A stretch of 64,000 nt of DNA from Armatimonadota bacterium (GTDB taxonomy: Bacteria; Armatimonadota; HRBIN16). A model generated the notes under the pieces. That model was not told where the DNA came from. It saw only the letters and a list, made by a program, of their open reading frames with translations, and ran no database searches. The DNA lies in assembly GCA_963677485.1 (NCBI GenBank), contig OY781964.1:2816001-2880000 (forward strand). The letters are read 5' to 3'. The position numbers were made by a program, and so were the translations under genes. Positions 1-64,000 of this stretch are shown here, one piece after another. Numbering within the stretch: position 1 is the stretch's first letter; each line of letters opens with the position of its first letter.

Positions 1-838
1 TCACATTGCCCGTTTTGCCGGAAAGCTGAGCGTTGGGGGCCTGCAGAACCAGCTCCGCCTTGCCTGCCCACATGCGGGAGGGCAGCTTGATGCTGACCGG
101 CCCAACGGCGTTGGTGCGTCCGGGCACGCACTTTGTGAGGTTCACCGGGGCACTGGCCAGCACCACTCCTTGCTGTTTGATCTGCAGCTCAGACCCCGCG
201 GCGATGGCCGAAGTGGGCTTTAGCTTCATTGAGACCTTGACGCTCTGCCCTGCTTTAGCCTGCTTGGGTACGCTCAGCGATAACAGCTTCACCGCAGGGT
301 AGCTGATGGGCGTGACGTAGAGGTCATCCAGCTTCACGATCACCCGCTGGCCTGGGACCAGCCCGCCGAAGGAGATGATTACCTTCGCCGTCGGGAAGTC
401 GAGATGGTTGTTTTGATCCTTGCTCCAGGATGACGAGACGAAACCCTTGAGTGGGAAACTGACATACTGCCATTGACCGCCTGGGGCCAACGTTACACCA
501 GATGACTCATACACCGCGCCGTCGTCTTCCACGATGTTCAGTGCCGCTTTCATCGGATGTTTTGTGACATTCTGCACCCACACACCGACGGATTCAAAAG
601 GGGCTTCAATGCGAGCCGGACCCCAGACGTCTGCGCCTGTCAGCTTGGGAACAAAATCCAGCTTCATGCATGATCCTGTGCGCCCCGCCGGGTCTGTGCT
701 CATTGACCAGGCTGAGTATTCTGCCTTCATACGCGCTTCATCACGGCTGGTAGTCCAGGCACGTATGCTGTTGAAGCCATTGACCAGCGTGCGTTGAGGC
801 GCCGCCTGCCCGGCGATCGCAAACGCCAACATGTACAT
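1..838 (-). CDS. Secreted protein, N-terminal part (runs off window start); probable carbohydrate-active enzyme with an N-terminal CBM-like domain
   Basis: My minus-strand translation is open from 838 to base 1: MYMLAFAIAGQAAPQRTLVNGFNS...VEDDGAVYES...WQYVSFPLKGF...KLDDLYV. Hydrophobic N-terminus. Missing from the ORF track because it has no stop in the window. Start uncertain because REPs abut it. Confidence 0.65.
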   Translation of the reverse strand, partial: MYMLAFAIAGQAAPQRTLVNGFNSIRAWTTSRDEARMKAEYSAWSMSTDPAGRTGSCMKLDFVPKLTGADVWGPARIEAPFESVGVWVQNVTKHPMKAALNIVEDDGAVYESSGVTLAPGGQWQYVSFPLKGFVSSSWSKDQNNHLDFPTAKVIISFGGLVPGQRVIVKLDDLYVTPISYPAVKLLSLSVPKQAKAGQSVKVSMKLKPTSAIAAGSELQIKQQGVVLASAPVNLTKCVPGRTNAVGPVSIKLPSRMWAGKAELVLQAPNAQLSGKTGNV

Positions 839-869
839 GCAGACGAGGGCCCATATTATCCGATGGCCC

Positions 870-981
870 GTAGGGGCGGGGTTTCCCCGCCCTGTAATTC
901 GCCCGCATCCGTGACCCGTAGGGGCGGGGTTCCCCCGCCCTAGAATCCGAACGTCATTGGGCGGGGAAACCCCGCCCCTAC
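870..981. repeat. Cluster of three GTAG-type REP palindromes
   Basis: GTAGGGGCGGGGTTTCCCCGCCC (870-892), GTAGGGGCGGGGTTCCCCCGCCC (918-940) and inverted GGGCGGGGAAACCCCGCCCCTAC (959-981). Confidence 0.9.
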
Positions 982-1002
982 GGCGTGTATACCAAAATGC
1001 CC

Positions 1003-2451
1003 TCAAGGCAGCTTCTCCACGTGATGCCCACGCCCGGTTTCGCGAAGCCGTTTGGCATACCGTTCGCGAAGACCCCGCACATGCCACGGACCGCCTTCGT
1101 GCATCACGGTCCATAGCGGGTCGACCGGCTGGCTGCTGGTGACCATCATCTCCGTGTGCCACTCTGCCAAAAATGCCTCGGCCTGGTTGACGATGTCCGG
1201 CCGTTGATCGGCCAGATTCGTGGTTTCGTGAGGGTCGTCCTCGATGTTGAACAGCATATGCGACGGGTAGTCCTTGAACCCAGCGTGGTAGGTGCGGATC
1301 ATCACCCAAGGCCCAAACCGCACCGCTCGCTGGCAGCTCCAGGCACACTGGCTGAGCACCAGATAATCACGGCCTGTGGGTGTACCCTCACGCAGTGATT
1401 CCGCAAAACTGATGCCGTCCCAGACGGCCGGACTCTGACCGCCTAGCAGCTCCACCGTGGTAGGCGGCAGGTCGAGGTTGTAGTGCAGGCCATCATCCAC
1501 CGCACCCTGGCGCATACCGGGCCAGGAGACTATCAACGGGATGTGGCTGCAGATATGGTCAGCGGTCTGATGGTCGCCATATACGTTTAGCTCGCCGAGG
1601 TTCTCACCGTGGTCAGAGCTGATGATCACCGCGGTGTCCTCCAGCACACCCTGTGCTTCCAGGCAATCGATGATCTGCCCAATGTGGTCGTCCATATACC
1701 GGATCCCGGTGTCGTATCCGTCGATCCATCGGCGGAAGTCATCGAGATTGTTTATTGTGGTGGGCACCCTCGGGTAGGGGTAGTTGATAGGCTGCTCCAT
1801 GTCGATCGGCTCCTGTGCAGAGTGCGGACCGAAGCTGGCACGGTGCTCATCGATAATCTCCTGGGTCAGCCAGTCGGGGATCGGCTCGCCCTCGAAGGGG
1901 TTGCCACACTCCATGGGCGTGCGGTAAGGGGTGTGGGGATCCCAGAAGTTGACCTGCAGAAACCAGTTGTCGCTCTGGCCGTTCTGCTGCAGCCAGTTGA
2001 GGGCCACCGGCGCGATCTCGTCGGCGCGTTCCATCCCGCCTTTGCCGGTGTTGATCATCTCGTTGAAGCCGGTGTAGAACCACCACGCGGAGTGCCGCTC
2101 CGCAAATGGGCTGACCGATACCGTATGATACCCCGCCCTGCGCAGCATCATGGGCCAGGCCGTGCGGGATGCTGCCGTTCCAAAACCGCGGCTTGTGCCC
2201 TCAATGCAGGGATCTGCCGCGGTGCCCCCATGCCCCACCACGCCGGTGTGGATGCCAAACCGGCCGCTGAAGAGTGCGGATCGGGAGGGCAGGCAAGGTG
2301 CATCGGTGGCGTAGTAGTTCTCGAAGCGCACGCCTCTTGCCGCGATGCGGTCGATGTTCGGCGAGGTGTTCCGCTGGTAGCCGTAGCAGCCCAGATGGTC
2401 CGGGCGCAGGGTATCAAGGTCGAGATATAGTATTCGCACAGTCGTCTCCAT
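1003..2451 (-). CDS. Sulfatase (formylglycine-dependent, Cys-type)
   Basis: N-terminal DLDTLRPDHLGCYGY, CLPSRSALFSG (CxPxR), DPHTPY, SDHGE motifs; 482 aa. Confidence 0.92.
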   Translation of the reverse strand: METTVRILYLDLDTLRPDHLGCYGYQRNTSPNIDRIAARGVRFENYYATDAPCLPSRSALFSGRFGIHTGVVGHGGTAADPCIEGTSRGFGTAASRTAWPMMLRRAGYHTVSVSPFAERHSAWWFYTGFNEMINTGKGGMERADEIAPVALNWLQQNGQSDNWFLQVNFWDPHTPYRTPMECGNPFEGEPIPDWLTQEIIDEHRASFGPHSAQEPIDMEQPINYPYPRVPTTINNLDDFRRWIDGYDTGIRYMDDHIGQIIDCLEAQGVLEDTAVIISSDHGENLGELNVYGDHQTADHICSHIPLIVSWPGMRQGAVDDGLHYNLDLPPTTVELLGGQSPAVWDGISFAESLREGTPTGRDYLVLSQCAWSCQRAVRFGPWVMIRTYHAGFKDYPSHMLFNIEDDPHETTNLADQRPDIVNQAEAFLAEWHTEMMVTSSQPVDPLWTVMHEGGPWHVRGLRERYAKRLRETGRGHHVEKLP

Positions 2452-2596
2452 GGGTGTGTTGTCTTCTGGTTACCAATTCGGGATTTGGAGACGGAATACC
2501 TGCATGAGGCGGGAGGGATCGTCTCACGCGACACCACAGGTGACGGCGAGAAGACGCGAAGGGGTGGTTACACATGAACTAAAGTGCATGAGTTCA

Positions 2597-2668
2597 TTCA
2601 TTATTAGATTCATTATATATTTCATTTTAAATTTCAAAATTTATTTCAATTTATATGTCAGTTAATAC
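2597..2668 (+). repeat. Six degenerate AT-rich 12-bp tandem repeats upstream of the Fic gene
   Basis: TTCATTATTAGA / TTCATTATATAT / TTCATTTTAAAT / TTCAAAATTTAT / TTCAATTTATAT / GTCAGTTAATAC. Confidence 0.75.
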
Positions 2669-2716
2669 TTAAATAGTGCATAATAGGTAGTAATACCATC
2701 CATAAGGAGCACGAAA

Positions 2717-3901
2717 ATGAAATATGAGAGCTCGCATCTGTGGCTGCAGTTTCGGTATGACTACAGGCAGATACCACCGCATGTATGGACGATTATAGGC
2801 GAATGTGCCAGCAAAATCGACCACATCATACACACGCCGTTGAATGCCGAGATTCGCAAGCTCATGCATGATGTCTGCCTCATCAAAGGTGCTCAGGCCA
2901 CCACGGCAATTGAAGGTAATACGCTCAGTGAGGAACAGATCAGGTCGATCTTGGAGCACAAATCCACTGTGCCCCCCAGCTTCAAATACCAGGAGCGAGA
3001 GGTTGGTAATATCCTGAGGTTGTTTGGTGATGTAAGTGCTCATATGGTGTTAGCTCAAAGCTCCAGGATTTCACATAGTAATGTGTGCGAGTGGAACAGG
3101 CGAATACTTGAGGGTGCCGAAACGGAAGGTGTGCCAGGCAGGATTCGTGAGGTGGAGGTCGGCGTATCCAACTACCTCGGTGCGCCAGCTCAGGACTGCG
3201 AGTGGTTGCTGAACAGGCTTTGCACTTGGAATAACGAGCTCCAAACAGGGCACGAAAAAGAGTTGAAGCTAGATGTCACGAGCAATGCAATCCTGCGCGC
3301 GATCATCATGCATCTGTATTTTGTATGGATCCATCCATTTCAGGATGGCAACGGTAGAACGGCTCGCTTGTTTGAATTTGCGATTCTTCTAGGTTCGGGT
3401 GTGCCTACTCCGGCGGCCCATCTACTGAGCAATTTCTACAACCGCACGAGGGATATGTACTACCGACGGTTGGATGACGCGAGCAAGCTCCATAATGGGT
3501 TGCCGTTATTTATTGAGTATGCAGTGACAGGCCTGCGCGACCAACTGGTGGACCAGCTGGATCTATATATCTACCCTCAACTCTGGCACTTGACGCTTCA
3601 GGATCAAATTGCGGTAATGTTCCGAAAGGAGACCGGTAAAACTGCCGACCGAAGACGGCTGCTCATCGAGACGATGACCGGAGACAACGCCTTGTTGTGG
3701 AAGCCAGTCGCCATGAGTGAGCTGCGGCGTATTAGCGTTGATGTTGGGGTGAAGTATGCCGACATCAGCGACTCCACCTTGAGGCGTGATGTATTGTGGC
3801 TGGTCGAGCAAAAGCTGCTCACCGTCACGGGTGATCAGGTGGCGGTGGCATTGGGAAGTGTGGTGGAGAAGCTACCCGACAGGCGCATTGAACGGGCGTA
3901 G
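2717..3901 (+). CDS. Fic family protein (class II) with probable C-terminal wHTH
   Basis: Canonical HPFQDGNGRTAR motif, N-terminal inhibitory TTAIEGN ((S/T)xxxE(G/N)), C-terminal TLRRDVLWLVEQKLL; AAGGAG RBS. Confidence 0.9.
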   Translation: MKYESSHLWLQFRYDYRQIPPHVWTIIGECASKIDHIIHTPLNAEIRKLMHDVCLIKGAQATTAIEGNTLSEEQIRSILEHKSTVPPSFKYQEREVGNILRLFGDVSAHMVLAQSSRISHSNVCEWNRRILEGAETEGVPGRIREVEVGVSNYLGAPAQDCEWLLNRLCTWNNELQTGHEKELKLDVTSNAILRAIIMHLYFVWIHPFQDGNGRTARLFEFAILLGSGVPTPAAHLLSNFYNRTRDMYYRRLDDASKLHNGLPLFIEYAVTGLRDQLVDQLDLYIYPQLWHLTLQDQIAVMFRKETGKTADRRRLLIETMTGDNALLWKPVAMSELRRISVDVGVKYADISDSTLRRDVLWLVEQKLLTVTGDQVAVALGSVVEKLPDRRIERA

Positions 3902-3935
3902 ATGCTTTACCGGTTGAGCTAAACAGGGAAGTCAA

Positions 3936-3967
3936 GACCGGCCCGGAAATGGAAAACCGGTCCGGTC
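3936..3967. terminator. Hairpin between convergent genes (probable terminator)
   Basis: GACCGGCCCGG...CCGGTCCGGTC inverted repeat between the Fic stop and the sialidase-like stop. Confidence 0.5.
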
Positions 3968-3988
3968 ATATAGTATCCGAGCCGGCCA

Positions 3989-5089
3989 TCACCTCACCCG
4001 CCCCAGCTTCACCAGTGTGCCCTCATCTTGCTTCTCGTATTGCACCAACAGGGAGCCCCGGTTTTTGCCATAGCGTAGTTGCGTCACGCCCGGGAAATAT
4101 ATGGTGTACCGGCTGTCGATGGTCTGCGCGCGGCTCTGCCAACGGCCGCCCTCGTCGAGACTCAGCACACACTTCAAGTTCATCTCCAGCTTCCCGGTGG
4201 AGATCACACCAGGGGCGAGTCGGTCCTCATCGGTGGTGAACACGCACAGAAGAGCACCGTTCTCCAACCGGACCATCCAGGGAGCGGTGACGTTGAAGTT
4301 GCGGTCGGCGGGCTCATACAGCGTTGCTCGCTCCTGCTTCTGCCAGCTCCAGCTTTTCCCGCCGTCGTCGGATGTGGTGGTTCGCAACAATCCCCGGTGC
4401 GGCGGGTAGTTTTGCACGCCTTCAAACGCGCAGATCAGCCGCCTGCTGGGCAGCTCTACCACACTGCACATGCCGTCGCGCGAGAGGTGGCTGGGGTCGT
4501 GCGCCCGGCTGACCGTCACCGGGTTCATCCAACTGCAGAGCACCGGATCCCAGCTCCTCATGGTGAGCCACTGGTGCCGCGGAAAGCCCAGGGTTGACGG
4601 CGTGACTTCATCGTCGTAATAACACTGAAGCGTGCCGTCGCGCCTCTGCAACAGGAACGTGGACCACAGCCCTGCTTTGGTGCCGTGCGACGAGGTGATG
4701 TCCGAGTGGTGCGACCAGGTGAGCCCGTTGTCGCAGCTTTGAGCGACCCTTAGCCGAAATATCCGCTGAGCGATGGGGAGATCACTATGACACAGGTTAT
4801 CGCGGTAAGAGTAGAGCAGCCTGCCGTCGCGGAGCTGGGTCATGTGACCATCGCCGATGTCCGCACCTATAGCAGGGTTATAGGCGACCCGGCTGAGGTA
4901 TTCCCAGCGGAGCCCGCCATCCAGACTGCGGTGGCACTGCACCTCGAAACCACCTGTGCTGACGGGTACCGTCTTGGTGACCAGTACTGATCCGTTGCGC
5001 AGCTCCAGCGGTGTCTTGAAACCGGCACCGCGATGCGCATCGGCATCCCAGATGATACTCGGTCGTGCGTTGATAATGAATAACCTCAC
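3989..5089 (-). CDS. Sialidase-like / BNR (Asp-box) beta-propeller protein
   Basis: Four Asp-boxes: SLDGGLRW, SCDNGLTW, SDDGGKSW, SLDEGGRW. Confidence 0.85.
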   Translation of the reverse strand: MRLFIINARPSIIWDADAHRGAGFKTPLELRNGSVLVTKTVPVSTGGFEVQCHRSLDGGLRWEYLSRVAYNPAIGADIGDGHMTQLRDGRLLYSYRDNLCHSDLPIAQRIFRLRVAQSCDNGLTWSHHSDITSSHGTKAGLWSTFLLQRRDGTLQCYYDDEVTPSTLGFPRHQWLTMRSWDPVLCSWMNPVTVSRAHDPSHLSRDGMCSVVELPSRRLICAFEGVQNYPPHRGLLRTTTSDDGGKSWSWQKQERATLYEPADRNFNVTAPWMVRLENGALLCVFTTDEDRLAPGVISTGKLEMNLKCVLSLDEGGRWQSRAQTIDSRYTIYFPGVTQLRYGKNRGSLLVQYEKQDEGTLVKLGRVR

Positions 5090-5204
5090 ATGATGGCGTG
5101 CCTAATGATACTATAGCCAACCCAGGGTGTCCTGTGCACCTCTGCGTGTGTATACTTCTTATAGAACCGGCTTCTCTGCGGTCACGAAAGCGAGCGACAA
5201 CCCG

Positions 5205-7307
5205 ATGCGAACCCTCATATGCAGCCTGATACTCTTCACCGTGGTGCTGATGCCATCCCTAGCCCAGCCAGCGGAAGAGCAGCCGCCCGCCTGCCAGATC
5301 AATGTGCTGGTAGCCGATGGCAAATGGGTGAAGCAGCCGCTGGTGATCAACGACCGCGCGCAGGCGGACGAGAATGTGCAGCGAATCCGTCAGATCATCG
5401 AAGCGGCTCCCGCCGGTGCCGCGATCCATTTCCCGGCCGGCGACTATTACCTTCACGGCTCCGCGCTGCCCAACCGCGGCTCGGTGGAGACAACCCAGCC
5501 CGGACAGGTGATCTACGGCGATGGGGCCGACGTGACCAACTTCATCCAAACCGATGGACGCAAAGACTTCGGCTTCACCTGCGATCAGGCCCGCAAGCGC
5601 GTGCCCACCGCCACGGTGCGTGTGCGTCACAAAGGCTGTCGCGTGAGGGACCTCAGCGTGCTGGTTGACCCCACCCTGCCGCAATTCGCGATCATCCCCT
5701 CGGCGGCCGTTCAGTTGGCGCACATCAAGTATTTCGCTGATGGCAACATCGGCATCATCGAAACCACCGGTCAAGGCGCGGACTACCTGCTGGATTACAT
5801 CAACATCACCAGCGTGAACGTGGGGCGCAACATCAAGTCGGGCATTCAGGGATGGCATTTCTTTGAGGTGGGTGTGGACATCGTGGGCTCCGGCGGCGAG
5901 GTGAAGGTGTATGACATGGACCGCATAGACGCCAAAACCGGCGTGCGACTGGACAACGGCAACCACTGCGGTCAAGGCGGCTATTACTTTGAAAACTTGG
6001 AGAACACCGGCCGGCATGGCGTCACCAACGGCGGGGTGTTCTTCGACTGGGTGGGCGGTCAGGCCCCCATGCTGCGCAACTGCAATGTGGGCTTCAATAA
6101 CGGTCTGCACGCGGGCGCGATGGGGGCGTTTGGGGATCGGTTTGAGCCCTTCCCTGAGGGTGAAGTGGTGCGTCGCGCCGGCAAAAACTGGGACTGGCTG
6201 ACACTGCACGGTCATGCGGTGGTGGATGAGCCTAACCCGGCGCAACGCACGGAGTGGTACGGTCTGCCTCGATACGTGGAGCGGGTAGTGCGGATCGGCA
6301 GTGAACCGCGCACCGGCGGCACCGAGTGGATCGAGGGCCGCGACTTTAGCGTGGAGACCATCACCAAGGACGGGGATCTGAAACAGGCCTCCAAAATCCA
6401 CTGGATCACCGAAGGGCCAGCGCCGAACTCCATCTACTACGTCACCTTCCAGCAGCCCAAAGAGTATCGCGTGCATGACCTCGAGTGGGGTTACCTCATC
6501 AACAGCCAGTTGGGCGAGGCATTGCAGACCGCGGCCGATGGCTACGCGTTGAAGTTTGATGACCAGGGGTTTGGCTACAAGAACCCCGATTTCCGGTATG
6601 GTGTGGGTTACGGCTTCCAGATTTCCAACACGCTGGTGCTGAACGGGCTGATGGTGTTCAAGGGGTATGTGGACTATGTCAGCGTGCTGAACAACACCAT
6701 GGCGGCCTGCAACTTTTCGATTGAAGGATACGCGATGGACCGCATGGCCAGCCGGATCACCCTCAACGGCAACAAGATGAACGGCTTGAGTATCGGCGAC
6801 TACGTGGCGCAGATCACCTTTGAGGGCAACGAGACGGGCGGGATCGTGAAACTGAACGCACCAAACCATGCCGATGACATCAACATCAACCGCAACACGC
6901 TGGTCTCCGGCGACCTCAGCGCGGTCGACCTGTCGGGCCACATCATCAACCTGCGAATGGAGAGCAACGACCTGCGCTTGACCGGCGGTTACGGCATCAA
7001 GCTGAAGGGCGTGACCGATGGCATCATCGCACGCAACAACCTCAACGGGGCCTCCCAGGACGGGCTGTTTGTGGAGGCCAGCAAACGGCTGATCATCAGC
7101 GAGAACATCGCCAACCGCTGCAATAACGGCATTACAGTCGCCACCGGTGCTGAGAGCGGGATATCGCTGCGGGGTAACCTCTGTGCTGATAACCGCCAGG
7201 CGGGCATCCGCATCCTCAGCCCCAGCGGCAAACTGCCCAGGGGGTTGGTACTGAAGGACAACAATCTTGAGGGCAACCCGAAGGCGGTAGCGGTCGCCAA
7301 GCCGTAG
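5205..7307 (+). CDS. Secreted right-handed parallel beta-helix protein (pectate-lyase-like fold)
   Basis: Signal peptide MRTLICSLILFTVVLMPSLA (ATG 5205, within ORF 5127..7307), IHFPAGDYYL motif, C-terminal N/I-rich beta-helix repeats. Confidence 0.8.
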   Translation: MRTLICSLILFTVVLMPSLAQPAEEQPPACQINVLVADGKWVKQPLVINDRAQADENVQRIRQIIEAAPAGAAIHFPAGDYYLHGSALPNRGSVETTQPGQVIYGDGADVTNFIQTDGRKDFGFTCDQARKRVPTATVRVRHKGCRVRDLSVLVDPTLPQFAIIPSAAVQLAHIKYFADGNIGIIETTGQGADYLLDYINITSVNVGRNIKSGIQGWHFFEVGVDIVGSGGEVKVYDMDRIDAKTGVRLDNGNHCGQGGYYFENLENTGRHGVTNGGVFFDWVGGQAPMLRNCNVGFNNGLHAGAMGAFGDRFEPFPEGEVVRRAGKNWDWLTLHGHAVVDEPNPAQRTEWYGLPRYVERVVRIGSEPRTGGTEWIEGRDFSVETITKDGDLKQASKIHWITEGPAPNSIYYVTFQQPKEYRVHDLEWGYLINSQLGEALQTAADGYALKFDDQGFGYKNPDFRYGVGYGFQISNTLVLNGLMVFKGYVDYVSVLNNTMAACNFSIEGYAMDRMASRITLNGNKMNGLSIGDYVAQITFEGNETGGIVKLNAPNHADDININRNTLVSGDLSAVDLSGHIINLRMESNDLRLTGGYGIKLKGVTDGIIARNNLNGASQDGLFVEASKRLIISENIANRCNNGITVATGAESGISLRGNLCADNRQAGIRILSPSGKLPRGLVLKDNNLEGNPKAVAVAKP

Positions 7308-7317
7308 GGGAGGGGAA

Positions 7318-7480
7318 TTAACCGCGGATAGACGCGAATGAACACGGATGGGAATGGCTTACGCGAAGACGCGAAGACGCGAAGGGGTAGCCAAGCCATG
7401 TCCTACTCGTCTTACTCATCCTACGTGTCCTTTTGGGGGCTTTTTTAACCGCGAATGAACACGAATGAACGCGAATGCCG
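7318..7480. repeat. Composite of short-period (8-9 nt) tandem repeat modules
   Basis: AACCGCGGATAGACGCGAATGAACACGGAT, ACGCGAAGACGCGAAGACGCGAAG, GTCCTACTCGTCTTACTCATCC and AACCGCGAATGAACACGAATGAACGCGAAT; the same modules recur at many intergenic sites. Confidence 0.85.
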
Positions 7481-7532
7481 GACGGCAACCGCCTGTGGAA
7501 CTCCGTGCATACCGTGCCATGACTGATCATCT

Positions 7533-8798
7533 CTACCCGATGACAATCATCTTCGGAAATGGCTCTTTCGCCATGACATTCCACATTTTATCGATGTATG
7601 CCAGCGTGTAAAATTGTTCATAGTAGTGATAGAAATAGGCACCTTTGGACGTCATCTCATAGATTCCGTTCTTCTTCTTAGCGAGTCCCAATGCCGTTGC
7701 CATGAAAAACTCAATGCCATATTTCGCCAGAAGTGACGTATGGAAAAACCGACTGAACTCTTTAGGGTCCACTCTCGTAGTGTATGCCGTCCAGAAAAGG
7801 TAATAGACCATTCTTTGATTTTTCGTGAATCGCACTGTCAAGGCGGTAGGCAGATTATGTTCTGAAATTCGTTGGATATACGCCTCAACGGAAAATGTAT
7901 TGATTTTGAATTGATCTGGTAATAGGGTGGTTGCGGAACAACCAAAGCCGAGGAAGTTGTCTCTCGTCATAGATGAATACTTCCCAGCACCAGCTTTCGT
8001 GAAAGTCCAGATGGATTCTCTCACATATCCATTGTCATTAAAGTATTCAGTGATGGCATCCATTAATGCCCGCTTTTGCTTTTCACCCATTGGCATCATC
8101 TTTGTCTTCGTAAAGGAGAAGTCAATAAACGGATAGATGGCCACGTGATTGGCACCATTTTGAAAGGCAGTGTCGATATCGGCCTTCAAGGTTTCGAATG
8201 TCTGTCCAGGGATGGCAAATATAAGGTCCATGGAGACCGTCTCAAAGGGAACCTTCTTGAGTGCCGTGAACATCTCACGATAGTATTCACCAAATCTCCC
8301 TAGCAACGTCAGACTAGTTTCTTGAAAAGACTGGATTCCGATACTGATTTTCGAAATTCCAATGTTCTTTAGTGTTGTCAGAATCTCGGCGGTTACATCG
8401 GCAGGATGCAGCTCAATCCCTATTCCCTCGGTGATTGTGAAATACTTTTGAATTGTTTCGATGATCTGTCCGATATAATCCACCAATAATGCGGGCGATC
8501 CACCACCAAAGTAAAGGCTCGTAACGACCTTTTTGGCAACTGCGCTATTATGATGATCATTCCCCACCATAATGATTTCCTTGAGAAGAGCCTCGACATA
8601 CGCCTTGGCCTGTTCCTGACGATAAACAACCTTGCAATAGGGGCAGAAGCTGCAAATGCTTCGACAAAACGGGATGTGAACATATAGTCCCAATCCACTG
8701 GCGTCTCTGTACTGAAGGGTTGCATCATAATCATCACCAAACACAAATGGTCGAAGTGATCGTGTCAACCAGATTCTGGCCAAGGATGCTTGTTTCAT
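7533..8798 (-). CDS. HemN/coproporphyrinogen III oxidase-like radical SAM protein
   Basis: LYVHIPFCRSICSFC (CxxxCxxC), LYFGGGSP, ISIGIQSF, DLIFAIPGQT. AT-richer than the flanks. Confidence 0.88.
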   Translation of the reverse strand: MKQASLARIWLTRSLRPFVFGDDYDATLQYRDASGLGLYVHIPFCRSICSFCPYCKVVYRQEQAKAYVEALLKEIIMVGNDHHNSAVAKKVVTSLYFGGGSPALLVDYIGQIIETIQKYFTITEGIGIELHPADVTAEILTTLKNIGISKISIGIQSFQETSLTLLGRFGEYYREMFTALKKVPFETVSMDLIFAIPGQTFETLKADIDTAFQNGANHVAIYPFIDFSFTKTKMMPMGEKQKRALMDAITEYFNDNGYVRESIWTFTKAGAGKYSSMTRDNFLGFGCSATTLLPDQFKINTFSVEAYIQRISEHNLPTALTVRFTKNQRMVYYLFWTAYTTRVDPKEFSRFFHTSLLAKYGIEFFMATALGLAKKKNGIYEMTSKGAYFYHYYEQFYTLAYIDKMWNVMAKEPFPKMIVIG

Positions 8799-8810
8799 TT
8801 AGGTCTGCTC

Positions 8811-9722
8811 TCAGATATACTTCGTATAAGTGCTTAACATTTCGCATACCATGCGGGGATTCCCCTGGAATATCAGCGTATATTCAGCAACAAAGAAGTA
8901 TCCACATTTTGCGCACAGGCCAGGATTGTTGATGCATCTCCCACAGGTTGACAGAACTCCGTTTTCCATCACAACGCACTGATGACATGGCGTCGGAAAA
9001 CTGTTATTGATGATGTAAGGGAATGCACTTTTCAAATTGAAAATCGGGTATCCCGCCCTCATCAGCTCCGATATCTCATTGCAACAAGCCGTCTTGTCGT
9101 CAACTGTAAGCTCAAGTTCCTCTGTACCTGGATACGGCGTGTGGAAGTTAAAGGAAACGGCTTTCACATGCTTTTCCTGTCGCACTCGTTCACAAACACT
9201 TCGTATCTTGCCCTTGTTCAATTGGTTGATCGCCATATAAAAACAGATATTGTCGGCTGTGGCGTTTTTGACATTTTTCATGATGAGGCCGTAAGTTTCG
9301 CCGCGGATTGAATCATGAGCCTCACGGTCACCGTCAATACTCAGAAGTATCAGGTCTGCTTCAGGAAGGTCGATGGGATATGTTCCATTCGTCACAATAT
9401 TGACGATCAGAAACCCAATATTCTTAGCCTCAACGACCAAGTCCCGCAATGATTTACCACTGTCAGTCCAAAGAAATGTTTCCCCTCCACTAAAAAACAG
9501 AATTCGGATGCCCATTTCATACAACTGTTTCATTTCTTGCTGTATTTGGAGGTAAGGATGAATGACCGAAGTAATATTACTAACAGCGCAATGTTTGCAG
9601 GTGATATTGCATTTGTCTGTTACTATAATGGTTCCTAGAATAGGATTCTTCTTCTTGAACAGGATCGTAGAAATCCCGAATTTCAGAAATCGATAAACAG
9701 ATGATGATTTCAATAAGGTCAA
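8811..9722 (-). CDS. Radical SAM protein
   Basis: TDKCNITCKHC, FSGGE, VTNGT, LSIDG motifs; C-terminal Cys cluster (CGRC...LCAKCG). Confidence 0.88.
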   Translation of the reverse strand: MTLLKSSSVYRFLKFGISTILFKKKNPILGTIIVTDKCNITCKHCAVSNITSVIHPYLQIQQEMKQLYEMGIRILFFSGGETFLWTDSGKSLRDLVVEAKNIGFLIVNIVTNGTYPIDLPEADLILLSIDGDREAHDSIRGETYGLIMKNVKNATADNICFYMAINQLNKGKIRSVCERVRQEKHVKAVSFNFHTPYPGTEELELTVDDKTACCNEISELMRAGYPIFNLKSAFPYIINNSFPTPCHQCVVMENGVLSTCGRCINNPGLCAKCGYFFVAEYTLIFQGNPRMVCEMLSTYTKYI

Positions 9723-9881
9723 TCCCTTCGCTTAATCATACGACGACAGAGTTAATACATAGATCATGAAATGGCTTGTAGAACACCTACCATCACTGCT
9801 CATGTTGAAACACAGATGGGTGTTAGCAACTACATTATGACGGTTTTCAGCGCATATCACCAGAAGGCGTGATGTGTGATA

Positions 9882-10221
9882 AGGGGAGGCCAATCGGGAG
9901 ATTGGCGTGCCCAGGGGGCGGATTTTAACCACGGGTGGACACGAATGGACGCGAATGGGTGACCGGTGTAGGGGCATTCCCCCTGTGGTTGCCCCCAGAC
10001 AGACACGGCAAACGGCCCCTGGGGTTCCCTGATACCTCACGCGGTGGGCGCGGAGGTGGCCCATCCGAACTCATCCTCCCCATCCGCGTAATCCGTGGTT
10101 CAGACAACCCTCCCGCACCGTCAAACCCGGAAAGACCGCCCCGGTTAGGAGAAAACCGGCGCGGACATGGCATCTCCCTCCCTCTTCGTGTCTTCGTGGC
10201 GTCACCTGTGGTGTCGCGTGA
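9882..10221. repeat. Mixed repeat cluster (REPs and short-period repeats) upstream of proS
   Basis: GCCAATCGGGAGATTGGC palindrome (inverted copy near 61940-61966), AACCACGG...CCGTGGTT inverted pair, GTAG REP 9968-9994, and an inverted copy of the 2523-2560 repeat at ~10181-10221. Confidence 0.8.
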
Positions 10222-10332
10222 GATTCCGGACAACCCACCCCCCGTCTGGCACCGGAACGCGGTACCCCGTACAATATCCATGTGGAATAACGCCCCCCAA
10301 GGGTAGGAGGGGCTCACAGGAGGAACCGTACC

Positions 10333-11772
10333 TTGCCAAAAGAAGGAATCACCCCCCGAAGTCAGGACTACAGTCAGTGGTACCTCGACATCGTGCAGAC
10401 GGCCGAAATGGCGGACTACTCCGCGGTGCGCGGCTGTATGGTCATCCGTCCCCATGGTTACGCCATCTGGGAAGGCATCGTCAGCGAGCTTGACCGCCGC
10501 ATCAAAGAGACCGGACATCAGAACGCCTATTTCCCGCTGTTCATCCCACTCAGTTTTCTCACCAAAGAGGCCGAACACGTGGAGGGATTCGCCCCCGAGG
10601 TGGCACTGGTCACCAGGGGTGGAGGCGAGGAGTTAGCCGAACCGCTGGTCGTGCGACCCACCAGCGAGGCCATCATCGGCAACAGCTTCAGCAAATGGAT
10701 CAAGAGCTGGCGCGACCTGCCGCTGCTCATCAACCAGTGGGCCAATGTGGTTCGCTGGGAAATGCGCACGCGCCCCTTCCTGCGCACCACAGAGTTCCTG
10801 TGGCAGGAGGGCCATACCGCCCACGCCACGGGTGAGGAGGCCAACGAAGAGGCACTGATGGTGCTGCACCACATCTACAAGGACTTCGCCGAGAAGGTGA
10901 TGGCCCTGCCGGTGTTGGTCGGCCGCAAAAGCGAAAAAGAGAAGTTCGCTGGCGCAGAGGCCACCTACGCCATCGAGGCGATGATGCAGGACGGCCGCGC
11001 GCTGCAGTCTGGCACCACGCACTATCTGGGGCAGAACTTCGCCAAGGCGTTTGACATCACCTACACCACCGCGGACAACAAGCTGGAATACGCCCACACC
11101 TCCAGTTGGGGCGTCTCCACGCGGCTCATCGGCGCACTCATCATGGCGCATTCCGATGACGAGGGGTTGGTTCTTCCGCCCGCGCTGGCACCCATTCAAG
11201 TGGTGGTCGTGCCCATCTACCGCAAGGAAGAGGAGCGCGCCAGCGTGATGGAGGCGATTGAACGCATCACCTCCGACTGGAAAGGCAAGTTCCGCTTCAA
11301 ACTGGACGACCGCGACCAGGTGAGCCCGGGCTTCAAGTTCAACGAATGGGAGAGCAAGGGCGTGCCCGTGCGCGTGGAAGTGGGCCCCAAAGACGTTCAG
11401 AAGGGCACCGTGGCTCTGGCTCGGCGCGACATGCCCGGCAAGGCCGGCAAGAGCTTCGTGCCGCAAGAGGGTCTGACCGACACGGTGGTGGCTCTGCTGG
11501 CCGACATCCAGCAAAGCCTCTACCAGAAGGCCCTGGACTTCCGCGAGGCGCACATGCAGACGGTCAACAGCTACGAAGAGCTGACCGCCGCTGTGCAGAC
11601 GGGCTTCGCCCGATGTTACTGGGACGGCAGCCGCGAGGACGAACAGAAGGTGCAGGATGAGCTGAAAGCCACCATCCGCGTCATCCCGTTCGACCAGCCG
11701 GATGAAGAGGGCACCTGCGTGCTCACCGGCCGGCCGACCAAGCAGATGGTCATCTTCGCAAAAAGCTACTAG
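10333..11772 (+). CDS. proS: Proline--tRNA ligase (archaeal/eukaryote-like type)
   Basis: [57 protein letters not shown]-terminal FAKSY. TTG start with AGGAGG RBS. Confidence 0.97.
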
Positions 11773-11797
11773 CGGCTCTGATCTCTGGATATCTGAA

Positions 11798-11832
11798 ACA
11801 GGCCGAGGTGCATATGAAGCACCTCGGCCTGT
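11798..11832. terminator. Hairpin between convergent proS and TolC-like genes (probable bidirectional terminator)
   Basis: ACAGGCCGAGGTGC / GCACCTCGGCCTGT perfect 14-bp stem. Confidence 0.8.
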
Positions 11833-11835
11833 CCG

Positions 11836-13149
11836 CTATTTGGTATAACGACCTACCGCACGGTCAAGCTCAACTTGCGATGAGAGCTGATCGTATCGGG
11901 CGTTCACAAGGTTGCTTTGCGCCTGTGTGAAAGCCAGTTCCGCATCACTCAACTCCACCTGACTCGCCATGCCTTCTGCATAGCGGGCACGGGAGAGGCG
12001 CAGGCTTTCGGTCGCCTGTTCGAGCCCTTTGCTTGCGGTGGTCAGTTTTTCCGAAGCATTTTGAACATGAACATAGGCTACACGCACCTGAAGGGTGATC
12101 GCCGCCTTCGTGTCCTCCTCTGCGGTGGCCGCTGAGCGGATTCCCGCTTTGGCCTGCTCCAGCCGACCAGACCTCTGCCCGCCATCAAACACTGGAACTG
12201 ACACCGTGAGTGCGACGGAGGCATTGCTGTCCTGATGGGCTCTCTCCGCTGCATCCACCTTGGCAGTGGCACTCAGCACCACGCTGGGGCTCATGTCTCT
12301 GCCGGCCAGTTTGTGGTTCAACTTGGCCAATAACGCATTCTTGCCGGCAATTGCCAGCTCTGGGCGGTTGTTCAAGGCTTCGGTCAGGTATGTCTCATAC
12401 GATCCGAGCGTCACTGCCTGATCGGCAGGCTTCACCAGCTCCAGTGGGGCATTGACATCCATGCCCATCATACGGTTGATGATTGACTTAGTGACCTGAA
12501 TGGCATTCGTGGCATTGATGACCGACTGTTGTGCAGCCGAAATCGCCGCATCTGCCCGGATGGTATCTACCTTGGATGCGATCCCCGTTTCGACCAGCGA
12601 CTCAGCGGTGTGCTTGCGTGTGACTGCGTTGCGCATCGCCTCCTCCGCTACAGCCAGCATCTCCTGGCTGCGCAGCATATCGTAATAGGCCATCTTGGTC
12701 TGCATCACCACATCGTTGCGGGTGCCGGTAACCATCAAGTTGGCTGATTGCGCATTGGCCTGCGCGGCATGTGTCCCAGTGCGGATCATTCCGCTGAAGT
12801 CGAGGACCTGACTGACGGATACCCCGTATGAAGCGACAGCTTGAGGCACATACGGGAAGTTGTAAGTGACCAGTTGCTGGTTGTCAATCCCAACGGCCAA
12901 AGGCAGGTTGATCTCTGCGCTTCGATCCGAGGCATATCCAAACATGCCGAGATGGGGGTTTGCTGTGCTTCGGGCCTCCTTGACACGGCCTTCGGCGGCG
13001 TCTGCGTTCTGTTTTGAAAGCTGTATTGCATAGTTATGGGTGAGTGCGGTGGTCACGCATTCATCGATTGTCTGTGCTGTCTGTGCAAAGCACATAGAGG
13101 GCAGCACGCAGAGCACTGCGCATATATAGGTTTTTGATCTTGTTTTCAT
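11836..13149 (-). CDS. TolC family outer-membrane efflux protein
   Basis: Signal peptide, two OEP halves (TALTHNYAI..., ALNNRPEL..., SVPVFDGG, YAEGMASQVELSDAE). Confidence 0.92.
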   Translation of the reverse strand: MKTRSKTYICAVLCVLPSMCFAQTAQTIDECVTTALTHNYAIQLSKQNADAAEGRVKEARSTANPHLGMFGYASDRSAEINLPLAVGIDNQQLVTYNFPYVPQAVASYGVSVSQVLDFSGMIRTGTHAAQANAQSANLMVTGTRNDVVMQTKMAYYDMLRSQEMLAVAEEAMRNAVTRKHTAESLVETGIASKVDTIRADAAISAAQQSVINATNAIQVTKSIINRMMGMDVNAPLELVKPADQAVTLGSYETYLTEALNNRPELAIAGKNALLAKLNHKLAGRDMSPSVVLSATAKVDAAERAHQDSNASVALTVSVPVFDGGQRSGRLEQAKAGIRSAATAEEDTKAAITLQVRVAYVHVQNASEKLTTASKGLEQATESLRLSRARYAEGMASQVELSDAELAFTQAQSNLVNARYDQLSSQVELDRAVGRYTK

Positions 13150-13198
13150 GGTTTACCTCGAGTTGTTGAACGTATCATCGGCTGACAGATTGAGCTGA

Positions 13199-14797
13199 TT
13201 AGTGCATAGAAGCCTGAACCTTCGGTTCTCCCGGTTTGGGATCCCTTAAGAACACAATGAAGGGCAACACGATGGCAAATACGATGGCGATGATCAGGAA
13301 CAGGTCATTGTATGACATGATCACCGCCTGGCCTTGTATGGTTTGTTGCAGAACATACAGCGACTTGCCTTGAGCGGTCGCGATATCCGAACCTTTGCTC
13401 ATAAACGCTTGCTGATACATCGTAAACCGTGCGAGAGTTTCTGGGTTGTAGATGTTGATATGCTCCGTTATCATCGTATCGTGAAAGTGAATCCGCTTAG
13501 TGAGGATGGTGGAGATCAATGCAATTCCAATGGTGCCGCCCAGTTGACGGGTCATATTGAACAGCCCAGATCCATCTCCTAGATCGGTGCCTGTCAACCC
13601 TGCCAGGCTGGCCGTCATTAACGGAGCCATGATGAACCCGATACCGACACCCAGCCATACCTGCGGCCAGAGGATGTGCTCTGGTCCGCTGAGATAGGTG
13701 ACGCTGTTCAAGGCATACATGGAACCTGCACTACAGAGAACCCCAATCACCACCACCAACCGCGCGGGTACCTTATTGCCTATAAACCCGGTGAGCATCA
13801 TGGCTACCGAGGAGGCCAGTACCCATGTCAACATAATCACACCAGACTGTTGTGCGGTATACCCTCGAAGGTTCTGTAGGAATACTGGCAGTACAAAAAG
13901 CGTACTGAACAAACCAACACCTGAGACGAACGAGCATATGCATCCTGCCGCCAGCGCTTGATTCTTGAATACCCGCAGATTGACGATAGGATACTCTGTC
14001 GTCAGAGACCGGTAGATGAACAACACCATGCTCACGGTACTGATGATGAGCAGCCATACGATGAAGTTTGACTGCATCCATCCTTGTCGTTCGCCTTTCT
14101 CCAGCATCACCAGCAGACATCCCAGCCAGGAGGACAGCAGCACAATACCGGCGACATCAATCGGTTTGGTCAAATCGGCGGGAATTTGCGGTTCCTTAAT
14201 CATCGCCCATAACACCATGATCGCTGCGATGCCGGGCAGCACGTTGACATAGAATATCCATGGCCAGGCGTAGTTGTCTACCAAGTATCCCCCAATGATA
14301 GGACCTAAAGCAGGACCCACCATGACCCCTGTACCAACCAACGCTGTGACTAGTCCTGCTCTTTCGGGAGGAAAAACATCCAGCAAAGTTGATAATCCGG
14401 TGGACATCAAGGCCGCTCCGCCGATCCCTTGCAATATCCGGTAGAAGATCAGCAGACCCAAAGTCGTGGCTGTTCCACACAGGAGCGAGGTTATCGTAAA
14501 TGTAATTAACGAGGTGACCAAGAGCTTTCGGCGGCCGAACCGCGCTTCCAGCCAACCCGACATCGGCAGCACAATCACGTTGGTCAGCATATATCCTATG
14601 GACACCCAACTTATCTGGTCTATGGTCACACCAAGGTTGCCCATCATCGTAGGAATAGCTACGTTAATGATGGTCGAGTCCAGTGCTACCAGGATGATGC
14701 CCAATGTGATTCCTGCTAGTATCAATAGCCGCTGGTTTCGATTGTAGCGCATATACTCGGCGACAGGCTGTGATGTTTTTTGGCTCATATCAGCCAC
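13199..14797 (-). CDS. DHA2 family MFS efflux permease (EmrB/QacA)
   Basis: LDSTIINVAIP, GWLEARFGRR, GPALGPIIGG, WPWIFYVNV; many TM segments. Confidence 0.93.
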   Translation of the reverse strand: MADMSQKTSQPVAEYMRYNRNQRLLILAGITLGIILVALDSTIINVAIPTMMGNLGVTIDQISWVSIGYMLTNVIVLPMSGWLEARFGRRKLLVTSLITFTITSLLCGTATTLGLLIFYRILQGIGGAALMSTGLSTLLDVFPPERAGLVTALVGTGVMVGPALGPIIGGYLVDNYAWPWIFYVNVLPGIAAIMVLWAMIKEPQIPADLTKPIDVAGIVLLSSWLGCLLVMLEKGERQGWMQSNFIVWLLIISTVSMVLFIYRSLTTEYPIVNLRVFKNQALAAGCICSFVSGVGLFSTLFVLPVFLQNLRGYTAQQSGVIMLTWVLASSVAMMLTGFIGNKVPARLVVVIGVLCSAGSMYALNSVTYLSGPEHILWPQVWLGVGIGFIMAPLMTASLAGLTGTDLGDGSGLFNMTRQLGGTIGIALISTILTKRIHFHDTMITEHINIYNPETLARFTMYQQAFMSKGSDIATAQGKSLYVLQQTIQGQAVIMSYNDLFLIIAIVFAIVLPFIVFLRDPKPGEPKVQASMH

Positions 14798-16369
14798 CTA
14801 TTGGGTAGTAATGACTGCGGTGACAGACATCCCGGCATGTAGGCGGTCAATGCCCCGTTGGTCTGGAGTGATCGTGAGTTTTACCGGGATACGCTGCACT
14901 ACTTTTGTGAAGTTCCCAGATGCATTATCTGGTGGGAGCAGGGCGAATGTCGCACCGGTTCCAGAAGCGATGCTATTGACAGTGGCCGCAAAGGACTGCC
15001 CTGCCAGGCTGTCGACTTTGATTTCTGCACTCTGACCAGGCCTGAGTTTTGCCATCTGCGTCTCTTTGAAGTTTGCGACCACCCAGATGTTTTGCGACGG
15101 TGGGGGCACAATCGCCATCAACGGCATACCGGGTTGGACGAGTACGCCTTCATTTACGCTGCGCTTGCTGACAATACCCGCAACAGGTGCCGTAATTCGG
15201 GTGTAGGACAATCGGAGTTTAGCGTCGGCGAGTGCCGCCCGTGCCTGACTAACCCTGGCACTTGCTTGATGTGCTGCGGCTTGGCTCATCGCCACCTGTT
15301 TTGGAGCCGTTTGTGCCTGTGTCAGCATCGCGAGGGCCTGTGTGTGACGCGCTCTTGAAATCAGCACCGCACTCCCAGATGAGACTAACTGAGCCCTTGC
15401 CTGTGTCACGCCAGCCAGCGCGGCATTATGCAGCTCCTGAGCCGCGGCATACTGAGCCTGTGCCTGATTGATGGTGGCATTCGCTGAAATAGTCTGCTCT
15501 TTGGCGGCACGCAGATCGGCCTTTTTCGCGTTAAGTGAGGACTTAGTTGAACCCAAATGCTGCTGCGCCGTCTGTAGCTGTGACTTCGCAATCTGCTCAC
15601 CGACGGCGGCTTGTTCCGCCACCTGGGTTCCAATCACATTATCGGATAGAAGTTTTTTGTATCTTGCGTTGTCGTTGACGGCTTTAGTATAGACCGCTTC
15701 TGCTGTTTCCAATGCGGCAGTTGCTGAGTTAACGTCGGTCTCTGCGGTTTCTACTTGTGCAGAAGCCGCCTCTATGGCAGCATCAGCGCGCCTTTGCTGA
15801 GCTTGCGCAGAGATGATGGCGGATTTCGCAACGGTGATGTTCGCTTGCACCCCTTTGGCATTAGCCGAGGCTTGCATCACGGAGGCTTCGTTGCGTGCCA
15901 CATCAGCTTCAGAACCGCCGATAGCACTCTCTGCTTGATTGGCCCCTGCTTCCGATTGTTGAATCTGAGCCATGCCGGTATCGTTGGTCAGCCCGACGTT
16001 GACTCCGCTCGCTTGTGCTGCGGCGATAGCCACGTCGAGGTTGGCTTCCGCCTGCTGAACTGATGTTTTATATGTGGAATCATCTAGCACTGCGATCAAC
16101 TGTCCTGCTTGAACATGCTGGTTATCTGTCATGTAGACCCGTTTCACTGTTCCGCTTACCTGGGGAGCGATAGTGATGATGTCAGCGGTCAGATAGGCGT
16201 CATCAGTGGAGGCATGCGCTGAGGAATACCTCCAGTAGTTCGTCCCACCGACAATGACGGCTATGGTGATTGCTACAACCGCGATCTTACCCAGCAAGTT
16301 TGCGGTCGTTTTGTTTTTTTGCATTACGTGATGATCGGGTTTCATATCAGATGGTTCTGATGCGCTCAT
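14798..16369 (-). CDS. HlyD/EmrA family membrane fusion protein with long coiled coil
   Basis: STDDAY, APQVSG, ITAPVAG, WVVANFKETQ, FALLPPDNASGNFTKVVQRIPV. Confidence 0.93.
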   Translation of the reverse strand: MSASEPSDMKPDHHVMQKNKTTANLLGKIAVVAITIAVIVGGTNYWRYSSAHASTDDAYLTADIITIAPQVSGTVKRVYMTDNQHVQAGQLIAVLDDSTYKTSVQQAEANLDVAIAAAQASGVNVGLTNDTGMAQIQQSEAGANQAESAIGGSEADVARNEASVMQASANAKGVQANITVAKSAIISAQAQQRRADAAIEAASAQVETAETDVNSATAALETAEAVYTKAVNDNARYKKLLSDNVIGTQVAEQAAVGEQIAKSQLQTAQQHLGSTKSSLNAKKADLRAAKEQTISANATINQAQAQYAAAQELHNAALAGVTQARAQLVSSGSAVLISRARHTQALAMLTQAQTAPKQVAMSQAAAHQASARVSQARAALADAKLRLSYTRITAPVAGIVSKRSVNEGVLVQPGMPLMAIVPPPSQNIWVVANFKETQMAKLRPGQSAEIKVDSLAGQSFAATVNSIASGTGATFALLPPDNASGNFTKVVQRIPVKLTITPDQRGIDRLHAGMSVTAVITTQ

Positions 16370-16456
16370 GACATCCTCCAGTTAGTTGAAATGGCAGGGG
16401 TGATACCTACCATCGCAGGGATAGTTGGTGATAGACTGATTGATACAGCCATCATG

Positions 16457-16478
16457 ATAGTTAGTGGTCACTAACTAT
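16457..16478. promoter_or_regulatory. Probable TetR operator
   Basis: Perfect palindrome ATAGTTAGTG-GT-CACTAACTAT just downstream of the efflux operon promoter. Confidence 0.8.
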
Positions 16479-16483
16479 ATTTC

Positions 16484-16511
16484 ATAATATACTATTTCTA
16501 TAGTTTGTCAA
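16484..16511 (-). promoter_or_regulatory. sigma70-type promoter of the efflux operon
   Basis: Minus strand TTGACA (16511-16506), 16 bp spacer, TATTAT (16489-16484). Confidence 0.65.
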
Positions 16512-18170
16512 TAGTATCTTACCAACCATATTTTGAACACGGTGTATAGAATATTCTGATATTACGCACCACACAAAGCGTTAGGCACAACGATCTGGCG
16601 AATAGCAAGTGCTGCCATGATGATACGCTTGCCAAGTGCAGTGAGGTAGTATTTGTAGCGTTTACCGCATTTTTTAACGAGCCGGAATACTCGGCATCGC
16701 TTGATGAAGTATGATATCTGAGAGCTGGACATCTGCGGTAAGGCTTTTTGAAGCATACGGTTTGTGATCCCGCTGATGCATCCCTCTCCGCGAGCAAGTG
16801 CAATGAGACATTCCAAATCCTTCTTGAGGAAAAGGTTGAATCCTCGATACGAGCGATGATCACGGGTGGTCGAGGTCGCGATTTTGATGATCTGATGTTC
16901 ACCATCGCTGTTGTCATCAAGGGCGGAAAGAAAGTCAAGATATCTGTTGTTTGCAGATAATAACAGTTCCCTCAATGGAGGAAGGCTGTAGATGGTCTTT
17001 TGCATAGGGGCGTATTTAATCTCAGTCGTCCCATCATGATGTTCTACCTCACGGTAGTGTTTAAATTCAGAGACGTCATTCACAGTCGTCTCGATACGCA
17101 AGATTATCCCTTGCTTGTCATACATTTTGATAGAAGCCCATCCCATGTAGTGTTTGATGCGCGTGCCTTGTATGCGGCGATCGAACTTGTAGTCAGTGCC
17201 GATCTCAGCGAGTGTTCGCCCATCAAGTTTCTTACCAAGAAACATCGCGATAGACTCTGGCGTTACCGTATGTATCGCTGTTTTGACTAGATTATCGTAG
17301 ATGGCTTTGAGGTCTTCGGCGCGTTTGAACACGATGTCTGTAGCATATTCCACCTGCATTAGCGACCAATGATATGAATTGTCAGCAAGCCGTATCACGG
17401 GGCAATACATTCTGGCAAATGCATCCAGCGCATGGTGCAGCTTATCAGCAGGAAAAGCGTCTGCCAGCCTCTGAGCACAGCTAAAGTCGTCGATTTTTAC
17501 AAAGGCGTTGTCCAGTGGAGTGAAAACTACTCCCTCGGATTGAAGGCAATGCGCGAGATAATTGTGTCCATTACAATAGAATTGCAGACGGAAGGGCACC
17601 CAGGTCGGAACTCGTAGATAGCACAGTCCAAACTCTGCATCGATGAAATAGAAGTAGTAATGAAGACACTTGGTCTCCTTGATATTCAGCCGGGTTTTGT
17701 GGGTAATCTTGTCGTGCCACGGGGTGTATGCAGGACATTTTTCCAACACTGAGAATATGTGGACGAGACCGGGGTGACACCCTCGACTACTAATGATCTC
17801 TTTGATGCGGTCTTCTTTTCGAAATGAAGAGGCACGGCGTATATACTCAATTTCAATGCTGTTGGTAACGGCAAGGCGTTCCGCATTGGCTTTGATCTCA
17901 TCTCGTAGAGGTTCGGCAAATTCCTTAGGAAAGTCAAATAGCCTGATGTTGCGTTGATGAAGATAGATGCCCATTCCGTCGCTATGACACCAGCCTGGGA
18001 TTGTACCGGTGATAACTATGCGGTCGAAGCATGAATATACCCCAGCTATCTGCTTTGCATAGCGTTCTTGAAGTGATGTCATTCTGGGCAACCTCACGAA
18101 AGGGTGTTTGAATGTATATTACGTGGCGAATGCAATCATTCCTTTTTTGGTTGCGGCTAAGCCGCCTTAG
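16512..18170 (-). mobile_element. Putative TIR-less insertion element (candidate rolling-circle type)
   Basis: Single ORF splitting a tetR/efflux divergon. Terminal hairpin GCGGC-TAA-GCCGC (18153-18165). TAG at both inferred junctions (16512-14, 18168-70). No TIR or TSD seen. Boundaries are approximate. Confidence 0.6.
16562..18097 (-). CDS. Putative transposase with Rep_trans-like motifs and C-terminal wHTH (often mis-annotated as a MarR regulator)
   Basis: 511 aa; QVEYATD, IKMYDK, LRIETTVN in the order of the Rep_trans RxDxAxD / YxK / RxE motifs; wHTH-like C-terminus ...YKYYLTALG. Confidence 0.7.
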   Translation of the reverse strand: MRLPRMTSLQERYAKQIAGVYSCFDRIVITGTIPGWCHSDGMGIYLHQRNIRLFDFPKEFAEPLRDEIKANAERLAVTNSIEIEYIRRASSFRKEDRIKEIISSRGCHPGLVHIFSVLEKCPAYTPWHDKITHKTRLNIKETKCLHYYFYFIDAEFGLCYLRVPTWVPFRLQFYCNGHNYLAHCLQSEGVVFTPLDNAFVKIDDFSCAQRLADAFPADKLHHALDAFARMYCPVIRLADNSYHWSLMQVEYATDIVFKRAEDLKAIYDNLVKTAIHTVTPESIAMFLGKKLDGRTLAEIGTDYKFDRRIQGTRIKHYMGWASIKMYDKQGIILRIETTVNDVSEFKHYREVEHHDGTTEIKYAPMQKTIYSLPPLRELLLSANNRYLDFLSALDDNSDGEHQIIKIATSTTRDHRSYRGFNLFLKKDLECLIALARGEGCISGITNRMLQKALPQMSSSQISYFIKRCRVFRLVKKCGKRYKYYLTALGKRIIMAALAIRQIVVPNALCGA

Positions 18171-18276
18171 GACTAGCAGAAATGAGCTCATGAAATGGTA
18201 TGAGCAAACTGCAGTAGGTAGCTGACAGGCAGAATGAAGTAAAATGGGGTGGGCAGGAATACACATGGAGATTTGC

Positions 18277-18855
18277 ATGAACGCATATGATAAGTCGGAG
18301 ATGACGCATTCGGATCAAACAAGAGAGCGGCTGCTCACATCAGGGCTGAACCTGCTGGCAGTGAAGGGATACCGCGGTGCTGTCACCCGCGAGATCGCTG
18401 CAGGAGCAGGCGTCACTGAAATGACGTTATATCGCCATTTTCGGTCAAAAGACGAACTTTTCGCCGCCGCCATTGATGTTAATGGCAAACGGATGTTGTC
18501 ACTCATTCCAGAACCGAGCGGTGACATCACAGCCGATCTGGTGCTACTCTCTGCGAACTTGGCCAAACAGATTCACGCCGTTTTAATGCAACTTATTCAA
18601 ATCGTACCGGAATTACGGCAACACGATGAGTTAAAAGAACAGGTCAATAAGGCGAAGCACGAGTTCCGGACCAAACTGATAACACTCTTGAGCTATTACA
18701 CCAATGGTAACGCGCCTAGCACCTCGGATACGATGCGGTTCTACATGTTTATTGGACCCATACTGCTGCACTTGCTGGACAGTGATGATTCTGAGTTTGT
18801 GTTTGACTGCGAACAACACGTTAAATTGTTCCTGGAAGGTATCTCCGTCGCCTAG
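18277..18855 (+). CDS. TetR/AcrR family transcriptional regulator
   Basis: TRERLL...KGYRGAVTREIAAGAGVTEMTLYRHFRSKDELF HTH; GGAG RBS before ATG 18277. Confidence 0.93.
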   Translation: MNAYDKSEMTHSDQTRERLLTSGLNLLAVKGYRGAVTREIAAGAGVTEMTLYRHFRSKDELFAAAIDVNGKRMLSLIPEPSGDITADLVLLSANLAKQIHAVLMQLIQIVPELRQHDELKEQVNKAKHEFRTKLITLLSYYTNGNAPSTSDTMRFYMFIGPILLHLLDSDDSEFVFDCEQHVKLFLEGISVA

Positions 18856-18975
18856 CCACGCTGCTTCCCTTCTGAAGGAACCTGCTCCCTTCACGGTGAA
18901 ATGGTAAGTTAGCAATACTGCCATATCGCACTACTGTGTAACACATCGGCAGCACCGTATCCAAGGGGGCAATCA

Positions 18976-21006
18976 ATGCTTGAGAGATTCGATTATAACG
19001 GGGTCACCCTTCACGACGGCAACTTCAAACGACAATTCGATGAGGTGCGGGATTTCTACCTGCGCCTGCCCTGCGACGACCTGCTGAGAGGCTACCGAAT
19101 CCGCGCTGGTCGACCAGCCCCCGGGGTGGATCTGGGCGGATGCTACCTCAGCCACAACACCTTTGGGCAGGTGATGTCGGGATTGGCCCGCATGTATGCC
19201 GCGACCGGTGACGCCGCCTGTAAGGCGAAGGCTCTCTCGCTGATGCACGGCTGGGCGGAATGCATCGAGCCCGACGGCTATTTCATGATTGAGCGGAAGT
19301 CACCGCTGATCCCCTACCAGTTTGACAAGATGCTGGTGGGCCTGCTGGATGTTTTCATCTACTGCAAAGACAAAGATGCTCTGAAACACATGCACACCAT
19401 CACTAACTGGGCCATCAAAAACATGAGCCGCGAAAAGCCGTTTGCCAGACCCACCGGTCCAGAAGTCGGTGAATGGTATACCCTCAGCGAGAACCTCTAC
19501 AGGGCCTACCTCGCCACCGGAGATGCCAAGTTCCGCGACTTTGGGAAAGAGTGGGAATATAAGGAGTTCTGGGACATGTTCACCAGCAATTCCGACATTT
19601 TCCAGCACCCCATGAACGGCGGATGGTACCACGCCTATAGCCACGTGAACTCCTTCAACAGCCTGGCTGCGGCCTACGCGGTGAACAAGAACCCCGTCAC
19701 CCTGCAGACGCTCAAGAACGCCTTCGAGTTCATGTGGAGCCAGCAGCTTTGGGCCACCGGCGGATACGGTCCGGGTGAGTGCTTGATCCCGCGCAAGGAG
19801 CTTGTGGGTTGGTTGACCAAGGCCAGCAACCACTTTGAAACCCAGTGCGGCTCCTGGGCGGTTTTCAAGATGAGCAAGTACCTCACGGAGTTCACCGGCG
19901 ACGCCAAATATGGCGACTGGACGGAGCTGATGTGCATCAACGCCATTGGGGCCAGCATACCCATGGACGCCGACGGCAGCGTGTTCTATTATTCCGAATA
20001 TGAGCTGAACGGATCGAGCAAAAAGAACGTGGCACCGTGGGCCTGTTGCTCCGGCACCCGGCCGCAAGCGGTGGCTGACTTCCATGACATCATATACTAC
20101 AAAGATAAAAGCGACATCTATGTGAACCTGTTTGTGCCCTCCTCGGTGGAGCTGAACGGGGTTATGTTAACTCAGAACACGCGTTTCCCCGAGACAGCCG
20201 GCACCGAGCTGGTGGTTTCCACCGAGAAACCCATGGCATTTGCGATCAGCATACGCAACCCGGGCTGGCTCTCGAGTCCGATGAAGATCAAGCTCAATGG
20301 CAAGCCGATCGAGGCCAGAGTCGACGCCACGCGCTGGGTGACAGTCCGTAGAACCTGGACCGACGGTGATACCCTCAGCGTAGAACTGCCCATGAGCTTC
20401 AGCCTGAGCTCCATCGACCCTGAAAAGCCGTATCCCGCCGCGGTGATGTATGGCCCGGTGACGATGGCCTCCAGAATGTCAGGCGCTGGTATTCTGCGTT
20501 CATTCGACCTGAAGCACCTGAGCAGCGTTCTGAAGCCCGTCGAAGCGGAGCCCTTGAACTTCCGTGTGGCGGATGACCCCTCGGTGCTTGTGAGGCCTTT
20601 CTACCAGTACAAGGCTGGCGAGAAGTATTTTGTCTACCTCAACATCGATCAAAACGTGCGGAATGTGCCCAACAGTGCGTTGAAATACAGCTCAGGATGG
20701 ACAGATTACAACCAGTGGATGACATCAAATACACCGGGAACCACAGTAGAGTATCGCTTCACAGGCGCCGGGATCCGCCTTTATTACGCCCTGTATGATG
20801 ACGCTGGCCAGTTGGAGGTCAGTTTGGACGGCCAGAAGCTGGGTGTCGTGGATGAGTATGGTCCGTACCGGGGTAAGAACAGCGAGCAGGACTTCAAGGG
20901 CCTCGAGAAGGGGCCGCACACCCTCACCATGACGGTTCTGCCCAGTAAATCGGCCGACTCCAAGGGCACCTTCGTGAACATCGCCGGGCTGACGGTGTTT
21001 GAATAG
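18976..21006 (+). CDS. GH127/GH146-like beta-L-arabinofuranosidase with C-terminal beta-sandwich
   Basis: HAYSH, ETQC, WACCSGT, IYVNLFVPS, AVMYGPV motifs. Confidence 0.85.
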   Translation: MLERFDYNGVTLHDGNFKRQFDEVRDFYLRLPCDDLLRGYRIRAGRPAPGVDLGGCYLSHNTFGQVMSGLARMYAATGDAACKAKALSLMHGWAECIEPDGYFMIERKSPLIPYQFDKMLVGLLDVFIYCKDKDALKHMHTITNWAIKNMSREKPFARPTGPEVGEWYTLSENLYRAYLATGDAKFRDFGKEWEYKEFWDMFTSNSDIFQHPMNGGWYHAYSHVNSFNSLAAAYAVNKNPVTLQTLKNAFEFMWSQQLWATGGYGPGECLIPRKELVGWLTKASNHFETQCGSWAVFKMSKYLTEFTGDAKYGDWTELMCINAIGASIPMDADGSVFYYSEYELNGSSKKNVAPWACCSGTRPQAVADFHDIIYYKDKSDIYVNLFVPSSVELNGVMLTQNTRFPETAGTELVVSTEKPMAFAISIRNPGWLSSPMKIKLNGKPIEARVDATRWVTVRRTWTDGDTLSVELPMSFSLSSIDPEKPYPAAVMYGPVTMASRMSGAGILRSFDLKHLSSVLKPVEAEPLNFRVADDPSVLVRPFYQYKAGEKYFVYLNIDQNVRNVPNSALKYSSGWTDYNQWMTSNTPGTTVEYRFTGAGIRLYYALYDDAGQLEVSLDGQKLGVVDEYGPYRGKNSEQDFKGLEKGPHTLTMTVLPSKSADSKGTFVNIAGLTVFE

Positions 21007-21054
21007 GCTGGTTGATAAGTCAGGCTCACGCGAAGACGCGAAGGGAATTAAAAC

Positions 21055-21084
21055 GCGGTCCTCACTCCTGAGGGTAAGGACCGC
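21055..21084 (+). terminator. Hairpin downstream of the GH127-like gene
   Basis: GCGGTCCT...AGGACCGC inverted repeat. Confidence 0.45.
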
Positions 21085-21117
21085 ATGCATACGCAGGTGA
21101 ATCGGCGAAGGTTAACC

Positions 21118-21371
21118 CAGTCTATCACCCAAACGAATAACAAGCATATGGCCTCCGTTTCCGCGACATAAATGTCTCGGCTATTGACCTGCCAAGCCTG
21201 CTGAAGCAGTCTAGGTTCAGCCACAGTATATCAGCCGCACATACAGGGCGAAGCCCTACAGCCTGCTTCAGCAGGCTTGGCAGGTCAATAGCCATGTGCT
21301 TTAGCGCGTGGCATGGCGGAATGCGATGGTTTACAACGCACGACCCAAATCTGTATTTGTGGGTAATAGAC
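21118..21371. mobile_element. MITE copy (CAGTCTATTACCCACAA-TIR family), diverged
   Basis: CAGTCTATCACCCA...TGTGGGTAATAGAC ends; internal GGCTATTGACCTGCCAAGCCTGCTGAAGCAG inverted repeat. Confidence 0.75.
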
Positions 21372-21377
21372 CAGGTG

Positions 21378-24050
21378 CTACCCTTTGGCGAAGCGCACCG
21401 TCAGGCTTTCGCCCGCCTTGAACTGCACACCACCGGGGAAGCTGAGCACGCCCTGCATGTACTGGAAGGGCACGCTGGTTCCTGCCACACTCACGCTTTG
21501 GGGATGTGATCCCGCCTTGTTTTGAAGCTTCAGGCTGTTGAGTTTCATCTCTCCGCCCAGCAGTTTGATGCTGGCGGTCTTGCTGGTGAACTCCACCTGG
21601 CCCCAGCCGCTGTCCAGCGACCACATGCAGCGGAACTTCCCGTCTTCCCACCAGACCGGTGCAAACCCGAGATGCCCGTTGACCATATCGAACTCCATCC
21701 CGCTGAGGGTGGGCAGCAGTGCGAAGCTGGCCATACTGCGGGCATAGTTGTTGCCGCACTCGAACTCATTCCATGGGTTGCGCTTCTCGCCGTCATAGCG
21801 GTCACGCACAGCTCTGACTACATCCAGGCCTTGTTTGATCAGCCCTTCTTGAATCATGTGGATACCGGCCTGATATTCAAAGCCGTTCATCGCCTCTTCT
21901 GCGTAGGTCAGTGGGAAGTAGGGCTTCGTCTCTTCATCCGGCCAATGGCAAATGACCGTGGCGGCCTCGCCGTTCACGGCGTAGATGCGCCAGCTGTTGT
22001 AGAAGTCGCGCATGGTGCGCTTGTAGTTGTATTTGTAGATCGACTGCAGGGCCTTTTTGGTCAGATCGGTGTCGAAAATACGGCCCAAGCCACACAGATT
22101 GGCGTGCCATTGCGCCACCACTTGGTCGATGTGGCAGCCCTCGGCGATTTGGTGCCTGATCTGCTGCGTTTCAGCATCCCAGTAGGCGTCATGCACGGAG
22201 CCGAACTTAGCGTCGGCGTCGGTGAAGCGGTCCAGGATGCTCTTGTCAGTGAAGTCGACCAACTGGTGGAAATACTCGCCATTGAAGCAGTGCTCTTCGA
22301 TGTATTTCTGACCGCTGGCAAACAGCGAACGGTAGAGCTCCGCACTCTCGGGCTCACCCATCGCTTCAGCCATTTCGGCACCCGCCTTCAGTGCGGCCAG
22401 GTAGAAGCCGGTCAGATAACTGTTCGCACCGAACAGCTCGGTGTCGAGTGTGTGATGCTGCCGTCCCTCGAGCACACCGTCTTTATCGGCGTCCCACTTG
22501 TCTTCGTTTGTCTCGCTCCAGGCCCACTCCAGGCTCAGCTTGACCTTCGGCCACCAGGCGCGCAGCCATTCCGTGTCGCCGCAGATTTTCCAGTCGCGAT
22601 ACACCTTAATGATCCCGCCAAACTGACCGTCAGCACAGGCATGGAAGTCCCATTGAGCGCGGCCGAGGGGCAGCATGATGCGGAAACTCATCATGCCGTC
22701 TTCGCGAAGGTTGTGGGTATACTCCAGCTCGCGCAGGCTGCGCTCCAGTTTGGGGAACAGGAACGGCAGTGCATAGGCGTAGTTCCACACATGTGTGCAA
22801 CTGCCCTCGCAGCAGCCCGTGCGCTGGCAGCAGCCCTCGAAGCCGTAGAAGGAGCCGTCTGTCAGCCGAATGCAGGTCGCGGATTTGAGCAAAGAGACAT
22901 TAGCTGAGACCGCATCCAGCACCTCCTCAGGCAGCGTGCTGCTGAAGAGTGCCTCGTGATACGCCTCGGTATCGGTGCGCAGCCGATCCCACTCGGACAG
23001 GCAGTATTCCGCGGTTTCGGAGCTGTCCTTCCACTGAGTGGCATACCAGTTGGTCCACATATTCATCTGCTGCTCAGACTTGTCCCCGCAGCAGCCCTCA
23101 GCGCAGTCGCACTTTTTCGGGTTCCAGAAGTTCACGTGGTTGGGGAAATTCCAGGCGATCACGAACTTCACCCGGCGTGTCTCGCCCGGCTGGAGCGTCA
23201 AGCAGCCGCTGATGGCGCCGGTGTCGCCGCCTGGTACATCCGCTTCAGCCGCATAGGCGTCATAGTCGCGGGCCACCAGTGCACCTGGCTTGATGAACTG
23301 CCGCCAGAAGAGGGCCACATGCCCGGAGCGGCTCCAGTAGTTCTGCACGCTGCTGATGTGAGCGTCCGAGCCAATGGTGAGGTCGCCATACTCAGGAGCG
23401 TCCGATGCGAATTTGCTGCTGCCCAGCTTGAGCAGGGTCAGACCCTCCGCTGTCTGCGGGGTGTTCAGATTGTTTTTGGGCAGCGGATTGCACACGGAGA
23501 GCGCCACGGTGTAGTCCACCTCGAAGGCGTTGGTGTTCTTGATCTCTACCTCGTAAAAGGCCGCGGGGATGCTGGAGTCGCGGTCATTCAAAGGGATCAG
23601 CGGGTTGAAGGCGTGCAGCGTGACCTTGCCCGGGAAGCTCTTGTCCTTGAACTGCAGAGCCGCGAACGGGTACTCGCCGTCGAACACAGCGTCCTTGAAA
23701 TGCGGGAAGCCCGCCATAGTATCCCGCCCGATGCCGTTGCCGTTACCCGAGGGGTCGGTGTAGGGAGGCAGTTGGTCGCTGTGCATCACGCGCGCGTCCA
23801 GCACACGGCCCTCAGCCTCCGCTTTGATGGCGAAGTGGTTGAAGCCGTTCAGGCTGTTTTTGTTTGGGCGGTTCTGCATTTCCCACTCCACCAGCCGGCC
23901 GTTGCCGCTCAGGCCGATGCATCCTGTGCCGATGCCGCCGATGGGCATGGAGATGGTCTGTGTTTTTCGGTCTCGATACTTCAAGGGGTGCCTCCAGGAT
24001 ACGGTATATCGTTCATCATTACTGATTTTGCGGTATGTTGTGGAAAACAT
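21378..24050 (-). CDS. GH116 family glycoside hydrolase (non-lysosomal glucosylceramidase-like)
   Basis: MPIGGIGTG, GCCEGSCTHVWNY, ADGQFG, GRQHHTLD, NPWNEFECGNNYARSMAS. True start may be slightly downstream. Confidence 0.92.
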   Translation of the reverse strand: MFSTTYRKISNDERYTVSWRHPLKYRDRKTQTISMPIGGIGTGCIGLSGNGRLVEWEMQNRPNKNSLNGFNHFAIKAEAEGRVLDARVMHSDQLPPYTDPSGNGNGIGRDTMAGFPHFKDAVFDGEYPFAALQFKDKSFPGKVTLHAFNPLIPLNDRDSSIPAAFYEVEIKNTNAFEVDYTVALSVCNPLPKNNLNTPQTAEGLTLLKLGSSKFASDAPEYGDLTIGSDAHISSVQNYWSRSGHVALFWRQFIKPGALVARDYDAYAAEADVPGGDTGAISGCLTLQPGETRRVKFVIAWNFPNHVNFWNPKKCDCAEGCCGDKSEQQMNMWTNWYATQWKDSSETAEYCLSEWDRLRTDTEAYHEALFSSTLPEEVLDAVSANVSLLKSATCIRLTDGSFYGFEGCCQRTGCCEGSCTHVWNYAYALPFLFPKLERSLRELEYTHNLREDGMMSFRIMLPLGRAQWDFHACADGQFGGIIKVYRDWKICGDTEWLRAWWPKVKLSLEWAWSETNEDKWDADKDGVLEGRQHHTLDTELFGANSYLTGFYLAALKAGAEMAEAMGEPESAELYRSLFASGQKYIEEHCFNGEYFHQLVDFTDKSILDRFTDADAKFGSVHDAYWDAETQQIRHQIAEGCHIDQVVAQWHANLCGLGRIFDTDLTKKALQSIYKYNYKRTMRDFYNSWRIYAVNGEAATVICHWPDEETKPYFPLTYAEEAMNGFEYQAGIHMIQEGLIKQGLDVVRAVRDRYDGEKRNPWNEFECGNNYARSMASFALLPTLSGMEFDMVNGHLGFAPVWWEDGKFRCMWSLDSGWGQVEFTSKTASIKLLGGEMKLNSLKLQNKAGSHPQSVSVAGTSVPFQYMQGVLSFPGGVQFKAGESLTVRFAKG

Positions 24051-24308
24051 ACCATTGCTAATAACTAATGATACCCCAGCGACGTGCCTTGCGCCATATT
24101 GGGGCTTCTCGGATGATCACGCGGAGACGCGGAGTGCGCGGAGGGGGGAAGGCTTACCACAGCGTTCTCCAGTTAGTCATTTGACTTCTTCGTGCTCTGT
24201 TACCTGCCAAGAATTACGATAGTGAAGGGAGTGTACTGATACCATATTCTCTATAGCAGTCTGAATTACAGATGCAAAAACGTGTTATGATATGCGTGTA
24301 TACCCTGA

Positions 24309-26183
24309 ATGAGGAGAACTATGCGGTTGTCTACTTACGAGGAACAAACATCGCCATTCATCGGCGCTCTTGAGACCATGTCTGCCAAACAGCTCACCGA
24401 ACTATCCGAGAGTGATGTGTTGATGCATTATATGATAAGAGCACAAATCCATCATCGTGCTTCAGTCAAATATTGCGAGGAGGGGTTCGATGAAGAATCG
24501 AAACAGCAGCTTTGTGAATCCATCGCATTCAAGTTCATGGTCAGCAACGATGATGAAAAACGACGATTTTACCCCAGTGTTGTATTTACGAATGGTCAGA
24601 ATGGGAAAGTCGAATTTCCAAGCTTGTCGAATTTCGACAATAAGGTTTATGATTACTTAAGGGGAAGAATTCATGACACCCAAAATCCGGCGATTATAGC
24701 TCGATTTGCAGATATCATTTGGTGCGCCCGCAGGTCAGATAGTTATACCCAGGCTAAAGTGGCGATCGATGCATACCATGCATTTGTTGACAGATGGCTG
24801 GCAACCCCAGCCAATACACTGAACTACGGAATAGACTTGTGCGATGCACTAATACGTTCCATAAACATAGCCCAACAACTGAAACAAAACGATCTAGTCG
24901 AAACAGGTGTCCATAAAGCGATTGATGTATGTAATCAGCTTGATGCAAACAATTATAACATGCCTATGCAAGATATTCTGGCAGGCCTGTTGACAAAATA
25001 CGATAAAATTAAGCAGTACGTTAGCGAAACAAATCTCCAAGACATGATCAAAAACGCTAATAGTTCCATCAAATTATTGGACGCTCAATATCCGTATTAC
25101 GCTGATATGCAACGATGTTTGATGGTTTCTATACGTAAGATCTACACTATATTGAACAATGCGAGAATGATTGAGGAAATGACAAAGCGTATTGCAGATA
25201 ACTGTGTGTTTGAAGCAAATTGGATTGTGGATAATCTTCATTTGGGACATCGTCAGGCGATTCGCCTAGGGGAAGAAGCTATTATCGAATACCATAAAAT
25301 CGGCGACAAGCACCTGATCTGTGCCGTCCAAGCACATATTTTCGGCTGGCACAAAGCCGCCGAATCAGAGATGTCGGTATTTGATACATCAGTAGAAGTA
25401 CCTAAAGACGAAATCGATAGATGGCTTCATAAATTCAAAGTGGCTCCCATATCGGACGTTGCCATGCTGATATGCAGCGACCGTACCTTGATGCCCTCAG
25501 CCATTAGAGCAAGAATGCAAGCAACGCGATATAAAGAGGAATTTCCTTTGATATTTGCGATTAACCATCAACTAGTTTCTGAAGAAATGAGCTTGAAATT
25601 CATACCAACCACCGAAAGTGGGGATGAACTACTTGAATACTATACCGCTTGGAATATACGGATTAATTACCAGTTTGTAGCTCGTATATTATTGATAAAG
25701 CTATTTGACCACCTAGAACAGTCACATAAAGATTACATTGAACATTTCGTTAAGCACGTAAGTGGATCGCCAATGATTAAGCATTCCAGAGCAACCATAG
25801 TTGTATGGGCGTTCGAAGCACAATCAAGAGGTGACTACACATCGTGCATACATATTCTCGCGCCACAAATTGAAGGATGTCTTCGAGATATTGCGAAACA
25901 TCTGGCAATTCAGATAACAGAAATGAAAAGGCAGGGTGAATGGAGCTACATTACTTTAAATACCATTATTCAACGAATATCTGATACAAAACGAGTCGAT
26001 GACGACCTATTACGCTTCATAAACCTTTTATTATGCAGCCAATACGGTGATAATTTACGAAATGAAGTATGTCATGGGATTGCGAATATCCGCGATATGT
26101 CAAGAGAAAACGCGTTACTTATGATCTATATCGTATTAATGTTATGCTCCATTGATCTAGAATCAACACCACAGGCGAACTAA
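24309..26183 (+). CDS. DUF4209-like protein with C-terminal HEPN-type RxxxxH motif
   Basis: ILAPQIEGCLR and NLRNEVCHG near the C-terminus; helical N-terminal region; markedly AT-rich. Confidence 0.75.
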   Translation: MRRTMRLSTYEEQTSPFIGALETMSAKQLTELSESDVLMHYMIRAQIHHRASVKYCEEGFDEESKQQLCESIAFKFMVSNDDEKRRFYPSVVFTNGQNGKVEFPSLSNFDNKVYDYLRGRIHDTQNPAIIARFADIIWCARRSDSYTQAKVAIDAYHAFVDRWLATPANTLNYGIDLCDALIRSINIAQQLKQNDLVETGVHKAIDVCNQLDANNYNMPMQDILAGLLTKYDKIKQYVSETNLQDMIKNANSSIKLLDAQYPYYADMQRCLMVSIRKIYTILNNARMIEEMTKRIADNCVFEANWIVDNLHLGHRQAIRLGEEAIIEYHKIGDKHLICAVQAHIFGWHKAAESEMSVFDTSVEVPKDEIDRWLHKFKVAPISDVAMLICSDRTLMPSAIRARMQATRYKEEFPLIFAINHQLVSEEMSLKFIPTTESGDELLEYYTAWNIRINYQFVARILLIKLFDHLEQSHKDYIEHFVKHVSGSPMIKHSRATIVVWAFEAQSRGDYTSCIHILAPQIEGCLRDIAKHLAIQITEMKRQGEWSYITLNTIIQRISDTKRVDDDLLRFINLLLCSQYGDNLRNEVCHGIANIRDMSRENALLMIYIVLMLCSIDLESTPQAN

Positions 26184-26397
26184 CCCTAGCCATATGGCAG
26201 ATGACTGTAGAGGACATATCCTTATGTTGTTCGTAAACTACCCCTTCGGTGCATCAAAAGACTACCGCAGGTCGCCGAACCTTAGTAATGGACATTCTGC
26301 GGAAAATCGAGATATCCAAATAGGCAGCGGGATCAGTGTTCTATGTCACGAAGTATAGGCCAGCCCGGATAGGGCAAAACCGGGCCCGCCACCGTTA

Positions 26398-29193
26398 CTA
26401 CCTCCCAACAGCCCCGCGATATGCCCGCATCACGCGGCCGGTCTCGTCGAGCTTCGCAGTGCCCTGGCCCTTGTCGGGTATCAGCCAGCCGCCCTCGTCG
26501 ATCTCGTTCCAGGCATACCACAGCATCGTCCTGGCCTCGGCGGATTTCGGGTTGGCGTCGATCCACTTGAGGGCGGATTGCAGATGTGCCGCAATCTCGC
26601 CCGGTTTGGGCTGAAGCTTATCACCCGAGCCGTCTCGCGGACCACCCCAGCCGGCGCTGAGGTTGGGTATCACTTTAACACCCGTTGCTTTCATGGCATC
26701 CCAGAAGCGCACATGCGCCGCACACAGACCGGCGTAGTCGGGCCCACCCCAACTGGTATACGCGCTGATGGCGTCCAGACCGCCGTCCGTAGCGATCGAA
26801 GCACCGCCCTCCGGTGTCTGCGCCAGCGCGACTAGGTAGGGGTTCGGCAGACCAGCCTCCATCACGCGCTTGCGAAGAGCATCCAGCCAGCCACGGCCGT
26901 TCTCCGCTGTATCAAAGAAGGAGACCTTGGTGCCGCCGCCCAGACGCTCATCGGGGTTCCAAAACATCAGGTAGAGCAGCGGCCGACCGCCAACCACGGT
27001 TTGATAGTTCGGCTGCTTCATCAAGCCAATCAACTCTTGCGTCCGCTTGTCGTTGGGGTTGCGAGGGTCGGTCTTGTTCAGCAGATAGGCGTGACCGGGG
27101 CTGTCCAGCATACAGAATTTCACATCATCCTTGTGCTTGCTGGCTAGGTAGAGCTCTCTCGCCCGGATCATTTTGTCGTGCCGGAAGCCGTCCTCACGCA
27201 CATCCGGGTAGTGGAAGGGGAACACAAAGTAGTCCACACCACCGTTTTTGGCGTAGGCGATTTCCTGGTCGACCACTTTCTGCGTGTCACCGTATATCTG
27301 CACCTTCGTGTCGGAGAGCACTTTGGCGTAGAATGGCAGCCGTCCGTGCCAGCGTTTGTCGGCCAGATTGTCTGCATAGGGGTTGAACGGATCGGTGAAC
27401 CAGGCATCCCAGCGGATGACACCCATCGTCACGCCCACGGTGTCAATCCGTTCGTCCTTGATGCGCAGCCCCGTTTGTTTCACAACCAGGCCGTCCTTTC
27501 CGGCAGGCACCAGACTTCCCACCCGCATGTCGAGTTTATAAAGCGGATCTTGCACTTTCAGCCCGTCCACCGTCACACCGGAGCAGTAGTCCACATCCAC
27601 GGCCGTGGCGGCTCCTGCGAAGAAATAGTGCGTAACGCGGCGCTTGTCCCGATCGCCCAGCAACCTGTTGTTCTCCAGCACCACCCCCGCCACGCCTCTG
27701 AGCATAATCGCGGGAGCGGTCAGGTTCTCGAAGCGGTTATCGCGGATCGTCAGGTTGCGCATCACGATCTTACCCAGGTTCTCCGGTCCGTCGATGGGAT
27801 CACCAGCGCTGACCCGCACGGTGATGGAGGCCAGAGATCCGCCCATGCCTGCGAACCGGTTGTTGGCGATCAGCAGGTTCTGCGGAGGCGGCCCCTCGCC
27901 CCAGATGCGCTCACCAAACCCCAGGTCGATGCCCCACCCCTCGTTGTTATCAAACAGGTTCCGCTCAATCACCCCGCCGATGGAACTGGCGAGAATTCCA
28001 CGTCCGCGGAACGCCTTGAAGTGGCAGTTGCGCACGATGAACGGCGTCTTCGACTCGGGCAGGTTGTAGATCCGACCGCCATCGGCGAAGGAGCTGCCAC
28101 CCACCATACCCTCCACAGGTTCCGTAAAGCGCACGCGGGTCAGTGCGGCGACCGGATCAGCGGAGGCGACGGTGACACGCGCTTTCTCCTTCAGCGTGCG
28201 GCCATCGTAGATGATCATCTTCATGCCCGGTTTGGGCTCGTAGTTCAGGCGCGAGATCGCCACCTCGGTCGGTGAAATCACCTGGTTGAGCAGCAGCGTG
28301 GTGCCGCGCACGTTGATGGCGTCGTCCGCCATGCCCTCAAATGAGCAGCGCTCGATCCGAAGCACACCGCGGTTGCCAGGCGCATGCACGCCGTCGGCAT
28401 TGGTGGAGATCAGGCGGCCTTTCCCAACCTTCACATGGCAGTCAAGATAGGATATGTTGCCGTCGTTGTTGGTCGGATAGAAGCAAAGCGCAGGGGACGA
28501 CAGAATATCCACACGCTCCGCCCTGGCGTCCGTACACTCCGAGAAGCAGACGCCGGAACCCGAGTATGACCGCGTGAGGTGGACATATCCTGCACCGGGG
28601 GTGATCGTCGGACGGAACCAAGCCGGCACATCGCTCAGCTTGCTCACACGCCAACGCCGGCCCGTGAGGTGCTTCATCGTCACGCCTTGAATCACACCAG
28701 GACCATACCGTGTCACCCCATATTCCGCATCGGGCTTCACCGTCATGGCGAACTGCAGCCGCGCCTTGGTGAACGCCTCATGGGTGAAGTCCATCGATGC
28801 CGAATCCAGCTCCAGATCGTAGCTATCGCCTTTTTCGTCCACACTCACCACCGTGCCGAAGGCGTAGGGAACCGGCTCCCAGTCGATCTGCAGATCGCGG
28901 ATGACGACGTTGCGGCATTTCTCAAACGCCACTCCGCCAGCCAACGGGTTGGTGAAGACCAGCGTGGTGGCCTCGCCCGCGCCGCGCAGTGTGATATTTG
29001 AGCCATTTCGGATGAACAGCGACCCCATCTCGAAGTTCACCTCATCGGGTAAAGGCGCCACGCGGTATTTGCGGGCGCCAAACACCACCTCAGAGGCCTT
29101 TTTGGACTCGAGTGCGGCCTCAATCGCCTTGCGGATCGCCGCTCCGTCATCGCCAGTTGTCCCCTGCTTGAAATCATCTACGAAAAACCGCAT
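26398..29193 (-). CDS. Fusion of a beta-helix (GH110-like) domain and a C-terminal GH99/WbsX-like domain
   Basis: STNADGVH, GMADDAINVRG, RGRGIL in the N-terminal part; IRWDAW, VDQEIAYAKNGGVDYF, YAWNEIDEGGWL in the C-terminal part. Confidence 0.72.
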   Translation of the reverse strand: MRFFVDDFKQGTTGDDGAAIRKAIEAALESKKASEVVFGARKYRVAPLPDEVNFEMGSLFIRNGSNITLRGAGEATTLVFTNPLAGGVAFEKCRNVVIRDLQIDWEPVPYAFGTVVSVDEKGDSYDLELDSASMDFTHEAFTKARLQFAMTVKPDAEYGVTRYGPGVIQGVTMKHLTGRRWRVSKLSDVPAWFRPTITPGAGYVHLTRSYSGSGVCFSECTDARAERVDILSSPALCFYPTNNDGNISYLDCHVKVGKGRLISTNADGVHAPGNRGVLRIERCSFEGMADDAINVRGTTLLLNQVISPTEVAISRLNYEPKPGMKMIIYDGRTLKEKARVTVASADPVAALTRVRFTEPVEGMVGGSSFADGGRIYNLPESKTPFIVRNCHFKAFRGRGILASSIGGVIERNLFDNNEGWGIDLGFGERIWGEGPPPQNLLIANNRFAGMGGSLASITVRVSAGDPIDGPENLGKIVMRNLTIRDNRFENLTAPAIMLRGVAGVVLENNRLLGDRDKRRVTHYFFAGAATAVDVDYCSGVTVDGLKVQDPLYKLDMRVGSLVPAGKDGLVVKQTGLRIKDERIDTVGVTMGVIRWDAWFTDPFNPYADNLADKRWHGRLPFYAKVLSDTKVQIYGDTQKVVDQEIAYAKNGGVDYFVFPFHYPDVREDGFRHDKMIRARELYLASKHKDDVKFCMLDSPGHAYLLNKTDPRNPNDKRTQELIGLMKQPNYQTVVGGRPLLYLMFWNPDERLGGGTKVSFFDTAENGRGWLDALRKRVMEAGLPNPYLVALAQTPEGGASIATDGGLDAISAYTSWGGPDYAGLCAAHVRFWDAMKATGVKVIPNLSAGWGGPRDGSGDKLQPKPGEIAAHLQSALKWIDANPKSAEARTMLWYAWNEIDEGGWLIPDKGQGTAKLDETGRVMRAYRGAVGR

Positions 29194-29211
29194 GTGACTG
29201 TTAACCTCGAT

Positions 29212-31407
29212 TCACAATGAGCGCGTGGTGAAGAACACCCGCGTGTCCTTCTTGGCTATATTGACCGTGAAGCGGTCTGTGACCCCGAGATCACGCGCTT
29301 CGTAGGCATCATAAACGCGACGTTTCTCCGGCAGACGGATCTCACGCTCACCAGCCTCGTTCACCGAAATGGTGAACACCTCTTTAGTGGCCCAGAGCGC
29401 ATCGCCAGCCTTCGCGTACAGATGGATGCCCGCCTGTGAAGCGATTGCCCGGATCAGCTCCTCCGGTATCAACGGCGACGAGGAGTATATCGACGTCCAG
29501 TTGCTGTGCCGTTTAACGACCAGCCCTGGCCGACCATCGTCCAGACGGCCCAGCACCGTCGCCGCAGGATCGTCAGCGATAAACACGGGGTCCACTTTCC
29601 GCATGGTTCCGTAGCCGAGGCCGTTCAAGCTGGAATAGGCCGGGTCATCGTTCTTGATCGTGATGTGCAGGTTCGCCGATGGCCCACCCCGCTTGATCTC
29701 GATGCCCGTCATCGCGCGCATGGCGCCCATATCGATCGCGCCGTTCCGATAAACCCCAGGGGCATACAGGAAGATCAGGATGTTGCCGTCGCGCTTGAGC
29801 GCATCGATCTGCCGACGCTCAGCTTCGGTCGGTGCCATCACATTCGCGAAGTGGAACACCTTATGTTTTCGGATTTTATCCAGGTCAGATAGTGAGTAGG
29901 CTCCAGACGCCCCGCCATAACGGACAAGTGCCGGCAACTGCATCATCAGCAGTTCGCGCCCCATCAAGTCGCCGATTCCATGGTAGAACACGCTCTTCGG
30001 ATCGACTACAAAAGCTACTTTGTCGACAGGCGACCGGTCGCAGGTCTGCGCCCGTTGCGCGAGAGATGTCAGCTTGGCGATCTCTTTTTGAAGCAGCGGG
30101 TGCTCATAGTTGATGTTGCCCACGTTGAACCAACCCTGCATGATGCCGTTTGCCATGATCCAGCCCTGCGCGCGGCGCTGCTGCAGGGAGTCCTCATCAA
30201 CGCCTGAAGCCTCGCTGTAGCCCTTCTCTGTGATAGAGGTGACGAAGTCGGTCTCGTTGATCCAGCCCTTCCCATGCAGCGCGACGCTGCCCGGTAATGA
30301 CATCGTGGCGGGGGTGCCCACGCCGAGTGCGCGGAACTCCCAATACAACGCCGGGCTATACAGGAAGTCGATGTTCGGGCTGTGCAGCAGCCGATCGAGG
30401 TCGTGGTGACCGGAGTTTTGCTGCCGAGGTTCACCCGCCAGGCCGACTACATAGCCACATGCCGCACCGACGAGTTTACTGCCGCCGGAGGCTTTCTTGA
30501 CCTCCTTCGCCAGGCACTCGATGGTGTCTGCCGTCATCCACGAGTTGTAGATGAGGTAGTCGATCGTCCACTGCTCCTTCGCGGGGTCGCGCAATTGGCC
30601 GAATTCCGTCTTTTTGCGGACGATCGAGGGCGGAGGGACAGCGGTTTCGAAAGTCACAGAAGGCTGCCGCCAGGCGGTCTGGAGGGCCCTGTCGCTGCGG
30701 TATTTCGTGCTTAACCACTTCCGAAAGAGCAGGGTGTTGGCCTTGCAGAAGTCCGTAGTGATGTCAGCGGCATCACTCTGCCACATGAACCATTCCTGGC
30801 TGGACCCGCTAGCTAGGTGGAAGCCGATCACACGGTCGGCATAGGGTGACTGTTCGATGTGCTTCACCAGCTCGCGGAGTGCCTTGCAGGTGTCGGTCCG
30901 CCACGCCTCAGATGCCCAACTGGGCATCGGCTTCGTCATGGACGAGTTCAACGCGAAGCCGGCATTCACCAGCCCATCGACATAGCTTTGCGATGGCATC
31001 AGCTTGCGGCTGCCGTCGTCCGCCTCGTAGATCGAGAGATCGTCAGGGTGCGAGTCCAGCCACCAGTCGGGTGCCCGGATATCCAGCCGCGGCAGGATGT
31101 AGGCCTCGGGGTCAGCTTTCAGCACCCCCGCCACCATATCGTCAAAACTCGTGTAGTCGAACTTGTCCGGTGCCGACCAAAGCTGCCCGCCAAACCCCTC
31201 CCAGAACGGCGCCGAGGCTGTGTTCGTGAAGTCAAACAGCTTCACCCCCGCCTTGGAGAAGTAGCGGATGTATTCCGGCGAGTTGCCGTAGTAGATGCAC
31301 ATCGTGCCCGGGTGCGGCTTGCCGTTGATGGTGAGCGTCGGCACGCCGTGGTATTTCACGAACTTCACAGCGGCGGGTTTCTTGCTGGTAGGTCTGGCAT
31401 TGCTCAT
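29212..31407 (-). CDS. Beta-galactosidase-like (GH42/GH35-related) glycoside hydrolase
   Basis: GVPTLTING, PSWASEAWR, IGFHLASGSSQEWF, FRKWLSTKY, WINETD. Start taken at MSNARP (ORF extends to 31473). Confidence 0.75.
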   Translation of the reverse strand: MSNARPTSKKPAAVKFVKYHGVPTLTINGKPHPGTMCIYYGNSPEYIRYFSKAGVKLFDFTNTASAPFWEGFGGQLWSAPDKFDYTSFDDMVAGVLKADPEAYILPRLDIRAPDWWLDSHPDDLSIYEADDGSRKLMPSQSYVDGLVNAGFALNSSMTKPMPSWASEAWRTDTCKALRELVKHIEQSPYADRVIGFHLASGSSQEWFMWQSDAADITTDFCKANTLLFRKWLSTKYRSDRALQTAWRQPSVTFETAVPPPSIVRKKTEFGQLRDPAKEQWTIDYLIYNSWMTADTIECLAKEVKKASGGSKLVGAACGYVVGLAGEPRQQNSGHHDLDRLLHSPNIDFLYSPALYWEFRALGVGTPATMSLPGSVALHGKGWINETDFVTSITEKGYSEASGVDEDSLQQRRAQGWIMANGIMQGWFNVGNINYEHPLLQKEIAKLTSLAQRAQTCDRSPVDKVAFVVDPKSVFYHGIGDLMGRELLMMQLPALVRYGGASGAYSLSDLDKIRKHKVFHFANVMAPTEAERRQIDALKRDGNILIFLYAPGVYRNGAIDMGAMRAMTGIEIKRGGPSANLHITIKNDDPAYSSLNGLGYGTMRKVDPVFIADDPAATVLGRLDDGRPGLVVKRHSNWTSIYSSSPLIPEELIRAIASQAGIHLYAKAGDALWATKEVFTISVNEAGEREIRLPEKRRVYDAYEARDLGVTDRFTVNIAKKDTRVFFTTRSL

Positions 31408-31693
31408 CGGAGTGGGCTTCCTTTCGGATGGTGGTCTTATGTGTATTATGGTGCATCTCTCGTGCTGGCGCAAAGGGGGGAGGGAATGGCCTCACGCGGA
31501 GACGCGGAGGGCGCGGAGGGGGAGAGGGGAGCACGAGGGGAACGAAATTAACTCACGCGAAGACGCGAAGGCGCGAAGGCGCGAAGGGGAAGCCGTTGCA
31601 GACTGAACAGCCCTGACCGGGGCTGTCGTACATAAGGATTGCGGTTGCAGATGGCGATCACTCTTGCCGGTCTGGCAGGCGCGGGGCCTTCCC

Positions 31694-32012
31694 ACGCCCG
31701 CCGGAACGCGGGCCGGTAATGATCAGCGATGGGTGACAGTGCCCGTACCGGGACGAAGTCACGGACGGGCCACGGAACCCGTCGCCAAGTGCCGGTAGTG
31801 TGCATCGCAGGTGATCAGCCACGCTGCCGTGGGTTTAGTCACCCACACGACTACGTTCCGGGAGCTGGCACCCCGGAACTGCGTCCTGTGCGGGTTCCTG
31901 CACCGCACGGCTGATCAGTATCGGCCGGCGTCGCTTCGCTCCTCCCGGCGCAGGGATGCCCATGTCACCCATTGGTCACTACGAATGACCATCGCCAGTG
32001 CTGAGTAGTTAC
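31694..32012 (+). ncRNA. Candidate structured ncRNA or folded ssDNA element, copy 1
   Basis: Near-duplicate at 37928-38245; multiple helices with compensatory changes between the copies; no credible ORF. Confidence 0.55.
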
Positions 32013-32065
32013 GGATGTTTATCATCCAACATATTCAGATTATGGTGACATTAAGATGCAAATGG

Positions 32066-32124
32066 CCCTCTATCCGAAAAGCGTCTACGACGTCAACCTC
32101 CGCCTACGGCGGATAGGATAGAGG
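32066..32124. repeat. Hairpin with nested CCGCC-TAC-GGCGG palindrome
   Basis: CCCTCTATCC...GGATAGAGGG arms enclosing TCCGCCTACGGCGGA. Confidence 0.5.
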
Positions 32125-32253
32125 GTCGCACTACATTTTAGTGAAACCACCACTCATCATCTATTAATCCGGCATGTATTAGCTGATTCCAGTGTCGAAG
32201 CCACCTGGGGTTCTGGTGTATGCGGCCTAACTGATCGTCGGCCAATCATTGCC

Positions 32254-32676
32254 CTAGAATGGTCCGTACGACTTCCCATGACGTGCGTCTTTTAGCGAAA
32301 CCAAGGGGAAGTTATTCTCAACAGTGATCGCGATCAGATCATTCCCTTTGGCATTCGACAGCCATATGCCCGCTCCGTCGTGTCCAGTCGCTGCCCCTTT
32401 TCTCGGACTCCCGTTGGAGTCCATCAGTGACAGTCCTGGCTGTTTATTTGCTACTCCCAGAACGACCGCCGGTCGACCATTATCGTATTTTAGCATTAGG
32501 CTACCCGATCCATTGGTAGTACCCAGGGTTGCGACTACCTTGTTTTGGCTTACTATATCAATCTGTTGAACCTTAAGCTGCCGTACAGGACGTTCCATGG
32601 CTATCATGGCACCGACGTATCCGGCCAAGGCACCACAGATTAAAACTGCGGTATACATTTTTACTCGTTCATTCAT
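32254..32676 (-). CDS. Hypothetical membrane-anchored beta-rich protein
   Basis: ATG 32676 with GGAG RBS, N-terminal TM helix, repeated L-x-L-x-D-x-x-G units. Confidence 0.65.
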   Translation of the reverse strand: MNERVKMYTAVLICGALAGYVGAMIAMERPVRQLKVQQIDIVSQNKVVATLGTTNGSGSLMLKYDNGRPAVVLGVANKQPGLSLMDSNGSPRKGAATGHDGAGIWLSNAKGNDLIAITVENNFPLVSLKDARHGKSYGPF

Positions 32677-33099
32677 CCGACTATCTCCTTGCATCACAGT
32701 GACGATGGTGAAGATCAGACTGTGTATCAACCATGCGATTTGTGCTCATAACATGGTATTCAACGCATGGTTTACAGAATCCTTCTTTCAAATACGCGAA
32801 TTTGAATATGACGCATCACTCACGGATAATGAGTCCGCTGTTAGCTCTAGATGAATGGCCAAAAATCATCAGTGGGAAACCACCGGAGATTGCTCCACAG
32901 CTGGTGTGATATGGCGCGGTTGGTAGAAGTCGCGTCTTACCTTGCATTTACTCCGTGGGGAGGATGGAACGGACGTCATATCACAACCGCCAGCCCACCA
33001 TGCGCCAGCTCCCCTCCTGACTCCTCTTCTCCTCTCCTCCTATCTCCCGGTATACTATCCTTAAGCGTTCGCCATTCCACCCAATAAGGAGCTCACACT

Positions 33100-34122
33100 A
33101 TGCGGCAAGCGATCATGACTTCACCGGGAATCATCGAGTTTCGCGACGTCCCTACGCCTACACCTGGACCAGGGCAGGTGGCGATGCGCATCCAGCGGAT
33201 CGGCATCTGCGGCAGCGACATGCACGTCTACCACGGCACGCACCCCTTCACCAGCTACCCCATCGTGCAGGGCCATGAGTATAGCGCGGTGATTGAGGCC
33301 ATCGGCCCCGGCGTGACCGGCATCCACATCGGCCAGAAGGTCACCGCAACCCCGCAAGAGGTCTGCGGCCAATGCCGACCTTGCCTGCGCGGGCAGTATA
33401 ACGTCTGCGAAAAGCTGAAGGTTCGCGGTTTTCAGGCCCCCGGAGTGGCGCAGGATGTGTATGTGACCGATGCGGACAAGATCGTGCCGCTGCCGGGCAA
33501 CTTCACACTGGAGCAGGGCGCCTTCGTGGAGCCCGTAGCCGTAGCGGTTCACAGCACCGGCCGGGCAGGAAAAATCAAAGGTGAGAATGTGGTGGTGCTG
33601 GGCGCAGGGCCCATCGGCATCTTTGCGGCCCAGGCGTGCCGAGTCCGCGGTGCCAAGAAGGTGCTGATCGTCGACCTCAGCGACTACCGCCTCGACATCG
33701 CCAAGCAGGTGGGCATCGATGAGGTCAGCAACGCCTCGCGTGAGACGCTGCCCGAGGCCAGCCGCCGCGTGTTCGGTGACGAGGGCTTCGACCTGGCGAT
33801 GGAGGCCGCGGCTTCCGAGCAGAGCATGAACGCTGCGATTACCACCATCGGCAAAGGCGGCACGATCGTGGTTCTGGGCGTGTTCGGCAAGAAGCCAAGC
33901 ATCGATATGGCCAACATGGGTGAGCATGAGATCAGCCTGGTCGGCACGCTGATGTATCGCCATGAGGACTACGCAGAGGCGGTGCAGTGGATCGCGGACG
34001 GACGTATCAAAACCGCTCCGCTGGAGACCAAGCACTTCCCATTTGAGCAGTTCCTGGAGGCCTATCACTTCATCGAGCAATCCGCCGATAAGTCGATGAA
34101 GGTGTTCGTGGACCTCGTATGA
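33100..34122 (+). CDS. Zinc-dependent (sorbitol/threonine-type) dehydrogenase
   Basis: GICGSD, GHE, CGQCRPC...C, GAGPIG; AAGGAG RBS. Confidence 0.93.
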   Translation: MRQAIMTSPGIIEFRDVPTPTPGPGQVAMRIQRIGICGSDMHVYHGTHPFTSYPIVQGHEYSAVIEAIGPGVTGIHIGQKVTATPQEVCGQCRPCLRGQYNVCEKLKVRGFQAPGVAQDVYVTDADKIVPLPGNFTLEQGAFVEPVAVAVHSTGRAGKIKGENVVVLGAGPIGIFAAQACRVRGAKKVLIVDLSDYRLDIAKQVGIDEVSNASRETLPEASRRVFGDEGFDLAMEAAASEQSMNAAITTIGKGGTIVVLGVFGKKPSIDMANMGEHEISLVGTLMYRHEDYAEAVQWIADGRIKTAPLETKHFPFEQFLEAYHFIEQSADKSMKVFVDLV

Positions 34123-34985
34123 CAGAAGCCAAACCCATCGTGTGCGGCATCGGGGAGCTGCTCTGGGATGTGCTCCCCCAGGGGAAGGCTCTGGGCGGAG
34201 CCCCGGCCAACTTCGCATTCCACGCCTCCTGCCTAGGCGGCCAGAGCACCGTCATTAGCCGCGTCGGCTGTGATGAACTGGGCGACGCGGCCATACAGAT
34301 ACTGGCGGAAAACGGGCTCTCATCGGACTATGTGCAGCGTGACTCGGAGCACCCCACCGGCATCGCCGAAGCGCAGTTGGATGATGAGGGTGTGGCGCAA
34401 TTCGTCATCCATGAGGGGGTAGCGTGGGATTACATCTCATGCAGTCCGGAGGCTCTGAAGCTCGCAGAAAACTGCCAGATCGCCTGTTTCGGCAGCCTGG
34501 CACAGCGCAGTCCTGTCAGCCAAGCCAGTATCATGGCTTTCGTGGGGGCGATGCCGAAGGAGAGTATCCGCGTGTTCGATGTGAACCTCAGGCAGCACTA
34601 CTACAGTCGGGAGCTGATCGAGCAGTCGCTGAAGGTGGCCACGGTCTTCAAAATCAGCGATGCGGAGTTACTCACCGTCACCAGGCTACTGGGCTGGCCG
34701 GATGCCGAACCCGAGCCGCTGCTGAGGCGGTTCTGCGGTGAGTATGATCTGCAAATGTGCGCCTACACCCGAGGAGCGCACGGCAGCCTGCTGGTCACCG
34801 GTGATCAGACCGCGGAGCACCCGGGCTTGAAGGTCAAAGTGGTCGATACCGTCGGAGCCGGCGACGCCTTCACCGCGGCGATGAGCATGGCGTTGTGGCG
34901 GGGGGAATCCCTGGAGGCGATCAATGAAGCCGCGAACCAGCGCGGTGCGCTTGTTTGCGGGCAAAAAGGCGCGATGGGCGGGTGA
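34119..34985 (+). CDS. PfkB family carbohydrate kinase (fructokinase-like)
   Basis: GELLWD, GGAPANFA, FDVNLR, DTVGAGDAF; ATGA overlap with the dehydrogenase gene. Confidence 0.93.
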   Translation: MTEAKPIVCGIGELLWDVLPQGKALGGAPANFAFHASCLGGQSTVISRVGCDELGDAAIQILAENGLSSDYVQRDSEHPTGIAEAQLDDEGVAQFVIHEGVAWDYISCSPEALKLAENCQIACFGSLAQRSPVSQASIMAFVGAMPKESIRVFDVNLRQHYYSRELIEQSLKVATVFKISDAELLTVTRLLGWPDAEPEPLLRRFCGEYDLQMCAYTRGAHGSLLVTGDQTAEHPGLKVKVVDTVGAGDAFTAAMSMALWRGESLEAINEAANQRGALVCGQKGAMGG

Positions 34986-34991
34986 TTGTGG

Positions 34992-35216
34992 GGGTGGGAT
35001 ATGGCGTGCCGTGCCCACCATGATCATCGGACGGATCTGACGGATCGGTCCGATTAAACGTACTAGGGGCGGTTCGCGAACCGCCCTTGGGCGTGGGGAC
35101 CACGCCCCTATGATCGAATAAACGGTTGTGGGGCGGTAGGGGCGGGGTCACCTCGCCCAAAAAACATCGTTCGGCTGGGTTACCCCGCCCCAGGGCATGG
35201 CACGCCATGCCCCTAC
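34992..35216. repeat. REP cluster between convergent genes
   Basis: ATCGGACGGATCTGACGGATCGGTCCGAT; AGGGGCGGTTCGCGAACCGCCC (35065-35086); GTAGGGGCGGGGTCACCTCGCCC (35136-35158); GGGCATGGCACGCCATGCCCCTAC (35193-35216). Confidence 0.85.
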
Positions 35217-35234
35217 GTGCGTCCTATACCGTGC

Positions 35235-37439
35235 CTACACCACCTGCTGGGTGCGGTTGATGATCATATCCTGCCACTGCTTGTTCAACGTGGCGAAGCG
35301 GGCGCTCCATCCAGCCACACGAACCGCGAGGTTAGGGTACTTCTCCGGGTGTTTCTGAGCATCAAGCAGCACGGCGGAATCCACGACATCGATGTGCAGG
35401 AAGCAGCCACCCATCTTCTGGAAGCCCTTGAGCAAGCTGACCATGGTCTGAATGCCCTTCTCTCCCTTGACGCTGCTGGGCATGATCTTCAACTCAAATG
35501 CGCCGATGCCGGGCATGTTGGTGAAGTCCATCTTACAGTAGCTGCACAGAGCCGCGGTCGGCCCGTATTTGTCGGTGCCGGGCGATGGCGAGAAGTTGGT
35601 GGCCAGGATGTCGCCAGCATGATGCCCATCGGCTGTAGCTTTGCGGAGCGGGCTCCACTCGATCTCGCGACCAAAGGTGCTGATACCCGCCGGGCGGAAC
35701 ACGCCTTTACGGAACTTGGTCTCGGCGACCAAACCGGTGAAGCTGTTGTATACCCGCTGCGCCATGGCATCCGCCTCATCGTTGTCGTTGCCGTATGCGG
35801 GCACTCGGCTGGCGATCAGCCGTCGCAGGCTTTCGTTGTCGCGCCAGTCGTTGCGCATGGCGGTCACAATGTCATTCCAACTAATCAGCTTGGCATCATA
35901 AACGGCATGTTTGATGGCCATCAGGCTGTTGGCGGTGTCGGCCATCCCGCCGGCATGGCAGGCCAGTTGGCAATATTTCGATCCGCGGTCATTGTAATCG
36001 GCGGCTTTTTCGATACAGCCTTCGACGAACAGCGAGGGAACCGTGGCCGGTAAGCCGCCTATTTGCCAGGCATCCGCGATGTCGTGATGCCACTTCACGT
36101 GGGTAGCCAGACGCTGCTCGAATGCCGCATACAGGTTCTCGAAACTGGCATACTGCGGAATCAACGCGTTGGCGTTTGTGACGCCCATGGCGTCCTGAAG
36201 CAGTTGCAGGGTATCAAAAGGCACGTAGGTGAAGGCGGTCTTGCCCGGCACCAGCACCTCCCAGCAGCCATCATTGGTGAAGTTGCGCGCCTCTTCCAGC
36301 GGATATCCCAGCTTCGTCATCGCCTCAATCACCACCGGCTCGTTGTAGGTGGCGATGATCCCGCCGCCCAGTCGCTGCACCTGTGCGATGCGTTTCAAAA
36401 GCAACTCTGGCGATTTGGGGTTCAGACGCACCGCGATCGGGAAGTCGCTCATGCGAAGCTCTTCGACCACATCCAGCACGAGGTAGGTGACCGGGTTGGT
36501 GACCTCTACGCCTTTTTCGTCGATCCCACCCAATACGATGTTCTGGTAGAACTGCGCGTCACCGGAGCCGGGGCCGACAGGGCGCGTCCACTCCGCACCC
36601 ATTAGCCAGAAGTGCGCCACCAGCTCGCGGGCTTCAGCGATGGTGATCTTACCCGCATCGAGGTCTTTGGCAAGCAGGGGGCCCAGCATCTTATCGAACC
36701 GGCCGATACCGCTCCAGTTGCCGCACAAACGGGTCCATGCCCAGGTGAGATGCAGTGAGAGCACCGCCTCAAAGAAGTTACTGGGGGGCAGCTCGGGAAC
36801 GCGTTTCATCGCGGCCACGATCTGTGTTTCGCCGTTTTTGGCTGCCAACTCCATATTGCGTTTGTGCCAAGAACCGTAGGCGTCCAGGCAGATCCGCATC
36901 GACTCCAGGTAGTCGCGCTGTCTCTTGCTGAGGTCTGTGTCTTTCAGACGGGCTTCCAGCTTCGCGCGGATGGCGCTGTGACCGGATTTTAGGGCCTGTT
37001 CGTAGCCGAAAGTGGTGTGGCTGACGCTACTCTGGTTGTATAGAGGTACCGAATGCCCGGCGGCCTCCAGCACGGTGGCACTGCCAATCAGGCGCATACC
37101 GGGTTCATACCGGAGGGGGGCATTTTCGGAAATCAGCCGGATGCTGTGCGCATACTTCATGTATTCGCTCATACCGGTGACATCGACTTTATCTTCCAGC
37201 TTGAAGGGCAGAGGCTTCATCTCGCGGCCCCATTCGCCCATCACCGCCTTGGTGGCGAGACGGATGGTGTCATCGCAGAGGTGCATTTGGTGCGGCAGGG
37301 TGACCACAGGCGTGTTTGCCGACCCAGGAGCGAGTGTCTGTGCGGCACCCTTCTCCTTGACGTCAGCCACCGCAGCTGCGCCTAATATGCCTGTACCGAT
37401 AGCCGTCGCCCCAGAAAGTAGGAACTTGCGTCGATCCAT
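35235..37439 (-). CDS. Glycyl radical enzyme (PFL family) with N-terminal Tat signal peptide
   Basis: Gly loop VRVAGWS, Cys loop NDGCWE, GRFDK, ATADG, LLDAQKHPEKYPNL; N-terminus MDRRKFLLSGATAIGTGILGAAAVA with GGGAGG RBS. Confidence 0.9.
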   Translation of the reverse strand: MDRRKFLLSGATAIGTGILGAAAVADVKEKGAAQTLAPGSANTPVVTLPHQMHLCDDTIRLATKAVMGEWGREMKPLPFKLEDKVDVTGMSEYMKYAHSIRLISENAPLRYEPGMRLIGSATVLEAAGHSVPLYNQSSVSHTTFGYEQALKSGHSAIRAKLEARLKDTDLSKRQRDYLESMRICLDAYGSWHKRNMELAAKNGETQIVAAMKRVPELPPSNFFEAVLSLHLTWAWTRLCGNWSGIGRFDKMLGPLLAKDLDAGKITIAEARELVAHFWLMGAEWTRPVGPGSGDAQFYQNIVLGGIDEKGVEVTNPVTYLVLDVVEELRMSDFPIAVRLNPKSPELLLKRIAQVQRLGGGIIATYNEPVVIEAMTKLGYPLEEARNFTNDGCWEVLVPGKTAFTYVPFDTLQLLQDAMGVTNANALIPQYASFENLYAAFEQRLATHVKWHHDIADAWQIGGLPATVPSLFVEGCIEKAADYNDRGSKYCQLACHAGGMADTANSLMAIKHAVYDAKLISWNDIVTAMRNDWRDNESLRRLIASRVPAYGNDNDEADAMAQRVYNSFTGLVAETKFRKGVFRPAGISTFGREIEWSPLRKATADGHHAGDILATNFSPSPGTDKYGPTAALCSYCKMDFTNMPGIGAFELKIMPSSVKGEKGIQTMVSLLKGFQKMGGCFLHIDVVDSAVLLDAQKHPEKYPNLAVRVAGWSARFATLNKQWQDMIINRTQQVV

Positions 37440-37618
37440 CGTAGCCTCCCGTGTTTGTGTGCAAACAGGTGATTGATTACCTTGATTATACCCCATATTC
37501 GTAACTACTAAGCCCTAAATAGCAATGTCCGGGGCGGTCTGCCGGATAGCCGTACTGTCACACCTGGGCTGGCAGCTTATGAAAGGCCATCAGCCCACGC
37601 TGCCGCGGGTTTTACCAC

Positions 37619-37846
37619 CAGTCTATTACCCACAAGTCCAGATTGGGATCGTATCGACCATGTACCGCGACATAAATGTCTCGGCTATTGATCATCAAGC
37701 CCGCTAAACCGGGCTGCGGAGCTCCTTGCCGACAAAGATAACGTTAATTTAGACTGCTTCAGCAGTCTTGGTGTTCAATAGCCGAGACATTTATGTCGCG
37801 GAATCGGTGACCTACTGGCCATGCAATATTTGTGGGTAATAGACTG
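37619..37846. mobile_element. Intact MITE with 17-bp TIRs and 11-bp target-site duplication
   Basis: CAGTCTATTACCCACAA...TTGTGGGTAATAGACTG flanked by GGTTTTACCAC (37608-18, 37847-57); internal perfect 27-bp inverted repeat. Confidence 0.9.
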
Positions 37847-37927
37847 GGTTTTACCACCCCGGAAACGTGCTTCCTTCACCGCGCGTCTGATGGGTGACAG
37901 CCAGCAGACGGGGGCCGGGCCTACCAA

Positions 37928-38245
37928 CGCCCGCCGGAACGCGGGCCGGTATTGATAAGCGATGGGTGACAGTGCCCGTACCGGGACGCAGTCACGGACG
38001 GGCCACGGAACCCGTCGCCAAAGGTCAGTGGTGCTGATTGTAGGCGACTAGCCACCGTGCCACGGGTTTAGTCACCCACACGACTACGTTCCGGGAGCTG
38101 GCGCTCCGGGAACTGCGTCAAGTGTGGGTTCCTGCACCGCGTGGCTGATCATTAGCGGCCGGCGTCGCTTCGCTCCGGCCGGCGCAGGAGAACGTCGCGA
38201 CGCATGCGGAATAATGAATGACTATCTCCAGAGCTGAGTAGTCAC
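37928..38245 (+). ncRNA. Candidate structured ncRNA or folded ssDNA element, copy 2
   Basis: Homologue of 31694-32012. Confidence 0.55.
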
Positions 38246-38353
38246 CCAAATACTATTAGTATAGTGGGTAAATGAACACAGGGTTTATGTGGCAGTTTGA
38301 CAGGGAATAGGACCGCTCTTGAGTTCAATGCAGCCCGTACTACTGATACGACC

Positions 38354-38437
38354 GTAGGGGCGTCCCTTGTGGGCGCCCAAAACGTTACTTTGTTGATAGT
38401 TAGTGTTCTTTAGGGCGCCCACAAGGGACGCCCCTAC
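38354..38437. repeat. Inverted REP doublet (REPIN-like); intron insertion target
   Basis: GTAGGGGCGTCCCTTGTGGGCGCCC (38354-78) and its exact reverse complement (38413-37). Confidence 0.9.
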
Positions 38438-39179
38438 GTGCGCCTGCAAGCGTACGCGAACAAAGAGGTGCAATTCCTCTTCGAGGCCACGCCAACTCTG
38501 GCCTTGTAGTCGGCAGTAACTGCGTCACCGCGAGGTGGGGTGGAGAGCAACTGTTGGCGAGTGACCAGTCCGTAGGATAACGAACCCGTTTCGGCCGCGT
38601 AGAACCAACGAGCCAGCGTAGGAATGGTGAAGTTTGTGCTGTGAAAACAGTGCCTGTTATGCTTGAGAGTGAGCGTATAGAGCAGTGATGGGGGTTGCGA
38701 GGTGCTTGGGGATGGAATGGTCACAAGAGGTCGCGTAAGAGAAGCAGGGAGATCTGCCTGCAGTAGTGGCGATAATAAGTTCGTTGCAGGCAGAAGTCAG
38801 AGCGCCCATAGTAGCGTTGAAGCGTCTGTAATGGATGTGGAGCCAAGGGAGCGCAGGAAGGTAGATCCGTGAAGTCTCAGCCACCGAATATAGCTCCGCG
38901 CGAGAAGTGCCTAAAAAAAGGCTAAACAAGCGGAAACAACTAGCAGGCGACTGCTCAGCCATCGGTGGACTGGACAAATCGGATGTTGGTGCCCCATCAT
39001 ATGGGGGCAAAGAAGGCTGTCGCCTTCAATGCTGAGTATAGGTGTTTACACTACAAACATCCTGTGCAAAGAATCACCAATCCTCAAATGAGGTAACACT
39101 ACCAACTGGAGAGCCGTGTGCGGGAGAACCGCACGCACGGTTCGGAGGGAGGGGGAACGAAAGTTCTCCCTACCCCTAT
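38438..39179 (+). mobile_element. ORF-less group II intron (probably bacterial class E-like)
   Basis: 5' GTGCG; domain V GAGCCGTGTGCGGGAGAACCGCACGCACGGTTC (39111-43, AGC triad); domain VI ending CCCTACCCCTAT; 742 nt with no RT ORF. Confidence 0.93.
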
Positions 39180-39239
39180 GACCAGTTACTTACAAGATCG
39201 GTCGGATCTGGCTGATCCGACCGATACACAGGTTGTGGC

Positions 39240-40229
39240 TTACTCTTGTTTTGGGGGACGAGTCATCAGTTCATATACAGCCTGATGGATGTTCATGCTG
39301 CCGTCCACCACATTGCGAACGACTTGGCATAACGGCATCTCGATGTCCAGTCTGGCGGCCAAATCACACACCGCATAACTGGTCGGGACACCCTCCGCAA
39401 CCTGGCGCAGTTCCTGAAGAGCTTGGTAGAGGTTCATCCCATCGGCCAGGAAATGACCGACGCGGTAGTTTCGGCTGAGCCGACTGCTGGCGGTGGCTAC
39501 CAAATCGCCCACTCCCGCCAGGCCGATGAAAGTGCGCTCCTGGGCTCCCAGCGCGATGCCCATACGGGTCATCTCAGCCAGGCCGCGGGTGATCAGCACC
39601 GCTTTGGTGTTATCACCGAAACCCAGACCGTCACTGATGCCGGCGGCGATGGCGAACACGTTCTTGATGGCACCGCTCAGCTCCACACCGATCACATCAG
39701 GATTAGTGTAGACCCGGAAGGTATCGTTCATCAGCATCTGCTGGGTCGCCTTCGCCGCCACCAGACTGCGGCTGGCTGCCACGGTGGCCGAAGGAGCTTC
39801 GCGGGCAAGCTCTAAAGCCAGGTTGGGGCCAGACAGCGCCACGATGGCACTGACGCTCTGACCTAACACCTCGGAGATCGCCTCCGAGGGGCGTTTACCC
39901 TCATCTGTCAGCCCTTTGGCGGCGCTGATGATGATGGGCTGATTTTTGAGGTGTGGCTTACAGTCATGCGCAACATCCGCGACGCCCACTACCGGCACCG
40001 CGAAGATAATCTGCTCGCAGTCGCTGACCGCTTCCGCGATGTCGGTCACCACATTGATGCACTCAGGGAATGCATAGCCGCCTAAGTAACGAGCGTTCTC
40101 ACGCTCCTTCTGAAGCGTGTCGGCATGTTCGGGGTTGCGGTCCCACAGGGTGACGGTCGTTCCCTTTTTTGCCAGATGTATGGCGAGGGCGGTGCCCCAT
40201 GAGCCCGCCCCCAAGATTCCGACATGCAT
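39240..40229 (-). CDS. gpsA: NAD(P)H-dependent glycerol-3-phosphate dehydrogenase
   Basis: GAGSWGTALA, LSGPNLA, GAIKNV, GDNTKA, GDLVAT, SRNY. Confidence 0.96.
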   Translation of the reverse strand: MHVGILGAGSWGTALAIHLAKKGTTVTLWDRNPEHADTLQKERENARYLGGYAFPECINVVTDIAEAVSDCEQIIFAVPVVGVADVAHDCKPHLKNQPIIISAAKGLTDEGKRPSEAISEVLGQSVSAIVALSGPNLALELAREAPSATVAASRSLVAAKATQQMLMNDTFRVYTNPDVIGVELSGAIKNVFAIAAGISDGLGFGDNTKAVLITRGLAEMTRMGIALGAQERTFIGLAGVGDLVATASSRLSRNYRVGHFLADGMNLYQALQELRQVAEGVPTSYAVCDLAARLDIEMPLCQVVRNVVDGSMNIHQAVYELMTRPPKQE

Positions 40230-40233
40230 CGAC

Positions 40234-41481
40234 TTACGCCCCGTATTTTTCTTGGACGTTCATCAGGCTGGTCAGCATATTTACCAGGTGTTTTCCGCTG
40301 AACCGGCACAGGCCGCCCTTCTGAGCTGGGCGTTCGCCGAACGTCTGAACATCGTCCGTGAGCACTTCTGGGCCGTAGAGCACGATCGGCACTGGCTCGC
40401 CGGTATGGTCGCCATAGCTGCAGGAGGTGGTGTGGTCGGCGGTGACGGCAAGATAGGTCTGGTCACCCATCTTCGCGATCAGCATGCCCACCATCTCATC
40501 GATCTTCTCAATGATCGCCACTTTGGCTACAGGGTTCCCATCGTGTGCGGCGACATCCGGCCCTTTGACGTTGCACAGCACGAAATCGTGTGTCTCCAGA
40601 GCCTTCAGCACCGTGTTGCCCATAGACATCACATCGCTGTCCAAGCCGCCGGTGGCACCAGGGGCGTCCAGAAGGTCTAGTCCCACGAAGTCTGCAATAC
40701 CCTTGATCAAGCCTGTTTCGGCCACGCAGGCACCATGCAGCAGGTTCTTCTCGTTGAAGCTGGGGATATTCGGAGCCTGTCCTGCGCCACGGGGAAGGAT
40801 GATGTTGGCAGGGTTGAGCCCTTGTTGCTTGCGCGCCACATTCACAGGATGCACATCCAGCTTCTCGTAGCTCAATTTGATGAAGGCGTTCAGAATGCGT
40901 GCGGTCTTTTCGCCAGCAGCATCACCTGCGGTGATGGCCTTGACTTCAAGCACTTTTTCGCCGGTGACATGAGGGTCGCTGTCGGTGACGAGTGCGTTCA
41001 GGCCTGGCCCACGCAGCACGAGTGCGCAGCGATGAGCGACGCTCTCTTTAAAGAGGATCTTCGCATCTTCGATCATCACGCCATTGACCTGGGCGGCTAG
41101 TTGGTCCGTACCCTCTTCGATGCGTCCGGCCCGTCGGTCGGTGATCATCATATCGGCTTCCACGGTGCTGAAGTTGCAGCGGAAGGCCACATCGCCGGGC
41201 TTCACGCTGAGCCCGATGCCAGCCGCCTCGAAAGGTCCGCGGCCTGTGTAGACCACATAAGGGTCAAATCCAAGAACAGCCAGGTGGCCGGTGTCGGAGC
41301 CGACGCGCACACCTGGTGCGATGAGGTCCATCAGGCCATTGATGCCCTTAGAGGCCATGGCGTCCAGGTTGGGGGTTTTGGCGGCTTCGAGGGGCGTCTT
41401 GCCTCCCAGCTCTGGGCAGGGGCGGTCACCCATACCATCGCCGATGAGGATGACGGCCTTGCGATTACTATTTGCAGACAT
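40234..41481 (-). CDS. apgM: 2,3-bisphosphoglycerate-independent phosphoglycerate mutase (ApgM type)
   Basis: DGMGD, TPLEAAKTPNLD, GSDTGHL, YTGRGPFEAAG, DVAAHDG, TADH, HTGEPVP. Confidence 0.92.
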   Translation of the reverse strand: MSANSNRKAVILIGDGMGDRPCPELGGKTPLEAAKTPNLDAMASKGINGLMDLIAPGVRVGSDTGHLAVLGFDPYVVYTGRGPFEAAGIGLSVKPGDVAFRCNFSTVEADMMITDRRAGRIEEGTDQLAAQVNGVMIEDAKILFKESVAHRCALVLRGPGLNALVTDSDPHVTGEKVLEVKAITAGDAAGEKTARILNAFIKLSYEKLDVHPVNVARKQQGLNPANIILPRGAGQAPNIPSFNEKNLLHGACVAETGLIKGIADFVGLDLLDAPGATGGLDSDVMSMGNTVLKALETHDFVLCNVKGPDVAAHDGNPVAKVAIIEKIDEMVGMLIAKMGDQTYLAVTADHTTSCSYGDHTGEPVPIVLYGPEVLTDDVQTFGERPAQKGGLCRFSGKHLVNMLTSLMNVQEKYGA

Positions 41482-41667
41482 TTTGTGCTCCTTAAGGTGT
41501 TGCGGCGTACCGCGCGTGAAATTGCTTCAATAACATATTACCTTATGGGGAGGGGCTGGGAACCGCAGTCGGTGCTCTATTGAGATGTGCTGGCCCTCTG
41601 ACAATCCCGCAAGCGAAGGTAAAATGTATTGTGCCCGCAATACGAGGGAGCACAGTAAGGAAGCTTT

Positions 41668-42315
41668 ATGGCAAAAATCGTGCTAGTATATAGCGGCGGG
41701 ATGGATAGCACGGTGTTGCTGCATGAATACCGCGATGAGATCGCACTTGCGTTGTCGTTCGATTATGGCGCGAAACACAACGCGCAGGAAAGCCGCATGG
41801 CAGAGTCGAACTGCAACCGACTGGGCATACCTCGGCGGGTCATATCGTTGGACTTCATGAAGCTGTTCCACAGCTCGCTGACCACCGATTCGCTGGCGGT
41901 TCCCGAGGGGCATTACACCGACGAGTCGATGCGCAACACTGTGGTGCCCTTCCGTAACGGCATCATGCTGGCAATCGCCGCAGGGATAGCTGAGGATATG
42001 AACTGCTCCGCGGTTGGAATCGCCAACCACGCCGGAGACCACGCCATCTACCCGGACTGCACCACCGCCTTCATCAACAGCATGGCCCAGGCGATCCATC
42101 ACGGCACCTACGTCGAGATCGAGCTGCTGGCACCTTATACCGAGCTTACCAAACGGCAGATTGCATTGGTTGGACAGAAGCTTGGGGTGGACTTCAGCCA
42201 GACCTGGAGCTGCTATAAGGGCGGTGAGAGGCACTGCGGCAGATGCGGTACCTGCGTGGAGCGGCGCGAAGCACTTGACGGTTTTGATCCAACACAATAT
42301 GAGGAGACGGAATAA
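41668..42315 (+). CDS. queC: 7-cyano-7-deazaguanine synthase
   Basis: SGGMDS, VPFRN, YPDC, WSCY...[11 protein letters not shown]. Confidence 0.96.
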
Positions 42316-42316
42316 A

Positions 42317-42712
42317 ATGCCATACGCAGAGGGACGCATTTACGATTTGAAGACCGAGGATGCCATCGATACGGAAGCACTGGAGGTGGTCGACTTCGAT
42401 ATGCCTCAGCAGTTGATCGAGATCGAGACGAAAGAGTTTTCGGCGGTCTGCCCCTTCTCCGGCCTGCCCGACATGGCGACGGTGCAGATTAAATACAAAC
42501 CCACTGGCGGCAAAATCATCGAACTGAAGAGCTTGAAATACTACTTCATCTCCTATCGCGATGTGGGCATCTACCAGGAGGGTGCCACCAAGCGGATATT
42601 TGAAGATATGAAGCGGGTATTGCTCACCGATGAGCTGCAGGTGGTGACCAAATACAACATCCGCGGCGGCATGGATGTGCGGTGTACTGCTGGGCACGTG
42701 AGCGAGCCGTAG
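42317..42712 (+). CDS. queF: preQ1 synthase (NADPH-dependent preQ0 reductase, short type)
   Basis: [27 protein letters not shown]. Real start is ATG 42317, right after the queC stop. Confidence 0.93.
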
Positions 42713-42722
42713 GATTATAAGC

Positions 42723-43013
42723 CAGCCAACTACCGGTAATTATAGTTTGGGGTCGTACTCATCTGGTGCCGCGACATAAATGTCTCGGCTATTGGTCAGC
42801 AAGCCCGTTGAAACGGGCTGCGGAACTCCGTACCGATATTAATAACGACATTATAGACTGCTTCAGCAGTGTTGTACGTAGCCGGCCGTAGGGGCGTCCC
42901 TTGTGGGCGCCCTAAAAACCATCGAATGAACAACGATTAGGGCTGGTCGTAGGGGCGTCCCGACAGTATCAGTGATATATTGGCTCTGCATAAATATATG
43001 GGTAATTCACTGG
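42723..43013. mobile_element. Degenerate MITE copy containing GTAG REPs
   Basis: CCGCGACATAAATGTCTCGGCTATTG core, AAGCCCGTTGAAACGGGCT palindrome, eroded end GGGTAATTCACTG; REPs at 42888-42912 and 42949-42961. Confidence 0.7.
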
Positions 43014-43053
43014 GTATTTAATTACGGATCCGTCCAATTCTTATAAACTAACC

Positions 43054-44244
43054 CTACCGCCCTGCCTTCCCAAAACACTCTAAAGCAGCCTGGTGGAATG
43101 GTATGGTTAATGGTGAACTATCGGTCATGTTCCCAACCTGAACCATGAACACGTATATCAACTCGTTCTCCGGGTCGATATACATATCGGTGCGGAAAGC
43201 TCCGCTGTGAGCGTATGGCTTTCTGCTTAGCGGATCACCGCTGACGAAGTATTGCCCCGTGTTCCAGCCAAGCCCGTAGCCGGTTTCTGCCACACCATCG
43301 TTCAAAAGATGGCCGGTCGTGGTGGTGGTTGCCTGCCCTACTGCCTGCTCCGACAGTACGCGCACGCCCTTGTACACACCACCGTTTTACAGCATCTGAC
43401 AGTATTTCGCGATATCTTTCGCATCCGACAATAGCCCGCCTGCTGCAAAAGGTATCCGGTTTCGGTCAGTGAGCGGGAATGTGACAGGAAATGGCGTTTC
43501 CTCTAACTCGGTGCCCGCCTGGTTTGGGGTGTAGAGTTTGGCAAGTCGGCTTACCTGTGCTGCGGTCGGAATGAAGCGGGTTTGACTCATACCCAGCGGT
43601 TTCAGCAGGCGCTTTGTCAGGAACTCGCCGTTACTCATACCTGTCACCACTTCGATGATACGGCCAGCCGTTTCGTAGCCGCAGTTGCCGTAGGAGAACT
43701 GGCTTCCAGGTTCAAACTGCAGTGGGGTCATGGCTGCAGCCAGTACTCGCTGGTATTGCGAGGGGGTATCTACAAGCGGTGTGTATGGGTAGTTAGTCAA
43801 CAGGCCGCTAGTATGGTTGAGTGCCTGCAAAATAGTGATGGGTGCCTTCGGCTTTCGCAGCAGTTTATGCTCGTCGTCACCTTCCACCAGCACCATCTGC
43901 CCCTTGAACTCCAGAAGGTACTTCTCTACAGGGTCATCAAGCTTTAGCTTGCCTTCATCAACGAGCATCATGATGGCTGTGCCAGTCATCGCTTTGGTCA
44001 TGCTGGCAATAACGAACATCGTGTCTGCTTTCATTGGACGCTTGGTCTCAAGGTCTGCATACCCGACGGATTCAATGGCCAGAACCTTCTGCTTGTTGGC
44101 CACGAGCATCACCGCACCGGCAATCTGATGTTTGTCAATCGCGGGCTGAATGGATCTGGCCAGCATACCCGGCTGGTACGGTGATGCGATGCTTGCGGCG
44201 TTACATCCAAATAGCAGGATCGCTAAGATCAGGGCGATAAGCAC
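43054..44244 (-). pseudogene. Serine hydrolase (class C beta-lactamase-like) interrupted by one in-frame TAA
   Basis: SMTK, YGN and HSG motifs; ORFs 43387..44244 and 43054..43377 are in the same frame (CAG ATG CTG TAA AAC GGT GGT GTG). Confidence 0.8.
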
Positions 44245-44292
44245 AGCAGAGTTCTCCTTGGTTCAATTCGGGTATCTATTAAGATCCGATGA

Positions 44293-47157
44293 TCAGATTG
44301 ATGTTCCGCTGTGCTGAGACCGTCCCAGCAGCCTCTTCAGATACCGGCCCGTGTGGCTGGCCTCGCAGGCGGCGACCTGCTCAGGCGTGCCCTCTACCAC
44401 CACGGAACCGCCATCGCGGCCGCCCTCAGGGCCCATGTCGATTATCCAGTCTGCGCACTTGATGACGTCCAGATTGTGCTCAATAATGAGCACACTGTTA
44501 CCGGTATCGACCAGCCGCTGCAGAACGCCCAGCAGCTTCTCGATGTCCGCGAAGTGAAGGCCGGTGGTGGGCTCATCCAAAATGTAGATGGTGCGCCCGG
44601 TGGCGCGCCGGCTGAGCTCGGTCGAGAGCTTCACGCGCTGCGCCTCTCCGCCAGAGAGCTGCGTGGCGGGCTGTCCCAGCCGGACGTAATCCAGACCAAC
44701 ATCGTGGATTGTCTGCAGCCTGCGATATATCCTGGGCACCGCTTTGAAAAACTCCAAAGCCTCCGACACCGTCATCTCCAGCACCTGGGCGATGGATTTA
44801 CCCTTGAACTTCACTTCCAGTGTCTCACGGTTATAACGCTGGCCTTTGCATACCTCGCAGGGCACATACACATCGGGCATGAACTGCATCTCGATTTTGA
44901 TGATGCCGTCACCCTTGCACGCCTCACACCGGCCGCCCTTCACATTGAAGCTGAATCGCCCGGATGTGTAACCGCGCATCTTGGCATCCTGCGTCTCGGA
45001 AAAGAGGGTTCGGATGTGGTCAAACACACCGGTGTAGGTGGCCGGGTTCGAGCGTGGCGTTCGTCCGATGGGGGACTGGTCGATATCCACCACCTTGTCC
45101 AGATACTCCATGCCCTCCACGCCGTCATGCAGCCCCCAGCGGGGATGGGCGTTGTGGATGTGGTGCTGCAGCCTTGGGTATAGGGTTTCCTGCACCAGGG
45201 TGGACTTGCCGGAGCCGGACACGCCGGTCACGCAGGTTAGCACACCCAGCGGGAAGTTGACCGTGATGTTCTTTAGATTATTCTGCCGGGCTCCCTTGAT
45301 GGTGACCATCCGGCCATCGCATTGCCGGCGCTCTGACGGCACCGCGATGCGGCGCGTTCCGCTGAGAAACTGGCCGGTGATGCTCAGCGGATCGTCCACA
45401 ATATGCTGAGGGATGCCTTCGGAGACTATCATGCCGCCGTGCTCCCCGGCACCAGGGCCGACGTCAATCAGCCAGTCGGCGGCCATCATCGTCTCTTCAT
45501 CATGCTCCACTACGATAATCGTGTTGCCGATGTCGCGAAGGTGGGTGAGTGTTTTGATGAGCTGCCCATTATCGCGCTGATGCAGTCCGATGCTGGGTTC
45601 GTCAAGGATATACAGCACGCCCATCAGTCCCGAGCCAATCTGCGAAGCCAGTCGGATGCGCTGCGCCTCACCGCCGGCGAGTGTGCCGGCAGAGCGGTCC
45701 AGCGTGAGGTAGCTCAAGCCCACATTCTTCAGGAAGCTCAGCCGGTTGTGTATCTCTTTGATCAACTGCCGGGCGATAGTGTTCTGGCGATCGGTCAGTT
45801 TAGGCGTGAGTTGAGAGAAGAAGTCGACGGCTTCCTCGACGCTCATGCACACGATCTCGCTGATGTTGTGCTCATCAATGTGGACCGCCAGGAACTCGTC
45901 CTTCAGCCTCTTGCCCTGGCACTTCACGCAAGGCTTTGCCGAGAGATAGCGGTTGAGTGCCTCTTTGATGCGGTCACTGTCGGTTTCGTCCAGGTGACGC
46001 TGCAGGATGGTGCAGACACCTTCCCAATGGGTATCGAAATAGTGAGTGCGCCCCCAGCGGTTCTTCACGCTGACCGAGACGTGGTCGGGCATACCCCTCA
46101 TGATGATGGCCTGGTGCTCGGGCGATAGCTCCTCGTATGGGGTTTTGATGGAAAAGCCGTGCTGCTTTGCCACGGTGCTCAATACGCGTTCGTAGTTGCC
46201 TTGAAGTTCGCCTTTGGCATTGGTCAGTGCTTCGATGGCACCATTGGCGATGCTCAGCTTGGGATTCGGTACGATCAGGTCGGGGTCAAACTCGAAGTGA
46301 AAGCCCAGTCCCGCGCAATCGGGACAGGCACCGAAGGGGCTGTTAAACGAAAAACTGCGGGGTTCGATTTCCGGCAGGCTGATGCCGCAGTCCGCGCAGG
46401 CGAATTTGTCGCTGAAGATGCGTTCGCCCTGCTCCATCAGATCGGCGATGACGCTGCCCTGCGCGATGCGCATGGCCGTCTCCACCGAGTCGGACAGCCG
46501 GCGCTCAATGCCCTCCTTGACCACCAAACGGTCCAGCACCAGGTCGATATTGTGCGCTTTATACCTGTCGAGTGCGGGGATATCATCGGTGGTGAGGTCT
46601 ACCAGCTCACCATCGATCCGCAGGCGGGTGTAGCCGTTGCGTCGGGCTTCCTCAATCTCCTTGCGGTATTCGCCCTTGCGTCCTTTGATCAGGGGGGCGA
46701 GTATCTGCATACGGGTGCCGACGGGCAGCGCGCTGAGGGTATCCGTGATCTGCTCCACCGTTTGTGCGGCGATCACCTTACCGCACTGGGGGCAGTGCGG
46801 GGTGCCGATGCGGGCATACAGAAGCCGCAGGTAGTCGTATATCTCGGTGACCGTGGCCACCGTGGAGCGCGGGTTACGGTTGGTGGACTTCTGGTCGATA
46901 CTCACCGCAGGGGAGAGGCCAATGATATCATCCACGTCCGGCTTATCCATCTGCCCCAGGAACATGCGGGCGTAAGAGCTGAGGCTTTCCATGTAGCGGC
47001 GCTGACCCTCCGCGTAGATGGTGTCAAACGCCAGGCTGGACTTGCCGGAGCCGGAGAGTCCTGTGATGACCACCAGCTTATCGCGCGGTATCTTAACGTC
47101 GATATTTTTCAGGTTATGTTGGCGTGCTCCACGCACCTCGATGAATTCTTGCGGCAT
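44293..47157 (-). CDS. uvrA: Excinuclease ABC subunit A
   Basis: GARQHNLKN, two Walker A motifs ([16 protein letters not shown]), Zn fingers, LSGGEAQR; 954 aa. Confidence 0.98.
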
Positions 47158-47235
47158 AGTTCACCATTTATATGTGTATTTATGTCTATATTCTAAGCCA
47201 TTCGGGGGCGGGAAGCAAGGGAGGGCGGTGAATGT

Positions 47236-47786
47236 CTCACGCGAAGACGCGAAGGCGCGAAGGGTGGTACGGTATGCGGGTCAGCTTGGCCATGTCCTAC
47301 TCGTCCACCTCATCCTACCCGTCCTGTGGGGTTCATTTTAACCGCGAATGAACGCGAATGAACGCGAATGGGAACTGGAGCGTTGCGCATAGACGCGAAG
47401 GGGACGGAGAATCGCGATTGCCTATGTCCGGGGCGGTCTTTCAGAGGGATTGCGGCTGCAGATGGCAATAGACCGCGCCGGTCTTGATTCAGGGCGACAA
47501 TCTGTTGTCCCAGAAGGCTCCCAACGCAACGGCGCAAGGGACGGCGAACCGTAGGGGCAGGCCCCCGTGCCTGCCCTGTTTCGGCAGGTGGCAAACCGTA
47601 GGGGCATGGCGTGCCGTGCCCAAACGTCGCCGTGCCCAAACCCCACCATGTGCACACGAAAATGCGGGAACGCCATGGGGGCACGGCACGCCATGCCCCT
47701 ACGTGCGCGTCGTCGTCACCCCGCCCCAGGGCGCGGAAACCGCGCCCCTACACGTCGATTCCAGGCGGTCGGGAAACCCGCCCCCT
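47236..47786. repeat. Large mixed repeat array with five GTAG REPs, ending at the IS110 insertion site
   Basis: Short-period modules 47236-47370; CCGGGGCGGTCT...AGACCGCGCCGG 47428-81; REPs at 47551-76, 47598-621, 47679-702, 47729-51 and 47764-86. Confidence 0.88.
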
Positions 47787-47799
47787 AGTACGCTATATA

Positions 47800-47999
47800 T
47801 GGTGAGCTCCCCGGACACCAAAAGCAGTCGGGGAGCTAATCTCACCCCTTAGCTGGGGGTGAAGGAGAAGGATTGGATGCCGGAACCGCCCCTGGTGGAA
47901 AACACCGTGACGTAGATAGGCATCCTTCTCCCAATCAACCCATATCGAACAGTATCTTGGGAGAAAACCCCGTGTTCGCTAGGCTGATTTGGTTGATTG
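47800..47999 (+). ncRNA. IS110 bridge RNA
   Basis: 5' hairpin(s), then a target loop closed by GGATGCC/GGCATCC with ACCGCCCCT and ACGTAG, then a donor loop closed by CAATCAACC/GGTTGATTG with ACAGTATCT and GCTAG. Ends approximate. Confidence 0.85.
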
Positions 48000-48032
48000 C
48001 ACCATCAATCACTACCAACTGGAGATTACCAC

Positions 48033-49325
48033 ATGCACGAAGTTGAAGACAAAATCTACATCCATTATGTCGGGATCGACATCTCGAAATTGACGTTTGA
48101 CGCGTCTGTATTAGGTTCATCGCACAAGCCGATAGACCATAAGGAGTTCAAGAACAACAAGGCCGGATACAAGGAGTTGTTGTCATGGGTGAAGAAGCTT
48201 ACCCGAACTCCCGCCTTGTATGCGGCTGAAGCCACCGGGCCTTACAGCCGACCGCTGCTTGATTACCTCTACGAGCACCAGCACGATGCTGTCCAACTGG
48301 AGCCAAAACGGGTTCTCTATCACCGCAAAGCCAAAGGCTGGGAACAAAAGACGGACTGCTCTGACAGCGTGCTAATCGCTGACTATGTGAAAAGTCACAA
48401 TGTCTCACTCTATGTCCCTCGTCTAGCATGCTATGATGCGCTTATTGGTTACACCAATGACCGCCGTATGCTGGTGCAACACAGACAGGCGATCGCCCAG
48501 CGCCAAAGCTGTCGGCTTACGCGGAGCACAGTGCTGGACGAGATGATCGCTTTTCATGACATGGGCATCAAAAAGCTTGATGTTCAGATCAAAGAGCTTG
48601 TGATGAGTTCACCGCAGATGACCGAAGATATGGCTCTGCTGAAGAGCATTCCGGGTATCGGCGACGTCACAGCAAGCTATTTCCTTGCGAAAATCGGTGA
48701 TGCTAAACGATTTGAAACATCGAAAGCGGTCGCGCGCTATTTCGGAATGAACCCCTGCCCGCAACGGTCAGGAAGCTGCAAGACATACGACGGCTCCATA
48801 TCCAAGATGGGTGACCGATATATGCGGACATTACTCTACTGTGGATCGAGCACTGTGGTGAAGATGGTCAACGGTAAGTCGAAAAAGCTTGGCCAGAGCA
48901 TGCACGACTTCGTGAAGGAACTGCAGCATCCGAATTTGGTAAAGAATCCCAATAAGAAACCGAAGTCCAAGCGAGTTGTCCGGTGCGCAATCATGCGCAA
49001 GCAGCTGGTGCTCATGTGGTCGGTATTAATCAGCCGTCAGCCATATGATCCAAACTTCGGCATCGAACAAGCTTCAAATGCGGCCAACCAGCAACCGCTG
49101 ACCGACGCGAACGGACATGTCCAGGATCGTGCCGGAGCGGCCCATGATATAGCCGGTGTAGGCAATGATCCTGGGCTGGACGTGAGCGTTCCAAGACGGG
49201 GATGCGTGGATGGAAATCCCACCAATGAGCCCACTCCTGCCGGCGGTGGTCGGCCCGCATCCCGAAACCGGCCATCGCGCAGTCGGGTGGGCAACAAACC
49301 GAGGGTTCTGACACCAGTATCCTAG
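48033..49325 (+). CDS. IS110 family DEDD recombinase/transposase with C-terminal extension
   Basis: GIDISK, EATG, KTDCSDS (DEDD), SIPGIG, QRSG (catalytic Ser), ISKMG; GGAGA RBS before ATG 48033. Confidence 0.95.
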   Translation: MHEVEDKIYIHYVGIDISKLTFDASVLGSSHKPIDHKEFKNNKAGYKELLSWVKKLTRTPALYAAEATGPYSRPLLDYLYEHQHDAVQLEPKRVLYHRKAKGWEQKTDCSDSVLIADYVKSHNVSLYVPRLACYDALIGYTNDRRMLVQHRQAIAQRQSCRLTRSTVLDEMIAFHDMGIKKLDVQIKELVMSSPQMTEDMALLKSIPGIGDVTASYFLAKIGDAKRFETSKAVARYFGMNPCPQRSGSCKTYDGSISKMGDRYMRTLLYCGSSTVVKMVNGKSKKLGQSMHDFVKELQHPNLVKNPNKKPKSKRVVRCAIMRKQLVLMWSVLISRQPYDPNFGIEQASNAANQQPLTDANGHVQDRAGAAHDIAGVGNDPGLDVSVPRRGCVDGNPTNEPTPAGGGRPASRNRPSRSRVGNKPRVLTPVS

Positions 49326-49596
49326 CTGCGGCAGTCTGCCGATAGCACGCATCGAAGCATAACGATATCTTTCGAAGCCACGAAGATGTCGCACGTCCGT
49401 TCGCGACTCCGAGCGTCATGTGAGGTGCTACGGACCAACTGATGCCATCTGAGCCTGTTTCTGTCGCGGATCCAGGTTTGGTCTATATGCCACAAACATC
49501 ACATTAACGTTATTCTACGTGGTCTAGAGCCAGTGTCTGATATTCAGGTCCAAATCCCCAGATTTGCCCCTGGGGACTTGACAAAAGCCACAGTAT

Positions 49597-52500
49597 CTAC
49601 TCCAGCACGGCGAAGTGGACGCCGCCCTGGTGGGCGCTGCTGTCCAGCTTGCCCAGAGGCAGGCGGGGGGTGTCTTCTTCGCTAAGCACGGCGCTGACGC
49701 CGCTCAGGCTGACGCCCTGCTCAGGCACCAGCTTGATGACTAGCCCCTCCAGCGGATACTGCGCACGCAGCGTGAAGCGCAACTGCTTCTGACCGGCCGG
49801 TATAGGCAGCACGGTACTCAGACCGGGCAATACCGACCCATCGTGCAGCACCTGCACGCGTACATGACTGTCATGTGCGGCGGAGGCCACACCGGTGAGC
49901 TCCACCTGCGTGCCGCTGTCCAGCCGAGGCAGCGGGCCCACGGTGTTCAGTTTGACAACCTGTGGCTTCACAAGGATACGGGCATGGAACGGTGTGACAT
50001 ACACATCACCAGTCCACTCGCCGGCCTCATTTACGGCTTTAATCAAGCCGGTCCGTTTACCGGTGCCGATACCTGCCAGCGCGATGGGCTTGCCCTGCTT
50101 GTGGTAGATTTGGATTTCGCCCACGCCGCCGGTCACGCCGGGACGCGGCTTATCGCTCTCCAGCATCAGCTTCCGGATCGCCTCGTCCATCGTCTTGTTG
50201 AAGCCCTCATCGTATTCCTTCGGCCACTGCATACAGTGGACGGAGTAAACGCCGTGCTCCCACATATACTTCAGTTGCTTGTAGGCATCGTCCGCGTTGG
50301 GGGTGAGTGCTTGATACTCGCCGATGCTGATCATGTTCTGACCGGCCCGCCAGGCGTCCTGCAGCGCCTCGTGTTGCTTGTTGTACCACACGCCGTATCG
50401 GGTGAAGCCGTAAGCGGCCCCGGTGTTCAGCGCCCAGTCGATGGGGGTGATGCGCGAGGTGACGTTGCTGAATGCGCTCAGGTTGCCGATGGCGTAGGTA
50501 TCGGGAATCTGGTGTGTGCAGAGCAGCTCGGGCGGGAAGCCTGCCGCCAGTGCATTCGCCAGCGTCTGCGCGATGAAGCGGTTGACCACCGTGCGGTTGA
50601 AGTTCACCCAACTAGCGAACATCGGGTTGGTCTTTTCGTAGGCGTCCCAGGCACCGCGGTCGTTCTGCCGGGGGGCATCAAACAGATTGGAGACGGGCGC
50701 ACCCAGCTTCTTCGCGCTGGTAGTGAGCTGGTCGCCCTCCGTCTGGCGCAGATAGTCGGCGAAGTTCTGAATGTTCAGCGGGTTGTAATCGCCGTAGGTG
50801 CCGTCCGCTTCGACTGCGATTTCGTGTTCGTGGTTGGGCTCCAGCATGGCGATGTGCTCGGGGGTCTTTCGCCAATTGGTGAACAACGCCCTCAGGAAAG
50901 CCTGGTTGGGCCGATGGTAGAAGCCATCGAGGATCGGCGATCCCGTGGCGTAGGTGCTGCTGAAGAAGTCCACCGTGTCGAACTCGCCGTACAACGCCAT
51001 CTTGTTGGTGCGAGTCAGCATCGCATACGCGGGCAGTTTGGACTGAGGGTCGATGGCCTCCATCAGTTTCGGGGCCGCATGGCGTGACTGCCGGTGGGTG
51101 TAGCACGGCTCCCATTGCCCCACTATCGATGTGGCGTAGCTGTCGATCCGGCTCTTGCTGGGCACATCGTCCAGCGTGCTGAAGTCGCCAGCCAGTATTT
51201 TGTCCAGATTGCTGTATTGAGAGCCATCGGTGCGCAAATGCAGGAACTCGGAGAACTTGATGTATTTCCCATCCTGCAGCGGGTTGCCGAATGGCCAATA
51301 CCACTGGATGTAGAAGTTGTTCTCACGCTTGCCCAAATCCATCGAGGTGATCTCGTTGGCCGGGCTGAGTTTGAAGGCGATGCTCTGTAAGGGGTCGTTA
51401 CCGCTGGCCCAGAGGCTGCCGTCCTCGAACGCGCTGGGGTTCAATCGCAGCTCACGTAGTGGCTCCGGCAGGCTGATGCGCTCCACAGCTGCTGTGACTG
51501 GGTTGATCTTGCTGGCCGCATCCGCCCCTTTGTGCTGGCAGATCAGGCCGTCGCTGCTCTGGCCCGGGTTCAGGGTCAGCCAGACCGTGCTGCTGGTATC
51601 GGCCGCGGGCACCGCTCCAAGAAGCGTCTTGACAGGTCGGCCGAGTTCATCGATGATACAAACCGGTGAGCTGGCATCGTATACGCTGCCGGTGATGGCG
51701 ATCTGATCGGCTTTCGAATTAGGATCAAACCGGCCGGTGACCACGGCATATGGCGGTTTCACGGCTGCCGGCGGGGTGATCTCGCGGATCAACAGCCCAT
51801 CCTGGGTATACAGCCGCAGGTTGCGGACAGTGGCGTTGCTGGCGGGTGCGGTAAGTATCGCCACGATACCCGACTGTGTTTGCAGGCGGCGCACCGTGAC
51901 ACCACCCGTAACAGTGGCCGGATAGGCCAGGAACTGCGCCACGGGCATGGAGAACTCGTTGAGCACCCGCACCACCGTGTGGTTGTCCGGGTCGCTGCCC
52001 TCGCCGGCCACGATGACCGGTGCCTGACCTTTAGCCTGAGGTACGGTCTTCGCCAACGCCGATAGCTCCAGAGTGGGGTCCAGCAGACCCACGGCACTGG
52101 CGCCTTCATCGCTGATGGACACAGATATGCGTTCGGGCAGTTTCCTCTGCTGCAGGTTCTTGACCTGTAGTTGGGGGATATTCAAAAATTCCAAAGGTGA
52201 TGGCCTCCCTTTGATGATCAGTTGGGGTTGGCCCCACACTGCCCAGTCCAACGCGCTGTTCTTCTGCGGGTCAGTCAACAGGCTGATCGTCACCGTCTTG
52301 CCCGCATAGGCTTTCAGGTCGACTTTGAAGGGCACCCATTTCTGCTGGTTGTTTGATAATGCCAATGCGGTGGTTCCATTGATCTTGATGATGAACTTCA
52401 CGCCATCAAACAAATTCTCCACCGACGGTTTGAAGCCTTCACGGATACCCACCCAACCGGTGAGCACGAGTTTCTCTTTCGCTTTGATGGTCGGCAGCTT

Positions 52501-52746
52501 GATACCGGTGAAGTCCACTTGCACCAGCGGCTTATCGGCGGCGGCCGGGTGCTGCGAAATCACCGGGCGGGCGATGCCCTGAATGGTGCCCACGTCGGTG
52601 GATGCTTTGTTGGGGTTCTTGGTGGTTGGGCTTGTGAGCGCGTCGGTCAGACGCAGCAGGGTGGTGTCTGGCCTGGTGAGCGGCGCACACAATCCGCTGA
52701 CAGAAAGCATACAGGCCATCATTGCCGCACCGAAATGAAGTCGCAT
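49597..52746 (-). CDS. Large secreted protein, probable glycoside hydrolase (TIM-barrel-like) with accessory beta domains
   Basis: Signal peptide MRLHFGAAMMACMLSVSGLCA with GGAGGAG RBS; PNHEHE, GDYNP...FADYL, THQIP, IGEY motifs. Family uncertain. Confidence 0.65.
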   Translation of the reverse strand: MRLHFGAAMMACMLSVSGLCAPLTRPDTTLLRLTDALTSPTTKNPNKASTDVGTIQGIARPVISQHPAAADKPLVQVDFTGIKLPTIKAKEKLVLTGWVGIREGFKPSVENLFDGVKFIIKINGTTALALSNNQQKWVPFKVDLKAYAGKTVTISLLTDPQKNSALDWAVWGQPQLIIKGRPSPLEFLNIPQLQVKNLQQRKLPERISVSISDEGASAVGLLDPTLELSALAKTVPQAKGQAPVIVAGEGSDPDNHTVVRVLNEFSMPVAQFLAYPATVTGGVTVRRLQTQSGIVAILTAPASNATVRNLRLYTQDGLLIREITPPAAVKPPYAVVTGRFDPNSKADQIAITGSVYDASSPVCIIDELGRPVKTLLGAVPAADTSSTVWLTLNPGQSSDGLICQHKGADAASKINPVTAAVERISLPEPLRELRLNPSAFEDGSLWASGNDPLQSIAFKLSPANEITSMDLGKRENNFYIQWYWPFGNPLQDGKYIKFSEFLHLRTDGSQYSNLDKILAGDFSTLDDVPSKSRIDSYATSIVGQWEPCYTHRQSRHAAPKLMEAIDPQSKLPAYAMLTRTNKMALYGEFDTVDFFSSTYATGSPILDGFYHRPNQAFLRALFTNWRKTPEHIAMLEPNHEHEIAVEADGTYGDYNPLNIQNFADYLRQTEGDQLTTSAKKLGAPVSNLFDAPRQNDRGAWDAYEKTNPMFASWVNFNRTVVNRFIAQTLANALAAGFPPELLCTHQIPDTYAIGNLSAFSNVTSRITPIDWALNTGAAYGFTRYGVWYNKQHEALQDAWRAGQNMISIGEYQALTPNADDAYKQLKYMWEHGVYSVHCMQWPKEYDEGFNKTMDEAIRKLMLESDKPRPGVTGGVGEIQIYHKQGKPIALAGIGTGKRTGLIKAVNEAGEWTGDVYVTPFHARILVKPQVVKLNTVGPLPRLDSGTQVELTGVASAAHDSHVRVQVLHDGSVLPGLSTVLPIPAGQKQLRFTLRAQYPLEGLVIKLVPEQGVSLSGVSAVLSEEDTPRLPLGKLDSSAHQGGVHFAVLE

Positions 52747-52849
52747 GGTTGGTTCTCCTCCGGATATTCGTATGTGTCTATTATTAAAGCACAATTTGGG
52801 GGAGGAGTGGAGAAGGAAGGAGCAGAGGAGAGGAGGAGAACGGGACAGG

Positions 52850-53770
52850 TACCCAACGCAAAGGCGCAAGGGTGCAATGGCGCAATGTGATGTCCTACTC
52901 GTCCTACTCGTCCTGCCCGTCTTGTAGAGGTGCATTTTAACCACGGATGAACACGAATGAACGCGAATGCATCTTGCCTAAGTCCGGGGCGGTCTGTGCG
53001 CAGGCTAGCGGTTGTGGAAGGCTCGAGACCGCGCCGGTCTGGCGGTTAGCCTACCGGTTTGTTCCTTAACGTTAATATGGTCACCCGAGAGGAATGCACA
53101 ACCTTAAAGGCGCATAGTGATGCCCACTCGTCCTACCCGTCTTATTAGGGGGCCATTTTTACCACGGATGAACACGAATGAACGCGAATGGGTCTTGCCT
53201 AAGTCCGGGGCGGTCTGTGCGCAGGCTAGCGGTTGTGGAAGGCTCGAGACCGCGCCGGTCTGGCGGTGAGCCTTCCGGTTTGTTCCTTAACGGTAATATG
53301 GTCGCCCGAAGGGAACGCACAACGCAAAGGCACAAGGGTGCAATGGCGCAAAGTGATGTCCTACTCGTCCTACCCGTCTTATAAGGGGCCTATTATAACC
53401 ACGAATGAACACGAATGAACGCGAATTGGTCTTGCCTAAGTCCGGGGCGGTCTGTGCGCAGGTTAGCGGTTGCGGAAGGCTCGAGACCGCGCCGGTCTGG
53501 CGGTTAGCCTTCCAGTTTGTTCCTTAACGGTAATATGGTCGCCTGGAATAAATACACGACGCAAAAGCGCAAGGGTGCAAAGGCGCAACGTGTTGTCTCA
53601 CTCGTCCTACTCGTCCTACAAGGGGCCTATTATAACCACGAATGAACACGAATGAACGCGAATGGGTGTATTCCAACGCAATGGCGCAATAAAACGCCTG
53701 ACGCGTACTAGGAGCGGTTCGCGAACCGCCCTTCTCGCGTCGCTGGTTAGCCATGTCCTACTCGTCCTAC
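52850..53770. repeat. About 3.5 tandem copies of a 221-237 bp composite repeat
   Basis: ACCACG(G/A)ATGAACACGAATGAACGCGAAT recurs at ~52940, 53161, 53398 and 53635; the three full units carry CCGGGGCGGTCT...AGACCGCGCCGG. Confidence 0.9.
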
Positions 53771-53824
53771 CGGTCTTAATCTGGGCACTGTAATCCGCGG
53801 TTCAGACCACTTTGCAGCGGAATG

Positions 53825-53853
53825 TTGCGGAAAGCCCAATGATGTGATATCAT
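53825..53853 (+). promoter_or_regulatory. sigma70 promoter for the tRNA pair
   Basis: TTGCGG, 17 bp spacer, TATCAT with an extended TG. Confidence 0.65.
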
Positions 53854-53896
53854 AAGTGCTTGGTTGAGATGGATATCTACCCAAAAAACCACCTGC

Positions 53897-53972
53897 GCCC
53901 CTGTAGCTCAGCGGATAGAGCAACTGCCTTCTAAGCAGTAGGTCGGAGGTTCGAGCCCTCTCGGGGGCGCCA
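53897..53972 (+). tRNA. tRNA-Arg (TCT)
   Basis: GCCCCTG/CGGGGGC acceptor stem, anticodon loop CTTCTAA, GGTTCGAGCC T-arm, encoded CCA. Confidence 0.96.
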
Positions 53973-53992
53973 GATATTTATCCAATCATCGC

Positions 53993-54070
53993 GGCGGCTA
54001 TAGCTCAGTTGGTTAGAGCGCCTGACTGTGGCTCAGGAGGTCGTGGGTTCAAATCCCATTAGCCGCCCCA
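53993..54070 (+). tRNA. tRNA-His (GTG)
   Basis: G-1:C73 pair, anticodon loop CTGTGGC, GGTTCAAATCC T-arm, encoded CCA. Confidence 0.96.
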
Positions 54071-54437
54071 TTACCTTATCCGCATCCCGCCACACAGACT
54101 ACCTCGAAACCGGCCCTTTACCCGCCACATCATGAATTCCGCCAGCTGCAGATCACGCTGTTAGCACCAAATCTCCATACTCTGCCTGCCCATTGCGACC
54201 ACCACCGCATGATAGTGCCATAGCCCTTCTAAAAACGTCTTTCTGCAACCCTCCTGTGAGCATAGTAGCATACACCTCCTACACACCAAAAAACACGATT
54301 TCTTCATCACCTGGCTTGGTAGACTTCAAGTACCGATCGGCGTTAATCCCGAAACGACGATTAGGCTGACTGCCGCTAGCCTGTCCCGCATGACATATCG
54401 TGCCCTACAGTGCTCTATGATACCAGGAGGTGATACA

Positions 54438-56582
54438 GTGGAAAAAACATATCCAAACTCGATCTGCCGGAGAACATGGTGGATCGCGTCACTGCTGCTA
54501 TTGACATGCTCTCTTCAGTCGTTCGCTGTGGGGGGCACAATTGAAAGCTGGGGATTTCGGCATACCGTCCCAGGCGAACTCAACGGATTCCAGGCTATCG
54601 CCGCTGGAATCGGCCATACCGCCGGGTTGAAATACGACGGCTCTGTGGTGGTATGGGGTGATAACAGTGCAAACCAGTGCATCGTACCCCTGCCCAATTC
54701 GGGATTTACCGCTGTGACGGCCGGAAGGAATCATACGGTAGGGCTCAAACTCAACGGATCGGTGGTGGCCTGGGGCCAAAACTACAACGGTCAGCTCAAC
54801 ATTCCAGCGCCAAACCAGAATTTTACGGCTATCTCCGCAGGATATAAACACACCCTTGGATTGAAGAGTGATGGCTCAGTGGTGGCCTGGGGCTATAATA
54901 GTTATGGTCAGAGCACTGTACCTTCCCCGAACACCGGCTTCATTGCCGTTGCCGCCGGTTACAACCACAGCGTGGGGCTAAAGACCGACGGCTCGCTGGT
55001 GATATGGGGCGACAACACTTCCGGCCAGACCAACCTCCCGTCTCCCAACCTGGGTTTTACGGCCATCGCGGCAGGAAATGCGCATACTGCAGGGCTGAAA
55101 ACCGATGGGTCTATTGTGGCCTGGGGAGACAACACCTACGGGCAATGCAGTGTTCCAGCACCCAACCTGGGTTTTACCACTGTAACTGCAGGTTACGAAA
55201 CTACCATCGGCCGTAAAAGCGGCGGGGTTCTGGTGGCATGGGGTAACTCCGCAAGTGGACAACTCAATATCCCTGCACCTAATTCCAGCTTCAAATCCGT
55301 GGTGGCAGGCCAGTTCTCGGTTTCAGGTTTGAAATACGACGGCTCTGTGGTGGCATGGGGTGACAACTACTATGGCCAGACGGGTTTACGAACCCCCAAT
55401 ATCGACTTTTCGGCTATCAGTGCCAGCCCATACCACACCCTGGCTCTGAGGTCGGATGGCTCCATCATGGCATGGGGCAATGACGGCAACGGCCAAAGCA
55501 CCGTGCCGGTACCGAACACCAGCTTTACCGGTGTGGCGACGGGTCAGTTCCACTCCCTTGGCCTGAAATCAGATGGATCCGTCGTGGCTTGGGGTGACAA
55601 CTTCAACGGCGAGTGCGATGTACCGGCCCCCAACCAAAACTTCACTGCCGTGACCGCCGGTGCGAGGTATTCAGCCGGACTGAAGAATGATGGCTCCGTG
55701 GTGGTCTGGGGTGACACGGCCAATGGTCTTGGCAGCGTGCCCGCTCCCAACACCGGATTCGCCGCCATTGATGCTGGTTATGGTTATCTGGTTGGGCTCA
55801 AGGCAGATGGTTCCGTCGTCGCCTGGGGCGACAACGCATCAGGCCAGTGCAATGTGCCGTCTCCCAACACGGGTTTTACGGCCGTAGCCGGAGGGGTATG
55901 GCATTCCGTTGGGGTGAAATCCGATGGTTCTCTCGTGGCATGGGGCGACAACAGCTACGGTCAGTCTAACATACCCACGCCAAACACAGGCTTTATAGCG
56001 GTGGCGGCCGGTGACATGCATACCGCCGCGCTTAAGGCAGGCGGATCGATTGTGTCTTGGGGTGTCGATAACTACGGTCAGGTGGATGTGCCAGCACCAA
56101 ATCTGGGTTTTCAAGCCATCTCCCTGGGGGGCGCTCACACCGTGGCAATACGCAGCATGCAACAGGTCACAGGGCAGATCGTGCTGAACGGCTTCCTGGG
56201 TAATCTGGCATCTCACCCAATCAACATATCGGTCATTTCGGGAAACCCGATGTCGCCCTTCAGCCAAACCAACAGCCTGTTCCCGTTGAGCGACGGCACA
56301 TTCACATTCAACACTATCCTACCGCCGCCATTTGACATGAGGGTACGCGGCCTTAACTTGATCGGGCTGCTGATACCGGCTGTGCAGAAGCTGACCGGTG
56401 TGAACATATCGCTAATAAACGGCGACGCCGATGGCGATAACCAGATCAACCTGTTCGACTTCGTGGTGCTCGATAAAAACTTCGGCACGATGAACCGAAT
56501 GGCCGACTTGAATGGTGATGGTCAGGTAAACCTGTTTGACTATGTGATCATCGACCAGAACTTCGGCGCCAGAGGTGATTAG
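54438..56582 (+). CDS. Secreted RCC1/BLIP-II repeat protein with C-terminal dockerin-like domain
   Basis: About 13 repeats of AGxxHxxGLKxDGSVVAWGDNxxGQxxVPxPN; GDADGDNQINLFDF / ADLNGDGQVNLFDY; GTG start with AGGAGG RBS. Confidence 0.9.
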   Translation: MEKTYPNSICRRTWWIASLLLLTCSLQSFAVGGTIESWGFRHTVPGELNGFQAIAAGIGHTAGLKYDGSVVVWGDNSANQCIVPLPNSGFTAVTAGRNHTVGLKLNGSVVAWGQNYNGQLNIPAPNQNFTAISAGYKHTLGLKSDGSVVAWGYNSYGQSTVPSPNTGFIAVAAGYNHSVGLKTDGSLVIWGDNTSGQTNLPSPNLGFTAIAAGNAHTAGLKTDGSIVAWGDNTYGQCSVPAPNLGFTTVTAGYETTIGRKSGGVLVAWGNSASGQLNIPAPNSSFKSVVAGQFSVSGLKYDGSVVAWGDNYYGQTGLRTPNIDFSAISASPYHTLALRSDGSIMAWGNDGNGQSTVPVPNTSFTGVATGQFHSLGLKSDGSVVAWGDNFNGECDVPAPNQNFTAVTAGARYSAGLKNDGSVVVWGDTANGLGSVPAPNTGFAAIDAGYGYLVGLKADGSVVAWGDNASGQCNVPSPNTGFTAVAGGVWHSVGVKSDGSLVAWGDNSYGQSNIPTPNTGFIAVAAGDMHTAALKAGGSIVSWGVDNYGQVDVPAPNLGFQAISLGGAHTVAIRSMQQVTGQIVLNGFLGNLASHPINISVISGNPMSPFSQTNSLFPLSDGTFTFNTILPPPFDMRVRGLNLIGLLIPAVQKLTGVNISLINGDADGDNQINLFDFVVLDKNFGTMNRMADLNGDGQVNLFDYVIIDQNFGARGD

Positions 56583-56652
56583 GGATCGCAGGGTGGCAAG
56601 GTTGATGCCTTAGCCCCTGCCTAATCTACACGTTAGTGAGTGCGCAAACCGC

Positions 56653-56696
56653 AAACCGCTGGGTATCGATTATGTCGATGATGCCCAGCGGTTTTT
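56653..56696 (+). terminator. Rho-independent terminator
   Basis: AAACCGCTGGGTATC...GATGCCCAGCGGTTT stem ending in a T-run. Confidence 0.7.
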
Positions 56697-56780
56697 CTCA
56701 TGCGCAACAAATCCCACCAGTTCTGAGGTATTATACGTATAATAAGCGCAAACGACACCATCAGCACGGAGGAAATTGGT

Positions 56781-57404
56781 TTGAAGATTACAATACAAGA
56801 TAACAAAGGCCACACCATCATCTCAGGAAATTACGCGGATTTAGCCACTGCCATACTGGCCAACAAGGCTATCCTGCTGGATGCCAACCTGGAAGGGGTG
56901 GATTTAAGCGGTGCGAATATGTGTGACGCCAACCTGGTGGGCACCAACCTGACTGGAGCCAACCTGCAGAACGCCGACCTCAGCAGAGCCTATCTCATCA
57001 ACGCCAACCTCAAGAAAGCCGACCTGCAGTTTGCATCGCTCGTTGGAGCCAACCTGCTGGGTGCTGACTTAACGGGGGCTAACCTTGAAGGGGCTGATCT
57101 GGAAAGTGCGAACCTCAGCAGTGCCATACTCGGTAAAGCGATTCTGACCCGTGCTGACTTCCGTGGAGCCGATCTCAGCGGAGCCGACTTAAGTGGTGTG
57201 CATGGGCAAAGTGCCGGTTTTCGTAGCAGCCATCTGAATGGTGCCGACCTGACCGAATCATTTCTGCACAGCGCGGATCTCCGCGGGGCAAGCCTGAACA
57301 ACGCTGATCTGAGCAATGCGATGCTCTGCAACGCCTATCTGCAGGGTGCCGATATGACCGATGCGGAGCTCAGTGGTGCCGATTTGGAAGATGCCCGGCA
57401 GTAG
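56781..57404 (+). CDS. Pentapeptide repeat protein
   Basis: Continuous A(D/N)Lxx repeats; TTG start with GGAGG RBS. Confidence 0.92.
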   Translation: MKITIQDNKGHTIISGNYADLATAILANKAILLDANLEGVDLSGANMCDANLVGTNLTGANLQNADLSRAYLINANLKKADLQFASLVGANLLGADLTGANLEGADLESANLSSAILGKAILTRADFRGADLSGADLSGVHGQSAGFRSSHLNGADLTESFLHSADLRGASLNNADLSNAMLCNAYLQGADMTDAELSGADLEDARQ

Positions 57405-57457
57405 TTCGACTGTGACATTAGCGAGAATACACCAGAGCTGACCGCATCCTGGTATAT

Positions 57458-57568
57458 CAGTCTATTACCCACAAATACAGATCGGGGTCTTATCCATCCT
57501 ATACCGAGACATTTATGTCGCGGAATTGGTGATATATCGGCTCTGCTGTATTTGTGGGTAATTAGCTG
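57458..57568. mobile_element. Internally deleted MITE copy
   Basis: CAGTCTATTACCCACAAATACAG...CTGTATTTGTGGGTAATTAGCTG with a CCGAGACATTTATGTCGCGG core. Confidence 0.8.
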
Positions 57569-57740
57569 TCCTTCAGGGCGCGGGGGCGGTGACCGTCACC
57601 GAACTGCTGCTGGCCGCCAACCGGTGACCGGCCTGATTTCGTAAACCAAGATAAAACTCCATACTCAGACCCCTCTAATCCATGACATACGCCCCTTACC
57701 TGCGATACACTGTGGGCAATAACAACCGAAAGGGGCCGAT

Positions 57741-60700
57741 ATGAAGTTCCTATTTGCATCCATTCTTCTTTTCGTGCTGTCCGTCTACGCGATGGCAGCG
57801 CCGCCCAATGTGAGCAAAGGCGTCAACATGCGCATGGCGGGCTGGCATATGAGCATCATCTCTGTGGATGAGCAGACGCCCAACCTCTGCCTGGCCACCT
57901 ACATGAACGACAAATTCGCCTACATGGACCTCTATTCCGTAGCGATGGTGGCCCCTGCGCTGCGTATCGATGGCAATCTGATCGGCTTCGATATGGCCAC
58001 CGATGTGACTGTGGAGGATTTCCCCGGCGGGGTACGCGCCAGCATGAAGCTGGCCGGCGTGCGTGTGAGCCTGGAAGCTACCCCGCTGATGGTGGGCCGC
58101 TATTCGGCGCAGCAGGATGGGGCGATGATGCTTAACATCAACACCTCGCCAGCCACACCGGTGGTGCTGCGTGTGGGCGGAAGTGCCCCTACCAACAACG
58201 GTGCTGCGAACTCCCAGCCGGTGTGGCTGCGAGCAGGCAAGTTCTGGGAAAACACCACCTCAGTCAAAGTGGTGGGCGAAATCGGCCGACTGGATAGCTC
58301 CGCGGTGCCCTTCAAGATGGCGGTCACCGCCTCTGGCCCCCTCACCGCCAGCGATGAAGCGGACAAAAACTATCTGCAGGCGGAACTGAGCAAGGGCTCC
58401 GGCGAAATGTTGGTGGCATTTAGCACCACCGAACCCACCGTGATGCAGATCGCTGAGGGCAGCCGGGCGACCTATAAGGCTGAACTGAAAGCATACTACA
58501 AGCAACTGATGAGTAACAGGGTGAACACACCCGACACGCTCATCAACAAGACTTTCGCGAGTGCGCTGTATAACCTGGAATACAACTACATCTATCCCTA
58601 CGGCTGGAACGAGTGCATCCACCACTGGGAGGCCCTCTGGCACATGCAGCACACCGGTGCGGCGGACTGGATCGGCCAGAGCATCCGCACCCGCGACGTG
58701 AATGTGGTGAGTGCCAAGAACCTGTTTGGCGATGGCAATGTGCCGCAGTTTATGCCATCCGGCAAAACCCGCAGCGACTTCGGTGGCTCCAACCAGTTCT
58801 TTGGCCAGCAGGTCAACCACTACTGGAAGCAAACCGCCGACCGTTCGCAACTGCAGTTCTTTGCGGACACCATGGAGAAAGTCACCACGGCCACCTTTAA
58901 TCGGTATGACACCAATGGTACTGGTTTACTTCGCTGGGGACAGCAGATCGGCAACCAGGAGGACTATGTCAGCACCCCGGGTGACGGCACCTCCACCACC
59001 GTTGAGGGCATCAACCTGCTGCGCACCACCGCGGAGCTGCAGGCTGCGTTGGGTAACACCAAGCGAGCGGAGGAGCTCACCAGCCGCGCGGATCAGATCG
59101 CGATGAAGATGCGCAAAACCCTCTGGCAGCCGGAATTCGGCCGCTACGCCTTCTACACCGACGCCTCAGGTGTGGTTCGCCCCGATGGACAGTATCACAC
59201 GCTGATCTATCCGGTGATCTACGGCCTGCTCGATCCGCTGGACAGCTACACCTCGATCCGGCAGATGAATGACCGGCTGACCGATTCCCGCGGGGCCATC
59301 ACCTGCAGCAACAACATGCCCAACCATATGACGGGCACCTGGGGTATGCAGATTGGGGCCGCGCAGCAGCCTTGGGCCGCGATGGGACTGGCCGCTGTGG
59401 GTGACCGCAACCGCACCTGGCAGCCTCTGCGAGCTGTGGGCGATTGGGTATGGGATGTCAACCACCGCGGCAGTTGGCCCGAGATCTCCATTGAAGGCTG
59501 GCCGTCCTACTTCTCGCCGCCCGCCGGATTGTATGTGCAGTCCACCATCGAGGCTTTGTTTGGCCTGAAGATGGACGTGCCTGCGAAGAGCATCCACGTG
59601 TCACCCAGCTTCCCCGATAAGTGGAACTATTCTGACATCAATCTGACCGACGCCAGTGCGTCATACAAACGCGACGGCAGCAAGATGAGCTACACCGTCA
59701 CCACGCCCAAATCACTGAAGCGTGTGATCCGCTGGAGCCTGCCGCCAGTGAACGCCGTGAAGCTGCTGGTAAACGGCAAGCCCTGCGCGTTCAAGCTGGA
59801 GGCTGTTCCTGAGGGCGTGATGCTGACGGCCACCACAGCCGCGATGACCAGCAGCCGCATCGAGCTGGCCATCGAACCAGCCGACGTGGTACTGAAAGCC
59901 CCAAAGAGCATCGCTGAGGGCGAAGTCCTGAACGTCACGATGAGCGGCGCGAAGATGGTGTCGGTGGAGGACAGGCAGAAGCTGCTTTCGCGCTTCGAGC
60001 TGAATTCAGCGAACCTGCAAGCTCGTTTGGACACCGATCTGATGAAACGCGCCCAGAGCTACGGCCGTTTGGGAGCCATGAACTTCAGTCAGCGCACGCT
60101 GTTTGTGAAGGCCATCACCACCGGCGGCATCGCCTTCTGGCAGCCGATCAACATCACCCTGCTGCCCCGTGTAGAGGCGACTCCGGTGAAGGCGATCCAA
60201 CTGACCGAAGAGGGCGGGGAGCTTCGGCTGCTCGTGCGCAATAACACCCAGAACAGCATCAGCGGGCAGTGGCAACTGAGTATTACTCAGTGTGTCTACC
60301 CCTTCAATCTGAAACTAGCGGCCCGCTCTGAATCTGAGGCGGTCGTCAAAATCCCCAAGGGCCGTCTGGCGTTGTTTAGCGCGGGCGACAACACGGGCGA
60401 GCTGTTCACACCGGACCATCAGCGGATTTCCGTGGTATGCAGTGCAGATGAGCTTTACAAGCAGCCCGCACTGGCCTCCTATATGGCCCCGAAGATCAAG
60501 CACCTGGCACTGCCTCAGACCAAGCTGGCAGAAGATACCAAGTGGCGCGAATGGCGGCAGTATACCGCCTTTGGACACTGGCCATGGGCGAACAGCCGTC
60601 CACCGATGGAGGCACTTGGTGAAAAGACCGGCGTGACCGTGCCCGGACTAGAGGGCGTGAGCTTCATCACCAACCCTCGAAAGCTGATCCCTCTGTCGCA

Positions 60701-61706
60701 GAGGTCAGGCCAGCCTTCCATCCAACTGCCGGTTGCCCAGGAAGGCGTTCGGAAGATATACCTTCTCGTTCTACCCCTGCTGGATAATCACGACACCTAT
60801 GTGTCAGCCGCACGCGTGGATGTACAGTTGAACAATGATGAGATCATCTCACGCACCTTCACCTCTCCTGGCGACCTGGACTGGTGGGTACCGCAGGAGG
60901 TGGTGGGTGAGTTCTGCACCAGCCGCATTCCGCGTGAGAACCGCTTCGGTCTGCTGCCGATGCTCAAATCCACACAAGGTGACTGGGCGATCGCTCATCC
61001 CATCGCATCTGGTGATGTGGACAGCCATAAAGGTCTACCGCAGCCGGAGTTCTGGGCCAGCAGCCGAAACTTCAACACGGCCTCGGCCACATTCAATGTG
61101 CTTGAGATCGACCTTGGGGCTCCCCGGCGAGTGGAGTCACTCAGCGTGAGTGCGCTGGGTCTGGAACCTGCTATCGGGCTGGTAGCGGTGAGCTACGAAC
61201 AGGGCGATGGCGGCAGCTTGCAGGGCACCGAGTACCAGTTGGCTGGAGAGTATCGCATGCCGACCACGCTGTTCCAGGCCGACGCGCCGAACGCACTTGA
61301 TGGCTGGCAGTTGGAGGGCGACGCCTTCAGCGTATGTGCCATTCCCAGCCTGTTCACGGAGCACACGTTTAACAGCATGGGCAAGTCTGGTGAGAAAGCC
61401 ACAGGAACCGCCACCTCTCCGGCGTATACCGTGCCGGTGGACGCAAAGTATCTGGAGTTCTACCTGCAGGGTGGTACCAGCACCGGGCTCAGCGGAGAGG
61501 GCTCGCTGCGGATCGAGGTCCGAGATGTGGTATCGAACCAGCTCTACCATGCCATCAGCATAGAGGGCAGCCATCAGTTGCGTCGGCAGTATGTGGATGC
61601 CGCGAAACTGCACGGCAAGCAGATCAAGCTGGTGATGGTGGATAACAACCGCAACCTCAGCTACGCCTGGCTGGGGCTGATGTCATTGAAGGTGGCCTAT
61701 CGGTAG
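57741..61706 (+). CDS. Large secreted glycoside hydrolase-like protein, (alpha/alpha)6-barrel type
   Basis: Signal peptide; RYDTNGTGLL, NQEDY, LWQPEFGRY, GSWPE, IEALFGL...SPSFPDKW typical of six-hairpin glycosidases; 1321 aa. Confidence 0.7.
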   Translation: MKFLFASILLFVLSVYAMAAPPNVSKGVNMRMAGWHMSIISVDEQTPNLCLATYMNDKFAYMDLYSVAMVAPALRIDGNLIGFDMATDVTVEDFPGGVRASMKLAGVRVSLEATPLMVGRYSAQQDGAMMLNINTSPATPVVLRVGGSAPTNNGAANSQPVWLRAGKFWENTTSVKVVGEIGRLDSSAVPFKMAVTASGPLTASDEADKNYLQAELSKGSGEMLVAFSTTEPTVMQIAEGSRATYKAELKAYYKQLMSNRVNTPDTLINKTFASALYNLEYNYIYPYGWNECIHHWEALWHMQHTGAADWIGQSIRTRDVNVVSAKNLFGDGNVPQFMPSGKTRSDFGGSNQFFGQQVNHYWKQTADRSQLQFFADTMEKVTTATFNRYDTNGTGLLRWGQQIGNQEDYVSTPGDGTSTTVEGINLLRTTAELQAALGNTKRAEELTSRADQIAMKMRKTLWQPEFGRYAFYTDASGVVRPDGQYHTLIYPVIYGLLDPLDSYTSIRQMNDRLTDSRGAITCSNNMPNHMTGTWGMQIGAAQQPWAAMGLAAVGDRNRTWQPLRAVGDWVWDVNHRGSWPEISIEGWPSYFSPPAGLYVQSTIEALFGLKMDVPAKSIHVSPSFPDKWNYSDINLTDASASYKRDGSKMSYTVTTPKSLKRVIRWSLPPVNAVKLLVNGKPCAFKLEAVPEGVMLTATTAAMTSSRIELAIEPADVVLKAPKSIAEGEVLNVTMSGAKMVSVEDRQKLLSRFELNSANLQARLDTDLMKRAQSYGRLGAMNFSQRTLFVKAITTGGIAFWQPINITLLPRVEATPVKAIQLTEEGGELRLLVRNNTQNSISGQWQLSITQCVYPFNLKLAARSESEAVVKIPKGRLALFSAGDNTGELFTPDHQRISVVCSADELYKQPALASYMAPKIKHLALPQTKLAEDTKWREWRQYTAFGHWPWANSRPPMEALGEKTGVTVPGLEGVSFITNPRKLIPLSQRSGQPSIQLPVAQEGVRKIYLLVLPLLDNHDTYVSAARVDVQLNNDEIISRTFTSPGDLDWWVPQEVVGEFCTSRIPRENRFGLLPMLKSTQGDWAIAHPIASGDVDSHKGLPQPEFWASSRNFNTASATFNVLEIDLGAPRRVESLSVSALGLEPAIGLVAVSYEQGDGGSLQGTEYQLAGEYRMPTTLFQADAPNALDGWQLEGDAFSVCAIPSLFTEHTFNSMGKSGEKATGTATSPAYTVPVDAKYLEFYLQGGTSTGLSGEGSLRIEVRDVVSNQLYHAISIEGSHQLRRQYVDAAKLHGKQIKLVMVDNNRNLSYAWLGLMSLKVAYR

Positions 61707-61740
61707 GGGATGAACTAACGACTCATTTCGCTATTGGCGT

Positions 61741-62020
61741 GTAAGGGCGGTTCGCGAACCGCCCTTCACGTGTTGCTGGTCTGTTGATAGATGGAACCCA
61801 ACGTAAAGGCGCAAGGGTGCAATGGCGCAAAGATATGTGACCGCGCCGGTTTCTCGGTACGCTGCCAATCGCCATGCAAATACTCTCCGGCGCGGTCTGG
61901 CGGACAGCCCAATCCGTAGCTGAAACATACAAAGGCCCCCCTGGGAACGCCAATCTCCCGATTGGCATTTCCCTTCCCATCCTCCCCATCCGCGGTATCC
62001 GTGTCATCTGTGGTTCAGAC
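61741..62020. repeat. Mixed repeat cluster
   Basis: GTAAGGGCGGTTCGCGAACCGCCC, GGCGCAAGGGTGCAATGGCGCAA, GACCGCGCCGG...CCGGCGCGGTC, CTGGGAACGCCAATCTCCCGATTGGC, ATCCGCGGTATCCGTGTCATCTGTGGTT. Confidence 0.85.
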
Positions 62021-62212
62021 AAATGGTAAGCAACACGGTGGCCTATTGCTCACTTGCCGGCTGACCAACCCAGATTCGATGATGGGCATCGTCATTTGGA
62101 TTCAGCATAAAGAACAGAGATGAGATTACAAACTTTCTGTGAATAGGCAAAATGGCAATGCAGTTCGAGAAATAACCATAGTGATACAGCATACTCATAT
62201 TGGAGGTCGGTA

Positions 62213-63118
62213 ATGACATTATCGGAACCGGTAAAAGCTGTAATACGTATGCAAGATTACATTCACCGAAGTATCCATGACGAACTAACCATTGATGATA
62301 TATGCTCCGAATCGGGTTATTCAAATAGGCACTCTTTACGGTTATTCAAAGTGCATTTGAATAAAACAGTTTTTGAGTATATACGGGATTTACGGTTAGC
62401 AATAGCTGCTGGTAAACTAATTGGTTCCAATAGCCATGAATGCATTTTGGAAATTGCGCTAGATTCAGGATTTGGGTCACACGAAGGGTTTACAAAAGCA
62501 TTCAACAGTCACTTTGGAGTATTACCGAGCTATTATCGTAAAAAGTGGTTCCCGACCAACTATACAGCTCCAACTCCTATGAGTTATTACTATCTACTGC
62601 TGCGTTCGAAAGGAATGAATACGATGGGTGAATCAAGAACCGTGACGGCCACCTATATCACAAAACCCGCTTGTAAACTGATTGCCAGGCGTGGGATATT
62701 ATCGACCGACTACTGGTCCTATTGTGACGAAATCGGGTGTGACATCTGGGACACTTTGGTACAGGTACCGAACCGACTAGATAAGGTCGCGTTTGTCATA
62801 CTGCCAGATGCTTTGGTTACTGACGGCACATCGAAACCATGTTGTGCTGTCGAAGTGCCGTTGGATTATACACAGCCTGTGCCTGAGGGCTGTGATATCA
62901 TCGAACTGACTGAACACACTATGCTGTGGTTTCAAGGTGCGCCATATGAAGATGAGGATTGGTATGGTGGTGCGCATTCCGAAATGTCCAATGCCATACA
63001 ACACTACAAGCCTGAACTGTATGGATATCGGTTTGCTTATGACATGGCACCGGAGTTCCACTACGGCACTTCAGCGAAGGATGGCTGCAGACAGTTAGTT
63101 CCGGTAGTTGCCTTGTGA
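62213..63118 (+). CDS. AraC family transcriptional regulator with C-terminal effector (GyrI-like) domain
   Basis: ILEIALDSGFGSHEGFTKAFNSHFGVLPSYYR HTH; GGAGG RBS; AT-richer than the flanks. Confidence 0.9.
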   Translation: MTLSEPVKAVIRMQDYIHRSIHDELTIDDICSESGYSNRHSLRLFKVHLNKTVFEYIRDLRLAIAAGKLIGSNSHECILEIALDSGFGSHEGFTKAFNSHFGVLPSYYRKKWFPTNYTAPTPMSYYYLLLRSKGMNTMGESRTVTATYITKPACKLIARRGILSTDYWSYCDEIGCDIWDTLVQVPNRLDKVAFVILPDALVTDGTSKPCCAVEVPLDYTQPVPEGCDIIELTEHTMLWFQGAPYEDEDWYGGAHSEMSNAIQHYKPELYGYRFAYDMAPEFHYGTSAKDGCRQLVPVVAL

Positions 63119-63294
63119 TATCGCCAAGGTGGCTTAACGTCATGCGGCCTGGCGGTTGCCATCGGCAACCGCCAGGCTTTCACCTTGCGACAGTCTGTTG
63201 GCCCAAAGTGGATTCCAACGAATAGCTGCCATGGTATGTCACCGCGCCGGAAGTAATCTGCATAGCGATTGCCAGCATACTGAGAAATCGGCGC

Positions 63295-63437
63295 GATCAT
63301 TATCTGATCTGCGTCATCTGCGTCATCTGTGGATGTTAACTCCCCTTCGTGCCAAGCGTCAACCGCCAAGGAGCAAGACCGGCGCGGTCTGATAGCTTTC
63401 AGTAGCCGCTATACCTCTGAAAGACCGCCCCGGACAT
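63295..63437. repeat. Repeat cluster between convergent genes
   Basis: ATCTGCGTCATCTGCGTCATCTGTGG and an inverted CCGGCGCGGTCT...AGACCGCCCCGG copy. Confidence 0.8.
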
Positions 63438-63457
63438 GGCAAATAGTTGCCCCTCCG

Positions 63458-64000
63458 CTACTCCTCGGGCTTGCCCAGGTCGGCGGGGGCTTTGGAGCGG
63501 CCGGCGAAGCCGGCCAGCACGATGACGGTCAGTATATACGGCATCGCCAGGAATAACTCGCTGGGTATCTCTACGCCTCGGAACAGGCTGCCTTGAAGCC
63601 GCTGCTGCATGGCATCCAGCAGGCCAAACCCCAGACTGGCTCCCACCACTCCCAGCGGGGTCCAGCGTCCGAATATCACCGCAGCCAGTGCCACAAACCC
63701 CTTGCCAGCACTCATGTTGTCGGAGTAGACATTCATCTGGCTGATGCTCAGGTAGACGCCTGATAGCCCGGCCAGCGCCCCGCTGATCCCCACACAGATC
63801 ATGCGGATACGCCGCACAGGCAGACCGGCGAGTCGGCTGTGCGAGGCACTCTCGCCGCAGGCACGGATGCGCAGTCCCCAGCCGGAGTGGTTCATGAGGT
63901 GGTGCATGGCCAGTAACATCAGGATCAGCAGCCACACGAAGGGGCTTTGGTCGTTCAATACCGGACCGATCACCGGAATACGATCGAGCCAGGATGCACT
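63458..64000 (-). CDS. ABC transporter permease (nucleoside/sugar type), 3' part
   Basis: WGLRIRACGE, AGKGFVALAAVIFGRWTP, MPYILT...APADLGKP; 5' end lies outside the window. Confidence 0.9.
   Translation of the reverse strand, partial: SASWLDRIPVIGPVLNDQSPFVWLLILMLLAMHHLMNHSGWGLRIRACGESASHSRLAGLPVRRIRMICVGISGALAGLSGVYLSISQMNVYSDNMSAGKGFVALAAVIFGRWTPLGVVGASLGFGLLDAMQQRLQGSLFRGVEIPSELFLAMPYILTVIVLAGFAGRSKAPADLGKPEE

Follow-up and report, generated by a model that had tools for sequence, protein, structure and literature searches.

The IS110 element in this stretch of DNA, referred to here as element A, raises the question whether an insertion sequence of this family carries its own guide RNA, from which its targets and the ends that it joins can be read. 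All coordinates refer to the window, the whole stretch of 64,000 nt that was analyzed (forward strand of contig OY781964.1, GCA_963677485.1, positions 2,816,001 to 2,880,000), in which element A occupies positions 47787-49598. We assume with a probability of about 0.9 that it is a recently active IS110-group insertion sequence working like IS621. A complete element with readable guides had been proposed from the sequence of this locus before, and protein domains, RNA fold, the flanks of 12 copies and covariation in sister elements now bear out this original prediction, all of whose named motifs were found in place by direct reading. Its interpretation holds because copies, flanks, occupancy and sister guides fit.

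Anatomy of element A

The element is 1,812 bp long and bordered by CT on both sides (Table 1). Terminal inverted repeats are absent from its ends (AGTACGC... and ...ACAGTAT). The left end (246 nt) does not exceed the right end (273 nt) in length, whereas in the IS110 group the left non-coding end is usually the longer one; this holds statistically for the group and is no requirement. In the left flank, a repeat search found the inverted repeat GGGCGCGG/CCGCGCCC at 47729-47747, and the second palindrome has the left target of this copy, CCGCCCC (47778-47784), as its 3' foot. On the other side, the plus-strand CTA at 49597-49599 represents the TAG stop of a 1,115-aa open reading frame on the minus strand. 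The neighbouring gene is unaltered because CT-A of the empty site would yield the same stop, and the expected overlap without breakage was thus confirmed.

Table 1. Features of element A and its immediate flanks in window coordinates.
Feature	Position	Strand	Basis
Left flank, two REP-like palindromes	47723..47784	+	read from sequence
CT core, left copy	47785..47786	+	CT 5' of element in 12/12 copies
Left end, 246 nt, non-coding, predicted bridge-RNA source	47787..48032	+	fold, consensus structure
Right donor (RD) AGTACGC, opening bases of element	47787..47793	+	sequence; sister element: TGTATGC
TACGCT, putative -10 half of junction promoter	47790..47795	+	forms only on joining of ends
5' stem-loop, predicted bridge RNA	47805..47837	+	single fold and consensus fold
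Target-binding loop (stem, internal loop, inner hairpin)	47864..47931	+	single and consensus fold
Left target guide GAACCGCCCCU	47883..47893	+	core 9-mer ACCGCCCCT at 47885-47893
Right target guide ACGUAG, complement of CT-ACGU	47910..47915	+	CT-AC flank in 11/12 copies
Candidate handshake guide AU, target loop	47916..47917	+	sequence reading only
Donor-binding loop (stem, internal loop, inner hairpin)	47932..47999	+	single and consensus fold
Left donor guide ACAGUAUCU	47949..47957	+	DNA ACAGTATCT; 9/9 identical to 49590-49598
Candidate right donor guide (G)CUAG, then candidate handshake GC	47978..47984	+	CUAG complementary to CT-AG, left junction
Recombinase gene, 430 aa	48033..49325	+	ATG 48033; GGAG 48021-48024
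C-terminal extension, about 90-100 aa	49059..49322	+	absent from IS621-size relatives
Right end, 273 nt, non-coding	49326..49598	+	blocks conserved with sister element
TTGACA, putative -35 half of junction promoter	49578..49583	+	invariant in sister elements
Left donor (LD) ACAGTAT	49590..49596	+	sequence; identical to IS621 left donor
CT core, right copy	49597..49598	+	12/12 copies
Right target ACTC	49599..49602	+	bases 1-2 fit right target guide
TAG stop, neighbouring 1,115-aa ORF (49597..52944)	49597..49599	-	right CT and first flank base

The recombinase

Two domains were identified in the 430-aa recombinase, PF01548 (DEDD, RuvC-like; E = 1.8e-21, 77 bits at a cut-off of 29, residues 13-158) and PF02371 (Tnp; E = 4.4e-22, 78.7 bits at a cut-off of 21.3). 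The best solved relatives are IS621 (8wt6, E = 2.5e-28), which aligns across residues 10-274, and ISCro4 (9t56, E = 5e-26), which aligns across residues 10-277. The alignment with IS621 contains the acidic motif rows GIDxxK, EATG and KTDxxD as well as the serine of the SGS motif, with RSGS of the recombinase placed on ESGS of IS621. Judged from these alignment rows, the motif residues would be the equivalents of D11, E60, D102, D105 and S241 of IS621 (residues named in PMC11208158). The start codon agrees with the N-termini of relatives. Element A is therefore a member of the IS110 group of the IS110 family.

Coverage of the query is 92-100% in only seven protein clusters and 34-80% in the others listed, and beyond this small clade the identity of relatives does not exceed about 30%. 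The C-terminal tail has 17 invariant columns in the alignment of relatives, and the structure model gives a pLDDT below 35 for residues 342-430.

A predicted bridge RNA with readable guides

The 246-nt left end folds at -88 kcal/mol (z = -3.45; none of 200 shuffles was equally stable) into a hairpin on the 5' side and two stem-loops with internal loops. A consensus structure of five sequences, sister elements included, has 81 pairs, 14 of them with compensatory changes. Compensatory pairs were found in the 5' stem-loop (alignment columns 15/57, 21/51, 25/47 and 27/45) and in the target loop (80/148, 88/140, 111/122 and 112/121). A search of Rfam 15 with positions 47400-49900 gave no match at E <= 1; it is possible that the family is missing there or that the RNA is too divergent.

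In this fold, each of two successive internal loops has one of the guide 9-mers on its 5' side and a complementary motif on its 3' side. As a chance control, 20,000 mononucleotide shuffles of the left end were searched: the left-target 9-mer occurred in 24, the left-donor 9-mer in 23 and both together in none. Compared with the flanks of the 12 copies, the left target guide matches at 9/9 positions (11/11 with GA) at six sites and at 8/9 positions at five more, and in 6/12 copies the left flank together with CT corresponds exactly to GAACCGCCCCU. The right target guide ACGUAG pairs with CT-AC at 11 of the 12 sites; its third position (G) fits four, and the extended right-target positions are unmatched by natural sites. 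As predicted, the left donor guide is identical to the right end of the element at all nine positions. In addition, AT at positions 6-7 of the left donor is a possible partner of the AU behind the right target guide, and of GC at 47983-47984 only the G would be able to pair with target position 7; both are readings of the sequence.

When the two ends are joined in silico, TTGACA and TACGCT are separated by a spacer of 17 nt, exactly the arrangement that had been anticipated. TACGCT matches TATAAT at only 3/6 positions, and TTGACA/TATGCT are found in the same layout in sister element B. By analogy with IS621, we infer that these motifs may constitute a promoter rebuilt across the joined ends. 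Fold and guide matches support the view that the left end encodes an IS621-type bridge RNA whose guides are probably readable from the sequence.

Covariation in sister elements

Element B is present in nine copies in a congeneric genome and in two copies, one of them interrupted, in the host genome of element A. The sister elements have 42-45% protein identity to element A and share its C-terminal extension, the RNA architecture, the left donor ACAGTAT, the right target guide ACGUAG and TTGACA, and their ends measure 250 nt (left) and 342-376 nt (right). The variable block in the alignment is the left target guide, which reads GUCAUCC, CGCGCCC, GUGGCCC or CGUGCCC depending on the lineage. In the congeneric genome, the guide of element B is GGUCAUCCCU and the flank is GTCATCC-CT in six of nine copies, GTCGTCC in two and GCCATCC in one. 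Element B targets repeat families other than those of element A. The copy B' in the genome of element A combines the guide CGCGCCCCU with the flank CGCGCCC-CT, and two metagenome loci match at 8/9 positions, L042 with GUGGCCCCU and GTTGCCC-CT and L043 with CGUGCCCCU and CATGCCC-CT.

The donor side changes as well. Element B has the right donor TGTATGC, as in IS621, whereas that of element A is AGTACGC, and the right donor guide goes from CAAG to CUAG as the left end goes from CT-TG to CT-AG, a compensating change. The complementarity predicted between GCTAG and the left end CTAG(T) stood for CUAG, which pairs with CT-AG, but the next pair is a G.T wobble, and for this reason only the core and two further positions are firmly matched on the right-donor side. 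One could argue that GCUAG does not read the right donor at all and that the left end is recognized through protein contacts or through discontiguous pairing at other places in the loop; the donor loop would then be only half readable. The short match of element A points in this direction when set against the 7 nt that pair in element B (AUACAAG with CT-TGTAT), as does the discontiguous RDG-RD pairing described for IS621 in section 7 of PMC11208160. On the other hand, the +1 position covaries (U faces A in element A and A faces T in element B), and in IS621 only the two RD positions next to the core are treated as programmable (PMC11208160, PMC11208158). We regard this alternative as unlikely, albeit a serious one, and favor GCUAG as the reader. 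Across these relatives, a small sample of five guide variants of which four are closely related B-type, the guides thus appear to covary with targets and donors, and the natural variants suggest that element A would be programmable.

Target sites and occupancy

The flank analysis of other copies, which had been suggested as a check, revealed CT on both sides in 12/12 copies and one site type throughout. All 12 copies are preceded by ...GCCC-CT at the foot of a palindromic repeat, in line with the predicted REP foot of the host. The left targets are ACCGCCC (six copies), ATCGCCC (three), AACGCCC, CCCGCCC and CCGCCCC (one each), AC forms the right flank of 11 copies and AT that of one, and the palindrome GGGCGnTTCGCGAAnCGCCC adjoins 10 of the 12 insertions. 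The natural target is GAACCGCCC-CT-AC, i.e. (GA)ACCGCCC-CT-AC. Of the predicted target ACCGCCC-CT-ACGT, the part up to AC is therefore used and the GT extension is not: G follows AC in 4/12 copies, and the full 13-mer does not occur in the genome.

The occupancy of N7-CT-AC sites falls steeply with mismatches to the left guide, from 6/9 at none to 5/149 at one, 0/584 at two and 1/1,986 at three. The difference between perfect and one-mismatch sites is significant (Fisher test, p = 1.8e-6), where one occupied one-mismatch site has AT and empty sites were counted with AC only. Element A is specific and not mismatch-tolerant, in contrast to what had been concluded from the window copy. This copy is the single three-mismatch case and the worst-matched of the 12; its site CCGCCCC-CT-ACTC is imperfect, as noted originally: aligned with the left target guide, it has three mismatches when no gap is allowed, or one mismatch if a 1-nt bulge is admitted. 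Not every insertion is explained by pairing alone, and recognition of a hairpin may contribute because 10/12 insertions adjoin one palindrome family.

Taken further, the recombinase could mainly recognize the DNA hairpin of the repeat, which would make the RNA-flank match secondary or a by-product. That these ten insertions share the 3' foot of a single perfect palindrome family would fit, and element B likewise sits at a hairpin foot. The window copy would fit as well, which has only 4/7 left-target matches and yet adjoins another hairpin-like sequence. Furthermore, the target stem-loop of ISPpu10 is reported as an added layer of specificity in the description given in 10.64898/2026.03.19.712850. 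However, within one palindrome family a difference at a single guide position tracks occupancy, as most AACCGCCC sites are filled, compared with 3/25 of the ATCGCCC sites (3 occupied, 22 empty). In addition, the guide fits its own flank in each of five lineages, and about 89 copies of another repeat with CGCCC-CT-AC are free of insertions. This makes targeting mainly by the hairpin very improbable; some extra specificity may well come from the hairpin, but not as a substitute for pairing by the guide.

Copies in the genome and proposed mechanism

Ten of the 12 copies are 1,812 bp and two are 1,796 bp long. Five are identical and the others differ by 1-2 SNPs, plus one 16-bp deletion common to two copies. 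The bridge-RNA region is free of SNPs in all 12 copies, and ten have kept the intact 430-aa frame. The deletion (48471-48486) shifts the frame, and its two carriers lie at separate sites. This is most simply explained if a defective copy was mobilized in trans by the recombinase of another copy. Relatives with about 94-95% identity and the same flank type are found in metagenome contigs. That the copies are fossils of an immobile element, multiplied through segmental duplication or by homologous recombination, agrees with the finding that neither a circle nor an empty-site polymorphism was seen in assembled contigs of public runs, data in which circle junctions and RNA ends would not show, but it is hardly credible in view of flanks that differ outside the short repeat in all 12 copies, the few SNPs, the ten intact frames, the filling of perfect sites and the metagenome relatives. 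Element A is a recently active insertion sequence.

Its circle formation, junction transcription, RNA binding and recombination chemistry we infer from IS621. Excision would give a circle in which a single CT joins the right end to the left end. The circle junction would bring TTGACA and TACGCT together as a promoter for a bridge RNA of ~200 nt and then the recombinase gene. The recombinase, in which a RuvC-like DEDD domain is combined with a Tnp domain that contains the catalytic serine, would bind this RNA, whose donor loop would pair with the circle junction ACAGTAT-CT-AG and whose target loop would pair with (GA)ACCGCCC-CT-AC, the 3' foot of the palindromic repeat. Strand exchange at CT would then insert the element.

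Comparison with known bridge-recombinase systems

The likeness to IS621 extends from the PF01548 and PF02371 domains with their catalytic motifs to a left end predicted to encode a bridge RNA with 5' hairpin, target loop and donor loop, the architecture described in section 6 of PMC11208160 (5' hairpin and two internal-loop stem-loops). Both elements use a CT core and an identical left donor: the ACAGTAT that the original prediction had given for IS621 is correct, as its left and right donor are given as ACAGTAT.CT.TGTAT in 10.64898/2026.08.31.748434. The wild-type target of IS621, ATCAGGCCTAC, is an 11-mer ending in CT-AC (PMC11208160, PMC11208158); in both elements the target ends with CT-AC at a repeat foot, and the minimal right-target pattern is equal. 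The AU after the right target guide resembles A81/U82 of IS621 (PMC11208158), and the promoter is split over both ends, which for element A describes the layout of its motifs. The elements differ in the left target (ATCAGGC in IS621 versus ACCGCCC in element A) and in the right donor (TGTAT versus AGTAC). Proteins of IS621 size have 326-341 aa as compared with 430 aa in element A, which is due to the conserved C-terminal extension. A search for DNA similarity of element A to E. coli genomes found none. ISCro4 (9t56), the second-best solved relative, has the same motif rows and is as distant as IS621, as judged from the protein.

With regard to targeting, element A is similar to ISPpu10 and ISPpu9 of Pseudomonas putida, which are described as REP-targeting IS110 elements with a fixed place in repetitive palindromes (10.64898/2026.03.19.712850, PMC12288879). 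According to these accounts, both form circles and have a bridge RNA upstream of the transposase gene, and the left target of ISPpu10 is one arm of a stem-loop (10.64898/2026.03.19.712850). Compared by description, their cores (AG in ISPpu9) and ends differ from those of element A. The mechanism of bridge recombinases is already well described, and element A is a further instance, with readable labels for its ends and targets.

Structure of element A and its predicted bridge RNA

The original prediction had described element A, the IS110-group insertion sequence of this window, as a complete bridge-recombinase system whose guides can be read from the DNA. Direct reading of the sequence located all motifs that it named; the observation is confirmed, and its interpretation is supported, with corrections, by the guide/flank fit, the fold and the copies. 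When the left end was shuffled 20,000 times as a chance control, the left-target 9-mer arose in 24/20,000 and the left-donor 9-mer in 23/20,000 shuffles, and both together in 0/20,000. The 246-nt left end has a predicted fold of -88 kcal/mol (z = -3.45) with one hairpin at the 5' end, another small one, and two stem-loops whose internal loops are large; in these loops the same-sense 9-mers are predicted to lie on the 5' sides and the complementary motifs on the 3' sides. An Rfam scan of 47400-49900 gave no match at E <= 1.

As had been proposed for the circular form, joining the ends brings TTGACA (49578-49583) to a computed distance of 17 nt from TACGCT (47790-47795). For the integrated copy, a promoter and terminator scan returned one promoter-like and one terminator-like site on the minus strand, neither in excess of what chance would give; the promoter-like site is oriented antisense to the recombinase gene. 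The window copy is flanked by CCGCCCC on the left and ACTC on the right, as read directly. The right CT core and the first flank base form the TAG stop of the neighboring open reading frame, and the empty site would yield the same stop, in agreement with the earlier claim that the insertion leaves this gene unbroken. The neighboring frame encodes 1,115 aa and matches no Pfam family.

Features of element A, related copies and junction-like sites (positions refer to the window unless the genome contig C1 is named)
Feature	Position	Strand	Remark
Left target guide ACCGCCCCT	47885-47893	+	direct reading
Right target guide ACGTAG	47910-47915	+	direct reading
Left donor guide ACAGTATCT	47949-47957	+	recurs at right end 49590-49598
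Candidate right donor guide GCTAG	47978-47982	+	direct reading
CT core copies bounding element A	47785-47786 and 49597-49598	+	direct reading
Recombinase ORF	48033-49325		430 aa
Deletion found in two copies	48471-48486		16 bp, frame-breaking
C-terminal extension, ~90-100 aa	49059-49322	+	residues about 343-430; among the clusters listed, the seven closest only
Right end, 273 nt	49326-49598	+	unusually long for the IS110 group
Promoter-like CAGACA-16-TAGAAT	49512-49539	-	inside right end; 9/12 matches; 1 found vs 1.1 expected
Neighboring ORF	49597..52944	-	1,115 aa
Solo sites in the window	35059-35067 and 53704-53712	-
Solo sites on C1	near 264921, 1990839, 2010708	+
Solo sites on C1, four in all on this strand		-
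Deleted copy, locus L011	C1:1369196-1370991
Deleted copy, locus L012	C1:1871159-1872954
B-type copy, locus L038	C1:1296591-1298380
B-type copy, loci L015/L013/L041	C1:2667672-2671720

The recombinase contains PF01548 and PF02371, and the best-matching solved structures are those of IS621 (8wt6, E = 2.5e-28) and ISCro4 (9t56, E = 5e-26). Acidic motifs and an SGS serine are present in the alignment rows with these relatives and, in our own reading of the alignment, probably correspond to the catalytic residues named in PMC11208158. G, P, R and N are frequent in the C-terminal extension, which has 17 invariant columns across 8 relatives. The structure model has a mean pLDDT of 59.9, with values < 35 for residues 342-430, and is therefore uninformative on the extension. 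In the sister element the right end is even longer (342-376 nt; L018:2701-3044), and several blocks are conserved between the two, including a hairpin immediately before TTGACA.

Genomic copies and target specificity

The genome is a single contig of 5.22 Mb with 54.4% G+C and carries 12 copies of element A. Five are identical, five differ by 1-2 SNPs, all outside the RNA region, and the remaining two share a 16-bp frame-breaking deletion at different sites. The simplest reading of this common deletion suggests that a defective copy moved in trans with the recombinase of another copy. In public runs, which were examined as assembled contigs, two isolate runs, which may stem from the source itself, contained element A as a separate 1,820-nt contig with a depth of 117-154 compared to roughly 6-15 in the flanks, which is in keeping with many copies. 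Relatives with about 5-6% differences were found in one digester metagenome and one biofilm RNA library. The contig from the latter comprises the repeat foot, the left end and the gene start, and runs leftward into ...GGGCGGTTCGCGAACCG; we do not take it as a sign of transcription. Among the matches listed from these runs, none joined 49598 to 47787, a result that carries no information on circles, as their junction is not expected to appear in assembled contigs.

All 12 copies are preceded by ...GCCC-CT and followed by AC (11/12) or AT (1/12), and 10/12 sit at the foot of the palindrome GGGCGnTTCGCGAAnCGCCC. The seven bases before CT are ACCGCCC in six copies, ATCGCCC in three, and AACGCCC, CCCGCCC and CCGCCCC in one each, the last being the window's copy. 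The perfect target according to the left guide is GAACCGCCC-CT-AC; at the six sites that fit best, agreement with the RNA reaches 11 nt (GAACCGCCCCT), and the bases past AC vary among the right flanks, with G next in 4/12. The 13-mer target originally predicted, ACCGCCCCTACGT, has 0 occurrences in the genome. The flanks of the 12 copies together with the absence of this 13-mer indicate that the natural target is an 11-mer.

To the left of the window copy, at least three families of GC-rich palindromic repeats cluster at 47500-47785, between uvrA (44293-47157, minus strand) and element A, and all of them carry a GCCCCTAC(G) foot; CGCCCCTA occurs 310 times genome-wide. The three Y1 transposase genes of the genome are not flanked by the GTAG-foot repeats, so that a link of these repeats to a REP-associated transposase was not established.

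An occupancy census of all genomic N7-CT-AC sites, scored against the left target guide, showed 6 of 9 sites occupied at 0 mismatches, 5 of 149 at one, 0 of 584 at two and 1 of 1,986 at three. The difference between perfect and one-mismatch sites is significant (Fisher test, p = 1.8e-6); among the five occupied one-mismatch sites a single one carries AT in place of AC, and the empty sites were tallied with AC alone. No insertion was found in an abundant repeat family with CGCCC-CT-AC (~89 copies). The mismatch tolerance proposed for the element thus has to be withdrawn, as the genomic record is that of a specific element, with near-saturated perfect sites and a steep drop in occupancy at one mismatch.

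Related elements and covariation of guides and flanks

Among the matches listed, close protein relatives form seven clusters (41-95% identity, 400-433 aa, 92-100% query coverage), including P0001-P0005 with 61-95% identity; the remaining matches reach at most about 34% identity at 34-80% coverage. A protein search of plasmids gave nothing above about 30% identity, the contig scan of genomes produced 26 pattern matches with 0 confirmed, and the metagenome scan for DNA loci retrieved B-type (sister-element) relatives and distant ones only. Of 401 genomes sampled from the phylum, two gave matches at E <= 1e-50, namely this genome and a single congener, and an order-level sample of 18 genomes gave the same two and no others. 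The clade of element A is very small; its C-terminal extension is conserved and its right end long. A 43%-identical recombinase gene on the metagenome contig L045 (match 1047-1712) has no bridge-RNA-like left end upstream; ~35 nt before the start codon alone are conserved.

The sister element B is present in nine copies in the congener (42% protein identity to element A), and two B-type copies occur in this genome, one of them interrupted. In the second of these, the bridge-RNA region and the 3' part of the recombinase gene are ~2.5 kb apart. The left donor ACAGTAT is common to element A and both B-type copies in this genome. Element B ends with ...TTGACAAAGTGCACAGTATCT on the right, starts with CT-TGTATGCT on the left, and occupies the foot of GGATGACCACAAGGGTCATCC-CT, followed by ACG in 8/9 copies. 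At the left target guide position its RNA has GGUCAUCCCU compared to GAACCGCCCCU in element A, and at the right donor guide position AUACAAG compared to CGCUAG. In three further B-type lineages each guide fits its own flank: B', a copy in this genome (guide CGCGCCCCU, flank CGCGCCC-CT), and the metagenome loci L042 (GUGGCCCCU, GTTGCCC-CT) and L043 (CGUGCCCCU, CATGCCC-CT). The 6-7 variable columns of the RNA alignment are exactly the non-core left target guide, with invariant sequence on both sides, and the consensus fold with the sister elements keeps every helix, with 14 of 81 pairs compensatory. This covariation of guide and flank is the strongest evidence obtainable here for the predicted loops as guides and, judged from sequence comparison, what we see is natural retargeting among repeat families inside one genus.

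The B-type RNAs (L018:1338-1352 and corresponding positions in L038, L042 and L043) carry UGUA directly after the left target guide. This loop strand matches the left junction after insertion (flank-CT-TGTA) over 13-14 nt, beyond the target alone; the RNA of element A has no such extension. The stem of the inner hairpin may produce this match by chance.

Junction-like sites without an element

Element A begins with AGT-ACGC, and its left junction therefore resembles a version of the element's target that is 3 bp wider. The genome contains the 9-mer CTAGTACGC 20 times: at the 12 left junctions of element A, at six element-free repeat feet and at two places elsewhere. The repeat foot followed by CT-AGTACGC is thus found without an element at six sites (solo sites), and a seventh foot has AGTACG only. 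B-type analogues at repeat feet in this genome are CT-TGT-ACG (two), CT-TGTATGC (three) and CT-TGTATG (one). The congener, in which a DNA search found no element A, has eight solo sites (L077-L084), seven of them at feet of several repeat families. A difference of exactly 3 bp separates the two genomes at two orthologous sites, with ...CCC-TAG-TACGC... in the congener and ...CCC-TACGC... in this genome. Orthologues of the two window solo sites could not be established in the congeneric genomes, as the intergenic repeats are too rearranged, and two apparent cases of synteny were undone by the same rearrangement.

A tentative reading, to which we give a probability of roughly 0.3, is that solo sites are scars left when bridge recombinases excised an element imprecisely or in a shifted register. 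Such scars could arise by a crossover in the TACGC that both the left end and the right junction contain, or if GT at positions +2/+3 were taken as a false core. Some solo sites match the guide poorly, however, which speaks against the simple version. It is also possible that the sites are a variant of the repeat foot that bears no relation to the element. Copying of a repeat along with a few element bases would be a further possible origin, but the solo sites are spread over several repeat families. If excision scars are indeed the explanation, past IS110 occupancy would remain readable at the repeat feet, and excision in nature would at times be unclean, a point that bears on scarless editing with bridge recombinases. 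The accessible parts of the literature found on IS110, footprint, excision and REP do not describe such scars.

Comparison with known systems

Taken as a whole, the analysis supports the view that element A would work like IS621, and the testable features of the family are found with some exceptions. A DNA search of E. coli genomes with element A and the left end of its sister gave no match, so that the RNA comparison with IS621 rests on published descriptions. The predicted loop layout is that of the IS621 RNA in sections 6 and 7 of PMC11208160. The two bases past each core complement take the position of the IS621 handshake guides as described in PMC11208158; the candidate handshake AU could pair with donor positions 6-7, and of GC the G alone could pair, with target position 7. 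The natural 11-mer target has the same form as the IS621 wild-type ATCAGGCCTAC, and the donor arms of element B equal those of IS621 given in the Methods section of preprint 10.64898/2026.08.31.748434. According to section 5 of PMC13626964, integrated copies of IS621 undergo excision and read-through expression at a low level.

Element A differs from IS621 in the left target, in the right donor (AGTAC compared to TGTAT), in the C-terminal extension of its clade, which IS621 lacks, and in the host lineage; its right end is as long as the left, whereas the IS110 group tends otherwise. By inserting at the foot of a hairpin in its target, element A resembles ISPpu10 (10.64898/2026.03.19.712850). 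Element A is a new member of the family, and the known mechanism is unchanged by our findings. Bridge recombinases are under development for programmable DNA insertion, excision and inversion, with divergent natural orthologues as raw material. Element A is of value as a candidate orthologue that is well documented and can serve to test specificity; its natural record is unusually clear and includes 12 near-identical copies, a defective copy apparently moved in trans and retargeted sisters in the same genus.
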